Shown here one piece after another: positions 1-64,000 of a DNA stretch of 64,000 nucleotides. The stretch covers positions 23,250,001-23,314,000 of the forward strand of contig CAIIXF020000001.1 in the NCBI GenBank assembly GCA_903813345.2. The letters run 5' to 3'. The notes below the pieces were generated by a model. That model was not told the DNA's origin, searched no databases, and saw only the letters and a program-made list of their open reading frames with translations. A program made the translations under genes and the position numbers. The DNA comes from Owenia fusiformis (taxonomy: Eukaryota). Numbering within the stretch: the first letter of the stretch is position 1; each line of letters opens with the position of its first letter.

Positions 1-510
1 ACGTGCCAAAATCCAGCAATGCTTCAATTCCAAGTTTTCCAAGTTCATAATAGTCTCAATGCTGCTCCTTAGTCACAGCACTCAAATAAGACACTTCTAT
101 TGATGCACTCACCTAAGAGGGATTTTACTGTAAGTTTCTGATTGAAGATTGAACCATATGCTGGACTTCTCTTTTTGACATTAAGTTTGTTACAAATCAA
201 TTGTCTAGTCAATGTTATATTGATCTCATATACATACATGTGTATTACTGTTAGGATTTTACCATTGTTATTTTTGTACTTTGACAAATTCATCATGTTT
301 ATTGTTTATCGAATATATATATTTAGAATATATCATAATTTTTACATTAAATTGAAAACAAATAGTTGTGTTTGAAAATATTGGACGTTTAACAAGTGAG
401 ATACAAATATTTCATCTGGGTATACAGATAATTCAGTATTAGGTGCACACAAGAGAGAAAATTTATTGTGATCCCATTCTATAGTTAGTATACATAAACT
501 TATCAGAGTA

Positions 511-915
511 TAGTAAAACCTGTCTAATCCGAACGCCATTGGGACCGGATAAAAGCATTTAGATTAGGAGGTGTTCACATTTCAAGGTTTTTGCATTCGC
601 AATATTCCGAATTCTTAAGAAATGTGAACACATTCTCGGTGAATATTTTTAGTTCGTTTGACCACATAGCTTTCTGGCATTCCAGAAATTTGAAATTTGA
701 TTCAAATGAATCTAGTCATGCTGGAAAGCCCCATTATGAATGAGACAATTCAAGATTATTTGCCAAAGTTTTGATATCATGACAAAATTTGAGCAATTTT
801 GTATGAAACATCAGAAATTTTATGAAAAGTGTTCAGATTAGACAGGTGAGAAAAAAAGTCTTCAGATTGGGAGGTGTTCGGATTAGCCAGGTGTTCAGAT
901 ATACAGGTTCTACTG
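511..915. mobile_element. Tc1/mariner(pogo)-type MITE
   Basis: Ends (t)agtaaaacctgtctaatccgaac ... gttcagatatacaggttctactg, flanked by TA on both sides. Related fragments lie near 6765-6900. Confidence 0.65.
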
Positions 916-3224
916 TAATGGTTTTGTTTTAAGGTTATTTATGAAGTAATTGTCTTTCAAAAAATTGAATTTACAGAACACTATGACCCAAAAATTCTTA
1001 AAACATATTATTTTTCCATTTCAATAAAGACTGGCACCAAATTAAAATATAGATTACTCTGTCCAGCTGTTCTGCTTTTAAATGCCAAATATTGCAAGAT
1101 ACATGTTGATTTATTGCACTTTTTACTTCCAAAATAGCCGAGTGAACTCAACATGTTAAGTAATATTCAGAATAATGTGAAAACTAAATGTGTGACAAAA
1201 GACTTTTACAATGGAGCTAACAGTGAGCTCAAAGTTATAATTTCAGAGACTTTCTATAAGGTCAATTTTACATGTACTAATAGTCATATTAGAAACCAAT
1301 AAAACACTCAGCACTCTTTTAACAGAAATATCCCACAATACAAACATCATTAATATACATATACCAGATTTTCTCGTAATGATACCTTTTCCTTATTTTG
1401 AAATACCTCCAAAATAATGCCCATGGGCATTATTATGAAGAAAAACAGACTGGAAATAAGCCCTCATTTCATCTAACCATCCAGGATGTCATAACAAGAA
1501 AACCCAGCACAATATCCATATACGTACATGTATTGTACTATTGTTACTCTCCACTTGAAAATACTATAAACATCTTGTACACTGTTGGATAAAACTGTAT
1601 ATAACTATACCTAAATCTATGAGACTTTCAGTCAGAATAAATACATGTATGAACTATGAAACATTTACAATAAAACATTATATGTACAGAATATGATTTG
1701 GTGATTATACAAAAAAGTTCAACATTTTTTAGTTTTAATACACATCAACAGTAGTAAAGAACACACAATTACATATTTTTAATAAGAAACTGAGTTTACC
1801 TTATGAATGTTATCTAATTATCAAATCTGTCGTAGCATTCCATATTTAATAATTTTCAGATTTTGTTGAACAGAAATGACTGTGAAACTTTGCCACAAAT
1901 AACAAGTTTGAAAAATCTTATTTGTTTGGGGCCTATCTTTCTCAAATATATCTAAAATCACAAAAATTCTGAATTTATCTTGAATCATGACAACTTTTGA
2001 GAAAAAGCTGCCTTGATCAATTGAACATTAAAATTATCATAGGACCAGCCTAAATGAATAGATATTATTTGATGCCATCTTTCAAGATGACTGGATAATT
2101 GCACTTGAAGTTTACTCAAAGACAACCTAGCACACAAACAAACATGGTACCATCTCATTGTTTTTCAATGATTTCAGCACATAATCTGCCACCCAACCTT
2201 GGTAACAGTACAAAATATTTTGAAGTGCAAATCTGTATAATAAAAGGAAGGCCTCCTCTGACCCAAGTTAAAATCTTATTTTCACCAAATATACAATTTA
2301 TTATCAACCATTAAATGTCAAAGTATAGTCCGAAACAAATGAGATGGCACCAAAAAATCAGACAAATAGACTATTCATATTCCTGAAGTTAACATGATCA
2401 TGCTTGGCATGAGTTTTTATTGGCGATAATATAGAAAACAATATTTCGAATGACAGGAAGACAATTTAACATAACTGCAATCAAACAAACTATCATCATT
2501 GCTGATGAGAAGCAAGAAATGGGCACAATTTTAAATGCTGTAGTGAAATAAATAATGCACGAATCTAACAATATAAATGCCACATAAAATTTTAAAGCGA
2601 CCTTGTAAGGTACATATGTACTTTAAATGATTGACTGATGGGAAATAAAAATTACACATTTCAAAAGAGCTTCTAAAATGCTAAAACAAATTTAATATAA
2701 TTTCAAAAAATATTATTTGACTTCTCTATATCTGAGTAATATATACATCTTTCTATTCTTGAACAATCCACTGTACATAGACATTGATGTCAGAAATTAT
2801 AAAATAATAGAGATCATAACATGTTAATACTAATTTGATAGGGGGGATTAAGTTTCTGATGCCCTAAAAACATAACATAAATCAACCGTATAATTTTGAT
2901 TTCCATGCCAAGACTGAGTTTTTTTACATTTTAGAATAACTTTACATTTTCATATTTCAAAGCCTTCTTGCCTATGGCGGAATAGTAATTACATCATAGG
3001 CCCGATCATAGGCTTAATTTCAAAGAGACATACTTGTATTGCTAGATGAAGTTCACGAACTGTGTTCATTTACTTGATAATATTGGTGATAGATCACATA
3101 TCTGGCAATCATTAATTGGAAATACATCATTGTATCGTCAGGAACCTGGGCTTCAGTCAATAATTGACCAATATAGTCGCTGGTACGCGTACTGGGCCAC
3201 TCCATGATTAGTTTCTGATATTTC

Positions 3225-3450
3225 TGTGTATGTGTAGTCTAGATCTCCTACATACTTGTAGTCCAGATGACCAAGGTACACGAAGTCTAGATGATCTAGA
3301 TGACCGTCATACATGTAGTCTAGATGACATGGATAATCTATGACCATGTTGTCTAGATGACCTACATACATGTAGTCTAGATGACCTGTGACATGAGTAT
3401 GATCATGTAGTCTTGATCTACATAAGTGTAGTCTAGATGACCTACATACA
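3225..3450. repeat. Degenerate ~24-bp tandem repeat in the ACAP 3' region
   Basis: Recurring unit of the type atgtagtctagatgacctacatac, about 8-9 imperfect copies. Confidence 0.75.
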
Positions 3451-3496
3451 AGTACATGTACACTCGGTGACATATTGGCTAAATCTGCATGTTGCA

Positions 3497-6400
3497 TCAT
3501 TTGTTTCTGTTCAGTTTTTCTGGGTTTTCTGAAGCCATAGTAGCAAAGTCTCTAAACACATCGTTAAATGTTTCATCACCTAAAACAAATGAAAAACAAA
3601 TGGTGTCAATATCATTAATATAACATAACTCACACCGGAATAGCCTGATAATGCTAAAGTCAGATACCGTTGTCACAAACTGTTCGCTTCAACTGTTTAA
3701 TCAATTTGTCCTCATTTCATGGGATTTTATCGTCGCTAATTCTATGCATGCTCTTGTGATGATGTTTCATGCAAAATCCCAATTTCGATCAAATTGGGTC
3801 GTGAATCGCCACAATATAACGTCTTCCATATCGTCAATGACAACGGAATCTGAATTTGAGTAATTTAGAAAGACATATGGTATATGGTAATTACAGTGTC
3901 CGTTGTCCCATATCTCAGTTTGATCGTTAAATTAAAGACTTTATTTCGATGGTAGAACATTATTAACTGTACAATGAGTATTAAGACATTTTGATTGATT
4001 GTTGTTCCAAATGAATTTAGTCTAGGTGCTCTATTAAACATACAGTTCATGAAAATCTAATTGAAGCGACAGTTATGTCCGCCATTTGTGACAACGGTAT
4101 CTGACTTTACCGTTGTCAGGCTATTCCGGTGTGATAACTAGAAAATCAAAGAAATATACATCACATGTTATTAAAGAGGTATGCTCTAAAAAGAATATCA
4201 TTTCTACTTTTGCAAGTTCTTTTTGTGTGTTCAGCTTTAGGTTGTGAATATTCCTTTTCTATACGCAATGGCCAATTGATTGTTACATGTTTCAAATCAT
4301 GAAATGAACTGACCAGGGTTCCCAAAGACTCCCTCTGTTTCTCTCATCTCTTCATTCAGCTTGGCAAGTCTCAGTAAAGTCACAATGTCAGCATTGGCAG
4401 ATTCAACTGCTATAGTGAGGGGGTCCTACAATAAGCATCGTATATTGTTAACATAGTGTAGTTATGGATAATCTTTATAAGTTTTTCTTTTCTATTACTC
4501 AGTTTTGAAAACCATTTTTCAAAGTTCATTGCATTTAAGTACAATTTAAAATCATAGATCCATTATTAGCCTTGTCTCTGCCCCCCCCCCCTCTCCCCAA
4601 TTATCTACTTCCACTTGAAGCAAGGCAAAATAGAAAGAAAAAAAAGAAAGAGAATGAATACTATACAGTTTAGGCAAAGATAATTATATTTTAACAAGAT
4701 TCAATCACAGCTATATCACCACTAACCTTTCCCTCCTCATCTACTGCATGCTGGTTGGCACCTCTCTTTAGGAACTGACAAACTTGCCTGCAATCAAAAA
4801 TACACCAAATGCCAAATATAGGTCACGTTCAAAAACACGTACACATACAGGAGACAACATGTAAGAAACAAACATTGTATGTATTGAGTCTGCAACAACC
4901 TGCACTGATCTATCACATTTTAACTGATCTTTGAGAAAATAAATGAGTTACTACATGTATGAATGCCTATACCTAATCCAATTAGCCTCGTATTTGTATA
5001 TCATATTTATTATATGTTTTTTAATCAAATAAGCGCACCTTAGTTGAGTTTGTTCTGACTTACCCCGTATGTCCCATAATGGTTGCATGGTGTAATGCTG
5101 TTCTTCCTTTCTTATCCGTCTTGTCCACTTTAGCACCATTAAGCAACAAGAACTCACAAGCAGCAATTGAGCCAGTCAGAGTGGCTTCCATCAAAGGGTT
5201 CTTCTTGTCATCATCCTCGTTTGACCAGTTAGGGTCAGCACCTTGTGCCAAAGCCTCACGCATCACAGGAAGGTTCCTAGCTTGTGCAGCCTGTAAAAAC
5301 ATCACTTCAATTACAATTTTGTCAGAAGAAATAGGCAAATACAGATTGGGTTGTGTTGTATTGTGTTATGATATTTACATTGTGATAAAATATTTCTGTA
5401 CAGCTTCAAAAATTGAAATACATGTACAGTACATGTATTTTTGAGTTGATTTTTGAGTTGAACTGAATCTCCATTCTCCACTATTATGTTGCAAATGGCA
5501 AATAACTGCATGCATAAAATATAAATGAATTTTGAAAGTAATATTATGCTAACAACTAATGTCTTCTAATAACTAATTCAAATGTCAAATCTTCTAATCA
5601 TGATAATAAAAATGAATCTGTTGTACCTTATAAAGTAACATATCTGGGTGTAGTTTTGTGAAGTCCTCCAGAGATGTTGTGGACTTAGTGTCAGCATCTT
5701 CTGTCTCGCTGGTGGAAGACTCATCCGAGTCCACTAGAACTGCAAATTGAAATAATAAAATAAAAAAAATAGAAACATTATTCGTTGATTAACACCAATT
5801 ACAAGTAAATGTGTGTGCTGTACAATGAGTTCATACTCATTGTTGGTGTCACCCTAGTAAGATTTTCTAAAAATACCAAATCTTTGGATGGTGAGTCGAA
5901 TTATTTGTCTCACATTTTAATGAAATTGAAACTTGGCTGATGTTTTTTAAATGGACAGACAGGCAAATGGAAGTGAGCAACACTGTATATTATGATCTCA
6001 ATGGATGCTATGGGGAAGAGACTTCAAAATTTACCATTATCTGCCATCTCTGCTGATGTATCGAGTCCTGCCCCGAATAGTATGACATCACTCGTGCTGC
6101 CACCTAAACCACTGTCTTGACTCTCACCCTAGAATTTAAAAAGAAATTTGAATCAAGCAGATTTTCTTTCATGATATTGATGTAGACAAAACACTGTTAA
6201 TTAAAAAATATTCAGTCTCCAACACATCAGTCTCCCTATAACTCAACACATATATTAGAAATAGATACGGGGAGGCAAAAGACTCGATGGAAGAAAAGCT
6301 TAAGAGTCTATATAATTAATAACTTAGCTGAAAGTACTCTACTCAAAACTAGCATGACAAACTACTATAAATAAAAGGTAATTTTCAAAAGTATGTCGAA

Positions 6401-9400
6401 TGATCACATTTTCCTACAATGCATTACTAGAGGTAATACCCTTTGAGTAAGTACCATTTGAGTACTTCTATCTACAGATCATACCTGTACCATTTGAGTA
6501 TTATTCTTTGTTCCTTCAGCTACTGCATCCTCTGGTGATAACTGTCTACTGGGCGACCGCCGTTTTCGTTTCACCACACTCCATTTCTTTATCTGATCCT
6601 CGCCATTGTTTTGTATGTTTATTTTGGGTAGTTTCCTCATGAATGATTTATCAACATATTTAGCCCTAATCCATGCTTCTCGGACATTCCTGCAATAGAA
6701 ACATACATCTAAAGAAACTACTCACTATTCAATTTATTACAAATAAACCTGCAAATATTAAACTACAGTAAAACCGATCTTGATCCATCAACGTTTTACA
6801 TATGACTGAAGGAATACACTGGTTTAACAATGGTAATACCTGTCTAATCTGAACGCTACTGGGACCAATCAAATGTTCAGATTTATAGGTGTCCACATTT
6901 CTTGATCATTTTACAACATGGGAGTCAATGTAAGATTACCCATTAGGCATTAATATACAAAATGTCGCCATCTGTCATTTGTTACAGACGCCGAACACAG
7001 AAAACCAACTGCCAAACACTTAACCACCAAACACAGTCCACATATGAAATGATAGTAGTTGGTCAACAAAGAGATTAACACAGATCTAGAAAAAATATTA
7101 ACCACAGAAATTCAAACCAAGCTCTAACTACTCATATTATTTTCACCTCTATAAGCATACAATGATTTCAAGCCACTTAAGGTTATTCTTTCAATTCTTT
7201 TCTCCAACAATAAACTCAACACTAGGTATATAGCAAGTCAATTGGCAGCCTTGAGTCATATTGTTTTTTATGGGCCAGGTCAATAAAATAATCAAAAGAC
7301 AGTATGTCCTCATTCAGGTCAAGGGATGATGGGGACAGAACAAAAATGAAAATAGTCAACATCAAATCATCACACTATTAACCCGCAGCAGTAGTTGGAG
7401 TAATAAACACAACACAATATATATCTTAAAAGATAAATGTGTGATGTAATAAATATTTTGCTTAGAATATAAGACAACAGACAACCGAAGAAGACATTGG
7501 GAAACAGGTATTTGACTAAAAATGACGGTTTCATGTATGAAAAGATTCTGTGGATGTTACACACCGAGGGCAGGGACACTTTTTTCTGGCTACTACACAA
7601 TGGTAAGTTATATCTTCATCATACATCATGCAAGCTGAGGTGGTGTTTTCTTTATTTCTTTCCCAAACAATTCATTACATAAAGTTCATTGTCACTGGTA
7701 TACAACACTTCTGAATTAGAATAATTTACATTATATTTGAATTTGTTTCAAAGTTGATGTAGTTTAAATGCAGATAATAATTTCAGTCAATGTTCCTGCT
7801 TTATTCATGAAGTCAGCAATTAGTTAGCTATTCACTTTTCATACTTTCATTACTGTTTGTTTATTTTCTACTTTTTAATTCAATAGAAGTAAAATTAAGT
7901 TTTTATGAAAGTTGAGGTCATAGCATCTTTACAGGTGAATGATTGATCCCATCTAAAATAAAATCAAGAAAGTGCTCAAAAAATTAATTAAATTAAAAAT
8001 TAATAATTTTTACCATTCCTGAATTGATCAGTTATATAATTTAAATATGACAAAAATAATTCAAAACAAAGTTGAAAATAAGAAAAAGAGTTAATTGAAT
8101 GACCTAAACAAATTTATTAAATGACTTTTTAAAAAGTGACCTGCATATAAACATTTCAGGTCATCCAGTATAATAGCATGCAAATGAACGCTTAACTATA
8201 CACGCTTCTGAATGGCGAACCTGGACTGACCCCAATTCACCTACATCTTTGAGCAAATAAAATACGCTGAGCTTATTTGACAATATCTTAAGCAATTTAT
8301 ACCTTCCCGATCCGGATTGCAAAATTAATGGGATGTTAAATATGTGACCTATTATCAATAATGAGTTTATTTTTAATCTCTTAGGTCTTGGTTTGTAATT
8401 CTATTTTGTAGGTCCTTGGGGGTGGATTTATAATACTAATACTCATAAAATATGTTGGAAAAGATTTTGGACTTCAGACCAAAGGTGAGAATAATTTAGT
8501 CGTAATTGAAACACCAAGCCATCACAGTAATATACCTGGCACTAATATATTTTGAAACTTCCAACTAAAGTTATTTCTTATTCATCATAGTCTCAATAAA
8601 ATAGCAAACAAGGCATAACATGCAAAATATCACCACCTGCCATTTGTTACAAGCACTGAACATTGACCACCAAACATCCACTGCTGACCACCATATACAC
8701 TAAACGCTGAACACCATCCACAAAAAGTTGTAGACTATTACAATATATCCCTACTCGTGGGTGACATAAAAATGCAAATGATACTGAATGTTTTTTTTAT
8801 ATTCTGTTTTCAGAGCACATGATTGTGACATACAGTTCTCTCATCATGTACTCAATTCTAATGGGTGTCTCCCTGGTCCTTCTCTCTGGGGTGTTCCTTG
8901 TAAGTATTCTTATTTATGTACTATATGGATGACACATATGTCTGGGCCCTGGGGCCTTCTTAGCAAGTTTCCAACATTTTCATTGCATGTCTTCATTTTC
9001 TTGGTCCATGTTTTGTTTTTGTCAATTGACATGTTTTGTTCAAGGAAATTGGCATATTCTATCATGTAACAATATACTGACTTGTTAGTAAAGAGTACAC
9101 TTAGTTCAGTATTTTTTCATTGGATGTTACTGTATTTGACCACAGGATAAAAAGGTCTGCCTTCTGCCTTGGCTTGTATTCATGCTGATCCTTGAAGTGT
9201 TTGACATTGGCTCCACAATACTAACAGCACTAAGACACATGCAGTCTGTCAATTGGGTAAGTTCATAATATGATTAAACCCATTGCTTTTTGGAAGAAAC
9301 ATTTGGGGTGTCTACAAAACAAAGACCTAAGACCTACAAAACTAAGACCCCCCACGTTATAAAACTAAGACCCTGTTATAAAACTAAGACCCCCCACGTA

Positions 9401-12400
9401 ATAAAACTAAGACCCTGTTATAAAACTAAGACACCCCACGTTATAAAACTAAGACCCTGTTATAAAACTAAGACCCCCCACGTTATAAAACTAAGACCCT
9501 GTTATAAAACTAAGACCCCCCACATAATAAAACTAAGACCCTGTTATAAAACTAAGACCCCCCACGTTATAAAACTAAGACCCTGTTATAAAACTAAGAC
9601 CCCCCACGTTATAAAACTAAGACCCTGTTATAAAACTAAGACCCCCCACGTTATAAAACTAAGACCCTGTTATAAAACTAAGACCCCCCCCCACGTAATA
9701 AAACTAAGACCCTGTTATAAAACTAAGACCCCCCACGTTATAAAACTAAGACCCTGTTATAAAACTAAGACCCCCCACATTATAAAACTAAGACCCTGTT
9801 ATAAAACTAAGACCCCCCACGTTATAAAACTAAGACCCTGTTATAAAACTAAGACCACCCACGTTATAAAACTAAGACCCCCCACGTTATAAAACTAAGA
9901 CCCTGTTATAAAACTAAGACCCCCCACGTTATAAAACTAAGACCCTGTTATAAAACTAAGACCCCCCCACGTAATAAAACTAAGACCCTGTTATAAAACT
10001 AAGACCCCCCACGTTATAAAACTAAGACCCTGTTATAAAACTAAGACCCCCCACGTTATAAAACTAAGACCCTGTTATAAAACTAAGACCCCCCACATTA
10101 TAAAACTAAGACCCTGTTATAAAACTAAGACCCCCCACGTTATAAAACTAAGACCCTGTTATAAAACTAAGACCCCCCACGTTATAAAACTAAGACCCTG
10201 TTATAAAACTAAGACCCCCAACGTAATAAAACTAAGACCCTTTTATAAAACTAAGACCCCCCACGTTATAAAACTAAGACCCTGTTATAAAACTAAGACC
10301 CCCCACGTAATAAAACTAAGACCCTTTTATAAAACTAAGACCCCCCACGTTATAAAACTAAGACCCTGTTATAAAACTAAGACCCCCCATGTAATAAAAC
10401 TAAGACCCTGTTATAAAACTAAGACCCCCCACGTTATAAAACTAAGACCCTGTTATAAAACTAAGACCCCCCACGTTATAAAACTAAGACCCTGTTATAA
10501 AACTAAGACCCCCCCCATGTAATAAAACTAAGACCCTGTTATAAAACTAAGACCCCCCATGTTACAAAACTAAGACCCTGTTATAAAACTAAGACCCCCC
10601 ACGTTATAAAACTAAGACCCTGTTATAAAACTAAGACCCCCCACGTTATAAAACTAAGACCCTGTTATAAAACTAAGACCCCCCACGATATAAAACTAAG
10701 ACCCTGTTATAAAACTAAGACCCCCCACGTTATAAAACTAAGACCCTGTTATAAAACTAAGACCCCCCACGTAATAAAACTAAGACCCTGTTATAAAACT
10801 AAGACCCCCCACGTTATAAAACTAAGACCCTGTTATAAAACTAAGACCCCCCACGTTATAAAACTAAGACCCTGTTATAAAACTAAGACCCCCCCACGTT
10901 ATAAAACTAAGACCCTGTTATAAAACTAAGACCCCCCACATTATAAAACTAAGACCCTGTTATAAAACTAAGACCCCCCACGTTATAAAACTAAGACCCT
11001 GTTATAAAACTAAGACCCCCCACGTTATAAAACTAAGACCCTGTTATAAGAATCAGTCACCGTGCCTTGCTCTGCTCGCCACAAGGTAGTCTTGCCTCTG
11101 GGCCTTGTGTTCCCTAGTAACATACAGATTCTACAAAAGATAGTCTTGCTTCTGGTCCTTGTGTTCCCTTCTAATATACAGATTCTCCCCACTAACATAA
11201 AGATTCTACAAAAGGTAGTCTTGCTTCTGGTCCTTGTGTTCCCTTCTAATATACAGATTCTCCCCACTAACATAAATATTCTACAAAAGGTAGTCTTGCT
11301 TCTGGTCCTTGTGTTCCCTTCTAATATACAGATTCTCCCCACTAACATAAAGATTCTACACATGGTAGTCTTGTCTCTGGCCCTTGTTTACCCTAGTAAC
11401 ATACACATATGGTAGTCTTGCCATTGACCCTTGTTTTCCCTAGTAACATGGTGGTTCAAGATTTCAGACCCATCTTTCTCACATAGATTGCTGAACTTAT
11501 TTTAGTTAAGAATTCCTAATAGAATTAAGAATTAATAGCTGAAACTGTTCTGTTTGTCCTAGCAAACAATATCCCAATATGCATTTGAAATTCATTTTTG
11601 TCTATATGTGTTGACAGTCTGTGATGTCATCATCAATCATCACAATGGGAATTAGGTGAATTCTATCTGTGACAGTGAGATTATCTATGATGTCACATAG
11701 TAGTTTGATTTCTAAGAAATGTGGCAGAGTTCTATCTATGACAGAGATGCTTTGTGATGTCATCATGAATTATCTCGTTTCCATTGTGATGATTGATGAT
11801 GTCATCAGAGTACTTTGTGATGTCATCGTGAATTACCTCATTTCTATTGTGATGATTGATGATGACATCACAGACTGTCAACAAATAGACAGAAGAAGTT
11901 GAGAAGTTGAACTACAAGTTGGAAAATTGTTTGCTAGGGCAAAACAACTCAGTTTCAGCTAATAATTCTTAATTCTATTAGGAATTCTTAACTAACAAAG
12001 GTTCAGCAATCTGTGCCAGAATGATGGGTCTTAAATCTTGAACTACCATTAAACATCACTTCCAAAACAATACCAGCATAAAATGGAGTATCTCTTTTTA
12101 TGCTCAGCATAAAATGGGACATCACTTTTTATGCCAGCATAAAATGGGATATCACTTTTTATGCCAGCATAAAATGGGACATCACTTTTTATGCCGGGCA
12201 TTAAAAGTGATATCAAAAAAAAATTACTTTTTTTAAAAATCAACAAATCCGGGTATTTGTTACAGTCCATTTTTATATAATCCGCTGTTGTATGTTACTG
12301 GGGAACACAAGGCCCAGAGGCAAGACTACCTTGTGGCGAGCAGAGCAAGGCACGGTGACTGATTCTTATAGCAAGGTCTTAGTTTTATAATGTGGGAGGT

Positions 12401-15400
12401 CTTAGTTTTATAACAGGGTCTTAGTTTTATAACGTGGGGGGTCTTAGTTTTATAACAGGGTCTTAGTTTTATAACATGGGTGGTCTTAGTTTTATAACAG
12501 GGTCTTAGTTTTATAACGTGGGGGGTCTTAGTTTTAAAACGTGGGGGGTCTTAGTTTTATAACAGGGTCTTAGTTTTATAACGTGGGGGGTCTTAGTTTT
12601 ATAACAGGGTCTTAGTTTTATAACGTGGGGGGTCTTAGTTTTATAACAGGGTCTTAGTTTTATAACGTGGGGGGTCTTAGTTTTATAACAGGGTCTTAGT
12701 TTTATTACGTGGGGGGTCTTAGTTTTATAACAGGGTCTTAGTTTTATAACGTGGGGGGTCTTAGTTTTATAACAGGGTCTTAGTTTTATAACGTGGGGGG
12801 TCTTAGTTTTATAACAGGGTCTTAGTTTTATAACGTGGGGGGTCTTAGTTTTATAACAGGGTCTTAGTTTTATAACGTGGGGGGTCTTAGTTTTATAACA
12901 GGGTCTTAGTTTTATAACGTGGGGGGTCTTAGTTTTATAACAGGGTCTTAGTTTTATTACATGGGGGGTCTTAGTTTTATAACAGGGTCTTAGTTTTATA
13001 ACGTGGGGGGTCTTAGTTTTGTAGGTCTTAGGTCTTAGGTCTTTGTTTTGTAGACACCCGAAACATTTGGTGTATTTAAGTCCCTCACAATACTTGTTTC
13101 CTCCCTTGGTTCAGAATTATCATTTAGATTTTGGAAGTTTAATCAAGCAAATATTTATTGATTACAGACGCCAGATGGTTGGGCAATATTTCTAATAATG
13201 TTTTACATCATGCGGACACCTTTAAATGTAAGTAAACTTATTTTATTAGTGATAAGTAAGTGTATGAATATTTTGAGATACTTGATGGAAATTGAAAGGA
13301 AGGTAATTTTGATATTTTAAGTATTGTACAACTGAGAACTGGTCTACTCGTTTATTGGTCTATACATGTATTTATTGAGATAGTGTAATCTTCAATTGCT
13401 CATCCTCACATGTTTTGATGCAGTTCGTACATTTCCATAATACTGCACATCTGACATTTCCATAATACTGCACATCTGACATTTCTATAATACTGCATAT
13501 CTGACATTTCCATAATACTGCACATCTGACATTTCCATAATACTGCACATCCGACATTTCCATAATACTGCACATCTGACATTTTCATAATACTGCACAT
13601 CCGACATTTCCATAATACTGCACATCTGACATTTTCATAATACTGCACATCCGACATTTCCATAATACTGCACATCTGACATTTCCATAATACTGCACAT
13701 CTGACATTTCCATAATACTGCACATCCGACATTTCCATAATACTGCACATCTGACATTTCCATAATACTGCACATCTGACATTTCCATAATACTGCACAT
13801 CCGACATTTCCATAATACTGCACATCTGACATTTCTATAATACTGCATATCTGACATTTCCATAATACTGCACATCTGACATTTCCATAATACTGCACAT
13901 CCGACATTTCCATAATACTGCACATCTGACATTTTCATAATACTGCACATCCGACATTTCCATAATACTGCACATCTGACATTTTCATAATACTGCACAT
14001 CCGACATTTCCATAATACTGCACATCTGACATTTCCATAATACTGCACATCTGACATTTCCATAATACTGCACATCCGACATTTCCATAATACTGCACAT
14101 CTGACATTTCCATAATACTGCACATCTGACATTTCCATAATACTGCACATCCGACATTTCCATAATACTGCACATCTGACATTTCCATAATACTGCACAC
14201 CTGATATGAAATTAATTCTATATTTCCTTTCATGATTTTAGGCATACTGTATCATGTGTGTCTGGAGCCAATACTGTGAACTGAAGGCTGGAAGGGGCAC
14301 TTTTCTTTACCATCAGAAACGTAAGGTAGGTTCACGGAATACATATACTGCTAAATACATTGAATGTTTGCTTCCAGTTGGCAGAATTCATTGAAAAAAG
14401 ATTTAAAAGTCAAAACGACAGCAAAAACTTCATCATCCTACCAAATAGACATTTTTACTTTTATTCCAAAGATACATCTTGAAAATCAGCTAATAAAAAA
14501 ATCAGATATGATTTTGTTATTGTAGAGACATAATCGCAATATGGTGAGACAAATCCAGCCTATAAGCCAACCAGATTCCTCTCAGCACACAAGTCTACCT
14601 ACGGTGTCAGCATATTGCGAGGCAACCAGAGTGTCATACAATGAACATGGTGAGGTTATACTTGCCCCACCACCATATAAACTTGACCCACCATCATATT
14701 CACAGATAAACCTTAACAATGGTGTCAATGATGACAGTACTGATAGACACAAAGACAATACACCTTTAGTGACATCATCAAACGTGATGTCAAATACAGT
14801 ATCAATTGCGATGTCATTTACATCTTTAAATCTGATGTCAACTACACCATCAAACATGTAACTCAATGAATCTAAATGGTAGCCAGCAATGGGAGATAAA
14901 TCACCAACAACCCTGATGACAATGCTACATCTCCATGACAACCCGGCAGATCTGCTTTACAAACAGCACCATGACAACACCTACATGACTCTCCAGAACA
15001 TGCCATTGTATGTTTTATACTAAGATAGACATTTAGATATTAGATACATACCAAATCTGTACTTAAAAAATCAATGACAAATCTCAAACATCATCTGGAT
15101 AATGTATACCATGTAGCTATATCAAACAGCTACAGTGTGGTTGCCCTGGTAACATAAAACGATACATATAGTTGGTTACCTGTTACAATGTGATGTTGCC
15201 CTGGTGATAGTAGATGACTCGGGAACATCTGCCTCGTATATTCTGTTAATAATAGTGTTCCCCAATTCTGCCATCACCTTCAGTAATTCTGGTTCCCATG
15301 AGTCTAATGTCACAGAGCGCACCTTTGACATATGAACACCAAAGCTCCTGAAAATATCACAAACATGTATTAATATGCATATGGCGTATACACAATCTTA

Positions 15401-18400
15401 AATATTTTGAAATAAACTATATGTAACGCTCATATTCATTAGGCCATTAAATGGAAAAGGTCACAAATCAATTTGTTTTAGTAGACTACAGTATTCTTTT
15501 TTAATTTTTAAAATGTCTATTTTGTGAAAAAGCTCAGGCACCCACTGTAATATTTAACAAAATAGAATGTGTGTAGATATTATTTGGCCCATCCTTCACA
15601 CGCTCTATTTAATTGTTTGATGAGATTATCTTTAAGGTATATAAAGGTATAAAGGTATAATTCTGACGAGGGTAGACTAAAAAATGTATAATTTAACTGC
15701 CACAGTGTTCAATTAAGAAAGCAATCCAGTTAAGCCTCCAATATATTTCAATACTTTACCTATGAATTCCAGAGCATTCTATACATAATGTGATCCCTAA
15801 GTTAATACTGGCCCATCTAGGTTCTGTAGAGCCACAATCACAGCATTGGTTGTTCCCAGGTATAGACAGTAGCTGTTTCATTCTAGAAAACAACAAAGAA
15901 ATATATATTGTACATGATGTTAGCGTACACAATCACAGCACTAGTTGTTGCCAGGAATAGACGTTACTGTTTCATTCTAGAAAACAATAGACATATTTAA
16001 TGTTCAGGATGTTAGCATACGCTTTGCTATAAATTTTAACAAGGCATTAACATGACAAAATGTCACAACCTTGTATTACAAATGGTTACAAAATGTTACA
16101 AGTCCACTTAATTGTTACCATGGTAACATTTCAAGTCAATGTGACTATGCATTCTTAAGTTACAGTATGTAAGAAATCTGAGAAGTGTTTCAAGACAAAT
16201 AATCTGTTTCTGAATTTGAAAAGTAATGGCTTTTCAAAAGTCAAATTCACAAAATACTCTTTCTATTAAGAAAACAGCAATTCGACAGAGTAACAAATCC
16301 CAACAAACAAAATATTTTGTGACCATTTTGAATTATTTGATTCAAGAATAAAAACTGAAACAATATTTGTGATATTATATGAAATACTGAGTATAAATTA
16401 TGAAACAACACTTTGAAGAGATCTCAAAACTATGCACAGAGGTGATCATGCAGCAGGATTGAACTTTATTATGCAAGGCATAGTGTACTATTTCTACCAA
16501 CCTGGTTTGTTTAGCTGTAACAGGGTGAGGTGCTGTTGTACTTGGGTTGTTCTCCCCTGAGGATGATGTACTGGTGCTCTGTGTAGGAGATTTGCTTGAG
16601 ACAGTAGTAGCTTCAGTGTTGCTTGGCCCATTTGTATTCACCTAAAAATAAATACAGTATGCATATAAACTGTCAAGTGAAACACCTTTGAAATGGAGTC
16701 CCAAGATACATTGACTTAATGTTAAATAAATCTCTGTAAGAGGAATATCTCCCTAGTTGAACATTTTAAGATGTACCAAAGTTACTCACTTCGAGAGCCA
16801 TGTTAGATTTTGAAACTTATGGCTCTCAAAGGGAGAAGTGGACAGCTCATCGATTGTGACCTTTGAAATCGAATTAAGTCGATCAGCGGCCTACTTTTGT
16901 TCTCTAACTATGCTATACATCATTATCATCCTTCTGTGCAAGTATTGGAGTGCTGAGGTATTTCCTTTTCGATCAAGACTTGTAATTGTTAGTCGAGTGA
17001 ATGTTTTTACTGCCGAATTCCAATATGGCGTTTTCTGCTCGGACATTTTCGTACATTTCCGGAGGTTGTCCGAACCTAACTAATTCTCAAAATTAATTTC
17101 GTTCGTTGCGTATCTCGCTCCTAGCAAACCGCCATATTGGAAATAGGTCTAAAAAACATTCACTCGATGAACAATTTTCAAGTCTTGATCGAAAAAGAAG
17201 TATTTCAGCGCTCTAATACTTACACGGATTGATGATACTGATGTAAGACACAGTTAGAGACCAAAAGTAAGCCGCTGATCGACTTAATTCAATTTCAAAG
17301 GTCACAATCATTGAGCTGTCCAAATGCTCCGTGGGAAAGCTATTATATCAAAATCCAAATAACTTTCGCAGGAAGTAATACCAAAGGTGTTCCACTTATA
17401 CAGGTTTCACTTTAAATCATATTCCTTGTTGGTCTGCACTGTACCAAGAAAGTACATGTATAAACATCTAAAAGAGCCAAGAAATTTTGCTTTTATGTGC
17501 CATGTGAGACAATTTTGAGCATACTGTTATTATATCAAGTTTCTTTAATAAATTCATCAGTAGAAACTATTTCATGATTTCATCTACGTAATTTCTCACA
17601 GAGGGAAATCTTCATTGGTCTGAAAATGCACATGTTTTAGAGATTCAATGAATATGAAAGCACCATGAGCCCAGTGCACCTACCCGCTCAAGTTCTTTAG
17701 TTGGTAAACTCCTGCTTCTATCTCTGAATGCTTGACTAACCCCAGTCTGTATGGCAGTGATCCAGGCAGAACACTCCTCGGCAGAGTCTGCTTGTAGCAT
17801 GTGACTCCTAGAACAATCTCAAATATTAAAATGCAATCATATCACCCAGGGCAAAAGGGGTAAAAATGCAATAATAGATTTATATAGTTATAGGATATCC
17901 TAATTTTGTGATTCGGTTGCAAAAAAAATATATGCCTGATTCTCTCCTAAAAATCTTCAGCCTTTCTTTTCAAATCGATCCAAAACTTCTATAAATGACT
18001 TAAAATCTGGCATTTAGAGACTAAGCTTGATATATTCTCATATTTTCTTCATACAAGTCCTCTCAGAGTCCTCTCATTTGAAACAATTATCTTAAAGCAA
18101 AGAAATAATTTCCTACAGCTGGTTCAAGAATGGAATGTTTACCTGGTTGGAGAGACAACTTCAAAACAGAACCTCCTGTCAAGCTCTACATGTGGCTTTA
18201 CAAGGCACAATCGGAGATCTTCCTCCATAATGGTCAGGTTATCCTTGGATCTCTTACGATACACCAGCTGATCCTCATGGATCATGAAGTACCTTCTGCA
18301 ATGTACAGATGCATTATGGGTATAAGAGAAAATACTTGATTTTTGATAGGTTAGAAGGTAGTTAATAATTTAGTATGAGTGCGCTTTGAAAATACATAGG

Positions 18401-21400
18401 ACAATGGTTAACAATAGAGTTAATAGCCTAGTTGAAAATTATTCTAATGATAAAACTTTGGCCTATGGTCAAATCTGACTGGTCAAGGTATTTGATGTAC
18501 ATTTTCTGGTGAGCATTCACCTAACAATGCCCATAAGTAATGTTTTACAGTATCATAATACAGTATGATAGTCAATACTGTATTTAAACTCTTTATACTG
18601 CAACTCTTAATTCTATCATATTTGGTAATGCGTTGGTGTTACTGTACATGACACTTACCTGACCCATGACTTGAACTTGCCACTGGTGCGTTTGAATAGG
18701 TATCCCTCCATCTTTATGTCCGCAGCCTCACTCTCATTCTCACTTGATGCCTCTTCATCGCTACTTTCAACCACCTCCTAAAAATATAGTAGAGGAAAAG
18801 AATTATAAGATTTGCAAGTTTTACAATTATATATAATAAACATATAATACATTCGATTCAGGTAAAAGGTAGGGTATACAAGAGTATATTAGAGTTCTAA
18901 GAGACAAGTTCCTGAAAAAAGTCAAAACTGTTAGACTGTCAGAAAATAAGCGTGACATGGAATCAGGAAGCATGCTGTAAAATTGTGACCATTTTTTTAA
19001 AACTAACTCTCAACCTTTCTCTTCTAGTTCCTTTAATATAAAAAGTTCATTTCATGAACAATATCAAAAGAATTCAAGGTTAGTGATCAACTACAAGATT
19101 CCTGACCCTGAAATACTGTTTGAATGCAACGCCTGATTATTTTATATGATAACACAAGTCAGAAAAGCTACCATAGAAGATCAGACATGACCCATCAAAA
19201 CCTGAACACTAAATGATTAATAGAAATCACTACAAGTATCACAAATGGTATATAATGCACTCCCTCTAAAAATATAACTTACTGAAGTTCTTATTTGAGT
19301 CCATCTTTTTAAAGTCTCATATTGTTTTACAACCTTGCGCAAGAAATTATTTCCATCCATTTTAGGAATTGTTTATATTATACATGCATCTCTGATAGAA
19401 TGATGAACAGTTGTTCCTTCTGGTAAGTATATCACCTATACAGCAGGTGGAACCTTAATGATGACATATCATTGTTTATTTGATTAGAGCTAGACTTATA
19501 CTTGACTTGTACATTGTAAAAGTCCTCCTTATCAAGTACAAGACAATCAATATTAATCTCAGATAAAGACTACACAATAGCTGGGGTTTCTATCCAAATA
19601 TTTTTATTCAACTCTCAGTATGTCATCATCATAATATACTCCTTTCACGTGTTCAATGTCATCAAATAGAGCTATAAGTATATCCCGTCAGAGAATATTT
19701 AATGTCCCTTGTCTTGGGGTCCTTAAGATTAAATTCTGTATTCCGTGCCAACACCCCTATGACTTCATGATGCTTAAAAGTTACTTCCTTATTTAGATAA
19801 ATTCATTCCATTCATATAGAGTAAAACTTGGTAGTTTGTACAGTTCACTTTGCTATCATGTACTGTACGAACATATCACAACTATTAGACCGTTATTTTA
19901 TTAGCATAATGACAGTTTAACATTGCCAAAGGTTGAAGATCATTTTTCGCACTTTGATTTTGAAAAGAGATCACTCATTAAACCAACCTTAGCCCCTTGG
20001 GTCAATTAGCATAATGGTACAAAAGAAAGATTTGTAAAAGATATAATTTTTGCAACAAATAATTAAAAAAAGATTTTACAATTTTTTTAAATGGGCATTA
20101 TGGGGTCCACAGCCTGATCTATCTATTGGAGTACAGAATACCCTCTAATGCCTAGCTAAAGAGTTATTAATTATAGATAAATATACAAAATAAGAAATGT
20201 TTTATTTTAACTGAGAGACCTCTGATGTTTTTGCAATCAAAACCTAGCTTATCATTTACAATAATAATGTCAGGCTAACATTTAAAATGTAATTTAATTT
20301 TTGCTATTTTGATAATTGTTATCTTTCAAGTTCAGCTTTGACAGCACATGTGGTGACTCATTTACCTTTCTTTTAATAAAATTCTTGAGATACAGAAAAA
20401 CATTTTATTCATAATATACTTCCAAGCAGAAATATTTTAGAATTAACCCCTCAATGCACTTTACTATACTGTAAAGGATTTACACCCCCTCATTTTTTAG
20501 TGGATACTTGTGTAACTTGTAACCTGGTAACCTGTGACTGACCTGCGTAACTTGATGCCTGTTTGACCTTTAACTTGACTGTAACTTGATTGTACAAGTA
20601 AAACTTGACTTTAACTTGATTGTATAACTTGACTTTAACTTCAGTTGGTGTAACTTGTAACCTGTGTAAATTGTGTAACCTGTAACTTGGATAACCAGAT
20701 AAATAGTGTGACACAACCATTCAGACTCTCTTCTTAATCAGAGATGACTACTCAATCCTTGAATATTCCTTTCATGTATTGTATATGAATAATTTAATTA
20801 AAATTTCTTTTAGTCCAGAGGTTACCAAATATGGTATATTTCTTACCTCTTCAATAAGATGCTTATATGGAACTGCAGACATTGTCTTCACATTTAGAAT
20901 ACTGTTTTATTGACAGCTAGGAGACATAATGCTGCTCAAAATCCCCATCCATAATCCTTAGCACTTGTACATGTAACAAGTTCTGTTAGTAGTTATATGT
21001 TAGTTTTAGTTATATAACAATATACATGTACATTGTACAAGTCTATATTGTACATTGTACAAGTCTATATTGTACACTGTACAAGTCTATATTGTCTACC
21101 AGATTCTGCAAATTGCAAAACTAGGCACATAGCTACTCTATGGTAATGGGGTAATGTTTCCTTCCTGAGATAAAACTATCTTCTCAAAGTGTTATGAGCC
21201 ACATTTAGAGTATTCAGGATTCTTGCATCTACTTAATTCTTACATTCGCCTATTTGAATTCCCAAAACAAATGATGAGAACTCTCAAAAAGTCTTAGTTT
21301 ACTACAGTCATAGTGAAAAGTTGTGTCTATTAATAGCTTAATCTGGTACACTGACCAAAGAAGATAATAAAACATTCAAGAAATATCCAAGTATCTCTGT

Positions 21401-24400
21401 TACTGTAAAACAACTTATGTTCCTGGCCGATTATGTCCTAAATTTTGCCAAATAAATGGAACTGAAATTATGAGATGTGCCTATAATTAAATATCAATTC
21501 TCCCAAAAATGATATCACAATTATTTGACAGAACAAAGGATATTAAATGAAGGGCTGTGAGTTGCTGACTTAGAGAGGTTTACAGTAAAATAACTCTAAA
21601 AAATGAAATCAAAGGAGCTGCAAAATACAAGAGGCTTTTAGAAGGCCTTTTAGCGAGAGATAGTGCAACATTGATGAGTTTATACCCTGATAGCATATAC
21701 CCTTACTGCTAAAAATAACATGGAAATCACAAAATAGAGAACTACTACAGTAATTCTATACAGTTAAGCATCAATGAATACCTTTGATTAACTTTCTGTT
21801 ACTCACTCGGGAGTACTATAACCTTCCAAGACTAGTTAAAAAATTTTTTTTTTTTAATATATATTTATTTAAGTCAGAAACAGCTACATATTTGTCACAT
21901 GTTTACATAATCAAATATATCGAAATAGATGCATACGGGTTGTATAATCAATTGTATGCTAAATTATCAAGGAAAGTTAAACTAGTTAGACTTAAGTTAA
22001 AATATAGCATATATATATTGGGAACATTCTGACACTCATAGCATCTCTCTCTGTTGAATTGAAGATGTTCAGAAGGAAAGAAAAAGTAAAGGAAAAGAAT
22101 AGTTTAGATGAAAAACAAATGCCTAATAGATGGCACCTCAAACAATATAAACTATTATGCATTCTTTTATTTTTATATTCTCTATGTTTTACAGGATCAT
22201 AGATTTTAGTTTTGTTCATGTGATAATCAATTGGAACTTTTTTTAACAAAAGGTTTATAAAAGGTTTATTAATTACATGAATTATTGATTATTAGAAATG
22301 TTTTGATTTAATTTCTTGTCTCATCTTTCCTTGTTATACAAAAAATATAAATAGAAAATTTAAGCAACAGTTAAAATATCACACCTGGAATAAATTGATG
22401 TAGATTTGAATTACAAGCATTTTCATTCTGAACATAAAGATGGCACCACATCATTTCTTTCTATCTCTAAACATATTGCCATCTATTGAAAGAAGAAAAT
22501 TTCTTATCAACATGAAAGATTGTTGCATAAAAATATACAGCCACATGAGAGGCTCGATCAGCTTAAAAGAGTAATAATGATAACATTATAAAATATGCAG
22601 TAAAAATAAAACTACATGGTTGTATTTCTAATTTATTCGATCTTCGCTTCAATTGTGAATTAAGAATTACAAGAGGTTTAAATGCTTAGGTTTCAAATGT
22701 TGCCCCTTGTGTTTGATTTGACAATAAATAATGAATAGTTAGGATGAAAAGTCAAACTTCAGCAAAGGGAATAACAAAAAAAATATATATCATAGCATAA
22801 TTATACATTGAGGATCTTGTTCCTTTGCAAGATCTTATCTGAGGTTTGATAAAAGTTCTTTTGCTCCCACTTTAGAATGCAGAATTAAACGTTGTGGCTT
22901 TCTCTTTCACTTTTTGGACATTTCAAAACTTTATGAGCAATTTTGAAAATCCCTGATTTTTCAAGCACATTGTTGCTACCCTGTGCACATCACCATGGCT
23001 ACCAGATCCTTGATTACAATAATACTTTTCCAAACACACCATCCACAGTAGCGTAGGTTACCACGGTTTTGATTTCACAAAAGAAATGCTCCAGCTTCAT
23101 TTCCTAAAGTTAGGATGAAATCAGGCAGATTGTGTCATTACTCAAGGGACAAGAAAACCTCTGACATTTTCTATCAACCATATAATTATCTTGAAAGTAC
23201 ATACTGCTGAGATGCGACCTGCAAATGTTGATTTCTGTCACGAAAACCCATAAGTTATCTTATGCAGGAGTCAGCAGTTGTCATAGATCTCTATAATAGG
23301 ACACTTCAACATCATTAAAACTTCCCTCTCTGCTTACCTCAAAAGTAAACGCCAACATTTTCACATAAAAACAATTATTTTGACATAATGAAGGGATTTT
23401 GCCTTGTAGAGATGATCCATATATCACATAAATAGGCTAGAAGTGAGAAGGTAGTTACTTTAAACCATAGCGTGAACATGTAATTATGCATAATAAAATA
23501 TTAATTTATTATGCCAACCACAGACTTGAGATTTCTTTTGATTTATCGGAATCTCAATTGTTACAGAAGTTAACAAATATATTACTGACGCACACAAAAG
23601 AATTACAGACACACAAATAAAGAGCAGTAAAATATTGTTTTTTTACCATTAATGTGGGTCAATACACTTAATTTTTAATAACTTCATTTTACTTAAGATT
23701 ATCTATAAATATACATCCATTAACTTCCCATTAAAACCTGATCAAATCAAAATGATTTCAATCGTTACCTGGATTTCTCTTTTCATCACTCACATACTAA
23801 GTATGTTTCCTTTCAAGCAGTATATTTTGACTTACCATTGCAACAAAAGTTAGCTCTAATATTTGTTGTTACTTTTTATGCATCGCAGAATGTTTTTCAA
23901 CATAACATACCTCATAGTAATATAATTAATGAAAATAATGAAAAACATCTGCAATGTTTATATTAGCTAAATTAGTCATTCAGGTATTACTAAAACAAAC
24001 TGAAGGCTTTGATGCTAGCTTAATTCACTGACTGAGTGGAACGTTAACATTTTCCTGACAGACAAATTGATACTAAAATCATCATCAAAGTGGATGGGAA
24101 TTAAAGACACAATAAACAGATGAAAAACATGGCAGTGAATCAAAGATTACAAACATAAAACCCCTTATATCCTAACAGTCTAATATTCAGTTTAAGCTTG
24201 CATATAAAATCGAAACACAAACCGATACATATGACTAATCACCCATGCAAATGCATCTCTTAAATAACTTGCGTTCATGTTTAGGTGGTCGAAAACAGTG
24301 CAAGCTTAAGCTCCCTATTACCATAATTACCTAAACAATAGCCTGGGGTAGTAAAAAAGTGGAAGAAGAGGGCAGCCAATGAATAAGATTAGATGATACT

Positions 24401-27400
24401 GATCTTGAAAATTCCTCAATTTTCAGCAATTATAGTTCCATATTCTTATCATTATGTAGAGGGGAAAGACCTCCCGTCATGCCATGTCCCTCCCATGATG
24501 CAAAGATGAACTTCTGTTTTAAATTATCAGTGTATCGTGTATGGCACATTTATGGCATTTCTCCTCTCTCTTTGGCCATGTAATTAATTATACCCATTCT
24601 GGTGTACCAGAGCCCCTCTTATCTACTGTTTGGAAGGATAAAGACAAAGGGGGGTTATTGCAATGAGTTATACCCCTTTAAAATAATATCATTGATACAT
24701 GATACAGTACTAATAAATGTTGTCTGACAGCACTGAACAAATTTCACTTTTGATTTCATTAAAACTAAATCCATAAATCATCAGAACCCTTGAGTTGTTT
24801 CATTTTTTCATCACATGAAAATCTAATTGGATGGCAATATTGATGAGTCTGTGATCTTTGGAAACATTATCTGAAAATATTCACTGTCTATGTTAAGCAT
24901 GAATCACCTCCTCATGGTTCAATTGATTTAGCTTAACCCAAGCCATAGTGCAAATATTTGTTCATGTGGCAAAAGAAAAAATGCTTTAAAATAACTTCAA
25001 TGCATTCTTGATATATATCAAAGAAACAGAAATGCATGTATTTCTTGAGCTTCAGTTTGGAACTAAGAATTAAAACTAATGTAAAATAGAAATAAAAGAA
25101 TGAAAAGGTAGAAAAATGACTTTTAAAATACTTTTTCTTGGTTTTGGGAGATAGGGGGATGAAACTGGGAAAATGAGAAATCAATTTTGCTCACTTATTT
25201 CCGAGATTTTTCTGAGAAAACTCAGATTGCCATTCAATATGTAAGATTAGCCTTGTTAAGTTGAAAATAAAATTGACAAAATGTTGACTTGGATATGACA
25301 AAAATTCTAAATTTTACTGTGACTTTTTGAGGTTTTTATAATGCAGATCCTTCTTCCCCTCATCTCAATAGATTAAATAAGGCTGGTGTGTTTTGGACGG
25401 TAAGTTATGATATAATTTTGAAATGGCGAATAAGGTATTTGACTTCTTTGCCCGAAATACCAAATATACATTATACATAGCTAATATCATAAACGCTATA
25501 AAGTATTTTACTTTTTTGAACCATATAGAATAGTTGCAGGACCAGATCTAGACCAGGAAATATTTAGTTACACCGTGTGTCAAGTTTTGAATCACAAGTT
25601 CAGAATGGGTTGTACTATTTAAGACAAATGGGATCTTTAATTAGAACAGAACGTTACCAGACCAGTTGTTGTTTAAAACCTTGAAACTGATAAATCCTTT
25701 CTTGTATCATACATTTGTGCATGCAACACGGAAGTGTATCTCTCACTGTGGAAGTCTTTTAAAAGAGAGCTTCATCTACTCAAAGGGAGTGTCATCAACT
25801 ACTTTCTGGCCTTCAGGGTGCTTTTAAGCAATTCTTATATTCAAGTCTTGTGTCTTTGATAATAGGCAATTTTAGCTTGCATATAATATCTAAACGTCAA
25901 CCTATAGGTATGACTCATCACCCATACAAATGCATCGCTTAAATATTTTCCATTCATGTTAAGGTTGTGAAAAACATTGCACGTTTAAGGTCCCTATTAA
26001 CCAAGTTGAAAATAGTACAAGTTTCCCCACTCATTGGCTAGCTTGTATAATTCAATGTTAAAATGTAGAAGGCTCCATTAAGCTTGAACAAAAATATAAG
26101 TTTAACATAATATAATTATCATTTGTTTACTAAAACAAGATATTTAACTTTCATGAATTTATGACATGAACTCTATTGGGATATCTACCCAAGCTACAGT
26201 TTGGACCATAAATAAATTAGTAGTCGATATTATCACCATTTCCAAACAATGGTGGTTTGAAAGCCCATAGTTTCCAATTCTGTCTCAATACATATCACCA
26301 AATTTTTTTATATTTTACATTTTGTACTCTCATCAGATGTATGGCCTCCTCTTGAAATGCTCTTATATTTAACAAGGAAAAATCTCTCTTCAGCAAATCC
26401 ATGACTCATTTATTTATGGTCTAAACTGTAAGAAATCACATTTTCAGAAAAACATTTTTTTTCAAAATTGATACACAACCTTTTAAAACCATATTTTAGA
26501 TGTCATGTTTTATGCAGATTTTTAAATATGATATCACTTTGGATACGTAATTTTGGATACGTAAAATTGAGACTATTTTTACATGCACCTAATATATTAA
26601 AATCTGTCTGCCAGATACATTAATTCTCTATTTGGTAATTCAAGCTTTAATGATTCCAGACAAATTGAAAACGAAGAACTTGATGTCAGATTAGCAGAAT
26701 AAATTGTTGCTTGATCCACTGGAAAACAAATAAAAAATCTACCATCCTTTCCGGTGACTTATCATCAAAATGAAATATCTGATAATAGCCATAATTATCT
26801 GAAAACAAGTATTGTTAATGAGGAGTTACTGAAAACTTCAATTCTGGTGCCATATTATCTTGTTTGATAATTAATTAGAAATGACATTTTTGTATTTAAC
26901 AAAACCACAAGAATGTTCTTTTGGTGCTAAATATTCTATTTTCATAATATTTTCTCATGTAGGCCTACCAAATAAAGAAGTCACAAAAAGTTCACACCAT
27001 GTGGTTGAGTCAGTGAATCCGTTAAGAGTTACACTGAATAAGAAGCAACAGTTTGACTGGAATACCACACACAATTGACATGTTAATGGTCAAAACAAAC
27101 ATACTATTTCTGAACCAATAATATTTCTATCCATTTGTACCTCTGCATAGCTCAGGCACCTCTCATGCTGGTCCATAAAATTTTCAGATTTTATTTGCAA
27201 ACTTGATTATTTTGCAATTTATTCAGGAATATTGAGATAACCAAGCAAGGGGTTGCGGTTGTATGAACTGCTGGGTGTAATTTATTGAGCTGAAAAAAGT
27301 GTAGAAATATATTAGTTTTGGTAATAGGTTCCTTGTAACATATGTTTTTGTTATGCGCTTCAATTTTTTAACTTGATTTCACTCCTTACAACATATTCCT

Positions 27401-30400
27401 TCTAAATTCAATAGAACTCAACTTGGTTCAAAGTAAAGTTATGAATAATATAACTTAATTATAATAAATATAAATTAAAATAAGTACGGATTTATTATAT
27501 GCAAAATTATCATTTGTATGTTATATCCATGTTTCCTATACTACAACTCCATGGTCACTATGCATATGTTTGAAGTAAACATTATTTTAAATATGATACT
27601 TACAGAATGATGCAATTGAATAAAATTTACATGATGTGAAACAATTTTTCAGTTTCTTCCTTAAATAAGAATTAACATTTTTTGACCACTCAGCAAATGA
27701 ATCCATGTCTGCAAAATTGGTGATTTCAAATATTGAACCAAATTATACAGGTTGTCATGTGTGCCGCTGTGAATGGTAGAGACAGAATCTTGTACAATAC
27801 AGATTGATGCCTTGCAGTTAGCTAATGTTACATCCTACAACGCAAGCCTCTAAGCCTGCAGAAATGTAGCGCTTCATTGTTTTAAAAAGTGCTTAATTGT
27901 GCACCAGGAAATAAACATCACTCTCCTAATAGTCAGCTCTCTGGGGGCCATAAACACTTTTTCTCAATTTACAGAAATTTCAATGAACGATAACAATTTA
28001 AGAGGAAATTATCTCAATAAAATGCTAAACTGACATAAACTATCAAGTTGGATTACGAAAATAATAAAACATTTTTGGAAAGAAAACTGCAGTAGAAGCA
28101 AGTGGAGTTATTTTTAAGTATACAGAGGCTGGTGTGAGAAGAAGCTGTTCAAATTTATCAATCTGTAATTTTTGTAAAATGTATTAGATCATGATAACAT
28201 AAGTTTTAAAGATGCCTCTCTTCAAAACAAGTACTGAAATAACAATCAAAGGATTAAATAAATACTGAACAGTTTTAACACAACTAGTGAAAACGAGAAT
28301 TTCTTTAAAACATTTTTGGATTTAATTAATAATATTGAGCTTCTATGCTAATATCAATAAATAAGGAAAATATTTCAAGTGGATATCGGAAAATAAAAAT
28401 AAAGACAACCACGACAACATTGGAGATAAATTATAGCTAACATAAGGAGATGGAGATGAAAGATTTGAAAATATGGATTTTACATCTGGCTTTATGCTGT
28501 ATGTTGATACCTATATATGTGACTGCTTACCCATTGAGCCCTATACCTGGGAGGGACCATGCTCCTTCAGGATCTAAATGTCCCTACAAATGCATGTGTC
28601 AGAATAACCAAATCTTCTGTAATGGGGTCATGTTGCGTAGCGTGCCCCTGGATATACCTATCCCAACAGTTTATCTCAATCTCCGTGGCAACATTATCAA
28701 ACAGTTGAGTATGAACTCTACATTTCCAAAACTTGAAAACCTCCAGGGACTGCTACTTGGGGGTAACAAGATTGCGCACATTGATGATGGAGTATTAATG
28801 AAGATGAGACAGTTAATGATGCTGGATTTAAGTAAGAACTCTCTTGTGAAAGTTACAGCGAATACTTTTCACGGGGCTCGTTATTTGTGGACACTTTCCC
28901 TGGCTACTAACCAGTTGGAGAAAATTGGGGATGCTCTTGAGGACTTACGTGCATTGTCCATCCTTAACTTAGCAAGCAACAAATTGAAAGCGATCAATGA
29001 AAATGACTTCAAACACAATACGAAATTAAAATTACTAGATTTATCCAAGAATAAGATATCGTTCATACATCCAAGTGCATTTAAGGATCTGCCTAACTTG
29101 CAGTACTTACTCCTGAAGTTCAATCCCCTGGTTGGGATGTCTTACTTGAGATTCAGTGCCAACAGCAGGCTTGCACTGGCTGACTTCACCAACTGTGGGC
29201 TCAGGCTCATCATTGGTGGCCTCCCCAGGTCTGTCAAAGAACTCCGCTACTCAAAGAACAATCTCACTTCAGTTGTTGCAACTGATTTCATGCCAAACTC
29301 AACACTTAAAAAACTTAATATTAATGAGAATCAAGTTGTGTGGATTGATGGTGATGTATTTTCCAGGCTACCGAGATTGGAAGAGTTATGGCTGAGCAAG
29401 AACAGACTGATAAATGTGCCTACAAATATATCAGCATCTATAGAGGGAGTGTACCTAGAAAATAACCGCATCCACAATCTGGGACATGGCAATTTCATCC
29501 ACAATGCCAATTTGAAATTCTTAAACCTCCAGCAGAACAACATCACCAATATATGTCATGGTACCTTTAGTGGTCTGACCAGCCTCATTACTCTAGACTT
29601 GGGAGCCAATTACATTTCTGACGTTAAAAAATGCTCGTTTGAAAATCTAACTAACTTGGAAAAATTAGATCTGTCAAGAAACCCTATACGAAAGATGGGT
29701 ACTGAATGTTTTGAGCCACTTTCAAAGTTACGAACTTTGCAAATGTCACATGTGCCAACTAACGCCAGAATGTATCCTGACATTTTCCGTGGTGTAAGAA
29801 ACTTGCAATACCTTGACCTTTATAATAGCCCCAGTATAGCCCAGGGGATAGTCAAGTCAGCTGACTACCTCGATACTCTTTATTCAGTCAGGGATCTAAA
29901 CTTAATGTACGATGGATTACAAACTCTACCAGAATTTTTCCCATCATATTTCCCGAACATCCAAGTTGTGAAACTATCAGGTAATCCCTGGCGATGTGAC
30001 GCCAATATCCTTACACTCAGAAACTGGATACGTAACCAAACCAATGTGAACTTTTATTTGGGGAATGAAATTCAATGTATGACCCCTGAATGGATGCAGG
30101 GAAAGGCAATTTATGATGTAGATGAGAATGTTGACTTTGATGAAGAGAAAAACACTATACCTGATGACTATTATTATTATGATGAGGAGGACTTTAAAGA
30201 GGCAATGGCTGAGAAAAACGAAAAGGATTATGAGACCCAGTCACAAAATAAACCTGAGAAGGCTACATCTATTGCAAGTGAAAGAGAAATAAAACCCTAT
30301 ACACAAACACAAAGCCCTCATTACAATGGCATAACACATACTGATGCAACAGAGAATGAAATAACCGAACCAAATGATTTTGAAGACAACATAACTGAAG

Positions 30401-33400
30401 CAATCCCTACATCAAACAATAACCATGATGCTGACAATATCATGAGAAATGAGGTTATCACAGAACAACCAGTAATCAACCCTCGCCGAGTAAATGGAAA
30501 AGATATTCTCGAAATTGACACAAATAAAGCTGAAACAATTGAGAGAGAGAATGGACAAGTACAGAAGAAAACAAGTTTTAGAATAAATGGCTTCAAAGTA
30601 ATTGTTAAAACATCAGATTCAGACACTGTAAAAGTATTAAAACAAGATCAAAATAACAGACAACAAATTGTTGCATCTCTAGATTCATCAAATGATGAGA
30701 AAAATGAACATTATGAGAAAGCAAAGCAGATAATATCAAATCACCTAATCAGAAATAACATCACTGTAAAAGGAACTACAAATGTAGAAATTAAAACTAG
30801 ACCCAAGGCACCAATTGTAAACAAACAAGATCAAAATAACAGACAACAAATTGTTGCATCTCTAGATTCATTGAATGATGAGAAAAATGAACATTATGAG
30901 AAAGCTAAACAGATAATATCAAATCACCTAATCAGAAATAATGTCACTGTAAAAGGAACAACAAATGTAGAAATTAAAACTAGACCCAAGGCACCAATTG
31001 TAAACAAACCAAAAGTTGCAATAAAAGTTGGGATTAAAGTGACACCAAGACGGAAAACACCAAGAACAAATGTAAACTCTTATGTAAAATACAGAAATAA
31101 AGCTGAAAATAGATATGCCGATGAGCCTAAACTTAGAATAACAACAGCTGCAACAAGAACAACAATGATAACAACAACACAGAAAAAGTCAAATACGAAT
31201 ATTAACTCTTACGCACAATACAGAAACAAGGAAAGATATAGATATGCCAATAAGCCCAATAACAAAATAACAACAGCACCAAAAATAACAACAAGGGCAA
31301 CAACAACACCAAGAATGACAACACAAATGAAAACAACACCAAGGACGCTGGTAACACCAAAAACAATTGCTAATGACAGAGTTCACAGTGGAGACAATGA
31401 TGATATAGAGTTTATTGAGGAAAATATTCAAACCACAGTACCTCATGAGAAAACAAACAATGATAATATAAACAATGCTGAAGACCACAATGAGGGCCGA
31501 AAGCATAAAGGTGATGTTGGTTCTACAACAGCAGAAGATGACTATGATGCAGAACCTGGTGAGTCAGAGGAATATTCTGGGGCAGGTTTTCTATGACAAT
31601 AGGATGCTAGAGCAATGAAACACTTCACACAAGACATTCTTCTTTTTTGATTTTCCAATTTTTAATTTTTTTTAATCTAACATTTCTCTCCTTTTTTCTG
31701 AGTTGAGTCTTCTTAAAAATATATAAGATGACATCATTTATTTGAAAATCTAATTCATTCATTTTATAGATTCATTTTATTTTATTCATGTTTGTGCTTG
31801 TGTACATTTGACAGTATGAGAAGTGGCTGGCCATTTATGGGTTTGAAGAAATTCCTTCAGAGATATGATCATAAAAAAATCATGGAATTTTTAATCATTG
31901 GTTGTTTTGTCTGCATATTTAGATGCCGCAATAACTTCCAACAGATTCACATATGTACCGAGTCTCTTTTCTATAACCTGTTCATATATGTCAATGTGTT
32001 AAATGTGAAAATGTAATCTTTTCTTATATAATGCTTATACATAGAACATGATGTACAAAGTAAAATACTTTTATATGAGTAGACCTAGATTCATAATTTG
32101 ATTAACTGTAATATAATCATAATTGTACATTTTGATTAACTCAAATGAAAATGAGGATGAACAATGTATTATATATGTTTTGATGTGTAAAAATCAAAAA
32201 AAATTGTCGCTAAGAAGACGGACAGTTGCATTTCTTAAAAGGGACCAATGTTTTAGATGGTTCTTTGTGGTTGAAAATGCATGAATGATTAAATGACCCC
32301 TTATTCCTGGCTTAAAACACTATTAACATCATCTAGAAATTAGGAATGTAAATCTTAAAGGAATAAAATTTAATAGTATCAATAAAATACTTTTTTAGTT
32401 TTATATATACAAGAAGGGCTTGCATTTAAATGGCAGCAAAGAACAGTGTAGAATTGTAGTTGATCTTTCCAAAAATATTTTTAGAAAATTGGCATGACAA
32501 AGAATGTTGAGACCAAAAAGACCGTAAAAATATGATAATCTCAACACATTAATAGCCTTTGTTGCACATTTGGCATTTGGCACATTTGAACTCTCGTTCA
32601 TTGACTTAAATTTCTTTTGATAGAGCTTTTCATCTGGTTTGCAAATGTATTTCGCGGTAATACCATTTTGTTCAGGTGGTCTCAAATCCTTAGCAGGGGT
32701 ACCGATTATAAGGTCTATCAGTGCAATCCTAGCTACCTACCTAGCAGACATGTATCTGCTTTACAAATATTTATCCACGGTCATATTCCCCTGTGTTCGA
32801 AAAAATCAAAGTGTGATATTTATCCAAGGTCAGGAAGTTCTAGCGCCAGCTGAGAAGTTAATTCATGTTTTGATTGCTCTGTCAAGAAAAACATACGGCT
32901 TCATCTATGGAACATCTGAAAACCTCAATATCCTGTGCTCCATACACCTGATACAGTGTTTCCTGATTTAATTAATCCATACCAAAATTATGTCAGCTTT
33001 ATATGTACTTAAGTCAGTTGTCTTAGCTATAAGCAATAAGCTGTCTCATTATAAAAACTGTATCAAAACTGTATAAAATCTATGTCATCAAAATAGATGT
33101 CAGCAAAATTGAAGTCATCAAAATCAATGTCATCAAAATCAATGTAAACTAAATCGATGTCACCAAAAATCAATGTCAGCAAAATCAATGTGAGCTGAAT
33201 CAATGTCATCAAGTAAATGCAGTTGTATCAAATTAAGTACAATGGGATGGAGTTTTTATATAATATAGGAATGGATGTATAACAAACAGTATAGTAAGAC
33301 AAATACTTCCTGTAGTACACCATCCTGAAAAACAGACAATTCATTTTCTGATGTTTCAAAAAGCCTAGGGTGATGCAAGTAGGCTGGCAGGGTTAATAGA

Positions 33401-36400
33401 TCAAATGCAAAGTTGTTTCACAAATTCATGAAGTACATGTATACATGGAAATAGCTTGAATTTACTGATAACCTACAAAAAAGAATCTCTTTAGAGAATA
33501 ATGCAGAACAATGTATATATCGCTGCTCATACATGGGGGAACATTACACTATGTAAGAATAAATTAGACACAGATGCAGCAGAAATAATTATAAATCAAG
33601 CATCATTTTTCATAACTTTGGCAAAGGGCAATTCAACAATCAAGAGCACTGTAAACAAACCGATTTCTTTCTTATTTTCCTGTTCCTTTGTATACATATC
33701 AGAAGGTGATTGCCTTATAGACTAAACAGTGGAGAACCATGTCATATCTTCAGGATAAAACCTAGTCTAAAACAAACAAAAGTAGTAGAGGCTTGTGAAA
33801 TAAGTCGAGGTCATTTGGGTTAACTATTCGGGGTCAGAGCACCCTGGATATAATGTTGTTAAAATTACATTACTAAACACTTTAATCTGCTGTTAATAGA
33901 AACAAGAGAATATAATTAGACATTGATGACTGGTAGAACTGGTTTAGGAACAGGTTAAAGAAAAGTTGCAATTAAGGTAGGCACTGGACAATCAGTAATA
34001 TGTACCGTGCCTACCTTAGGATGTGACAATTTTATAAAATTTATTGTTCCTGTGAACTTAACGTCCACCAAAAAGTAATTTTCCATGAAAAGTAAATAAA
34101 ATACTCTGCCATATCCTGGATGTTTTTTTAGATTATGAAAATTAGTTTTTGATTTACAATAACAAACATCAATATCTTATTTTCCTCTGAGACCCAAAAC
34201 ACCATGTTGGTTGCAGGTCATATTGTTTGATACAAATTCAACATAATAACTTCGAATAAAGTTCTGATGAAAATGTTGGTTGATTTCCGCAAAAGGAAAT
34301 TGTCAGCCCCATTTAACCAAATCCCTGAAAACTAAGCCTCTGGTTAAGTTAACCATGGATTACTGAATCAAAGCAAAAGATCAAATTTTCAAATTAAACG
34401 ATTCTTTTCCAGGTTCCAAAATCTCATTTTCTTCACCTTTCATAGAACAAATAATTAACTCAAACTAAAATGATGTACCCTTGTGTATTATGTATATTTT
34501 TGGACCAGGTATAAGGAAAAAGACTAAAATATTATACCCATGGGTATAAGTATATTTTTGGACCAGATATAAGTAAGAATACTTGTTTATTAAGTACAGA
34601 TCTGGAGTAGAATCTATTTAGAGAAGCTATAATATACATAACTAATATGTGGCTTAAAAATAGAGACGAGAAAATAGCATCATTCTTTGGGAGTTAACGG
34701 AAACACCTGAAATTGTTCTCAACTAAAATACCATTTGTTAAAACGATCATTTCAGGGTTAGCCAAAAATAATATTGTTTCGTGCAGATTGGTCTGCAGAC
34801 ATTCAGACATTCGCTCTTCCTGGAAAATTAACTTCATAGGCTTTGAAGTTTTTTGGCGTTTGTTTAACATTAAAATGAAATCTTCGAAATCAGCCGAGAT
34901 CTAAAACTCAGAATTTCGCCATTCAATTACACTTTTGCGGGAGACATTATTTTTCCTTCTTTCATGATTTTCTCGGACAAATGGCCAGAGCGATGTATTA
35001 CAAATGGCCCGTCTAGTAACCTTATTGACATGGCAGGGAAAGCTAATTGTAGATTTAAACACGGAATGTGAGAAAGAATTTGAGAAAAACATCTGATGAT
35101 AATTGTTAAATTTGACTGCATACTGACAGATGGGAAAATCAACTTATGGGCATTTGCATCAACCAGACAGAACAAGGGGCAACATCGGGAAAAGAAAAAC
35201 ACATATTAGAAATAACAGAAAATGAATTAAAACATAAAACAAACAATCTAAATCAGCTATGTGTAACCATGAAGTGTGGTTTTAGTATGCACAAGTGTTA
35301 TATTAATTTACAAGTGCAAAGCATCAGTATGCAAATTGCAAAAAGGTTCCAAAATATGTCATCCAATATTCATCCTTTTGATACATTATAAGAGGGGCTA
35401 TATGCGAAGATGAGCGGATTAAATACATGTTTTTTCATTTAAAAGTTGGACTTCAAATACAGGAATATTGAAAATTCTTTCTATATGGTAAAAATGTTGG
35501 GTGCTTTTGGAAAATATTGGCCCCTTTTGAAACAATTGGGCCTCTTTTCCGAGTAACTCACCAAAAATCCATAATTAATTTCTGATGTTAAAATTCATTT
35601 ATGAATATTTATATTTAGCTAAAAGAAAATGGATATTAGATGCAACTTATATACATACAAAATGCAAACAAAAAAAAATATGATATGTTATTTGACATAC
35701 TTCCACTTAAACCAACATTTCCAAAACAATTCCCACCAATCAATCTTCTGAAATGAAACAATGAATAAAACTGTTTAAACAAATAATGGTTGAATCCTGA
35801 AGTATGTAAAATAGGCTATAACCCCATATACAAAATTATGCTAAGTCCACAATTTTTGAAACTCAGTCTAAAATTCTCTTTCACTCTCGCTTACCAAAAA
35901 AAATCTGAAAATGTTTTTAAGCTTTGAACCTAAATTCATCTGATGGTTCATTGAACCAAAAGTACCAACAAAACTAATCTAGATTGTTGAGAAAGTTTTA
36001 AGGATGTTCATCATAATTTTAGTCAGTTATATGAATCTTTGAGCAAATTGGCAGGTACCAGACTTAAAGTTGAGTAGTTGGAATTTTCATTGACGTCATT
36101 ACCTGCAATATAATCACATTGATGCACCGATAAACCATGGCCCTTTCTTCACGAAAAAAATCAAAGCGAAAAAGAAAAATTTATGTGACAATACTGCAAC
36201 ACAACCTCACACACGTTGATCAAATTTTGAAAGTATTCATAAATTATAAATCTTTTGAAGAATTCCAGTATTCAGGAAGGAATTTGGAAAAGACAAGTTG
36301 ATATTTCTGCAAGAACTATAATTCACTAAGTTCTCACCTGACAGCAGTGTCTAACCAACCATCGGCAGAACACACTCACAGAACCAGTTTAAGAGTCACT

Positions 36401-39400
36401 CAGTATGTTCGCATGCATGTTTTCTTAAGATTTTATCATAACATTTGATTCAGAAACAATGTATTATCTTCCATTTAGGACTTGAATCTGGATAGAGAAC
36501 ATTTGTTTGAACTGAGTTCAATAAACTCTATGAATTTTTCTTTATTTTTGGATAATGGTTGTTTGACTGCGAGCGGAACATGACAATTGGGATGGTTTCT
36601 TAGTGCTTTAACTAGATAGCAGCAAGATGGAGGCAAAACAAATCCCATGAAAAATCAGACAAATTGCTTGAAATCAAAATGGCTACCATACATGTATTGT
36701 CAAAGATGATGTAGCATTCTTGCATGTATTTACATACTCATAGGCCTATAAAATATCAACAAAATCATTCTTTCCACCATTTTTCATAAAGCATCTTAAG
36801 CAAGTTGTCAAAAGAAAATATACCCCGCTTCAATGTATCTTCAATGTATCTATTTTTTCAGATATAGCAAAAAAAGTAAAATAACACATAAAAATGGCTG
36901 CCAATTTTCAAAATGGCTCCCTACTTGTCAAAGTGTCATAAAAAAGTATACCATAAGTATTCACTTATCAACAAAATTGCTTCACTTTTTTCGAGATAAG
37001 CAAAAATCATAAAATAAAGTGTAACAGCCACCATTGGTTGGTCTCCATGTTTTTTTAAAAATTAAGATATTGAATTAAAAATGAATTCCAAATGTTACTG
37101 ATTCTTTTTTTGGTGTTGCTATGTTTCTTTTTATTAATTTCTGTTTATATTTCTCTTGAGCAATTGTGTTATTTTGGGTTATCCTTTTGATTCAGAAATT
37201 GTGTTAATGATCATTGTTTCCTTTGCAGGAGGGAGATCAACAGTATTATAACCAGGTACAAAACAAACCTTGAGTCCTTATTCAAGGATAGACCTAGAAA
37301 ACTAGAATTTCAGTAATGCTATCAGGTCACAAACCTTGAAAATTGAACAAGACAATTTCGGAAACGGACACCTCTCCTGATTGTAATCTCCATAACATGA
37401 ACAGGCACATCAGCCCTTTCATTTCAGGTTTTGAGATTTGAGATAAAGCACCCTTTGAAGGAATATCAAAATGCATTTTTGACAACATTATCTATGTTTT
37501 CAGTAATTATGTTTCCAGATTATATTTCCTTCTTATGAAATATCAATCTTTGTCAAACCAAAGAAAAAAGGGATGTACTTGATCCTTGTACTATTACCCC
37601 AAAGAACTGTCAGAGCATTGACCTTAAACTTATTAAAGAAACTTGGAGCAACTGTTAAGTGGCAATATAACAGAGGCATTTACAAGTTGGTAAGTAAGTC
37701 TATACCATCTCATATGCTACCACTTTCTCTCTGGGGTCAAGTTCAATTAGAAGAGGATGAGTTAGCAATAACTAGGTTGAGCTACATACTCCATAGCAAA
37801 CAAACTACCTAAAATACATTGGGGTTTCAGTTTCACAAAATTCCTGTATATGTTTTTACTGCCATCTTTACGATGAGTAGATTCTATTTGCTTCATAAAG
37901 GTCTCTAGTAGAGAGATCACTCTATGATATATCATGGTTCACCAACACTTGATACTGCTGCTTTTAAATTCTAAACCTAAATGCACATGGCATTTACACT
38001 TGTAATATTGTGTTTCTGTCTTTACGTAAAAAATAAAAAATATTTTGGCAGCCTTTTATGTATATAGCATTGGACAGTGATAATGTAAAGTAAAATGTGA
38101 AGAATGTATGTATACAAGTACATTTAATATCATCTCCAAACAGGACCAAGCATTTACATAATAATATCAGTCATCACCTGTTATAATTGGAAAATTGTCA
38201 CAAAAGTGTAACAATTTATTAGACATGTGACCACCAATGCAAACAACCAAAAAAACCATTACAGTAACAATATGTCACCACTTCTTGGTGGTGACATAAA
38301 ATGTGGTGACATAAAAGTTACATGGTTACAAAATTCACAACAATGAGAGTCTCCATAACAACGTGGCTTACCACTGTTTAATGGTAGGGAATGGATTGGG
38401 ATCTACATTGGGCTGTCAAAAGTAAGGGAGCTAGGAAAATGTCTTACCTTTTGTTGTACTAGTGTATGTCTCTCTTCCATCTCTTTACGGTCAACAGCAG
38501 CTTTAGCACTCAGTTCTTCCACCTGGGGAGTAGAGAGAGCAATGAGAGAGCGATGGAGAAAATAATAAAATAACAACTCCACAAAGTAGTTATATGGTCA
38601 AAATATTTTTTTCTAAAATCATTATGCTTTAACTTCCAGCCATTCCTTATTAACAATATTTTATGTTTGAAATAGCACAAATGTGGAATAATTTTGAGGG
38701 ATAATATGAATTATTAATTCTCAGATGATTAGCCACCATCAAGTATGCCATCTTTAATCACTGGACAAGTATAAATCAAACCATAGGATAGTTTCTATGA
38801 GCAAATGCCATTTGGTATAGACATTGAATGTCAAATGCAGTCTGCCGTCAAAAAAAGATTGAGACCCCAACATGTTGTTAAAACATCTGTGGTGGTGACA
38901 TTAAAATGGCAAATCTACAGAGAAGCAGATCCCAACTGAATTTTAATAAGTTGCCTATGGATCATTCATTTTGAACTTTATGCCTGAAATAACAAGGCAG
39001 TGGAGGTATCCGAATAAAAACTACACCAATGACATACCAAAATGTATAAAGACATTAACAGGAAGTTCAGTGGGATAATCATACCCCATATACAGTAGTT
39101 GACTATTAAAACTTCACCTAATTACCTGATTGGCCAGTTGTTTCATGTAGGGTTCAAGGTCATTGAAGAGGTCATTGCCTTGGTGAAAGTAGGCATTCTG
39201 GGCATGCATGTATGCCAGCATCTGAAATATTGAAGTTTAAGTCAACATTGTCTTGAAGAAAAGTAAGTCTGGCATTTACTTTGGTGATTAGAATATATGA
39301 AATTAGTTGAGAGTATGCATCCAAGGTCTTGTAAATATTTGCTTAGTCGGCTCCTACGGCTGAATGTAGTTTCAGATGTGCAAAGCCCATTAGGAAGACT

Positions 39401-42400
39401 TAAAAAATTGTATGAGATGGAGATACTATTATTCAAAGCAATTAATTGAAACCAGAACAACGGCAACGCCAAAGCGTAGCGAATCCCATCAAACATTTTT
39501 CAAAAGGGGCACCTTCTACCAAAAGTGTCATTAGACAGTGTGCCATGCTTATAATATTCACATACCAAATATGAACAAAATCGCTCAACTACTTTTCGAG
39601 TTATAGTAAAATAAGTTAAAATGGTGGCCATTTTGAAAAATGGCCGCCTTCAACCAAAAGTATCATTAGACAGTGTGACATGCTTATAGTATTCACATAC
39701 CAAATATGAACAAAATCGCTCCACTACTTTTCGAGTTATAGTAAAATATGTTAAAATGGCGGCCATTTTGAAAAATGGCCACCTTCTACCAAAAGTGTCA
39801 TTAGACAGTGTGCCATGCTTATACGTATTCACGTACCAAATATGAACAAAATCGCTCCACTACTTTTCGAGTTATAGTAAAATAAGTTAAAATGGCAGCC
39901 ATTTTTCAAAATGTCCGCCATTTTTCAAAATGGCCACCTTCTACCAAAAGTGTCATTAGACAGTGTGCCATGCTTACAGTATTCACATACCGAATATGAA
40001 CAAAATCGCTCCACTACTTTTCGAGTTATAGTAAAATACGTTAAAATGGCGGCCATTTTGAAAAATGACCGCCCTCTACCAAAAGTGTCATTAGACAGTA
40101 TGCCATGCTTATACGTATTCACATACCAAATATGAACAAAATCGCTCCACTACTTTTCGAGTTTTAGTAAAATAAGTTAAAATGGTGGCCATTTTTCAAA
40201 ATGTCCGCCATTTTTCAAAATGGCCGCCTTCTACCAAAAGTGTGATTAGACAGCGTGCCATGCTTATAGTATTCACATACCAAATATGAACAAAATCGCT
40301 CCGCTAATTTTCGAGTTACAGCAAAAATCGTAAAATAACGAGTAAAGGCCGCCATTTTTCAAGATGGCTGCCATGTGCTTTTTTAATATCTACATTTCTA
40401 GCTTTATTAATGTCCTATATAATTTTTTTTACATTTAAAACATATTGCTATTACAGTTTTACATATTGCACCTAAATTACTGTAAAATCGGCACTAAAAT
40501 GGCCGCCATTTTGAAATGAGCGGCCATTTTGAAAATCGGCTTTCGAGCAGAACTTCTACCCCCATAGGGTATATGTGTACAAAATATGAATAAAATCGGG
40601 CCAACGATATTTGAGTTATTGCCCGGACAGACGGATGGATGTACGTACGGACGGACGGATGGACGTACGTCGGACGGACGTACGGACGGACGTACGGACA
40701 GACGTACGTCAGACGGACGTACGGACGGACGGACGGACGGATGGAGGCGTTCCCTATATCCCTTCGAACTTCGTTCGATGGGATAAAAATGAAAAACACA
40801 ATATACAATACTTTATGCTCAATAAAGACTTACTGTTACAAACGTCAGAAATTGGATTGGTTATCTCAGGATAGTTTATAATTTCAAATGTTTCATGTCA
40901 TACTTACTGTATCGAGAACATCAAATCTTTTCTTGGAATGAAGAATATTCATCTGGAAATATAATACGAAGAACTAGAAAGTAGCATTGCTAACAGGTAT
41001 ATTGTTACTACGAATTGTGCATTTTAACAACGAATATCTTGTTTCAAAACTTTAAATGAGGTTGATGGCCTGAATTCAGATTCTAGGATACAACATTTTT
41101 GTTGATTTTTGCGAGGAAACTGTTTTGACATTTTGATCTGCATAAGCACGTGCCTTGCTATTCATTATGATACTATTTAGTTTTTCACTCAACTGCAAAT
41201 TAAAATTGTGAAACTGATGAGAGTCATCAATTTCTATTATCTGAAAGTAGCCATTCGTGTTGAAATTTTAAGAATGCTTATGATTTTAATGATCTGTTTG
41301 AAATGTGATATATCATGTCTTAGCTATGTATAAATCTTTGACCTCGTGATTTTGATAAATACAACAAAAGCTTTAGGAATCCTCCTCGGTAAGAATATTC
41401 TGGTAAAGTACCCCATCTATCTTACCTGGAAGACATAATCCAGAGATGTGTGACTGAATGCTGACTTCATAGCTGTCAGTGTGTTATGTGCATCTTCATA
41501 CTCTTGTGGTTTAGACTTGGGCGCTTGGGCATGCTTCACAAGGGCATTGTCCATGTCATCGCTGAGCTTATCAAAATGCTTCTTAGCCTCCTTGATCTTA
41601 CGAATATCACTGGAATCAATATTTATTTCATTGGAGTGGGTGGGAATACTATTAACACAGATATGTTTCTTATGGTCTTGATTTCTACATGTAGTTTACA
41701 AATTGTACCACTGATACATGTACTTTGAAATTTGAAAGAAACTTAAGATTTTTGGTTCTTATTATTTATTTCCCCTACAATATAATATTTAGGGTAAGGG
41801 GTAGCACATAGCCTTAATATTAACTTACTTCCTAATAAAATTGTGTAGTGTTTTACAGATAGATCTGTGTGCTTGGTCCAACAGAATCTAAAAATAGAAA
41901 TGACAAAGTAATTAAGTCATTAAGTTTTAATGCACTGAAATATCACAGGTTTTAGACCATTATCGTATCATTATCACCTTTAAGGTGTTTTCTGACATAC
42001 CTTTTTTTCTTTTCTTTTGTCTATGTGAAAAACTATTCCCGAAATTGCCTCTGGATATTTAGCTTAAGACCATATTTCCCAAAAATATATCTTTTTAAAT
42101 TTAGGAAATCACCTTGAAGTTGTATCAAACCTAATGAGCATCCTGTTCAATTGTTCATTGACTTTGCATATTTTTTTTTATTAACACATAATTCAAAACC
42201 ATAACAGACATGACTTGCATGCCAGTTCCCCTAAATCAATGATCAACAGTAGAGAATTCTTTGACAAAATAGCCCCAACAACTTCATCAAAATTCTCCTT
42301 TTTACAACAAATACATTTTCATAAAAGTTCCCAAAATGGTCTGATATTGGATAGCCAAGAAATGTTTGAAAGGTCATTTTTTCTAGATATGTGTTTCAAC

Positions 42401-45400
42401 TGAGAAATAAAAGCTAGAATCTGAGAAAAAATGCCAAAAATCAGATTTTAAATTGTCTTAATGGGTGACCAGATCAGCTTGACCTTCAAGTTTTTATACA
42501 GGCCATCAATTTCATTCTATAAATAGAAAGTGTAACATACAACTGTCAATCAAATGTTAGAATCAGTAGAATCAGAATCAGGGGAGTGTGTTTTACTTTT
42601 CTGTTCAAATTTTGGTAGATTAGAATTTTGGTAATATTTACAAATAGTATAAATTGCTACTTATATGATATAATTTGATAAAATCTGAACAGGTCATTGT
42701 GACCATTAACAAGAAACAATGATAATTTAAATTCCATTTTAGCAACGCAGAATTCTTCCAAAATTGTAGAAATTCAGGGAAAATACATTTAAAAGTAAAC
42801 ATAAACATAACAAATAAATTATATTAAGTATTTTATATTAACCTTTTTAGTTCAAACTACTGAAGCATTATAAAACTACACCTGTCTAGTTATTAGTGAA
42901 AATGTTTACAAGTCACACTTACAGATTGGTACTTCTGTATTTCAGTCATGTCATGTGTGAATCTCCCCAGGGATTGCTGAAAGGGAAAGAACATAAATAT
43001 AATCCTTAACAAGCAAAATAAAAAGGTTTTGTCAAGCTCTTCAAGCTCTTAATACAAGACTCAACGATTTTTAACAAAGCATAACCTAACAAAATGTCAC
43101 CACCTGCTATTTGGTACAGATGCCAAACACTGACCACCAAACACCAGCCACAGAAAAGTTGGAGACTATAACACTTTGTCACTCTTATGTTAGTGACATA
43201 AAAATATGTACTGTACTCTACTGCACATACAAAAATATATTTTGTTTGTGTTTTAAGATATCAACTCGTGGTGTTTTCATTGTACAATATACATGTAAAA
43301 GTATGACTTCTTATATCTCAATAGGAAACAATACAATACAGGCATAATTGAAACTAAAATATTTTGAAATTGAGTAACATGATGACCCAAAAAATGCAAC
43401 CCTCTAATTTTGAAGTAACCCCCATTTGAAATATGTAGATAATCTCGAATTATATCATTCAAAAACATTCAAACAATTGCAATTTCCTTTTAGATTTTTG
43501 TCTTTGCCATTATTCATGGGTTATCAATAATATGTACAATATGTATTTACAAACTTGCTTTGAATAATTTTTGATTTGAATGATTTTATGTGAGAGCAGG
43601 CCAAGATGGAAAACATGATCACAAAATTGTTGATGGAAACTAAGTTCACCTCTATAGTTCTATTAACACACTCTCTCTACACTAAAACATTGAAGAAGAT
43701 TTCACCAAAATTTAGAAACTTATTTCAAAGAGAGTTACATTTCTGAATCACCCTATATTGTAATAGGATTCAATAGGTACATTCATAGTGTACCATCGTA
43801 AAATATTACAACACAATGACGGAATCTTAACGCATACATTATACTACATCAAGGCAAAAAGCAATAAAGTATATAAAATGTAAATAATGAAGTAATGCCA
43901 TATATGCAGAAACCAAAGAGTAAACAACACTAAAAAGCAAATACAATTACTACATGTATATATAATGAAGCTATTATAAATAAATACAAAATACATACAA
44001 TGAAATAAATTGGCGCATACAGGGCTTCATTAGAATTACTGTCAATCAGGAATTTTAGAAACATGAAACCAGTTGCAAAAATCCACGTAGCAACATATAA
44101 TTTTGCTAGGATCAACAGGAGACAAGGCATTTAGCTTGCAAAATGTCACCACCTGCCATTTCGTACAGATGCTGACCACTGAATGCCAAACATCAACCAC
44201 CAAATGCCAAACAACAACTGCCAAACACAGTCCACAAGAAAGTTAGAGACTATGTCGTGACAAAAAAATTGCCTGATCACGCCTGACCATCGACAAGGTA
44301 CAGTCACGTGACAGTGACAAAATATACCGTAGTACACTTTTGATGTACTATGTCATTTCCGCCATTTTAGATCGCCATTTTCTAGAATGAGGAAGCGAGG
44401 CAAGAACTAGCATTGATTTGATCAATATTGTGTCAGTTCATCATCAGGTAGTTGTTGCATTCAATTTGTAATTAAGTTGCAAATGTGCATATCTACTTCA
44501 AATGATCCTCAGCAACTTCAATATCTTGTTATAGATCTACCCAGTACGTCAGGGATCTCTAAATCCTGACTGAATTTCGCAAAATTCTCTCTAACTTTTG
44601 TTTTGCTTTGCAAATAACAGCCAAACTACGACTAACACAACTTAAGATAAGTATACAAATATACATCCAGAGTTAATGCAAAACCGTTTTTTACTTTGGA
44701 TGCTACTACGAAAAATAGATAATGTATGTTGTCAACTCGAATGTATGTTGTCACATTGGCCTTACAGATCTCAATTCACAGTTAATTTTACAGTGAATGA
44801 AATGCTATAATGTACGTGTAGTAATAGAAGGAACATATTTGATAATAAAGTAATAATAATGATAGGCATATCAGATATATTTACTCTAATATTTTGTCCG
44901 TTAATCCATAATAAATTTCAATGTTACTAATTCTTTTTTTGTGTTCCATAACCTGGCTTTTGAACTTCTGCACTTTCCAGATATACAGAGTGTCCCAAAG
45001 TATGCCCCCCCCCCCCCCCCTAGGCAGACATATACCAATTTCCCCATAGTTGTATGTGTCATATATCATTTTTAAGCTTATCCAAAGTTACATATGATGG
45101 TTCAAATGGTAAAAAGTAACAGGCATTTTAAAAATTAGCATTTTGCCAAAAAGATTTCAGTATCCTGGAAACAGCCCTGACCTGAATGTGACAGAAAATA
45201 TTGATGCTATTCTCGAATATAGGATGGATATTGAGTTCTAAATAGAGGACGTTTAGGGTAGATACTCCAAGGAAACTCTTCTTATGCCTTAAAAGGGTTT
45301 TATGAGGATAACAAAATGCCATATCCCTATTTGAAGCCTGTTTAAGGTCATATATGGAAAGTATTTCTGCTGTTAACATGGCGGCTAAGGAGACACACCG

Positions 45401-48400
45401 ACTATTGTTTTGGTGTAAAACTGACTTTAATTTTGGCCAAACACTAACTTTTGAAATTCCTGTAACTATTTTCCATTTGTGAGTTGAACCATGATACTCG
45501 GCAAATTAATGTAACTTTGGATGAGCTTTAAAATGATATATGACACATACTATGGAGACATTGGTATATGTCTGCCTAGGGGGCCCATACTTTCGGGACA
45601 CCCTGTAGCATACATTTTGAAAGTCATCTTGGATTAGCTAGTATAGATCTCTCCATGCAACTAAACATAACGTAACGTACCAACGCCGAGTGGTCAAAGA
45701 GGTCGGAAAATAACACGCCATGGTCACATATTAATCACCATATTAACACTTTCATAAAATAAAATAGCATTCAACGAAAAAATCACTTTTACCTGTTTAT
45801 CTGTACTAGGGATACATGAGCATGTTCGTTGAATTTCAATTACAGGGACAACATACACTGTGAGTTGACAACGTACATTTCTGATTTTTTAAATTATACT
45901 AAATGCATGAATATTTATTAAATCTTCACCCGTCTTAAACTGTGTAGTTTAGAGAAACACATTCTCATAAAAATATTCGACACTCTGAGACGTCAGTGGA
46001 GAAAATTATCAAAGGAAATGTGTAAAAACAACATTTTTCCAACCGAACAATTGTATGGGTAGACTTACAACGAAAAAAATCGAGCACTGCTCGAAGATCT
46101 TTTAACGTAATTAGAAAAATAAATGTCTTTGAAATCGAATACACGCAAAATCAAACATGAAATGCTTTATGTATTCCTCAAATTTATTTTTGAAAACCTG
46201 CATCAAACCTACATCATAGTCTTTGCTTAAAATCAGTTAATAGTGACATAGTACATCAAAAGTGTACTACGGTATATTTTGTCACTGTCACGTGACTGTA
46301 CCTTGTCGATGGTAAGGCGTGCTGATGCCTGCTAATGAAAGCTCTGGTCATATCAATATGCTATGGGGCATACAAAGCAATAAAGGGTGGTTGCTTCTGA
46401 AGCCTTATGATCATCTTTCACATTATGCCACCCCCCTCCCCTTTGTTACTCTAACCCTATGTATAAAAGCATGGAACAGTTAATAGACTAGCTAGAGGGA
46501 TTGATCCTACAAATATTAAATATGGATTTACACACTAAAATTCATTATTCTTTCTGCTGATAAATGGAGGAATTTGTCAACATTGTTGGGAGACTATATG
46601 CACTAGCAACTTAATGTAGGTTCAGGGCACTGTCAACCTCCAAATACAGGATTCCAGACAGCATCCAATCTGTTCCTTTCTTCGAGTCCTACCTTTGGAG
46701 GATGGGGCACTGGGGAACTGTAGAAATATCTAACTAGTACTAAGTACTGTACAGGCAAATGTCAAGTTAGTAATAACTGTTCCATGCATAATACAAAATC
46801 GCACAATTTCAATATACAGTAAAACTTGTGTATAGTGAACATTTTTTTGCCAAGAAAAAACGTTCACTGTAGGTAGGTGTTCACTAGAGAGAGGGTAATT
46901 TATACAGAAGTCAGTGGACTATGTGCGTAGGAAGGGTGTCCACTAGGGACAGGTGTTCACTAGAGAGAGGTGTTCACTAAGACAGGTTTTACTGTATCTA
47001 AATTCCCTTAATTGCTTCTGCTGGGAGCTCACAATTATTTACAACAGTTCTCTATCATATTTTTTGCAGCTAAAGGAAACTATGGGCTTTTCTCTTGAAG
47101 GTCCATGACAAAACAATATTGGGGTTTATTATGCACCTTGTCTAGATATTGAAATCTGATTTGTTCTAAGCTGCCATACCTGGCTTTTTTGAAAAACTGA
47201 TGAGTATTTTTTAATATTGATCAAAAGACCGTCCAGTATTTTTTGAGAATCCCACCTAAGAATTTTATATCACTATAACTTGAGTATTATTTGAAATAAA
47301 TACACATATCGTGTGCCAAACAAAACAAGTTTACATTATCAGTAAAAAAAATTAATAAGTCAGAACTTGGGTGCAATAAAAATGCTATACTAAATGAAAA
47401 AGAAAATTCCGGGATGACGCTTTCTCGTTCAGTGTAAATGAAAACTGAAGCCATCTGAATTGTTAGAAAAACCAAAAGTTCCAAAATTTAGGTAGTACTG
47501 TACACTCAAAATCGTGATTGAGAAGGTGCATAATAAAACAACTACTGAACGATCAGGAGCCAGAATACCTATCCTCATAAAAATATATTGGGCTCTGCAT
47601 TTTTTGAATAGGTATTCTGCCATATCTAGCTCCTGATCATCCAGAATTTGCATATTATATTATATTATATTAAAATTGTGCTTAATTTCAAACTTCAAAT
47701 AAAATGATTTCTAATATGAAAAATACAAATCAGCTGAAATGTAAACCTAAAATAAATGACAACGAGTCCTATCATATCTACTTACAGCTGCCTTGTAATC
47801 ATCCTGGAATGAGAAAAATACCAAAATGTGTAAGAATAATATTCTTAGCTCATTTTTCCATTCTGCATCAAAGACCCATATCCTGTAAATGAATGAATGA
47901 ATGTTTTCAACAGGTGAAAATAACTCTCGATGTAACAATAGATTAAGAAGTGACTGTATGTGAGGACAGAATCGACAAATGAAGCTGATAGCAATAGTTG
48001 AACATTATCTATCTTTCACACTTGTGATCCACTCCTGGTTACTGAAACGGTTCGTTTTGGTAAGAAAATGTCGGAACGTCGAAGCTACGATTTTTCTCTT
48101 TTCCTTATTTCACACGTTGTAGGCAGAATTCCCACGACATTTTTAACACAAACGTGTATCAGTATCACATGTTTAAGAAAATGTACACATTTGCGAACAA
48201 ATAGTTCAGAAGACAACAGAATCGTCAACTTAATTCCTCACTTAAGTTACATAAACGGCTTGCATTAAAAGTGAAGATCTTAACTGTTTTTCGAAAAAAC
48301 CGTTAATGTAACTTCAGTGTAACCAGCGTAATCGAGTGGATCACCAGTGTAACACCAAGATGTGATTATCCCTGGACATAATGACATTTTTAGTTAAAGA

Positions 48401-51400
48401 ATAAGTACTGCCATCTTTATTTCAATGACATGTAGAACTTTGTATTCACATCACAGAAAAGTCTCTAAAAATTAAATATATGTTTTAGAAGCATATATCT
48501 GGTCTAAAACCTTTTCTTATCAATGCCTTTTCTTTGTTAGTTACCTTTTTTAGAATATTATTATTTCAAACATAAATAATCACAAGACATTAACATGACA
48601 AAATGTCACCACCTAGTTGCTCACAATATTATGAGTTCAAACTTAAGTCAGATTTGAATTTCTGAGAACTTGTAAAGTCAAATTTGAACTTCTGAAAAGA
48701 TGTAGATGATTTTGAAAAAAAAAATTGGTAAATTTGAAGCAAGTTGAAAACAGACCTTTTTGACCTTTTTTGACCTTTTTAAGGTCATTAAAGGTCAAAT
48801 GTCAAATCTAAAGTCAGATTTGAATTTCTGAGAACATGTAGATGATTTTGAAAAAAAAATTAGTCAATTTGAAGCAAGTTGAAAAAAGACCTTTTTGACC
48901 TTTTTTGACCTTCAGAAGGTCATTGAAGGTCAAATGTCAAATCTAAAGTCATATTTGAATTTCTGAGAACATGTAGATGATTTTGAAAAAAAATTTAGTC
49001 AATTTGAAGCAAGATGAAAAAATACCTTTTTGACCTTTTTTGACATTGAGAAGGTCATTGAAGGTCAAATGTCAAATCTAAAGTCAGATTTGAATTTCTG
49101 AGAACATGTAGATGATTTTGAAAAAAAAATTAGTCAATTTGAAGCAAGTTGAAAAAAAGACCTTTTTGACCTTTTTTGACTTTGAGAAGGTCATTGAAGG
49201 TCAAATGTCAAATCTTAAGTCAAATCTAAAGTCAGATTTGAATTTCTGAGAACACGTAGATGATTTTGAAAATTTTTTTTAGTCAATTTGAAGCAAGTTG
49301 AAAACAGACCTTTTTGACCTTTTTTGAACCTTGAGAAGGTCATTAAAGGTCAAATGTCAAATCTAAAGTCAGATTTGAATTTCTGAGAACATGTAGATGA
49401 TTTTGAAAAAAAAATTAGTCAATTTGAAGCAAGATGAAAAAATACCTTTTTGACCTTTTTTGACATTGAGAAGGTCATTGAAGGTCAAATGTCAAATCTA
49501 AAGTCAGATTTGAATTTCTGAGAACATGTAAATGATTTTGAAAAAAAAATTTAGTCAATTTGAAGCAAGTTGAAAAAAGACCTTTTTGACCTTTTTTGAC
49601 TTTGAGAAGGTCATTGAAGGTCAAATGTCAAATCTTAAGTCAAATCTAAAGTCAGATTTGAATTTCTGAGAACACGTAGATGATTTTGAAAAATTTTTTT
49701 AGTCAATTTGAAGCAAGTTGAAAACAGACCTTTTTGACCTTTTTTGACCTTGAGAAGGTCATTGAAGGTCAAATGTCAAATCTTAAGTCAAATTTGAATT
49801 TCTGAGAACACGTAGATGATTTTGAAAAAAAAATTTAGTCAATTTGAAGCAAGTTGAAAACAGACCTTTTTGACCTTTTTTGACCTTGAGAAGGTCATTG
49901 AAGGTCAAATGTCAAATCTAAAGTCAGATTTGAATTTCTGAGAACAAAAATTAGTCAATTTGAAGCAAGTTGAAAAAAGACCTTTTTGACCTTTTTTGAC
50001 TTTGAGAAGGTCATTGAAGGTCAAATGTCAAATCTTAAGTCAAATCTAAAGTCAGATTTGAATTTCTGAGAACACGTAGATGTTTTTGAAAATTTTTTTT
50101 AGTCAATTTGAAGCAAGTTGAAAACAGACCTTTTTGACCTTTTTTGACCTTGAGAAGGTCATTGAAGGTCAAATGTCAAATCTTAAGTCAAATCTTAAGT
50201 CAGATTTGAATTTCTGAGAACACGTAGATGATTTTGAAAAAAAAATTTAGTCAATTTGAAGCAAGTTGAAAACAGACCTTTTTGACCTTTTTTGACCTTG
50301 AGAAGGTCATTGAAGGTCAAATGTCAAATCTAAAGTCAGATTTGAAGGTCAAATGTCAAATCTAAAGTCAGATTTGAATTTCTGAGAACATGTAGATGAT
50401 TTTGAAAAAAAATTTAGTCAATGTGAAGCAAGTTGAAAAAAGGACCTTTTTGACCTTGAGAAGGTCATTGAAGGTCAAATGTCAAATCTAAAGTCAGATT
50501 TGAACTTCTGAGATCATGTAGATGATTTAGAAAAAAATTGAAGTCAGTCTAAACAGTATTTGTTAAGTTATAGGAAGTTGTAAGAAATTGTTACAGACGC
50601 CGGACGCCAACCGCCGGACGCCAACCGCCGGACGCCAACCACCAACCGCCGGACGCCAACCACCAACCGCCGTCGCAAAAAAACTGAGACCATAACATTA
50701 TGTCACCACTTTTGGTGGTGACATAAAAAGTTTAATTAAGTTCTTTAAAATCTGTTTCATAAAACATTTAATTAATCTGAAGTGGCCTTACTGAGTAGAA
50801 GAGAGACACTAACTATGATAGTGCAATGTTACATACAACCTGATGTGGCATTTATTGATGGAAATTACATTGCAGAGTGATAAAATGGCATTTATAGCAG
50901 GAAAAGAATATGCCATAGTGCCATAATGTCGATTGGGAAAATAGCACTGAAAGGTGAAATCAATTTGTCGTACGATTAAATTCAATTTATTCTGAGAGGA
51001 AATACTTACAGAGACGACATCATCTTGCTTAAAATACATCACAAGTTCTTGAACACCCCTTGTAAAGTTTCTGGAAATTAAAACAGACATGTACATACAT
51101 TATTAACATTATCCTCATCATAGGCATTACCAAATGCTGTCCAATATTGTGATAGGGATATTGTCAAAATGTTGGCAGTTATGGAAAAACAAATTTAATT
51201 TCGATATGACTGACCCCCCCCCCCTCCCCTATACCAATCCAGATTTCTGAAAATGTTGATTTGCACCCACTTGAATTTCACTTTATTTACTCACAAAATC
51301 TCAATCCCCATATATTAATTTAATTCTTCCAATACTGAATACTGTTGACAATAGGATACAATCCCTTATTATATGTTTCATTAATTACTACAAATTTAAA

Positions 51401-52943
51401 TCTCCACTTTACTTTCATTTACTAAACAATAACTGACAATAACTCTAAACAATGGCACTGTTCCAGCCAAAACTCACGCACATTTCACATTTCTAAATAC
51501 AAGCCTGGAAGTGCTCATATATGAGCTTACTTATATTGGGCAGTTCAGCTACAAGCGTTGACAAAATGCTATTGAGTTTTCAGGATTGTATACAGGACTA
51601 TACAGAAATAAACTGCAAAGTCCAGTAGGTCGAGCAATTGTTTTTGCAGGCTTCATATTATTAACTTAATAATATTATTGTTTCTTATGAATTATGTATC
51701 TGTATAGTCAAGATCATCATTCACTCTGCTCCCATCAGTCGAACGCATTGAGGACTCAGCGTGCGAAGATGTATAATCAAATTTTAAATAATAAATTTGA
51801 ATTTTGAATCAATTTCTTCCAGGCAAATAGAGCCAAATATTACACTTACATATTTGCAGTGTTGAATGTCTTCCCAACTTCTATCATGTGGTTGCATAAT
51901 TTCACCACCTGTAATGGCAATCACATCTTCAGCAAATTAGCAATATCAGACAACAAACATGTTACTTTTATGAAAGGTTCTTTACTATAATACCCCAAAA
52001 AGTTAAGGACCAGTCTTTTTCCTCATAGGTTTACATGTTAAACCCCATATATGTTTGAGCTCTATTTTCTACGTGCGAAACAAAAGAAAAACTGATAATG
52101 TAAATGACTATGTACCTTTACTTTACTTGACTCTTTTCTATATATTCCAGTAGAAAATTGTCAATTTACAATAGGTCAAAAATTGATGTCAAATTTGATG
52201 AGTTAAAAAAATGGTAGAACCCATGTAAACCAATAGGAAATGGTTGAAGAAAATATCTATCCATTCAATTGCTCTCAAAATAGAATTTAAATAGACAATA
52301 CAAGTATATTATAAAACTGTTTTTCAATCATATATAACAACATATTCTAAGGGAAACGTTGTCATGTTTTTTGAAAAAATGCTTCCAACTTTTCAATCTC
52401 TCTATTCTGTGCTGCAAATTCAATTTTCTGAACATTGATCTTTTGATAGGTCCTCTCAGATACATTTGGGGTTAAGAGATTATTCCCGGCATTGTCTTTA
52501 ATTTGTGTTTTCAGCTTGACTAGAGATAACATGCACAAGCCAAAACTGACCCAAAAGCATCCGATTATAAAAACCACTTGAACTTCAACCCTTTTGTTAA
52601 TAAATATAATGCAAACTTCCGTCTAAAGCCAGGAAATGAACATGAATCTTCAAATACAGTATCTCAGTAATAGAGGAACAGGCTCATTGCTCGGCAACTA
52701 CCCAGGTTATTTTGATGGATTAAAGAGTATGTATATTCAAAAAATTTCCAGACACTTCTCTCATTTGAACACCTCTTAATCTGCTACAGACTTCCATGTT
52801 AAAAAACTCAAATTGTGAACACCAATTGGAACACTTTTGGCTGGTTTGGTACTTGAATTACACAAGTTATAGTACTATCTGATACCTTGTCAAGTCTTGT
52901 CTCTAGGATATCAATATCTTCCTCAGCCTCTTCCAAGGATGCC
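3497..52943 (-). CDS. ACAP2: ArfGAP with coiled-coil (BAR), ankyrin repeat and PH domains (ACAP/centaurin-beta), 5'-partial, 22 coding exons: 52886-52943, 51850-51908, 51010-51070, 42923-42976, 41829-41887, 41426-41609, 40908-40952, 39126-39221, 38448-38522, 18659-18777, 18143-18295, 17684-17807, 16502-16641, 15760-15882, 15180-15347, 6485-6689, 6035-6128, 5627-5739, 5064-5290, 4727-4787, 4314-4425, 3497-3579
   Basis: All exons have GT-AG boundaries with compatible phases (2413 nt, about 803 aa). [35 protein letters not shown]...[23 protein letters not shown]...[38 protein letters not shown]...[20 protein letters not shown]. ArfGAP zinc finger: [46 protein letters not shown]. Ankyrins: [17 protein letters not shown]...[10 protein letters not shown]-terminus: [26 protein letters not shown]. 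Likely a co-ortholog of vertebrate ACAP1/2/3, so the symbol is indicative. Confidence 0.95.
3631..4133. mobile_element. MITE with ~50-bp TIRs
   Basis: cacaccggaatagcctgataatgctaaagtcagataccgttgtcacaaa is inverted at the right end (...tttgtgacaacggtatctgactttaccgttgtcaggctattccggtgtg). Direct repeat ATAACT at 3625-3630 and 4134-4139. Confidence 0.8.
7522..14861 (+). CDS. Nested antisense 7-exon gene, 276-aa four-transmembrane protein with PY motifs (LAPTM/DUF4728-like); exons 7522-7602, 8412-8484, 8814-8899, 9146-9256, 13168-13227, 14242-14325, 14526-14861
   Basis: GT-AG exons splice to 831 nt with no internal stop, and an in-frame TGA lies just upstream of the ATG. Protein: [41 protein letters not shown]...[45 protein letters not shown]...[35 protein letters not shown]...[15 protein letters not shown]. 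It has four hydrophobic segments, an N-terminal CxC..R.GT motif, LLPWL, and a tail with PPPY and PPSY. Confidence 0.85.
9338..11049 (+). repeat. 42-bp minisatellite (23+19-bp subunits), ~40 copies, left foldback arm
   Basis: Unit ACTAAGACCCCCCACGTTATAAA-ACTAAGACCCTGTTATAAA. Confidence 0.95.
11127..11400. repeat. 75-bp tandem repeat, ~3.5 copies
   Basis: gattctacaaaaggtagtcttgcttctggtccttgtgttcccttctaatatacagattctccccactaacataaa recurs at about 11127, 11202, 11277 and 11352. Confidence 0.9.
11448..12049. mobile_element. ~600-bp palindromic MITE nested in the foldback spacer
   Basis: atggtggttcaagatttcagacccatc...tagcaaacaat is mirrored by attgtttgcta...gatgggtcttaaatcttgaactaccat. The inner tgttgacagtctgtgatgtcatcatcaatcatcacaat is also mirrored. 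Confidence 0.75.
12075..12200. repeat. 30-bp tandem repeat, ~4 copies
   Basis: Unit agcataaaatgggacatcactttttatgcc, itself a small hairpin. Confidence 0.85.
12375..13020 (-). repeat. 42-bp minisatellite, ~15 copies, right foldback arm (inverted)
   Basis: Reverse complement of the left-arm unit (ggtcttagttttataacgtgggg / ggtcttagttttataacag). Confidence 0.95.
13429..14200. repeat. 25-bp minisatellite, ~31 copies
   Basis: Unit ACATTTCCATAATACTGCACATCTG; it explains the six overlapping repetitive ORFs in the track. Confidence 0.95.
16782..17378. mobile_element. ~600-bp palindromic element with 8-bp TSD, inserted into a Tc1-like MITE remnant
   Basis: Arms such as ggacagctcatcgattgtgacctttgaaatcgaattaagtcgatcagcggc mirror gccgctgatcgacttaattcaatttcaaaggtcacaatcattgagctgtcc. 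TSD TACCAAAG at 16774-16781 and 17379-17386. Confidence 0.8.
28450..31596 (+). CDS. Secreted leucine-rich repeat protein (signal peptide, LRRNT, >15 LRRs, LRRCT, acidic and Thr-rich tail), single coding exon, nested antisense in ACAP intron 18778-38447
   Basis: 1048-aa ORF with a hydrophobic N-terminus ([18 protein letters not shown]), [19 protein letters not shown], repeated LxxLxLxxNxL and [23 protein letters not shown]...C. No transmembrane segment is seen in the tail. AATAAA sites occur downstream near 32363 and 32382. Confidence 0.93.
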   Translation: MEMKDLKIWILHLALCCMLIPIYVTAYPLSPIPGRDHAPSGSKCPYKCMCQNNQIFCNGVMLRSVPLDIPIPTVYLNLRGNIIKQLSMNSTFPKLENLQGLLLGGNKIAHIDDGVLMKMRQLMMLDLSKNSLVKVTANTFHGARYLWTLSLATNQLEKIGDALEDLRALSILNLASNKLKAINENDFKHNTKLKLLDLSKNKISFIHPSAFKDLPNLQYLLLKFNPLVGMSYLRFSANSRLALADFTNCGLRLIIGGLPRSVKELRYSKNNLTSVVATDFMPNSTLKKLNINENQVVWIDGDVFSRLPRLEELWLSKNRLINVPTNISASIEGVYLENNRIHNLGHGNFIHNANLKFLNLQQNNITNICHGTFSGLTSLITLDLGANYISDVKKCSFENLTNLEKLDLSRNPIRKMGTECFEPLSKLRTLQMSHVPTNARMYPDIFRGVRNLQYLDLYNSPSIAQGIVKSADYLDTLYSVRDLNLMYDGLQTLPEFFPSYFPNIQVVKLSGNPWRCDANILTLRNWIRNQTNVNFYLGNEIQCMTPEWMQGKAIYDVDENVDFDEEKNTIPDDYYYYDEEDFKEAMAEKNEKDYETQSQNKPEKATSIASEREIKPYTQTQSPHYNGITHTDATENEITEPNDFEDNITEAIPTSNNNHDADNIMRNEVITEQPVINPRRVNGKDILEIDTNKAETIERENGQVQKKTSFRINGFKVIVKTSDSDTVKVLKQDQNNRQQIVASLDSSNDEKNEHYEKAKQIISNHLIRNNITVKGTTNVEIKTRPKAPIVNKQDQNNRQQIVASLDSLNDEKNEHYEKAKQIISNHLIRNNVTVKGTTNVEIKTRPKAPIVNKPKVAIKVGIKVTPRRKTPRTNVNSYVKYRNKAENRYADEPKLRITTAATRTTMITTTQKKSNTNINSYAQYRNKERYRYANKPNNKITTAPKITTRATTTPRMTTQMKTTPRTLVTPKTIANDRVHSGDNDDIEFIEENIQTTVPHEKTNNDNINNAEDHNEGRKHKGDVGSTTAEDDYDAEPGESEEYSGAGFL
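30640..31008 (+). repeat. In-frame 183-bp (61-aa) tandem duplication within the LRR gene
   Basis: [16 protein letters not shown]...TRPKAPIVN occurs twice and is nearly identical. Confidence 0.95.
39456..40789. mobile_element. Non-autonomous Helentron-associated (HINE/pearl-like) element carrying a 135-155-bp tandem array
   Basis: Core repeats at about 39521, 39656, 39791, 39946, 40081 and 40236; (ACGG)n-like microsatellite at 40625-40745; terminal hairpin atcccttcgaacttcgttcgatgggat followed by an A-run; short subterminal IR (atcccatc / gatgggat). A decayed relative lies near 36630-37030. Confidence 0.75.
44278..46321. mobile_element. Non-autonomous CAC-ended DNA transposon with 78-bp TIRs and 5-bp TSD (Transib-like)
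   Basis: TIRs 44278-44355 and 46244-46321 differ at one base; ends CACGCCT...AGGCGTG; TSD CTGAT at 44273-44277 and 46322-46326; no long ORF. Confidence 0.85.
44986..45605. mobile_element. Tc1/mariner-type MITE nested in the Transib-like element
   Basis: TA|cagagtgtcccaaagtatg...cctaggcagacatataccaat is mirrored by attggtatatgtctgcctagg...catactttcgggacaccctg|TA. Confidence 0.8.
46817..46994. mobile_element. Short Tc1/pogo-type MITE
   Basis: TA|cagtaaaacttgtgtatagtgaac ... gttcactaagacaggttttactg|TA, with internal ggtgttcact repeats. Confidence 0.8.
48018..48350. mobile_element. Small TIR element remnant
   Basis: acacttgtgatccactc...ctggttac is mirrored by gtaaccag...gagtggatcaccagtgt. Confidence 0.5.
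48582..50728. mobile_element. HINE/pearl-like element carrying a ~135-148-bp satellite array (~13-14 units)
   Basis: 5' end acaagacattaacatgacaaaatgtcaccacct; array about 48645-50530; (ggacgccaaccgcc)n; 3' hairpin atgtcaccacttttggtggtgacat plus A-run. Short copies without the array occur near 6945, 8607, 16037, 38170, 43073, 44121, 53115 and 56700. Confidence 0.8.
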
Positions 52944-53663
52944 CTGTAACACATAAACGGCAAAGTTTTAGGTGAATGATCGGAACTACATACAGGGTGT
53001 CCAATAATTTATCTCTCTACACTTTGTAAAAACTTTGTATTGTAATTGTAGAGACTTTGTGGACACATTGTATATTATTTCCAGGTTTATACAATGAGTG
53101 TGCAATATTATAATACAAGAAATTAACATGTCACCACCTGTCATATATGAAAGACACCAACTGCCAAATGCCAACCACCAACCGCTTAACACCAACTGCC
53201 AAACATTATCCACAAAAAAGTTAGAAACTATATCAATATGTCAACACTTGTGATATTGACATAATAAGGAACACAATGTAAAACTTATAGATTATGCAGC
53301 ATATAATTTGGATACAGCCCAGATATACATTTCTATTTTTGTTTTCTAATCATTTTCATGTACATTTGTATTTTAAAATATAGTTCACATAAGGCTCGGC
53401 TTTTAAAAGTTCAATTAAGGCTACCTTAAATAATGAGTCGTGACAAATGGAATATTTACATGACTTCATATTTCATGATCTTGTTGATAAAATGGTTGTT
53501 CAAAGGGCAGTCCATACATGGAAAGCGTCATTCCTATCAATGCAAATGATATATTTACAACTGGGAAACTAGGTGAACACTAGAGGCTACCAAACTAGAT
53601 ACTACGCACACAGATAAATAAACCACAGGATAATCCAAGATGACTCACTCTAAGTCCTGCAGA

Positions 53664-54033
53664 TATACTAAGAGGAGGGAAAGCCCCAGAGCTTTAGCGA
53701 TGACTGACATAATACGTCTCTTGCGTACCACCTTCGTTTGCGCAAATTCTCACCAGTTAATTTTTGAGCATTAGCGCGCCTTTGTGACGTTTTAATTGAT
53801 GTAAACATATTCCTTACATATTTCTTTATCTTGACGTGAAAAACCAAGCTATGATATTGGTTAATAAGCCAGGAATCAACATAATATTATTCGAAGCATT
53901 ATTAGAAAATTTTAATCCGCCATTTTTGTTGATCGATTTGGACCAATCAGAGGTGTATGTCATCTCAATACAGGTTTACATTATAAGCGTATGTCATCTT
54001 TGAACTATGGGGTTAATCCCCCTCTTAGATATA
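53664..54033. mobile_element. Degenerate MITE
   Basis: ctaagaggagggaaagccccagagc...tgacataatacg is mirrored by cgtatgtca...actatggggttaatccccctcttag. Confidence 0.55.
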
Positions 54034-57000
54034 CTACTTTGTCTATCATACAACTTGCATGATTGAGTGAAAATGACTGTAACAGGGAAGGAGCCAAAGT
54101 TCAATGTGGTATTGTTCTTATTTGGCTTTGGTTTAAAGCACTTCAAATGATCAACAAAACAACAATACTATAATTAATGTCAAATATTGTTCCAGTGACT
54201 CACAAGTTGACTCACTTGAACTTACTTACAGAATATGAAAGTTAAAGAATATTCACAAGCTGTGAAAATTGAGATAGTGCATAGTTGGTTCGTATTGTTA
54301 AACCAGTACATGTATGTGGTGATATCAGAATGCGCCAATTAGAAATATTATAAATATCAAGGTATGTAATTGCAATACCTATTTCAACAAGTTAAACCCA
54401 TTATCCGGCTTGGACTATTAATCTGAATTTTCTTGAGTCGGATAGTCGCAGGCCACCTAAGAACTGTCAGATAATAAATAAGGCCCAGACTACATTCAAC
54501 TTGTTGCCTGATGTAATGGATGGATCAAGATGTAGTTTGTTATAAACAAGAAAGATCAACTATACCAAGGGTATCCCAATAGAGAACTGGTATGCACATT
54601 CAGTAAAAGAAATATTTTTATAACCCTTGTCAACAGGATTCCCGTTTTAAGTTATTTTTGTTCAAAATCAATATAGAAAAAGATATTGCTCCAAACATTT
54701 ATCGTGTTTATGTCAAAATACTTGTTTCAGTAAAATTCATGACATTTTTCATTTTTATAAGGATCTTTGGGACTTTTTGAGTCTTTCTCAACCATCACAG
54801 TTTATCTACAGCTGGTTTCTCCATGTTCTTTATCCTCGCTATTAGCAACTCGGAGGACTGATAATTTATCATATGACCTCCAGAGAACATCTCCCAAATC
54901 ATTCTGTTAGACACATGCGTTTAGTTATCACCTGCAGAAAAGAGCTGTTTATTAATTCTGATTGATGTTTGGTGATAACTGGTACAGAAGAGAGTTGTCT
55001 GCAGAAGACCTGTGAACAAGCCAGGGATCTCTGGTTGCACCTTACAGGGGGATTCCAGCAAATATATCATACCTGACATCACTCCTCTTGTGCAAAACAT
55101 CAAGGGATTTTCATAATCTCTATAACAGAATGCACAGCCTTCATTCATTTTGCAATTCACATGGCATAGATAGTTTCAGTATCAGAATGCACAAGAGAAA
55201 ACATACATTTTTGTATAAGCTTGAAAGAACATCTACCGTGTTATATAAAGATATCATCATTGGAATGATACCCCAGGGAACCCCTTGAAAATGACTACAG
55301 CAGATTCAAAGCCTTTTTCATCAAAAAGTTATGAATAAACGAAGACCCTTGCAGCTTTCCTTTTCTTAATGGTAAAATATATTGTAAAGAAAATTTCACA
55401 AATGCACAAGTAACTGATCACTTTCCTTTTTATACATAAATTATGAACTGTATTTTGATGTCATAGTCTGAACTGCCATGGTTGAATAAACATTCAATCC
55501 ATAGAGAACCCCCTCTTTGGAGAATATCAATTGCTTCTTAGATTTACAAGCAGATTAGCCCATTTACCTGGAACAGGGAGTTACAGCAAAATTAAGTAAC
55601 ATCATGGTATGGCAGTGAACACGAGTATGTAATGTTGTTCACAGTTGTTCATCTTCCTATTTCAATCATGGATAATATTGGAAACAGACAGAAATAAAGC
55701 AGGATTTCCAGCAATGTTAACTAAGTATAATTTGAACTGCTCTGTAAACACAATTACCAGACAAATGGCTCGCTTCATGAGTTAGTATTACATAATAAGG
55801 ACTTCTATCTTTATATACATGTATACATCAATGTTTTTGCTAGCGATGCAAATCTTATCTATCAAACCATATCTTAATCCATTTGTGATCCAATGATTTT
55901 GATTTTGCATAAATGTTTTTTAAATAATTTTAAGAAACAAGAAAGCAAAACACATTTTCTTAAGATCTGCGAATATCATTTGGGCTGGAATCTTGTCATA
56001 TATGGTTTCAAAAATTAAACAAATGGCAGGAACCAGATCCAAAATTGACAGCGTCCTAACAATGGGGAACCTATCAATATTACCAAGAATAAGCATCATG
56101 CAATATTCCAACAAATGGCAAAACACCAGAGCTTAATGAACAAAGACAACAGTAACTCACGAATTACCCTGAGCACAGGGGTTAAGTTAAAAGTGAAGAC
56201 GAAGCTCTCTTTTAAGCAGCGAAGTTGAACGAATTAAAGGGTACTCATTTATACAGCTTATCATTTCAACCACAACCTTGGCATTACACCTTATAGAACC
56301 ACCACAATAAAAAAAAAATAAAGTACAGGAGAAATATTTTGCGAAATCATAAATTCTGTTTTTTCTCCCTTCAGTGCATTAAAAAAGTCAAGGTGACCTC
56401 AAACAGATATTTAGTTTCCAGCAACAAATTAGAGTAATCTTCTTAGAGTGCAATAGTGTAATACTCTGGAATGTTCCCTGTGGCTCTATATGATTGAAGC
56501 ATGTACCTTTCCGGTTTCTGATATGTAAATCTTTACCTGTAATATTAATCTATTTGTTGTCTGAAGACCATATTAGGATTCTGAAATCAAGCCATTAGAT
56601 TTAATTTTTGCCAAGATTGCATCTTTTAATACTCATTACATCGTTCTGATACTCAATACATCATTCTCATACTCATCACAGCGTAATAAAAAAATAAAAG
56701 ACAATTAACGGGCAAAATGTCACCTCCTGCTATTTGTTACAGATGCCAACTACCGCCCCCCAAATGCTTAATACTGTCCACAAAAAAGTTGGAGATTATA
56801 ACTATATGTTACCACTTCTGGAGCTAATATAACAAAAGGTTCACACATTTGTCTCTTTCAGTATCATATATACGAGGATGGACTTCAGCAGGGTTCTCCA
56901 TAGGATTTTTTCTCAAGCGGGTGCAAAAATCTCATTTTCAAAATTCAGTTCAAAATTGGTCAAAATATGCCTATTTTTCATGGTTTTTCTCATTTTCAAG

Positions 57001-57859
57001 TGGGTGCAAATGGATTTTCAGGTGGGTGCAAGGATGTTTTTAAAATCTCAGGTGGGTGCTGCACCCAGTTGCTTGTTGGGGAGATAACCGTATAGTTAGA
57101 TCCATCTCAGTTGTTTGAGCTCTCTTTAAAATTGAGTGAAAGACAAAAATTTGTTTTGGTATAATGATCTCAAACAAGAAAATAGAGAAAAAATAGAGAA
57201 AAAGTAGGATAGCATTTAACTATGAATCTCACAATTACTTCTAAAAATATCAAACATCATCCCAAATGGTTGGAATAAACTAGATTAACCAATAAGGCAA
57301 TCTTTCATGTTCAGTTGTATTTCTACAAGATCTTCCAGTCGAGAAGGATGATGTGCTAGTTTGTTTACAAGCAGGCCAGGATAAGGGACATGTGTTTATA
57401 CCATCAGAGGAATACCATTTCCATGTGAAGTGGCCCTAACCACAAAATTGAGCTACCTGCAAATACGTCTTAATATAGCGGTTTTAAGGACCTTTTCAGA
57501 GAAGTACCATAGTCATGGTCCTTCTGTGTCACTGAGTTTAAACAGAGGAATAAGCCATTTGTACCAGATAGTATAATTCCAAAATGGACATCAGGCCCAG
57601 ACTACAGGTTTTATATTGTCGTTGATTTCAGATATTCAAATATTCTAATCAAAAATGAAACACCATCCAAAAATAAAAGATATTTCATTGGAAAGCTAAC
57701 TGGGGGGTTCTTATATCAGATGATCCGAATATATACTTCAACCCCTTCCTCGACCTGATATGCTATGTTAAGTTTTTTACGGGAGAACCTTAACATCCAT
57801 CAAATTGTTCTATATGTCCTATATATCTATTTGTATGTTTCTACATTTATTGTACATAT

Positions 57860-57959
57860 TGTAAATAATTGTAAATTATTACTGGGCCTCTAGGAAGACC
57901 AGTTTTGTACTGATAGAGCTACCGAGAATAAATATAGTTTTCAAATCAAATCAAATCAA
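57860..57959 (+). mobile_element. 3' end remnant of a LINE (CR1/L2-like tail)
   Basis: Short stem-loop (gggcctctaggaagaccagttttgtactgatagagctacc), then AATAAA, then (TCAAA)n. Confidence 0.5.
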
Positions 57960-60648
57960 CATCTGAGTAGATAAATTTGACATGAATCTAAAGGTACCTA
58001 ATATACATGTACATAATATAGGTTTATCAGTACATATTGATGTCAAGTAGTTGGTCTGGTTACTTGTAATATATGTACATACATGTACATGCATTCTTCA
58101 ATATTAATGCCAGTTAAATTGTTCCATATGTTTTAGCATAAGAAGAGTGTTCAGATTTAGCCAATGAAAATAAATAATGCAAATTAACAGTTCTTACCCA
58201 CACTTTGTACATTTGCCTTATAGGGAATAAGAATGACCAAGACGAGAGAATACATGTTTAGATTTCTCTAGTATTTTTGTCAAGTTGATAATTAAGACAC
58301 ATTCTGACACAACCCCTCAATAGACTTAGGTTCTAAAAGGTAGATTCCTCAAAGAAGTTACAGTGTATGACAGAACCATATATGAAGTTTATGTTTTGTA
58401 TTAAACAGAAAATATATTATCAACTGAACATATTTACTTGGTAAGTCTTGGTGGTAAAATCAGTGATGACCATATTACTACTGGCATCAAGATTGTTGAG
58501 AATGATCCTATATATACCTATTAGACTGTTTGTAGGTGATAGTACTATATTACCTTATCATTAAAATACCTATAAATAGAAATCTTGTACCTTTGCAGTA
58601 TTGGAATTATATGAAAAGCAGATAAATGTAGAAAGATGAACCAGGATCATTTCATGTGTTTTATTTTAGTCTTGAGTTTTAATTTACAATTTGGCCCTTT
58701 TTCCAAAATTGGCCCATTTTTCAAAAGTAACCTATTTACCAAAACTAATAAGGCCCATTTTTGGCAAAAAGTGAAAAATTTGGTTTCCTGCCATTGTCAG
58801 TGAATTTTTCATTCACCACTGTTCAGTTTGTCATTTGGGCTCAAACAGATGCGCTTGATATAATTAGTTCAGATTGAATGCTAAGATAACATTAATATAT
58901 CAGATGCTGGCACAGTTTTGCCGGAAGTTTGCAAGAAGTAACTTTTGGCAATGCAGTATGTTAGAGTAACCTAGTAGGTGTAAGAAAATATAAGGTGATG
59001 GCCTTTAAAGTGGTAAAAACAATTTTCACGACCGAATTGGACTTCAGTTCCTGCGATTTCAGGGGGTACTATAGGACTATTTCATAACATAAAAGATATA
59101 GTTGCTATTGTTCTGCTTTCTACAGCACACATTACTAGTCCAAAGATGAATAATATCCTAAAGTTATAGGCCGATATCTGTATTAGTCTCAGAAATATTG
59201 CAATTTATAGGAAAAAAATATGCAATTTTAGTCATTTTTAAGTCTCACGTATCTTATATTTGTAGCTTCCAGCAAAAGATGGCAGCTTAAATAGCTCAAA
59301 ATTGTTTTCTAAAAACTAATTCAAGCTTTGTTTGATATTGTAATACAATTATAATAATGATAATGTACTATTTATGATTTTTAATATGACTTTATAGTAC
59401 CCTACCCCTGGAAAGTGGGCGTGGTCAATGTTATCATTTTGCAGCATACAATCAAAAACTTGTATTGATAGAAAGCAAATCAATGCATATAAAACATCTT
59501 CACTTGTTACTTGACAATGTAATTCATTTATTATTAAAATATAGGACTCTACATATTTTATATACGATTTCAATTTTGTACAATGTATCATGATGAAATC
59601 TAATAGGCTGTTTCAATTTACCAACTTTTTCTCGGATCACCCTTATCTTTTGACAAAATGATCTACTATATGACCAATAGCCACAAAAAATAGCAGAACT
59701 GATCAACGTTTAACCCCCCCTCCTACCCCTATGTTTGTTTTGTATGGGGTCCGCCACAATGCAACAAGTCCATTTTCAGTGCTTACTATCACATGGAATA
59801 TAAGTCACAATGTTTCCACAATATCTGGGCAATGAGATAGTGCCATTAAGAATATGTATGCCCAGATTCAAGATCATGGTGTAAATGCTTGCCGATCTAT
59901 CGGCTTTCAAAAATGAGGAAAGCTGTCTTGAGTGCCGTTTCAACTAATTTTGAATTAAAACTGCTACTTATGATTTTTTTTCTCAACAACTGTGATTTGG
60001 TTAGAGTCCAAACACAGGATATCAAGACATAGTGCTACCAAATCCTGGTATTGAAAATTTCAGAGCTCTAGATCAAGTATTCATATCTGCATGGACTCTT
60101 AAAAAGACCCAAAAGACACAAAATGCAGTCAGATATCGCGAAAAAAATGTGATAAAATGCACTATTCAGAACAATTTATCTTTAAAACTTTACTTTTATT
60201 TACCATAATTTCTGATTCTGCCTCTAGTTAGTAATACCAATAATACATATGAGTAGACTTAAGGTCATAGTAAGTGTAGTTACAGATTTATTAGCATCTA
60301 AAAATGGGAGAAGCAGTGTAGCAAGTGCAATTTTCACCTATAATTCATAATATTAAACTGCAGCTTTCAGGATTTTCTTCTCTAAAACAAGAATTCCGTG
60401 AGACCCCAAAAGACAGGATTCCATATCACCGTACCACCAAATATATATGAGAGTAGTTTCAGGAGGTTATATCAAATAATCATTGAACCATTGACACCTA
60501 AAAATATGCAAAATACAGTCAGAAATGGTGAAATTGTGATTGTGAAAAAATGTATGTATTCTTAACAATATTTTAACTAAACTGTATTTTATTTGGAACT
60601 GAAACTTGAAGTGCTTACTAGGAGTTACATCTAGTTATTATTTATTAA

Positions 60649-61248
60649 AGGAATATTCCTTGCCAAATCATCTCTCTCCTAATATGGTAGCTATAACCAT
60701 ATATATGCTTGCCATGTTTAGCAAAACACGCAAAAATGTTTTGATATGGTCAAATTTGATCACTTAGAAATGTGATGCTCAATTCCAGTAAGCTGCCATC
60801 TTTTAAAATTTCACACAGGAAGTGATGTCATCGACTCTCAACTTTGCATATAGCATTAGGTGAGGAGCTATTAAGAATTACAAAACCAGCTAAATATTCT
60901 TTTTCAACTTTGTATCTTATTTAATCCTTGAAAATCTCTTCTTTTATTCTAAGTTGACAAGCCCTGAAAATATTTTTGCATAGAAAGTACTGATCACTTG
61001 TCTAGAAGTGATTTTGTGCTACTTTCCTATACTGTTATGGGCAAGGTTATAGAAGTTGAGAGTTGATGACATCACTTCCTGCAAGAAATCTTAAAAGATG
61101 GCAGCTCACTGGAAATGAGCACTAGATTTTTAAATGATCAATATTGACCATATTAAAACATTTTCCCATGTTTTGCTAAATATGGAAACTATATATATGA
61201 TTATAGCTACCATATCAAGAGAGAAAGGGTCTGGCAAGGAATATTCCT
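60649..61248. mobile_element. TTAA-flanked ~600-bp palindromic MITE (Kolobok/piggyBac-type target)
   Basis: TTAA|aggaatattccttgcca ... tggcaaggaatattcct|TTAA, with arms pairing along most of the length (e.g. aggaagtgatgtcatc / gatgacatcacttcct). Confidence 0.8.
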
Positions 61249-62127
61249 TTAAGTGACTTCAGCATCCGAATTGATATAATATAGGAATATCCTATGGTTT
61301 TGAAAAAATATCATTTATATCCATGAGTGGATATTGATATATTCATGAATGAGTGTAGCGAGTGAGTGAAGATATTTGTATCCATGAGTGGATATAATTG
61401 ATATTTAAAAAAAAAATTTATTTATCCCATGGGAAATCATCATCAGCAAAAAATGTGAAAAATATAATTTGAGAAAAAATTTGAAAAAATAATTGAAAAG
61501 AAATTGTGAAAAAATGTTGAAATTTTTAAAAAATATTTTTGAAAATAATTAAAAAATGTAAAAAGAAATTTTTTTTTGAAAAAGTTCGAAACCATCGAAT
61601 ATCACTTTTCAAACCATCGAATATCACTTTTTAAGACGTGATATTCGATAGTTTAAAAGTGATATTCGATGGTTTGTGAATTTTTTGCTAAAATATTATA
61701 ACTTGATCCACATATCAAATATATCTTCATGTGATATTCGATCTATATCCTTGCAACCATGGGATAATCACTGATATGCTTAAGACCAAAAAAACTATAA
61801 AGAATGTTATTATTGAATACTGAGAATACATTGTTTTTACATTACGGAGCTTTATTCCTACCTGAAAGTATTTTGGAACATATCTCTTGCTTAAATATTT
61901 CATGCAATGTTACTTTCAAAAACTTTCTTAGAACAATTAGTCCATCCTATACTTTCACATGTTATTCTCCATTTCGATTTTAAAAATTGTGGGAGCTTTA
62001 AACTCTAGAAGAGCTTAATTACCAATTATACCATGCACCCTCTTTGCCCTCCGTTGCATTTTTCTTAGGATGGCCAGGCATATTTCAAATTGAAGAGTAA
62101 AGTCAGTTAAAGTGATATATAGCTGTA

Positions 62128-62542
62128 TATATAAGGGTTATGTACTGGGAGGTTTTGGATATGGGGTTTATCCAGAGGGAGATATGCATATCTACCCGAG
62201 GGACCGTAGGGACCGAAGGTAGATGTGCCTATCTCACGAGGGATGAACTCCATATCCAAACCGACCGTACATAACTGCTTTATCCTATACCAAGTAGAGT
62301 TTTGAGGGGCATATGGCCATTTCAATAGTAAAAATAAAAAATCATTCATATGCAGTCATTTTATTGCATTTCCACTACTTACCGGAAGCGGGAAGATATG
62401 CACCGAAGCGGGAAGATATGCACCGAAGCGGGAGATATGGCGGGAGATATGGAGGTTCTGGATATGGAAACCTCAAAATCAAGATACGGGATATATCTTA
62501 CCAAGTTATCTCCCTAAAACTCTACTTGGCATAGGATAAAAC
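62128..62542. mobile_element. Non-autonomous element with internal inverted repeats (possibly Crypton-derived)
   Basis: tttatcctataccaagtagagtttt is mirrored by aaaactctacttggcataggataaa; there is an internal ccgagggaccgtagggaccga motif and short gggaagatatg repeats. The family assignment is inference only. Confidence 0.4.
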
Positions 62543-64000
62543 AACGTATCTTTCACTTGATACTGTGATGTCAAGCTTAAGCATTCAAACAGTGTATTTT
62601 GTCCCAAGATACAATAAAGTACTGATTTCATTTATTTATCAATTCAGATGCCTTGGAATTAATGTAAACACTTGGTATATATTACCAATATTATTTTTAC
62701 TTATTATTGGTAGTACAATGACCAGGTTTCCTTTAATGTCTTTTGTCGTACTGTGCAGTTTGTAAAAAGAAAATTCAGAAAGTTGCAGTCTTGTATGAAA
62801 AACTGGTGAAAATCATACTTGCTACAGCTTTTCCCATTTTCAGAAGCCAATAGATCTGTACGTGATATTTCACGATATCTGACAGTTTTTTTGTCCTTTT
62901 GGGTCTTTTTAAAAGTACATACAGAAGTGAATATTTGATCTAGAGCTCTGAAACTTCCAATATCAGAACTTGGTAGCATTATGTCTTGGTATCTTATGTT
63001 TGGGGTCTAAAAAAGTCACAGATGTTGAGAAAAATATTCATTAAGCAGCAGTTTCAGTTCAAAGTTAGTTAAAACTGCACTCACGACAGCTTTCTCTATT
63101 TTTGAACGCCGATAGATCGGTAAGTATTAGAATTAGGACCATGAAACTGCTCATATTATGTAGTCTTTGTGGTACTTTCTCATTGCAAAGGTAATTTGGA
63201 AACACTGTGACTTACATTTCATGCGTTAGTGAACACTGAAAATGAAACATCCTATTAGATTTCATCATGATACATTGTACAAAATTGAAAACGTATATAT
63301 AAAATATGTAGAGTCCTATATTTTAGTAATGAATGAATTACAATGTCAAGGAACAAGTGAAAATGTTAAAAATGCATTGATTTGCTTTCTATCATTATAA
63401 GTTTTTAATTGTATGCTGCAAAATGATAACATTGACCACGCCCACTTTCCAGGGGTAGGGTACTATAAAGTCATATTAAAAATCATAAATAGTACATTAT
63501 CATTATTATAATTGTATTACAATATCAAACAAAGCTTGAATTAGTTTTTAGAAAACAATTTTGAGCTATTTAAGCTGCCATCTTTTGCTGGAAGCTACAA
63601 ATATAAGATACGTGAGACTTAAAAATGACTAAAATTGCATATTTTTTTCCTATTAATTGCAATATTTCTGAGACTAATACAGATATCGGCCTATAACTTT
63701 AGGATATTATTCATCTTTGGACTAGTAATGTGTGCTGTAGAAAGCAGAACAATAGCAACTATATCCTTTATGTTATGAAATAGTCTTATAGTACCCCCTG
63801 AAATCGCAGGAATTGAAGTCCAATTCGGCCGTGAAAATTGTTTTTACCACTTTAAAGGCCATCACCTTATATTTTCTTACACCTACTAGGTCACTCTAAC
63901 ATACTGCATTGCCAAAAGTTACTTCTTGCAAACTTCCGGCAAAACCGTGCCAGCATCTGATACATAAATGTAAACATCAAATCAGTAGATTACAGGAATT

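Follow-up and report, generated by a model that had tools for sequence, protein, structure and literature searches.

Host gene and nested exons

The window analyzed here is a 64,000-nucleotide stretch of Owenia fusiformis DNA (assembly GCA_903813345.2, contig CAIIXF020000001.1, positions 23,250,001 to 23,314,000 of the forward strand), and all coordinates below are positions within it. On the minus strand, Pfam domains follow one another in the order PH, ArfGap and Ank_2, with weak E-values for PH (8e-4 and 1.8e-3) and values of 2.5e-17 and 5.1e-15 for ArfGap and 4e-12 for Ank_2. The best natural PDB matches are ACAP2 (1.1e-25) and ACAP1 (6.9e-18). As judged by the encoded PH, C4 zinc-finger ArfGAP and ankyrin domains, this is an ACAP-like PH-ArfGAP-ANK gene, closest to ACAP1/2. 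One of its introns occupies 6690–15179 (CT..AC as read on the plus strand). The host exon 3' of the intron (6484–6689, minus strand) encodes the end of the ArfGAP domain and a linker, and is covered in RNA by a contig joint at 6127/6484 and by pieces spanning 6484–6692 in runs X1, X2 and X9. The host exon 5' of the intron (15180–15347, minus strand) encodes the middle of the ArfGAP domain (Pfam ArfGap E 5e-15; best PDB match ACAP1, 6.9e-18); its upper border was taken from the sequence (ttttcag|GAGC, minus strand), not from RNA. The host RNA contig X1 ends at 6692, and 8 loose letters of it match 15183–15190.

Antisense to the host, and entirely inside this ArfGAP-region intron, lies the coding sequence of a second gene; the nesting claimed in the preliminary description is thus confirmed by the intron borders, the Pfam and PDB matches, and contig X1. 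Ordinary nested genes of animals are likewise complete genes on the opposite strand of a long host intron, and nothing sets the present case apart. It is most simply regarded as a common gene-in-intron arrangement with no functional tie; the nesting in itself gives no hint of shared function, and a functional link to ACAP is unsupported.

Seven plus-strand exons, joined from the window sequence, yield 831 nt, that is, 276 codons and a TAA stop, with canonical AG|exon|GT sequences at all 12 internal splice borders. An in-frame TGA is located 9 nt upstream of the ATG, which has an A at position -3. The open 276-aa frame and the canonical borders described earlier therefore stand, with the splicing as drawn being predicted. 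A phmmer search of 1.84 billion representatives with the annotated part of the protein returned 12 relatives at E ≤ 1e-3 (best 2.9e-14), including proteins from Ostrea, Lingula, Capitella, Lymnaea and Lottia. A family HMM was built solely from these 12 relatives, leaving the Owenia protein out. The seven-exon product reaches 157.2 bits (E 2.5e-50, Z=1) with this HMM, and none of 20 shuffled controls exceeds 4.4 bits; as judged from its sequence, the 276-codon frame is far beyond chance.

Exon 1 (7522–7602; 27 codons, GT donor) provides the start codon, a predicted cytosolic, Cys-rich N-terminal stretch and the start of TM1; it aligns with the conserved N-terminus of the family, reaches 8.1 bits on its own with the family HMM and is matched in tblastn by three of the 12 homologues. 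The remaining internal exons all have AG/GT borders. Exon 2 (8412–8484; 73 nt) encodes the remainder of TM1 and the first loop, and since none of the 12 homologues matches it in tblastn, it is supported by the alignment, by its presence in the NCBI model and by the continuous reading frame. Exon 3 (8814–8899; 86 nt) encodes TM2 and is matched by six homologues, a seventh match extending into the intron. Exon 4 (9146–9256; 111 nt, phase 0-0) carries a DKK..LLPW motif and TM3, reaches 14.4 bits with the family HMM and is matched by ten of 12 homologues, the two misses being models that do not contain this segment. Exon 5 (13168–13227; 60 nt) encodes a loop and the first half of TM4, with matches from three of 12. 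Exon 6 (14242–14325; 84 nt) completes TM4 and carries the Nx[17 protein letters not shown] signature; all 12 homologues match this exon (best E 1e-6). Of the 27 columns most conserved in the family, 11 fall within it, and it agrees with ten of these. Exon 7 (14526–14861; AG acceptor, 111 codons and TAA) encodes a low-complexity tail, putatively cytosolic, in which PPPY (aa 213) and PPSYSQI (aa 220) occur, and is 100% identical to the C-terminus of an existing NCBI model, P0001.

This partial 212-aa model already comprises exons 2, 3, 5, 6 and 7. The earlier designation of the gene as hidden is accordingly right only in part, exons 1 and 4 being the two that the NCBI model lacks; all seven lie within stop-to-stop ORFs of at least 40 aa. 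The NCBI model reaches 92.5 bits against the family HMM, and exons 1 and 4 align with conserved family segments, so that both are backed by the homologues covering them (157 versus 92 bits). What is new is a corrected seven-exon model of an already half-annotated gene of a known protein family; the practical gain is that the exon with the start codon and the exon with PW and TM3 are restored.

Membrane segments and family relationships

Four hydrophobic stretches are evident in the protein, with best 19-aa Kyte-Doolittle windows at 21–39 (1.86), 61–79 (2.25), 84–102 (2.14) and 124–142 (1.49), the fourth being the weakest. They align with helices 12–39, 48–77, 84–111 and 118–149 predicted by AlphaFold2 for the Lingula relative, a model (pLDDT 79.6, pTM 0.70) in which the tail is disordered and the helices, four in all, are long. 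This agrees with the four TM segments proposed before. The motifs listed at that stage are all present: N-terminal cysteines (Cys5, Cys10 and Cys12), LLPWL at aa 86–90, CVWSQY...GRG at aa 143–156, and the two proline-rich tail motifs, PPPY and PPSY. The PW pair within LLPWL (P88-W89) is encoded by exon 4, and among 28 filled alignment rows its P is present in 100% and its W in 86%.

Pfam DUF4728 (PF15860), one of two families suggested in the preliminary description, proved to be the right one, as it matches 31 of 32 relatives (E ≤ 0.1) and exceeds the Pfam cut-off in eight of the ten nearest. The Owenia protein was searched in pieces, of which exon 4 alone gives 20.9 bits (E 6e-4, profile 23–51) and P0001 14.5 bits (profile 36–90), relative to a gathering score of 26.7. 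The protein is thus no orphan but a member of the pasiflora/DUF4728 tetraspan family, known from Deligiannaki et al. 2015 (PMC4582180). In the tree it groups with molluscan proteins and one from a brachiopod in a 100/98-supported clade of 9 rows; its terminal branch measures 1.45 changes per column (median 0.3), and it shares 25–35% identity with its relatives. Of 27 highly conserved columns, 21 retain the consensus residue, among them Q147, Y148, E150 and G154-R155-G156. We conclude that the protein is a fast-evolving pasiflora/DUF4728 tetraspan of a subclade common to molluscs and the brachiopod, and consider it highly probable that the nested gene is real and the family assignment correct.

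Among characterized proteins, Drosophila Pasiflora1 (CG7713) offers the closest description for comparison. Both are small tetraspan proteins without a signal peptide and with PW at the start of TM3; PW and VxSQY are motifs given for the Pasiflora1 orthologues, and VxSQYQ at the TM4/C-terminal boundary is called absolutely conserved among them (PMC4582180). V.SQY is found at this boundary in both proteins, followed by EL..GRG in all relatives found here. The Owenia protein differs in having VWSQYC (aa 144–149), which departs from VxSQYQ at one of six positions, C standing in for the last Q, and in its length of 276 aa with a 111-aa tail and two PY motifs, compared with 169 aa for Pasiflora1 (PMC4582180). 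Among the other 31 rows, 97% keep the final Q; the Lingula relative, with VYTQYT, is likewise off the consensus. Because VWSQYC deviates from VxSQYQ, the protein is filed on sequence grounds in the wider family and the Pasiflora1-like clade; we do not class it as an orthologue of Pasiflora1. Published Pasiflora1 orthologues come from molluscs, echinoderms and hemichordates (PMC4582180), the same spread as the matches here, among which there were no Drosophila sequences.

A further Drosophila protein, Ikebana/CG15098, has four TM segments and is reported to contain both Mtp and DUF4728 domains, bridging the pasiflora and LAPTM families; its termini are predicted to be intracellular, and the published work on it concerns Flower-dependent cell competition (10.1101/2024.04.13.589362). 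With Pasiflora1 it shares the PW motif only (PMC4582180). Compared by Ikebana's description alone, the Owenia protein is likewise a four-TM protein of DUF4728 type.

The long branch also suggests another reading, in which the locus holds a decaying or functionless paralogue with an open frame, lost constraint and perhaps no expression. Loss of the conserved Q of VxSQYQ would fit, as would the repeat arrays that fill introns 4 and 5, and the lack of a canonical poly(A) signal ahead of the host exon (no AATAAA or ATTAAA between the nested stop codon and 15180, the first being at 15411). Decay is nevertheless improbable in view of 12 intact splice borders, an unbroken frame of 276 codons, the 21 of 27 conserved positions retained, two PY motifs still in register, and, anecdotally, variation that is seen at nearby intronic positions but in the exons only once, as a synonymous change.

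PY motifs and the LAPTM comparison

The two tail motifs belong to a pattern: L/PPxY motifs occur twice at aligned places in nine of nine clade members, and the second is followed by xx-hydrophobic in eight of nine. None of the 16 evaluated arthropod, echinoderm and hemichordate relatives has a PY motif, so PY docking is not family-wide. PY motifs are also conserved in amphioxus relatives of the pasiflora/DUF4728 family.

LAPTM4A, LAPTM4B and LAPTM5 resemble the Owenia protein in having four TM segments and L/PPxY motifs in the C-terminal tail; their termini are cytosolic, and their sorting is directed by PY motifs to which NEDD4 WW domains bind (PMC3214061, PMC2064599). Conservation of the motifs in nine of nine clade members makes NEDD4-type docking a fair inference, and by analogy with the LAPTMs we give such a mechanism an even chance of applying to the Owenia protein.

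The resemblance raises the question of whether the protein is itself an endolysosomal tetraspan of LAPTM4/5 type, acting as a NEDD4 adaptor in lysosomal sorting and perhaps coupled to the host ACAP. The four TM segments and the PY motifs are in line with this, as is the R.G(S/T) that comes after the N-terminal cysteines; the Ptychodera relative is labeled 'LAPTM5-like' at NCBI, and a preprint extends the pasiflora family to LAPTM4A/B (10.1101/2024.04.13.589362). In a language-model atlas, the LAPTM4B and LAPTM5 clusters reach 0.85 and the DUF4728 cluster 0.87, all below the bar of 0.9 and hence leads only. Pfam Mtp (PF03821), the second family suggested initially, did not hold up: searched piece by piece, none of the seven exons matches at E ≤ 10, nor does P0001, and two of 32 relatives match below the cut-off, the better one weakly over TM4 and tail (E 0.0063, 16.6 bits versus 25.2). 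In contrast, all but one of the 32 relatives match DUF4728, the family marked by the VxSQYQEL..GRG signature. Drosophila Pasiflora1/2, the sole characterized relatives, are plasma-membrane septate-junction proteins (PMC4582180), and for this reason the endolysosomal location is a guess; nesting in ACAP is no evidence of shared function. Taken together, this makes a LAPTM-type protein unlikely. We know of no septate-junction role for the family outside Drosophila.

Based on these observations, we favor, with a probability of roughly 0.6 for the explanation as a whole (gene, family and PY-based docking), a genuine seven-exon plus-strand O. fusiformis gene nested in an intron of the minus-strand ACAP-like gene. 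Both termini of its product would be cytosolic, as published for Pasiflora1/2 (PMC4582180). We suggest that: (i) the presumably disordered C-terminal tail may dock WW domains of NEDD4-family ubiquitin ligases through its two L/PPxY motifs; (ii) the second motif, usually PPxYxx-hydrophobic, may double as a tyrosine-based sorting signal; and (iii) the protein's own trafficking between plasma membrane or junctions and endosomes, and its turnover, could be ligase-controlled, as with LAPTM4/5. Counting against the explanation are the long branch, the 25–35% identity, the Q to C replacement, the missing AATAAA/ATTAAA, a public model without exons 1 and 4, the DUF4728 scores of the Owenia pieces below the gathering score, and the lack of PY motifs in the 16 relatives evaluated outside the clade among arthropods, echinoderms and hemichordates. 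A spiralian clade and amphioxus relatives with conserved PY motifs, next to arthropod relatives found here without them, hint that part of a junction-protein family is under the control of NEDD4-type ligases, as the LAPTMs are; we found no paper combining 'pasiflora' and 'Nedd4'.

Exon 4 in gene models and relatives

The segment encoded by exon 4 (aa 81–117) is absent from three gene models, two of them from annelids (Owenia P0001 and Capitella P0005) and one from an oyster (Ostrea edulis 'isoform X2', P0002), and skipping it preserves the frame. The main product might accordingly be a shorter three-TM form, as in the NCBI model, with exon 4 optional or unused. We regard this as improbable, since exon 4 holds the family-defining PW motif and TM3, and the segment is retained in ten of 12 relatives, including proteins from Logan contigs of 922–2975 nt that are taken to be transcripts. 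The two relatives without it are the sole two of ten that miss Pfam DUF4728, and the exon-4-less Owenia model gives a poor Atlas structure model (pTM 0.28). Gene predictors often miss short exons.

A variant of the same idea, also doubtful, is that exon 4 is a conserved cassette exon, the skipping of which would produce a three-pass isoform with its PY tail across the membrane, beyond the reach of cytosolic NEDD4 ligases. If true, splicing would act as a topology switch in a family of junction/trafficking tetraspans, linking pasiflora to LAPTM-style ligase docking.

Within the contigs of two studies, the sole exonic variant of the nested gene is 9175 T>G, which is synonymous. Intronic positions near the nested exons vary, unlike the coding sequence save for this one change, an observation that is anecdotal.

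Reading frame and homologues of the nested gene

We joined and translated the seven plus-strand intervals proposed in the preliminary description (7522–7602, 8412–8484, 8814–8899, 9146–9256, 13168–13227, 14242–14325 and 14526–14861), and the predicted ORF is borne out: the 831 nt encode 276 residues with no internal stop, and the splice borders are canonical, with AG before exons 2–7 and GT after exons 1–6. Exon 1 supplies a start ATG with A at −3 and an in-frame TGA 9 nt upstream, and the frame closes with TAA at 14859–14861. All of the motifs claimed for the protein are present: Cys5, Cys10 and Cys12; LLPWL at residues 86–90; CVWSQY...GRG at 143–156; PPPY at 213; and PPSY at 220. The four proposed TM segments coincide with four hydrophobic windows in a Kyte-Doolittle scan (21–39, 61–79, 84–102 and 124–142), of which the last is weaker (1.49). 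A retrocopy origin is ruled out by the six introns. Neither AATAAA nor ATTAAA occurs from the stop codon to the ArfGAP exon of the host gene (15180–15347), and the first AATAAA lies at 15411; the 3′UTR may therefore extend antisense over this host exon.

The gene had been described as hidden, which holds only in part. With exon 7 as query, a single protein was retrieved at 100% identity, a 212-aa “unnamed protein product, partial” from Owenia fusiformis (P0001), which comprises exons 2, 3, 5, 6 and 7; the locus is thus already annotated for five of its seven exons, and it is the start exon and exon 4 that are missing from the public model. When exon 7 or P0001 was used as the query of a word-based search for homologues, nothing besides P0001 was returned. 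In an exhaustive phmmer search of 1.84 billion representatives with P0001, 13 proteins reached E≤1e-3, namely P0001 itself and 12 relatives (best 2.9e-14). Among the relatives are uncharacterised proteins of Ostrea edulis, Lingula anatina, Capitella teleta, Lymnaea stagnalis and Lottia gigantea. Identity between the Owenia protein and any relative is 25–35%, and this homology excludes a chance ORF.

Exons 1 and 4 are backed by their alignment to conserved segments of the 12 relatives. Exon 1 falls on the conserved N-terminus, in which Cys-rich sequence precedes R.G(S/T) and Y(T/S)(L/M), and exon 4 on the D(K/R)..L.LPW segment together with helix 3. Against an HMM made solely from the 12 relatives, the seven-exon protein reaches 157.2 bits, compared with 92.5 for the NCBI model and at most 4.4 for twenty shuffles. 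When the relatives were compared with the window by tblastn, exon 6 was matched by all 12 and exon 4 by 10, the other two being those that do not have this segment; exon 3 was matched by six, exons 1, 5 and 7 by three each, and exon 2 by none. A wider family alignment has 27 columns with conservation of 80% or more across its 31 rows other than Owenia, and the Owenia protein keeps the consensus residue in 21 of these. The agreement of alignment, HMM score, tblastn and conserved columns argues, at the level of sequence, that the seven-exon model surpasses the public one. The same tblastn search gave 82 scattered weak matches outside the nested exons; the two that were inspected (37173–37334 and 31173–31357) contain stops or Cys-rich low-complexity sequence, and no second family member was found in the 64-kb window.

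The exon-4 segment, which is frame-preserving and encodes TM3, is precisely absent from models of three species: P0001, the Ostrea edulis “isoform X2” (P0002) and a Capitella teleta model (P0005). This shared absence may come from gene prediction, which would have made the same error on a short segment each time, or it may point to a cassette exon that is conserved and keeps the frame.

Relationship to the pasiflora and LAPTM families

The preliminary description had likened the protein to the LAPTMs and had named the Pfam models Mtp and DUF4728 for comparison. DUF4728 (PF15860) scores above the Pfam cut-off in eight of the ten nearest relatives and, in the wider alignment of 32 members, is found in 31 at E≤0.1, with DUF7027 in 22; Mtp, the LAPTM model, appears in only two of the 32, at E 0.0063 or worse. 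The Owenia sequence was compared as pieces and not as the full spliced protein: exon 4 alone reaches 20.9 bits and P0001 14.5 against DUF4728 (cut-off 26.7), and neither piece matches Mtp. The wider set came from a profile search that yielded at least 24 relatives, adding amphioxus, a hemichordate, sea stars and arthropods to our set; its candidates were scored in part, and several query members were not returned. Matches in the language-model Atlas all fall below 0.9 and serve as leads only.

DUF4728 led us, via a preprint on Drosophila Ikebana/CG15098, to the pasiflora family of tetraspan proteins defined by Deligiannaki et al. 2015 (PMC4582180). There, Pasiflora1 orthologues are reported in arthropods, molluscs, echinoderms and hemichordates, with PW at the start of TM3 and VxSQYQ at the TM4/C-terminal boundary in common, and Pasiflora1 and 2 are described as core septate junction components at the plasma membrane. 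In our widened set, V.SQYQ followed by EL..GRG occurs in nearly all members. The Owenia protein has the PW, but carries VWSQYC in place of VxSQYQ, with C for the final Q that 97% of the remaining 31 family rows keep.

A maximum-likelihood tree was calculated from 32 rows, omitting P0001, four near-duplicates and two fragments. The Owenia protein falls in a clade of nine (support 100/98) with three molluscs, Lingula and four other sequences, and is sister to all other members of this clade; its terminal branch measures 1.45 changes per column, where the median is 0.3, and rows with branches of such length are difficult to position. Capitella belongs to a different clade, so spiralians have at least two paralogues of the family.

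The structural model, a stand-in for the Owenia protein, is of the Lingula relative (217 aa, complete) and was computed from 31 aligned rows (pLDDT 79.6, pTM 0.70); it shows four long helices (12–39, 48–77, 84–111 and 118–149) and a disordered tail. A Foldseek search of the PDB with this model gave no match at E≤0.001, and the best Z in a wide VIA-align search was 12.5, below the background of about 13 for helical bundles. The VIA-align list contains four-helix bundles from both soluble and membrane proteins (MS4A/Fc-epsilon-RI beta, Kei1, uroplakin, a claudin design, TARP, CD20 and CD9). These matches are generic, and the model does not allow a family to be named from structure.

The case for the nested gene is weakened by the long branch, the Q-to-C change, the low identity, the lack of a canonical poly(A) signal ahead of the host exon and a public model without exons 1 and 4. 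We conclude that a known family gains here a new and divergent member, whose nested position is nothing unusual. The preliminary observation is upheld, and its interpretation is supported in part.

The PY-motif tail

The nested protein combines a conserved four-helix membrane core bearing the pasiflora signature with a disordered tail containing two conserved PY motifs. Two L/PPxY motifs occupy aligned positions in all nine clade members, and in eight of them the second continues with xx-hydrophobic, which is how a tyrosine-based sorting signal reads. In the half of the tree that contains this clade, each of the 15 rows carries one or more PY motifs; in the remaining half (arthropods, echinoderms and a hemichordate), none was found in the 16 rows evaluated. 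The PY motifs of LAPTM4a, LAPTM4b and LAPTM5 are reported to bind NEDD4 WW domains and to control lysosomal sorting (PMC3214061, PMC2064599), and a literature search pairing “pasiflora” with “Nedd4” found no paper. The value of the locus is twofold: a corrected gene model, and the link that the PY motifs draw between pasiflora-type and LAPTM-type tetraspans.

By the published topology of Pasiflora1 and 2, both termini would be cytosolic. The PY motifs could dock NEDD4-family ligases, and perhaps AP adaptors too, and such docking would govern whether the protein resides at the plasma membrane and junctions or in endosomes. The protein may be junctional, as Pasiflora1 is, or endolysosomal, as the LAPTMs are.

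Host gene, run contigs and intronic repeats

On the minus strand, Pfam matches of the host ORF pieces run from PH through ArfGap (two exons, E 2.5e-17 and 5.1e-15) to ankyrin repeats. Among natural proteins of solved structure, the best match is ACAP1 for the ArfGAP exon (6.9e-18) and ACAP2 for the ankyrin exon (1.1e-25). Matching sequence is present in 12 public sequencing runs from three studies, none recorded as RNA and with shares of at most 0.13. Contigs of four runs (X1, X5, X9 and X2), representing all three studies, were aligned to 4200–9270 only, which spans three of the six nested junctions; the remainder of the nested gene was left out for its long tandem arrays. The contigs behave as RNA, since they bridge five host junctions, from 4424 to 6484, with CT..AC ends. 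One host contig stops at 6692, and its eight loose letters match 15183–15190. Read together with the sequence, this contig end places the host intron at 6690–15179, exactly the borders originally proposed, and the intron encloses the entire nested coding sequence. Nesting within ACAP is an ordinary arrangement that requires no functional explanation.

Within the aligned region, no contig among the joints listed bridges 7602/8412, 8484/8814 or 8899/9146; exon 1 is without cover, and the contig pieces that run across the ends of exons 2, 3 and 4 are all unspliced and of low depth (2–11). This result is informative neither for nor against splicing of the nested gene. Contigs from two studies (X5 and X2) carry T>G at 9175, which alters the third base of the Leu90 codon (exon 4) and is synonymous; every other difference listed for this part of the nested gene (7728–9004) is intronic.

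Repeats lie in several of the nested introns; an Rfam search of 6000–16000 gave no match. Intron 4 contains a 42-bp minisatellite as two oppositely oriented arrays (9322–11049 and 12398–13036), with arms of up to 501 nt at 98% complementarity, separated by about 1.3 kb in which 75-, 63- and 30-bp tandem repeats occur; the inverted structure looks like a foldback-type insertion. Intron 5 consists mostly of a 25-bp unit repeated 31 times with 95% matches (13429–14204). Finally, a short element is present in two diverged copies, at 8616–8726 in intron 2 and at 6951–7008 (76% over 58 nt), with a summed contig depth of up to ~40,000 and many chimeric joints and loose ends, and probably represents a repeat family that is dispersed and transcribed at a high level.
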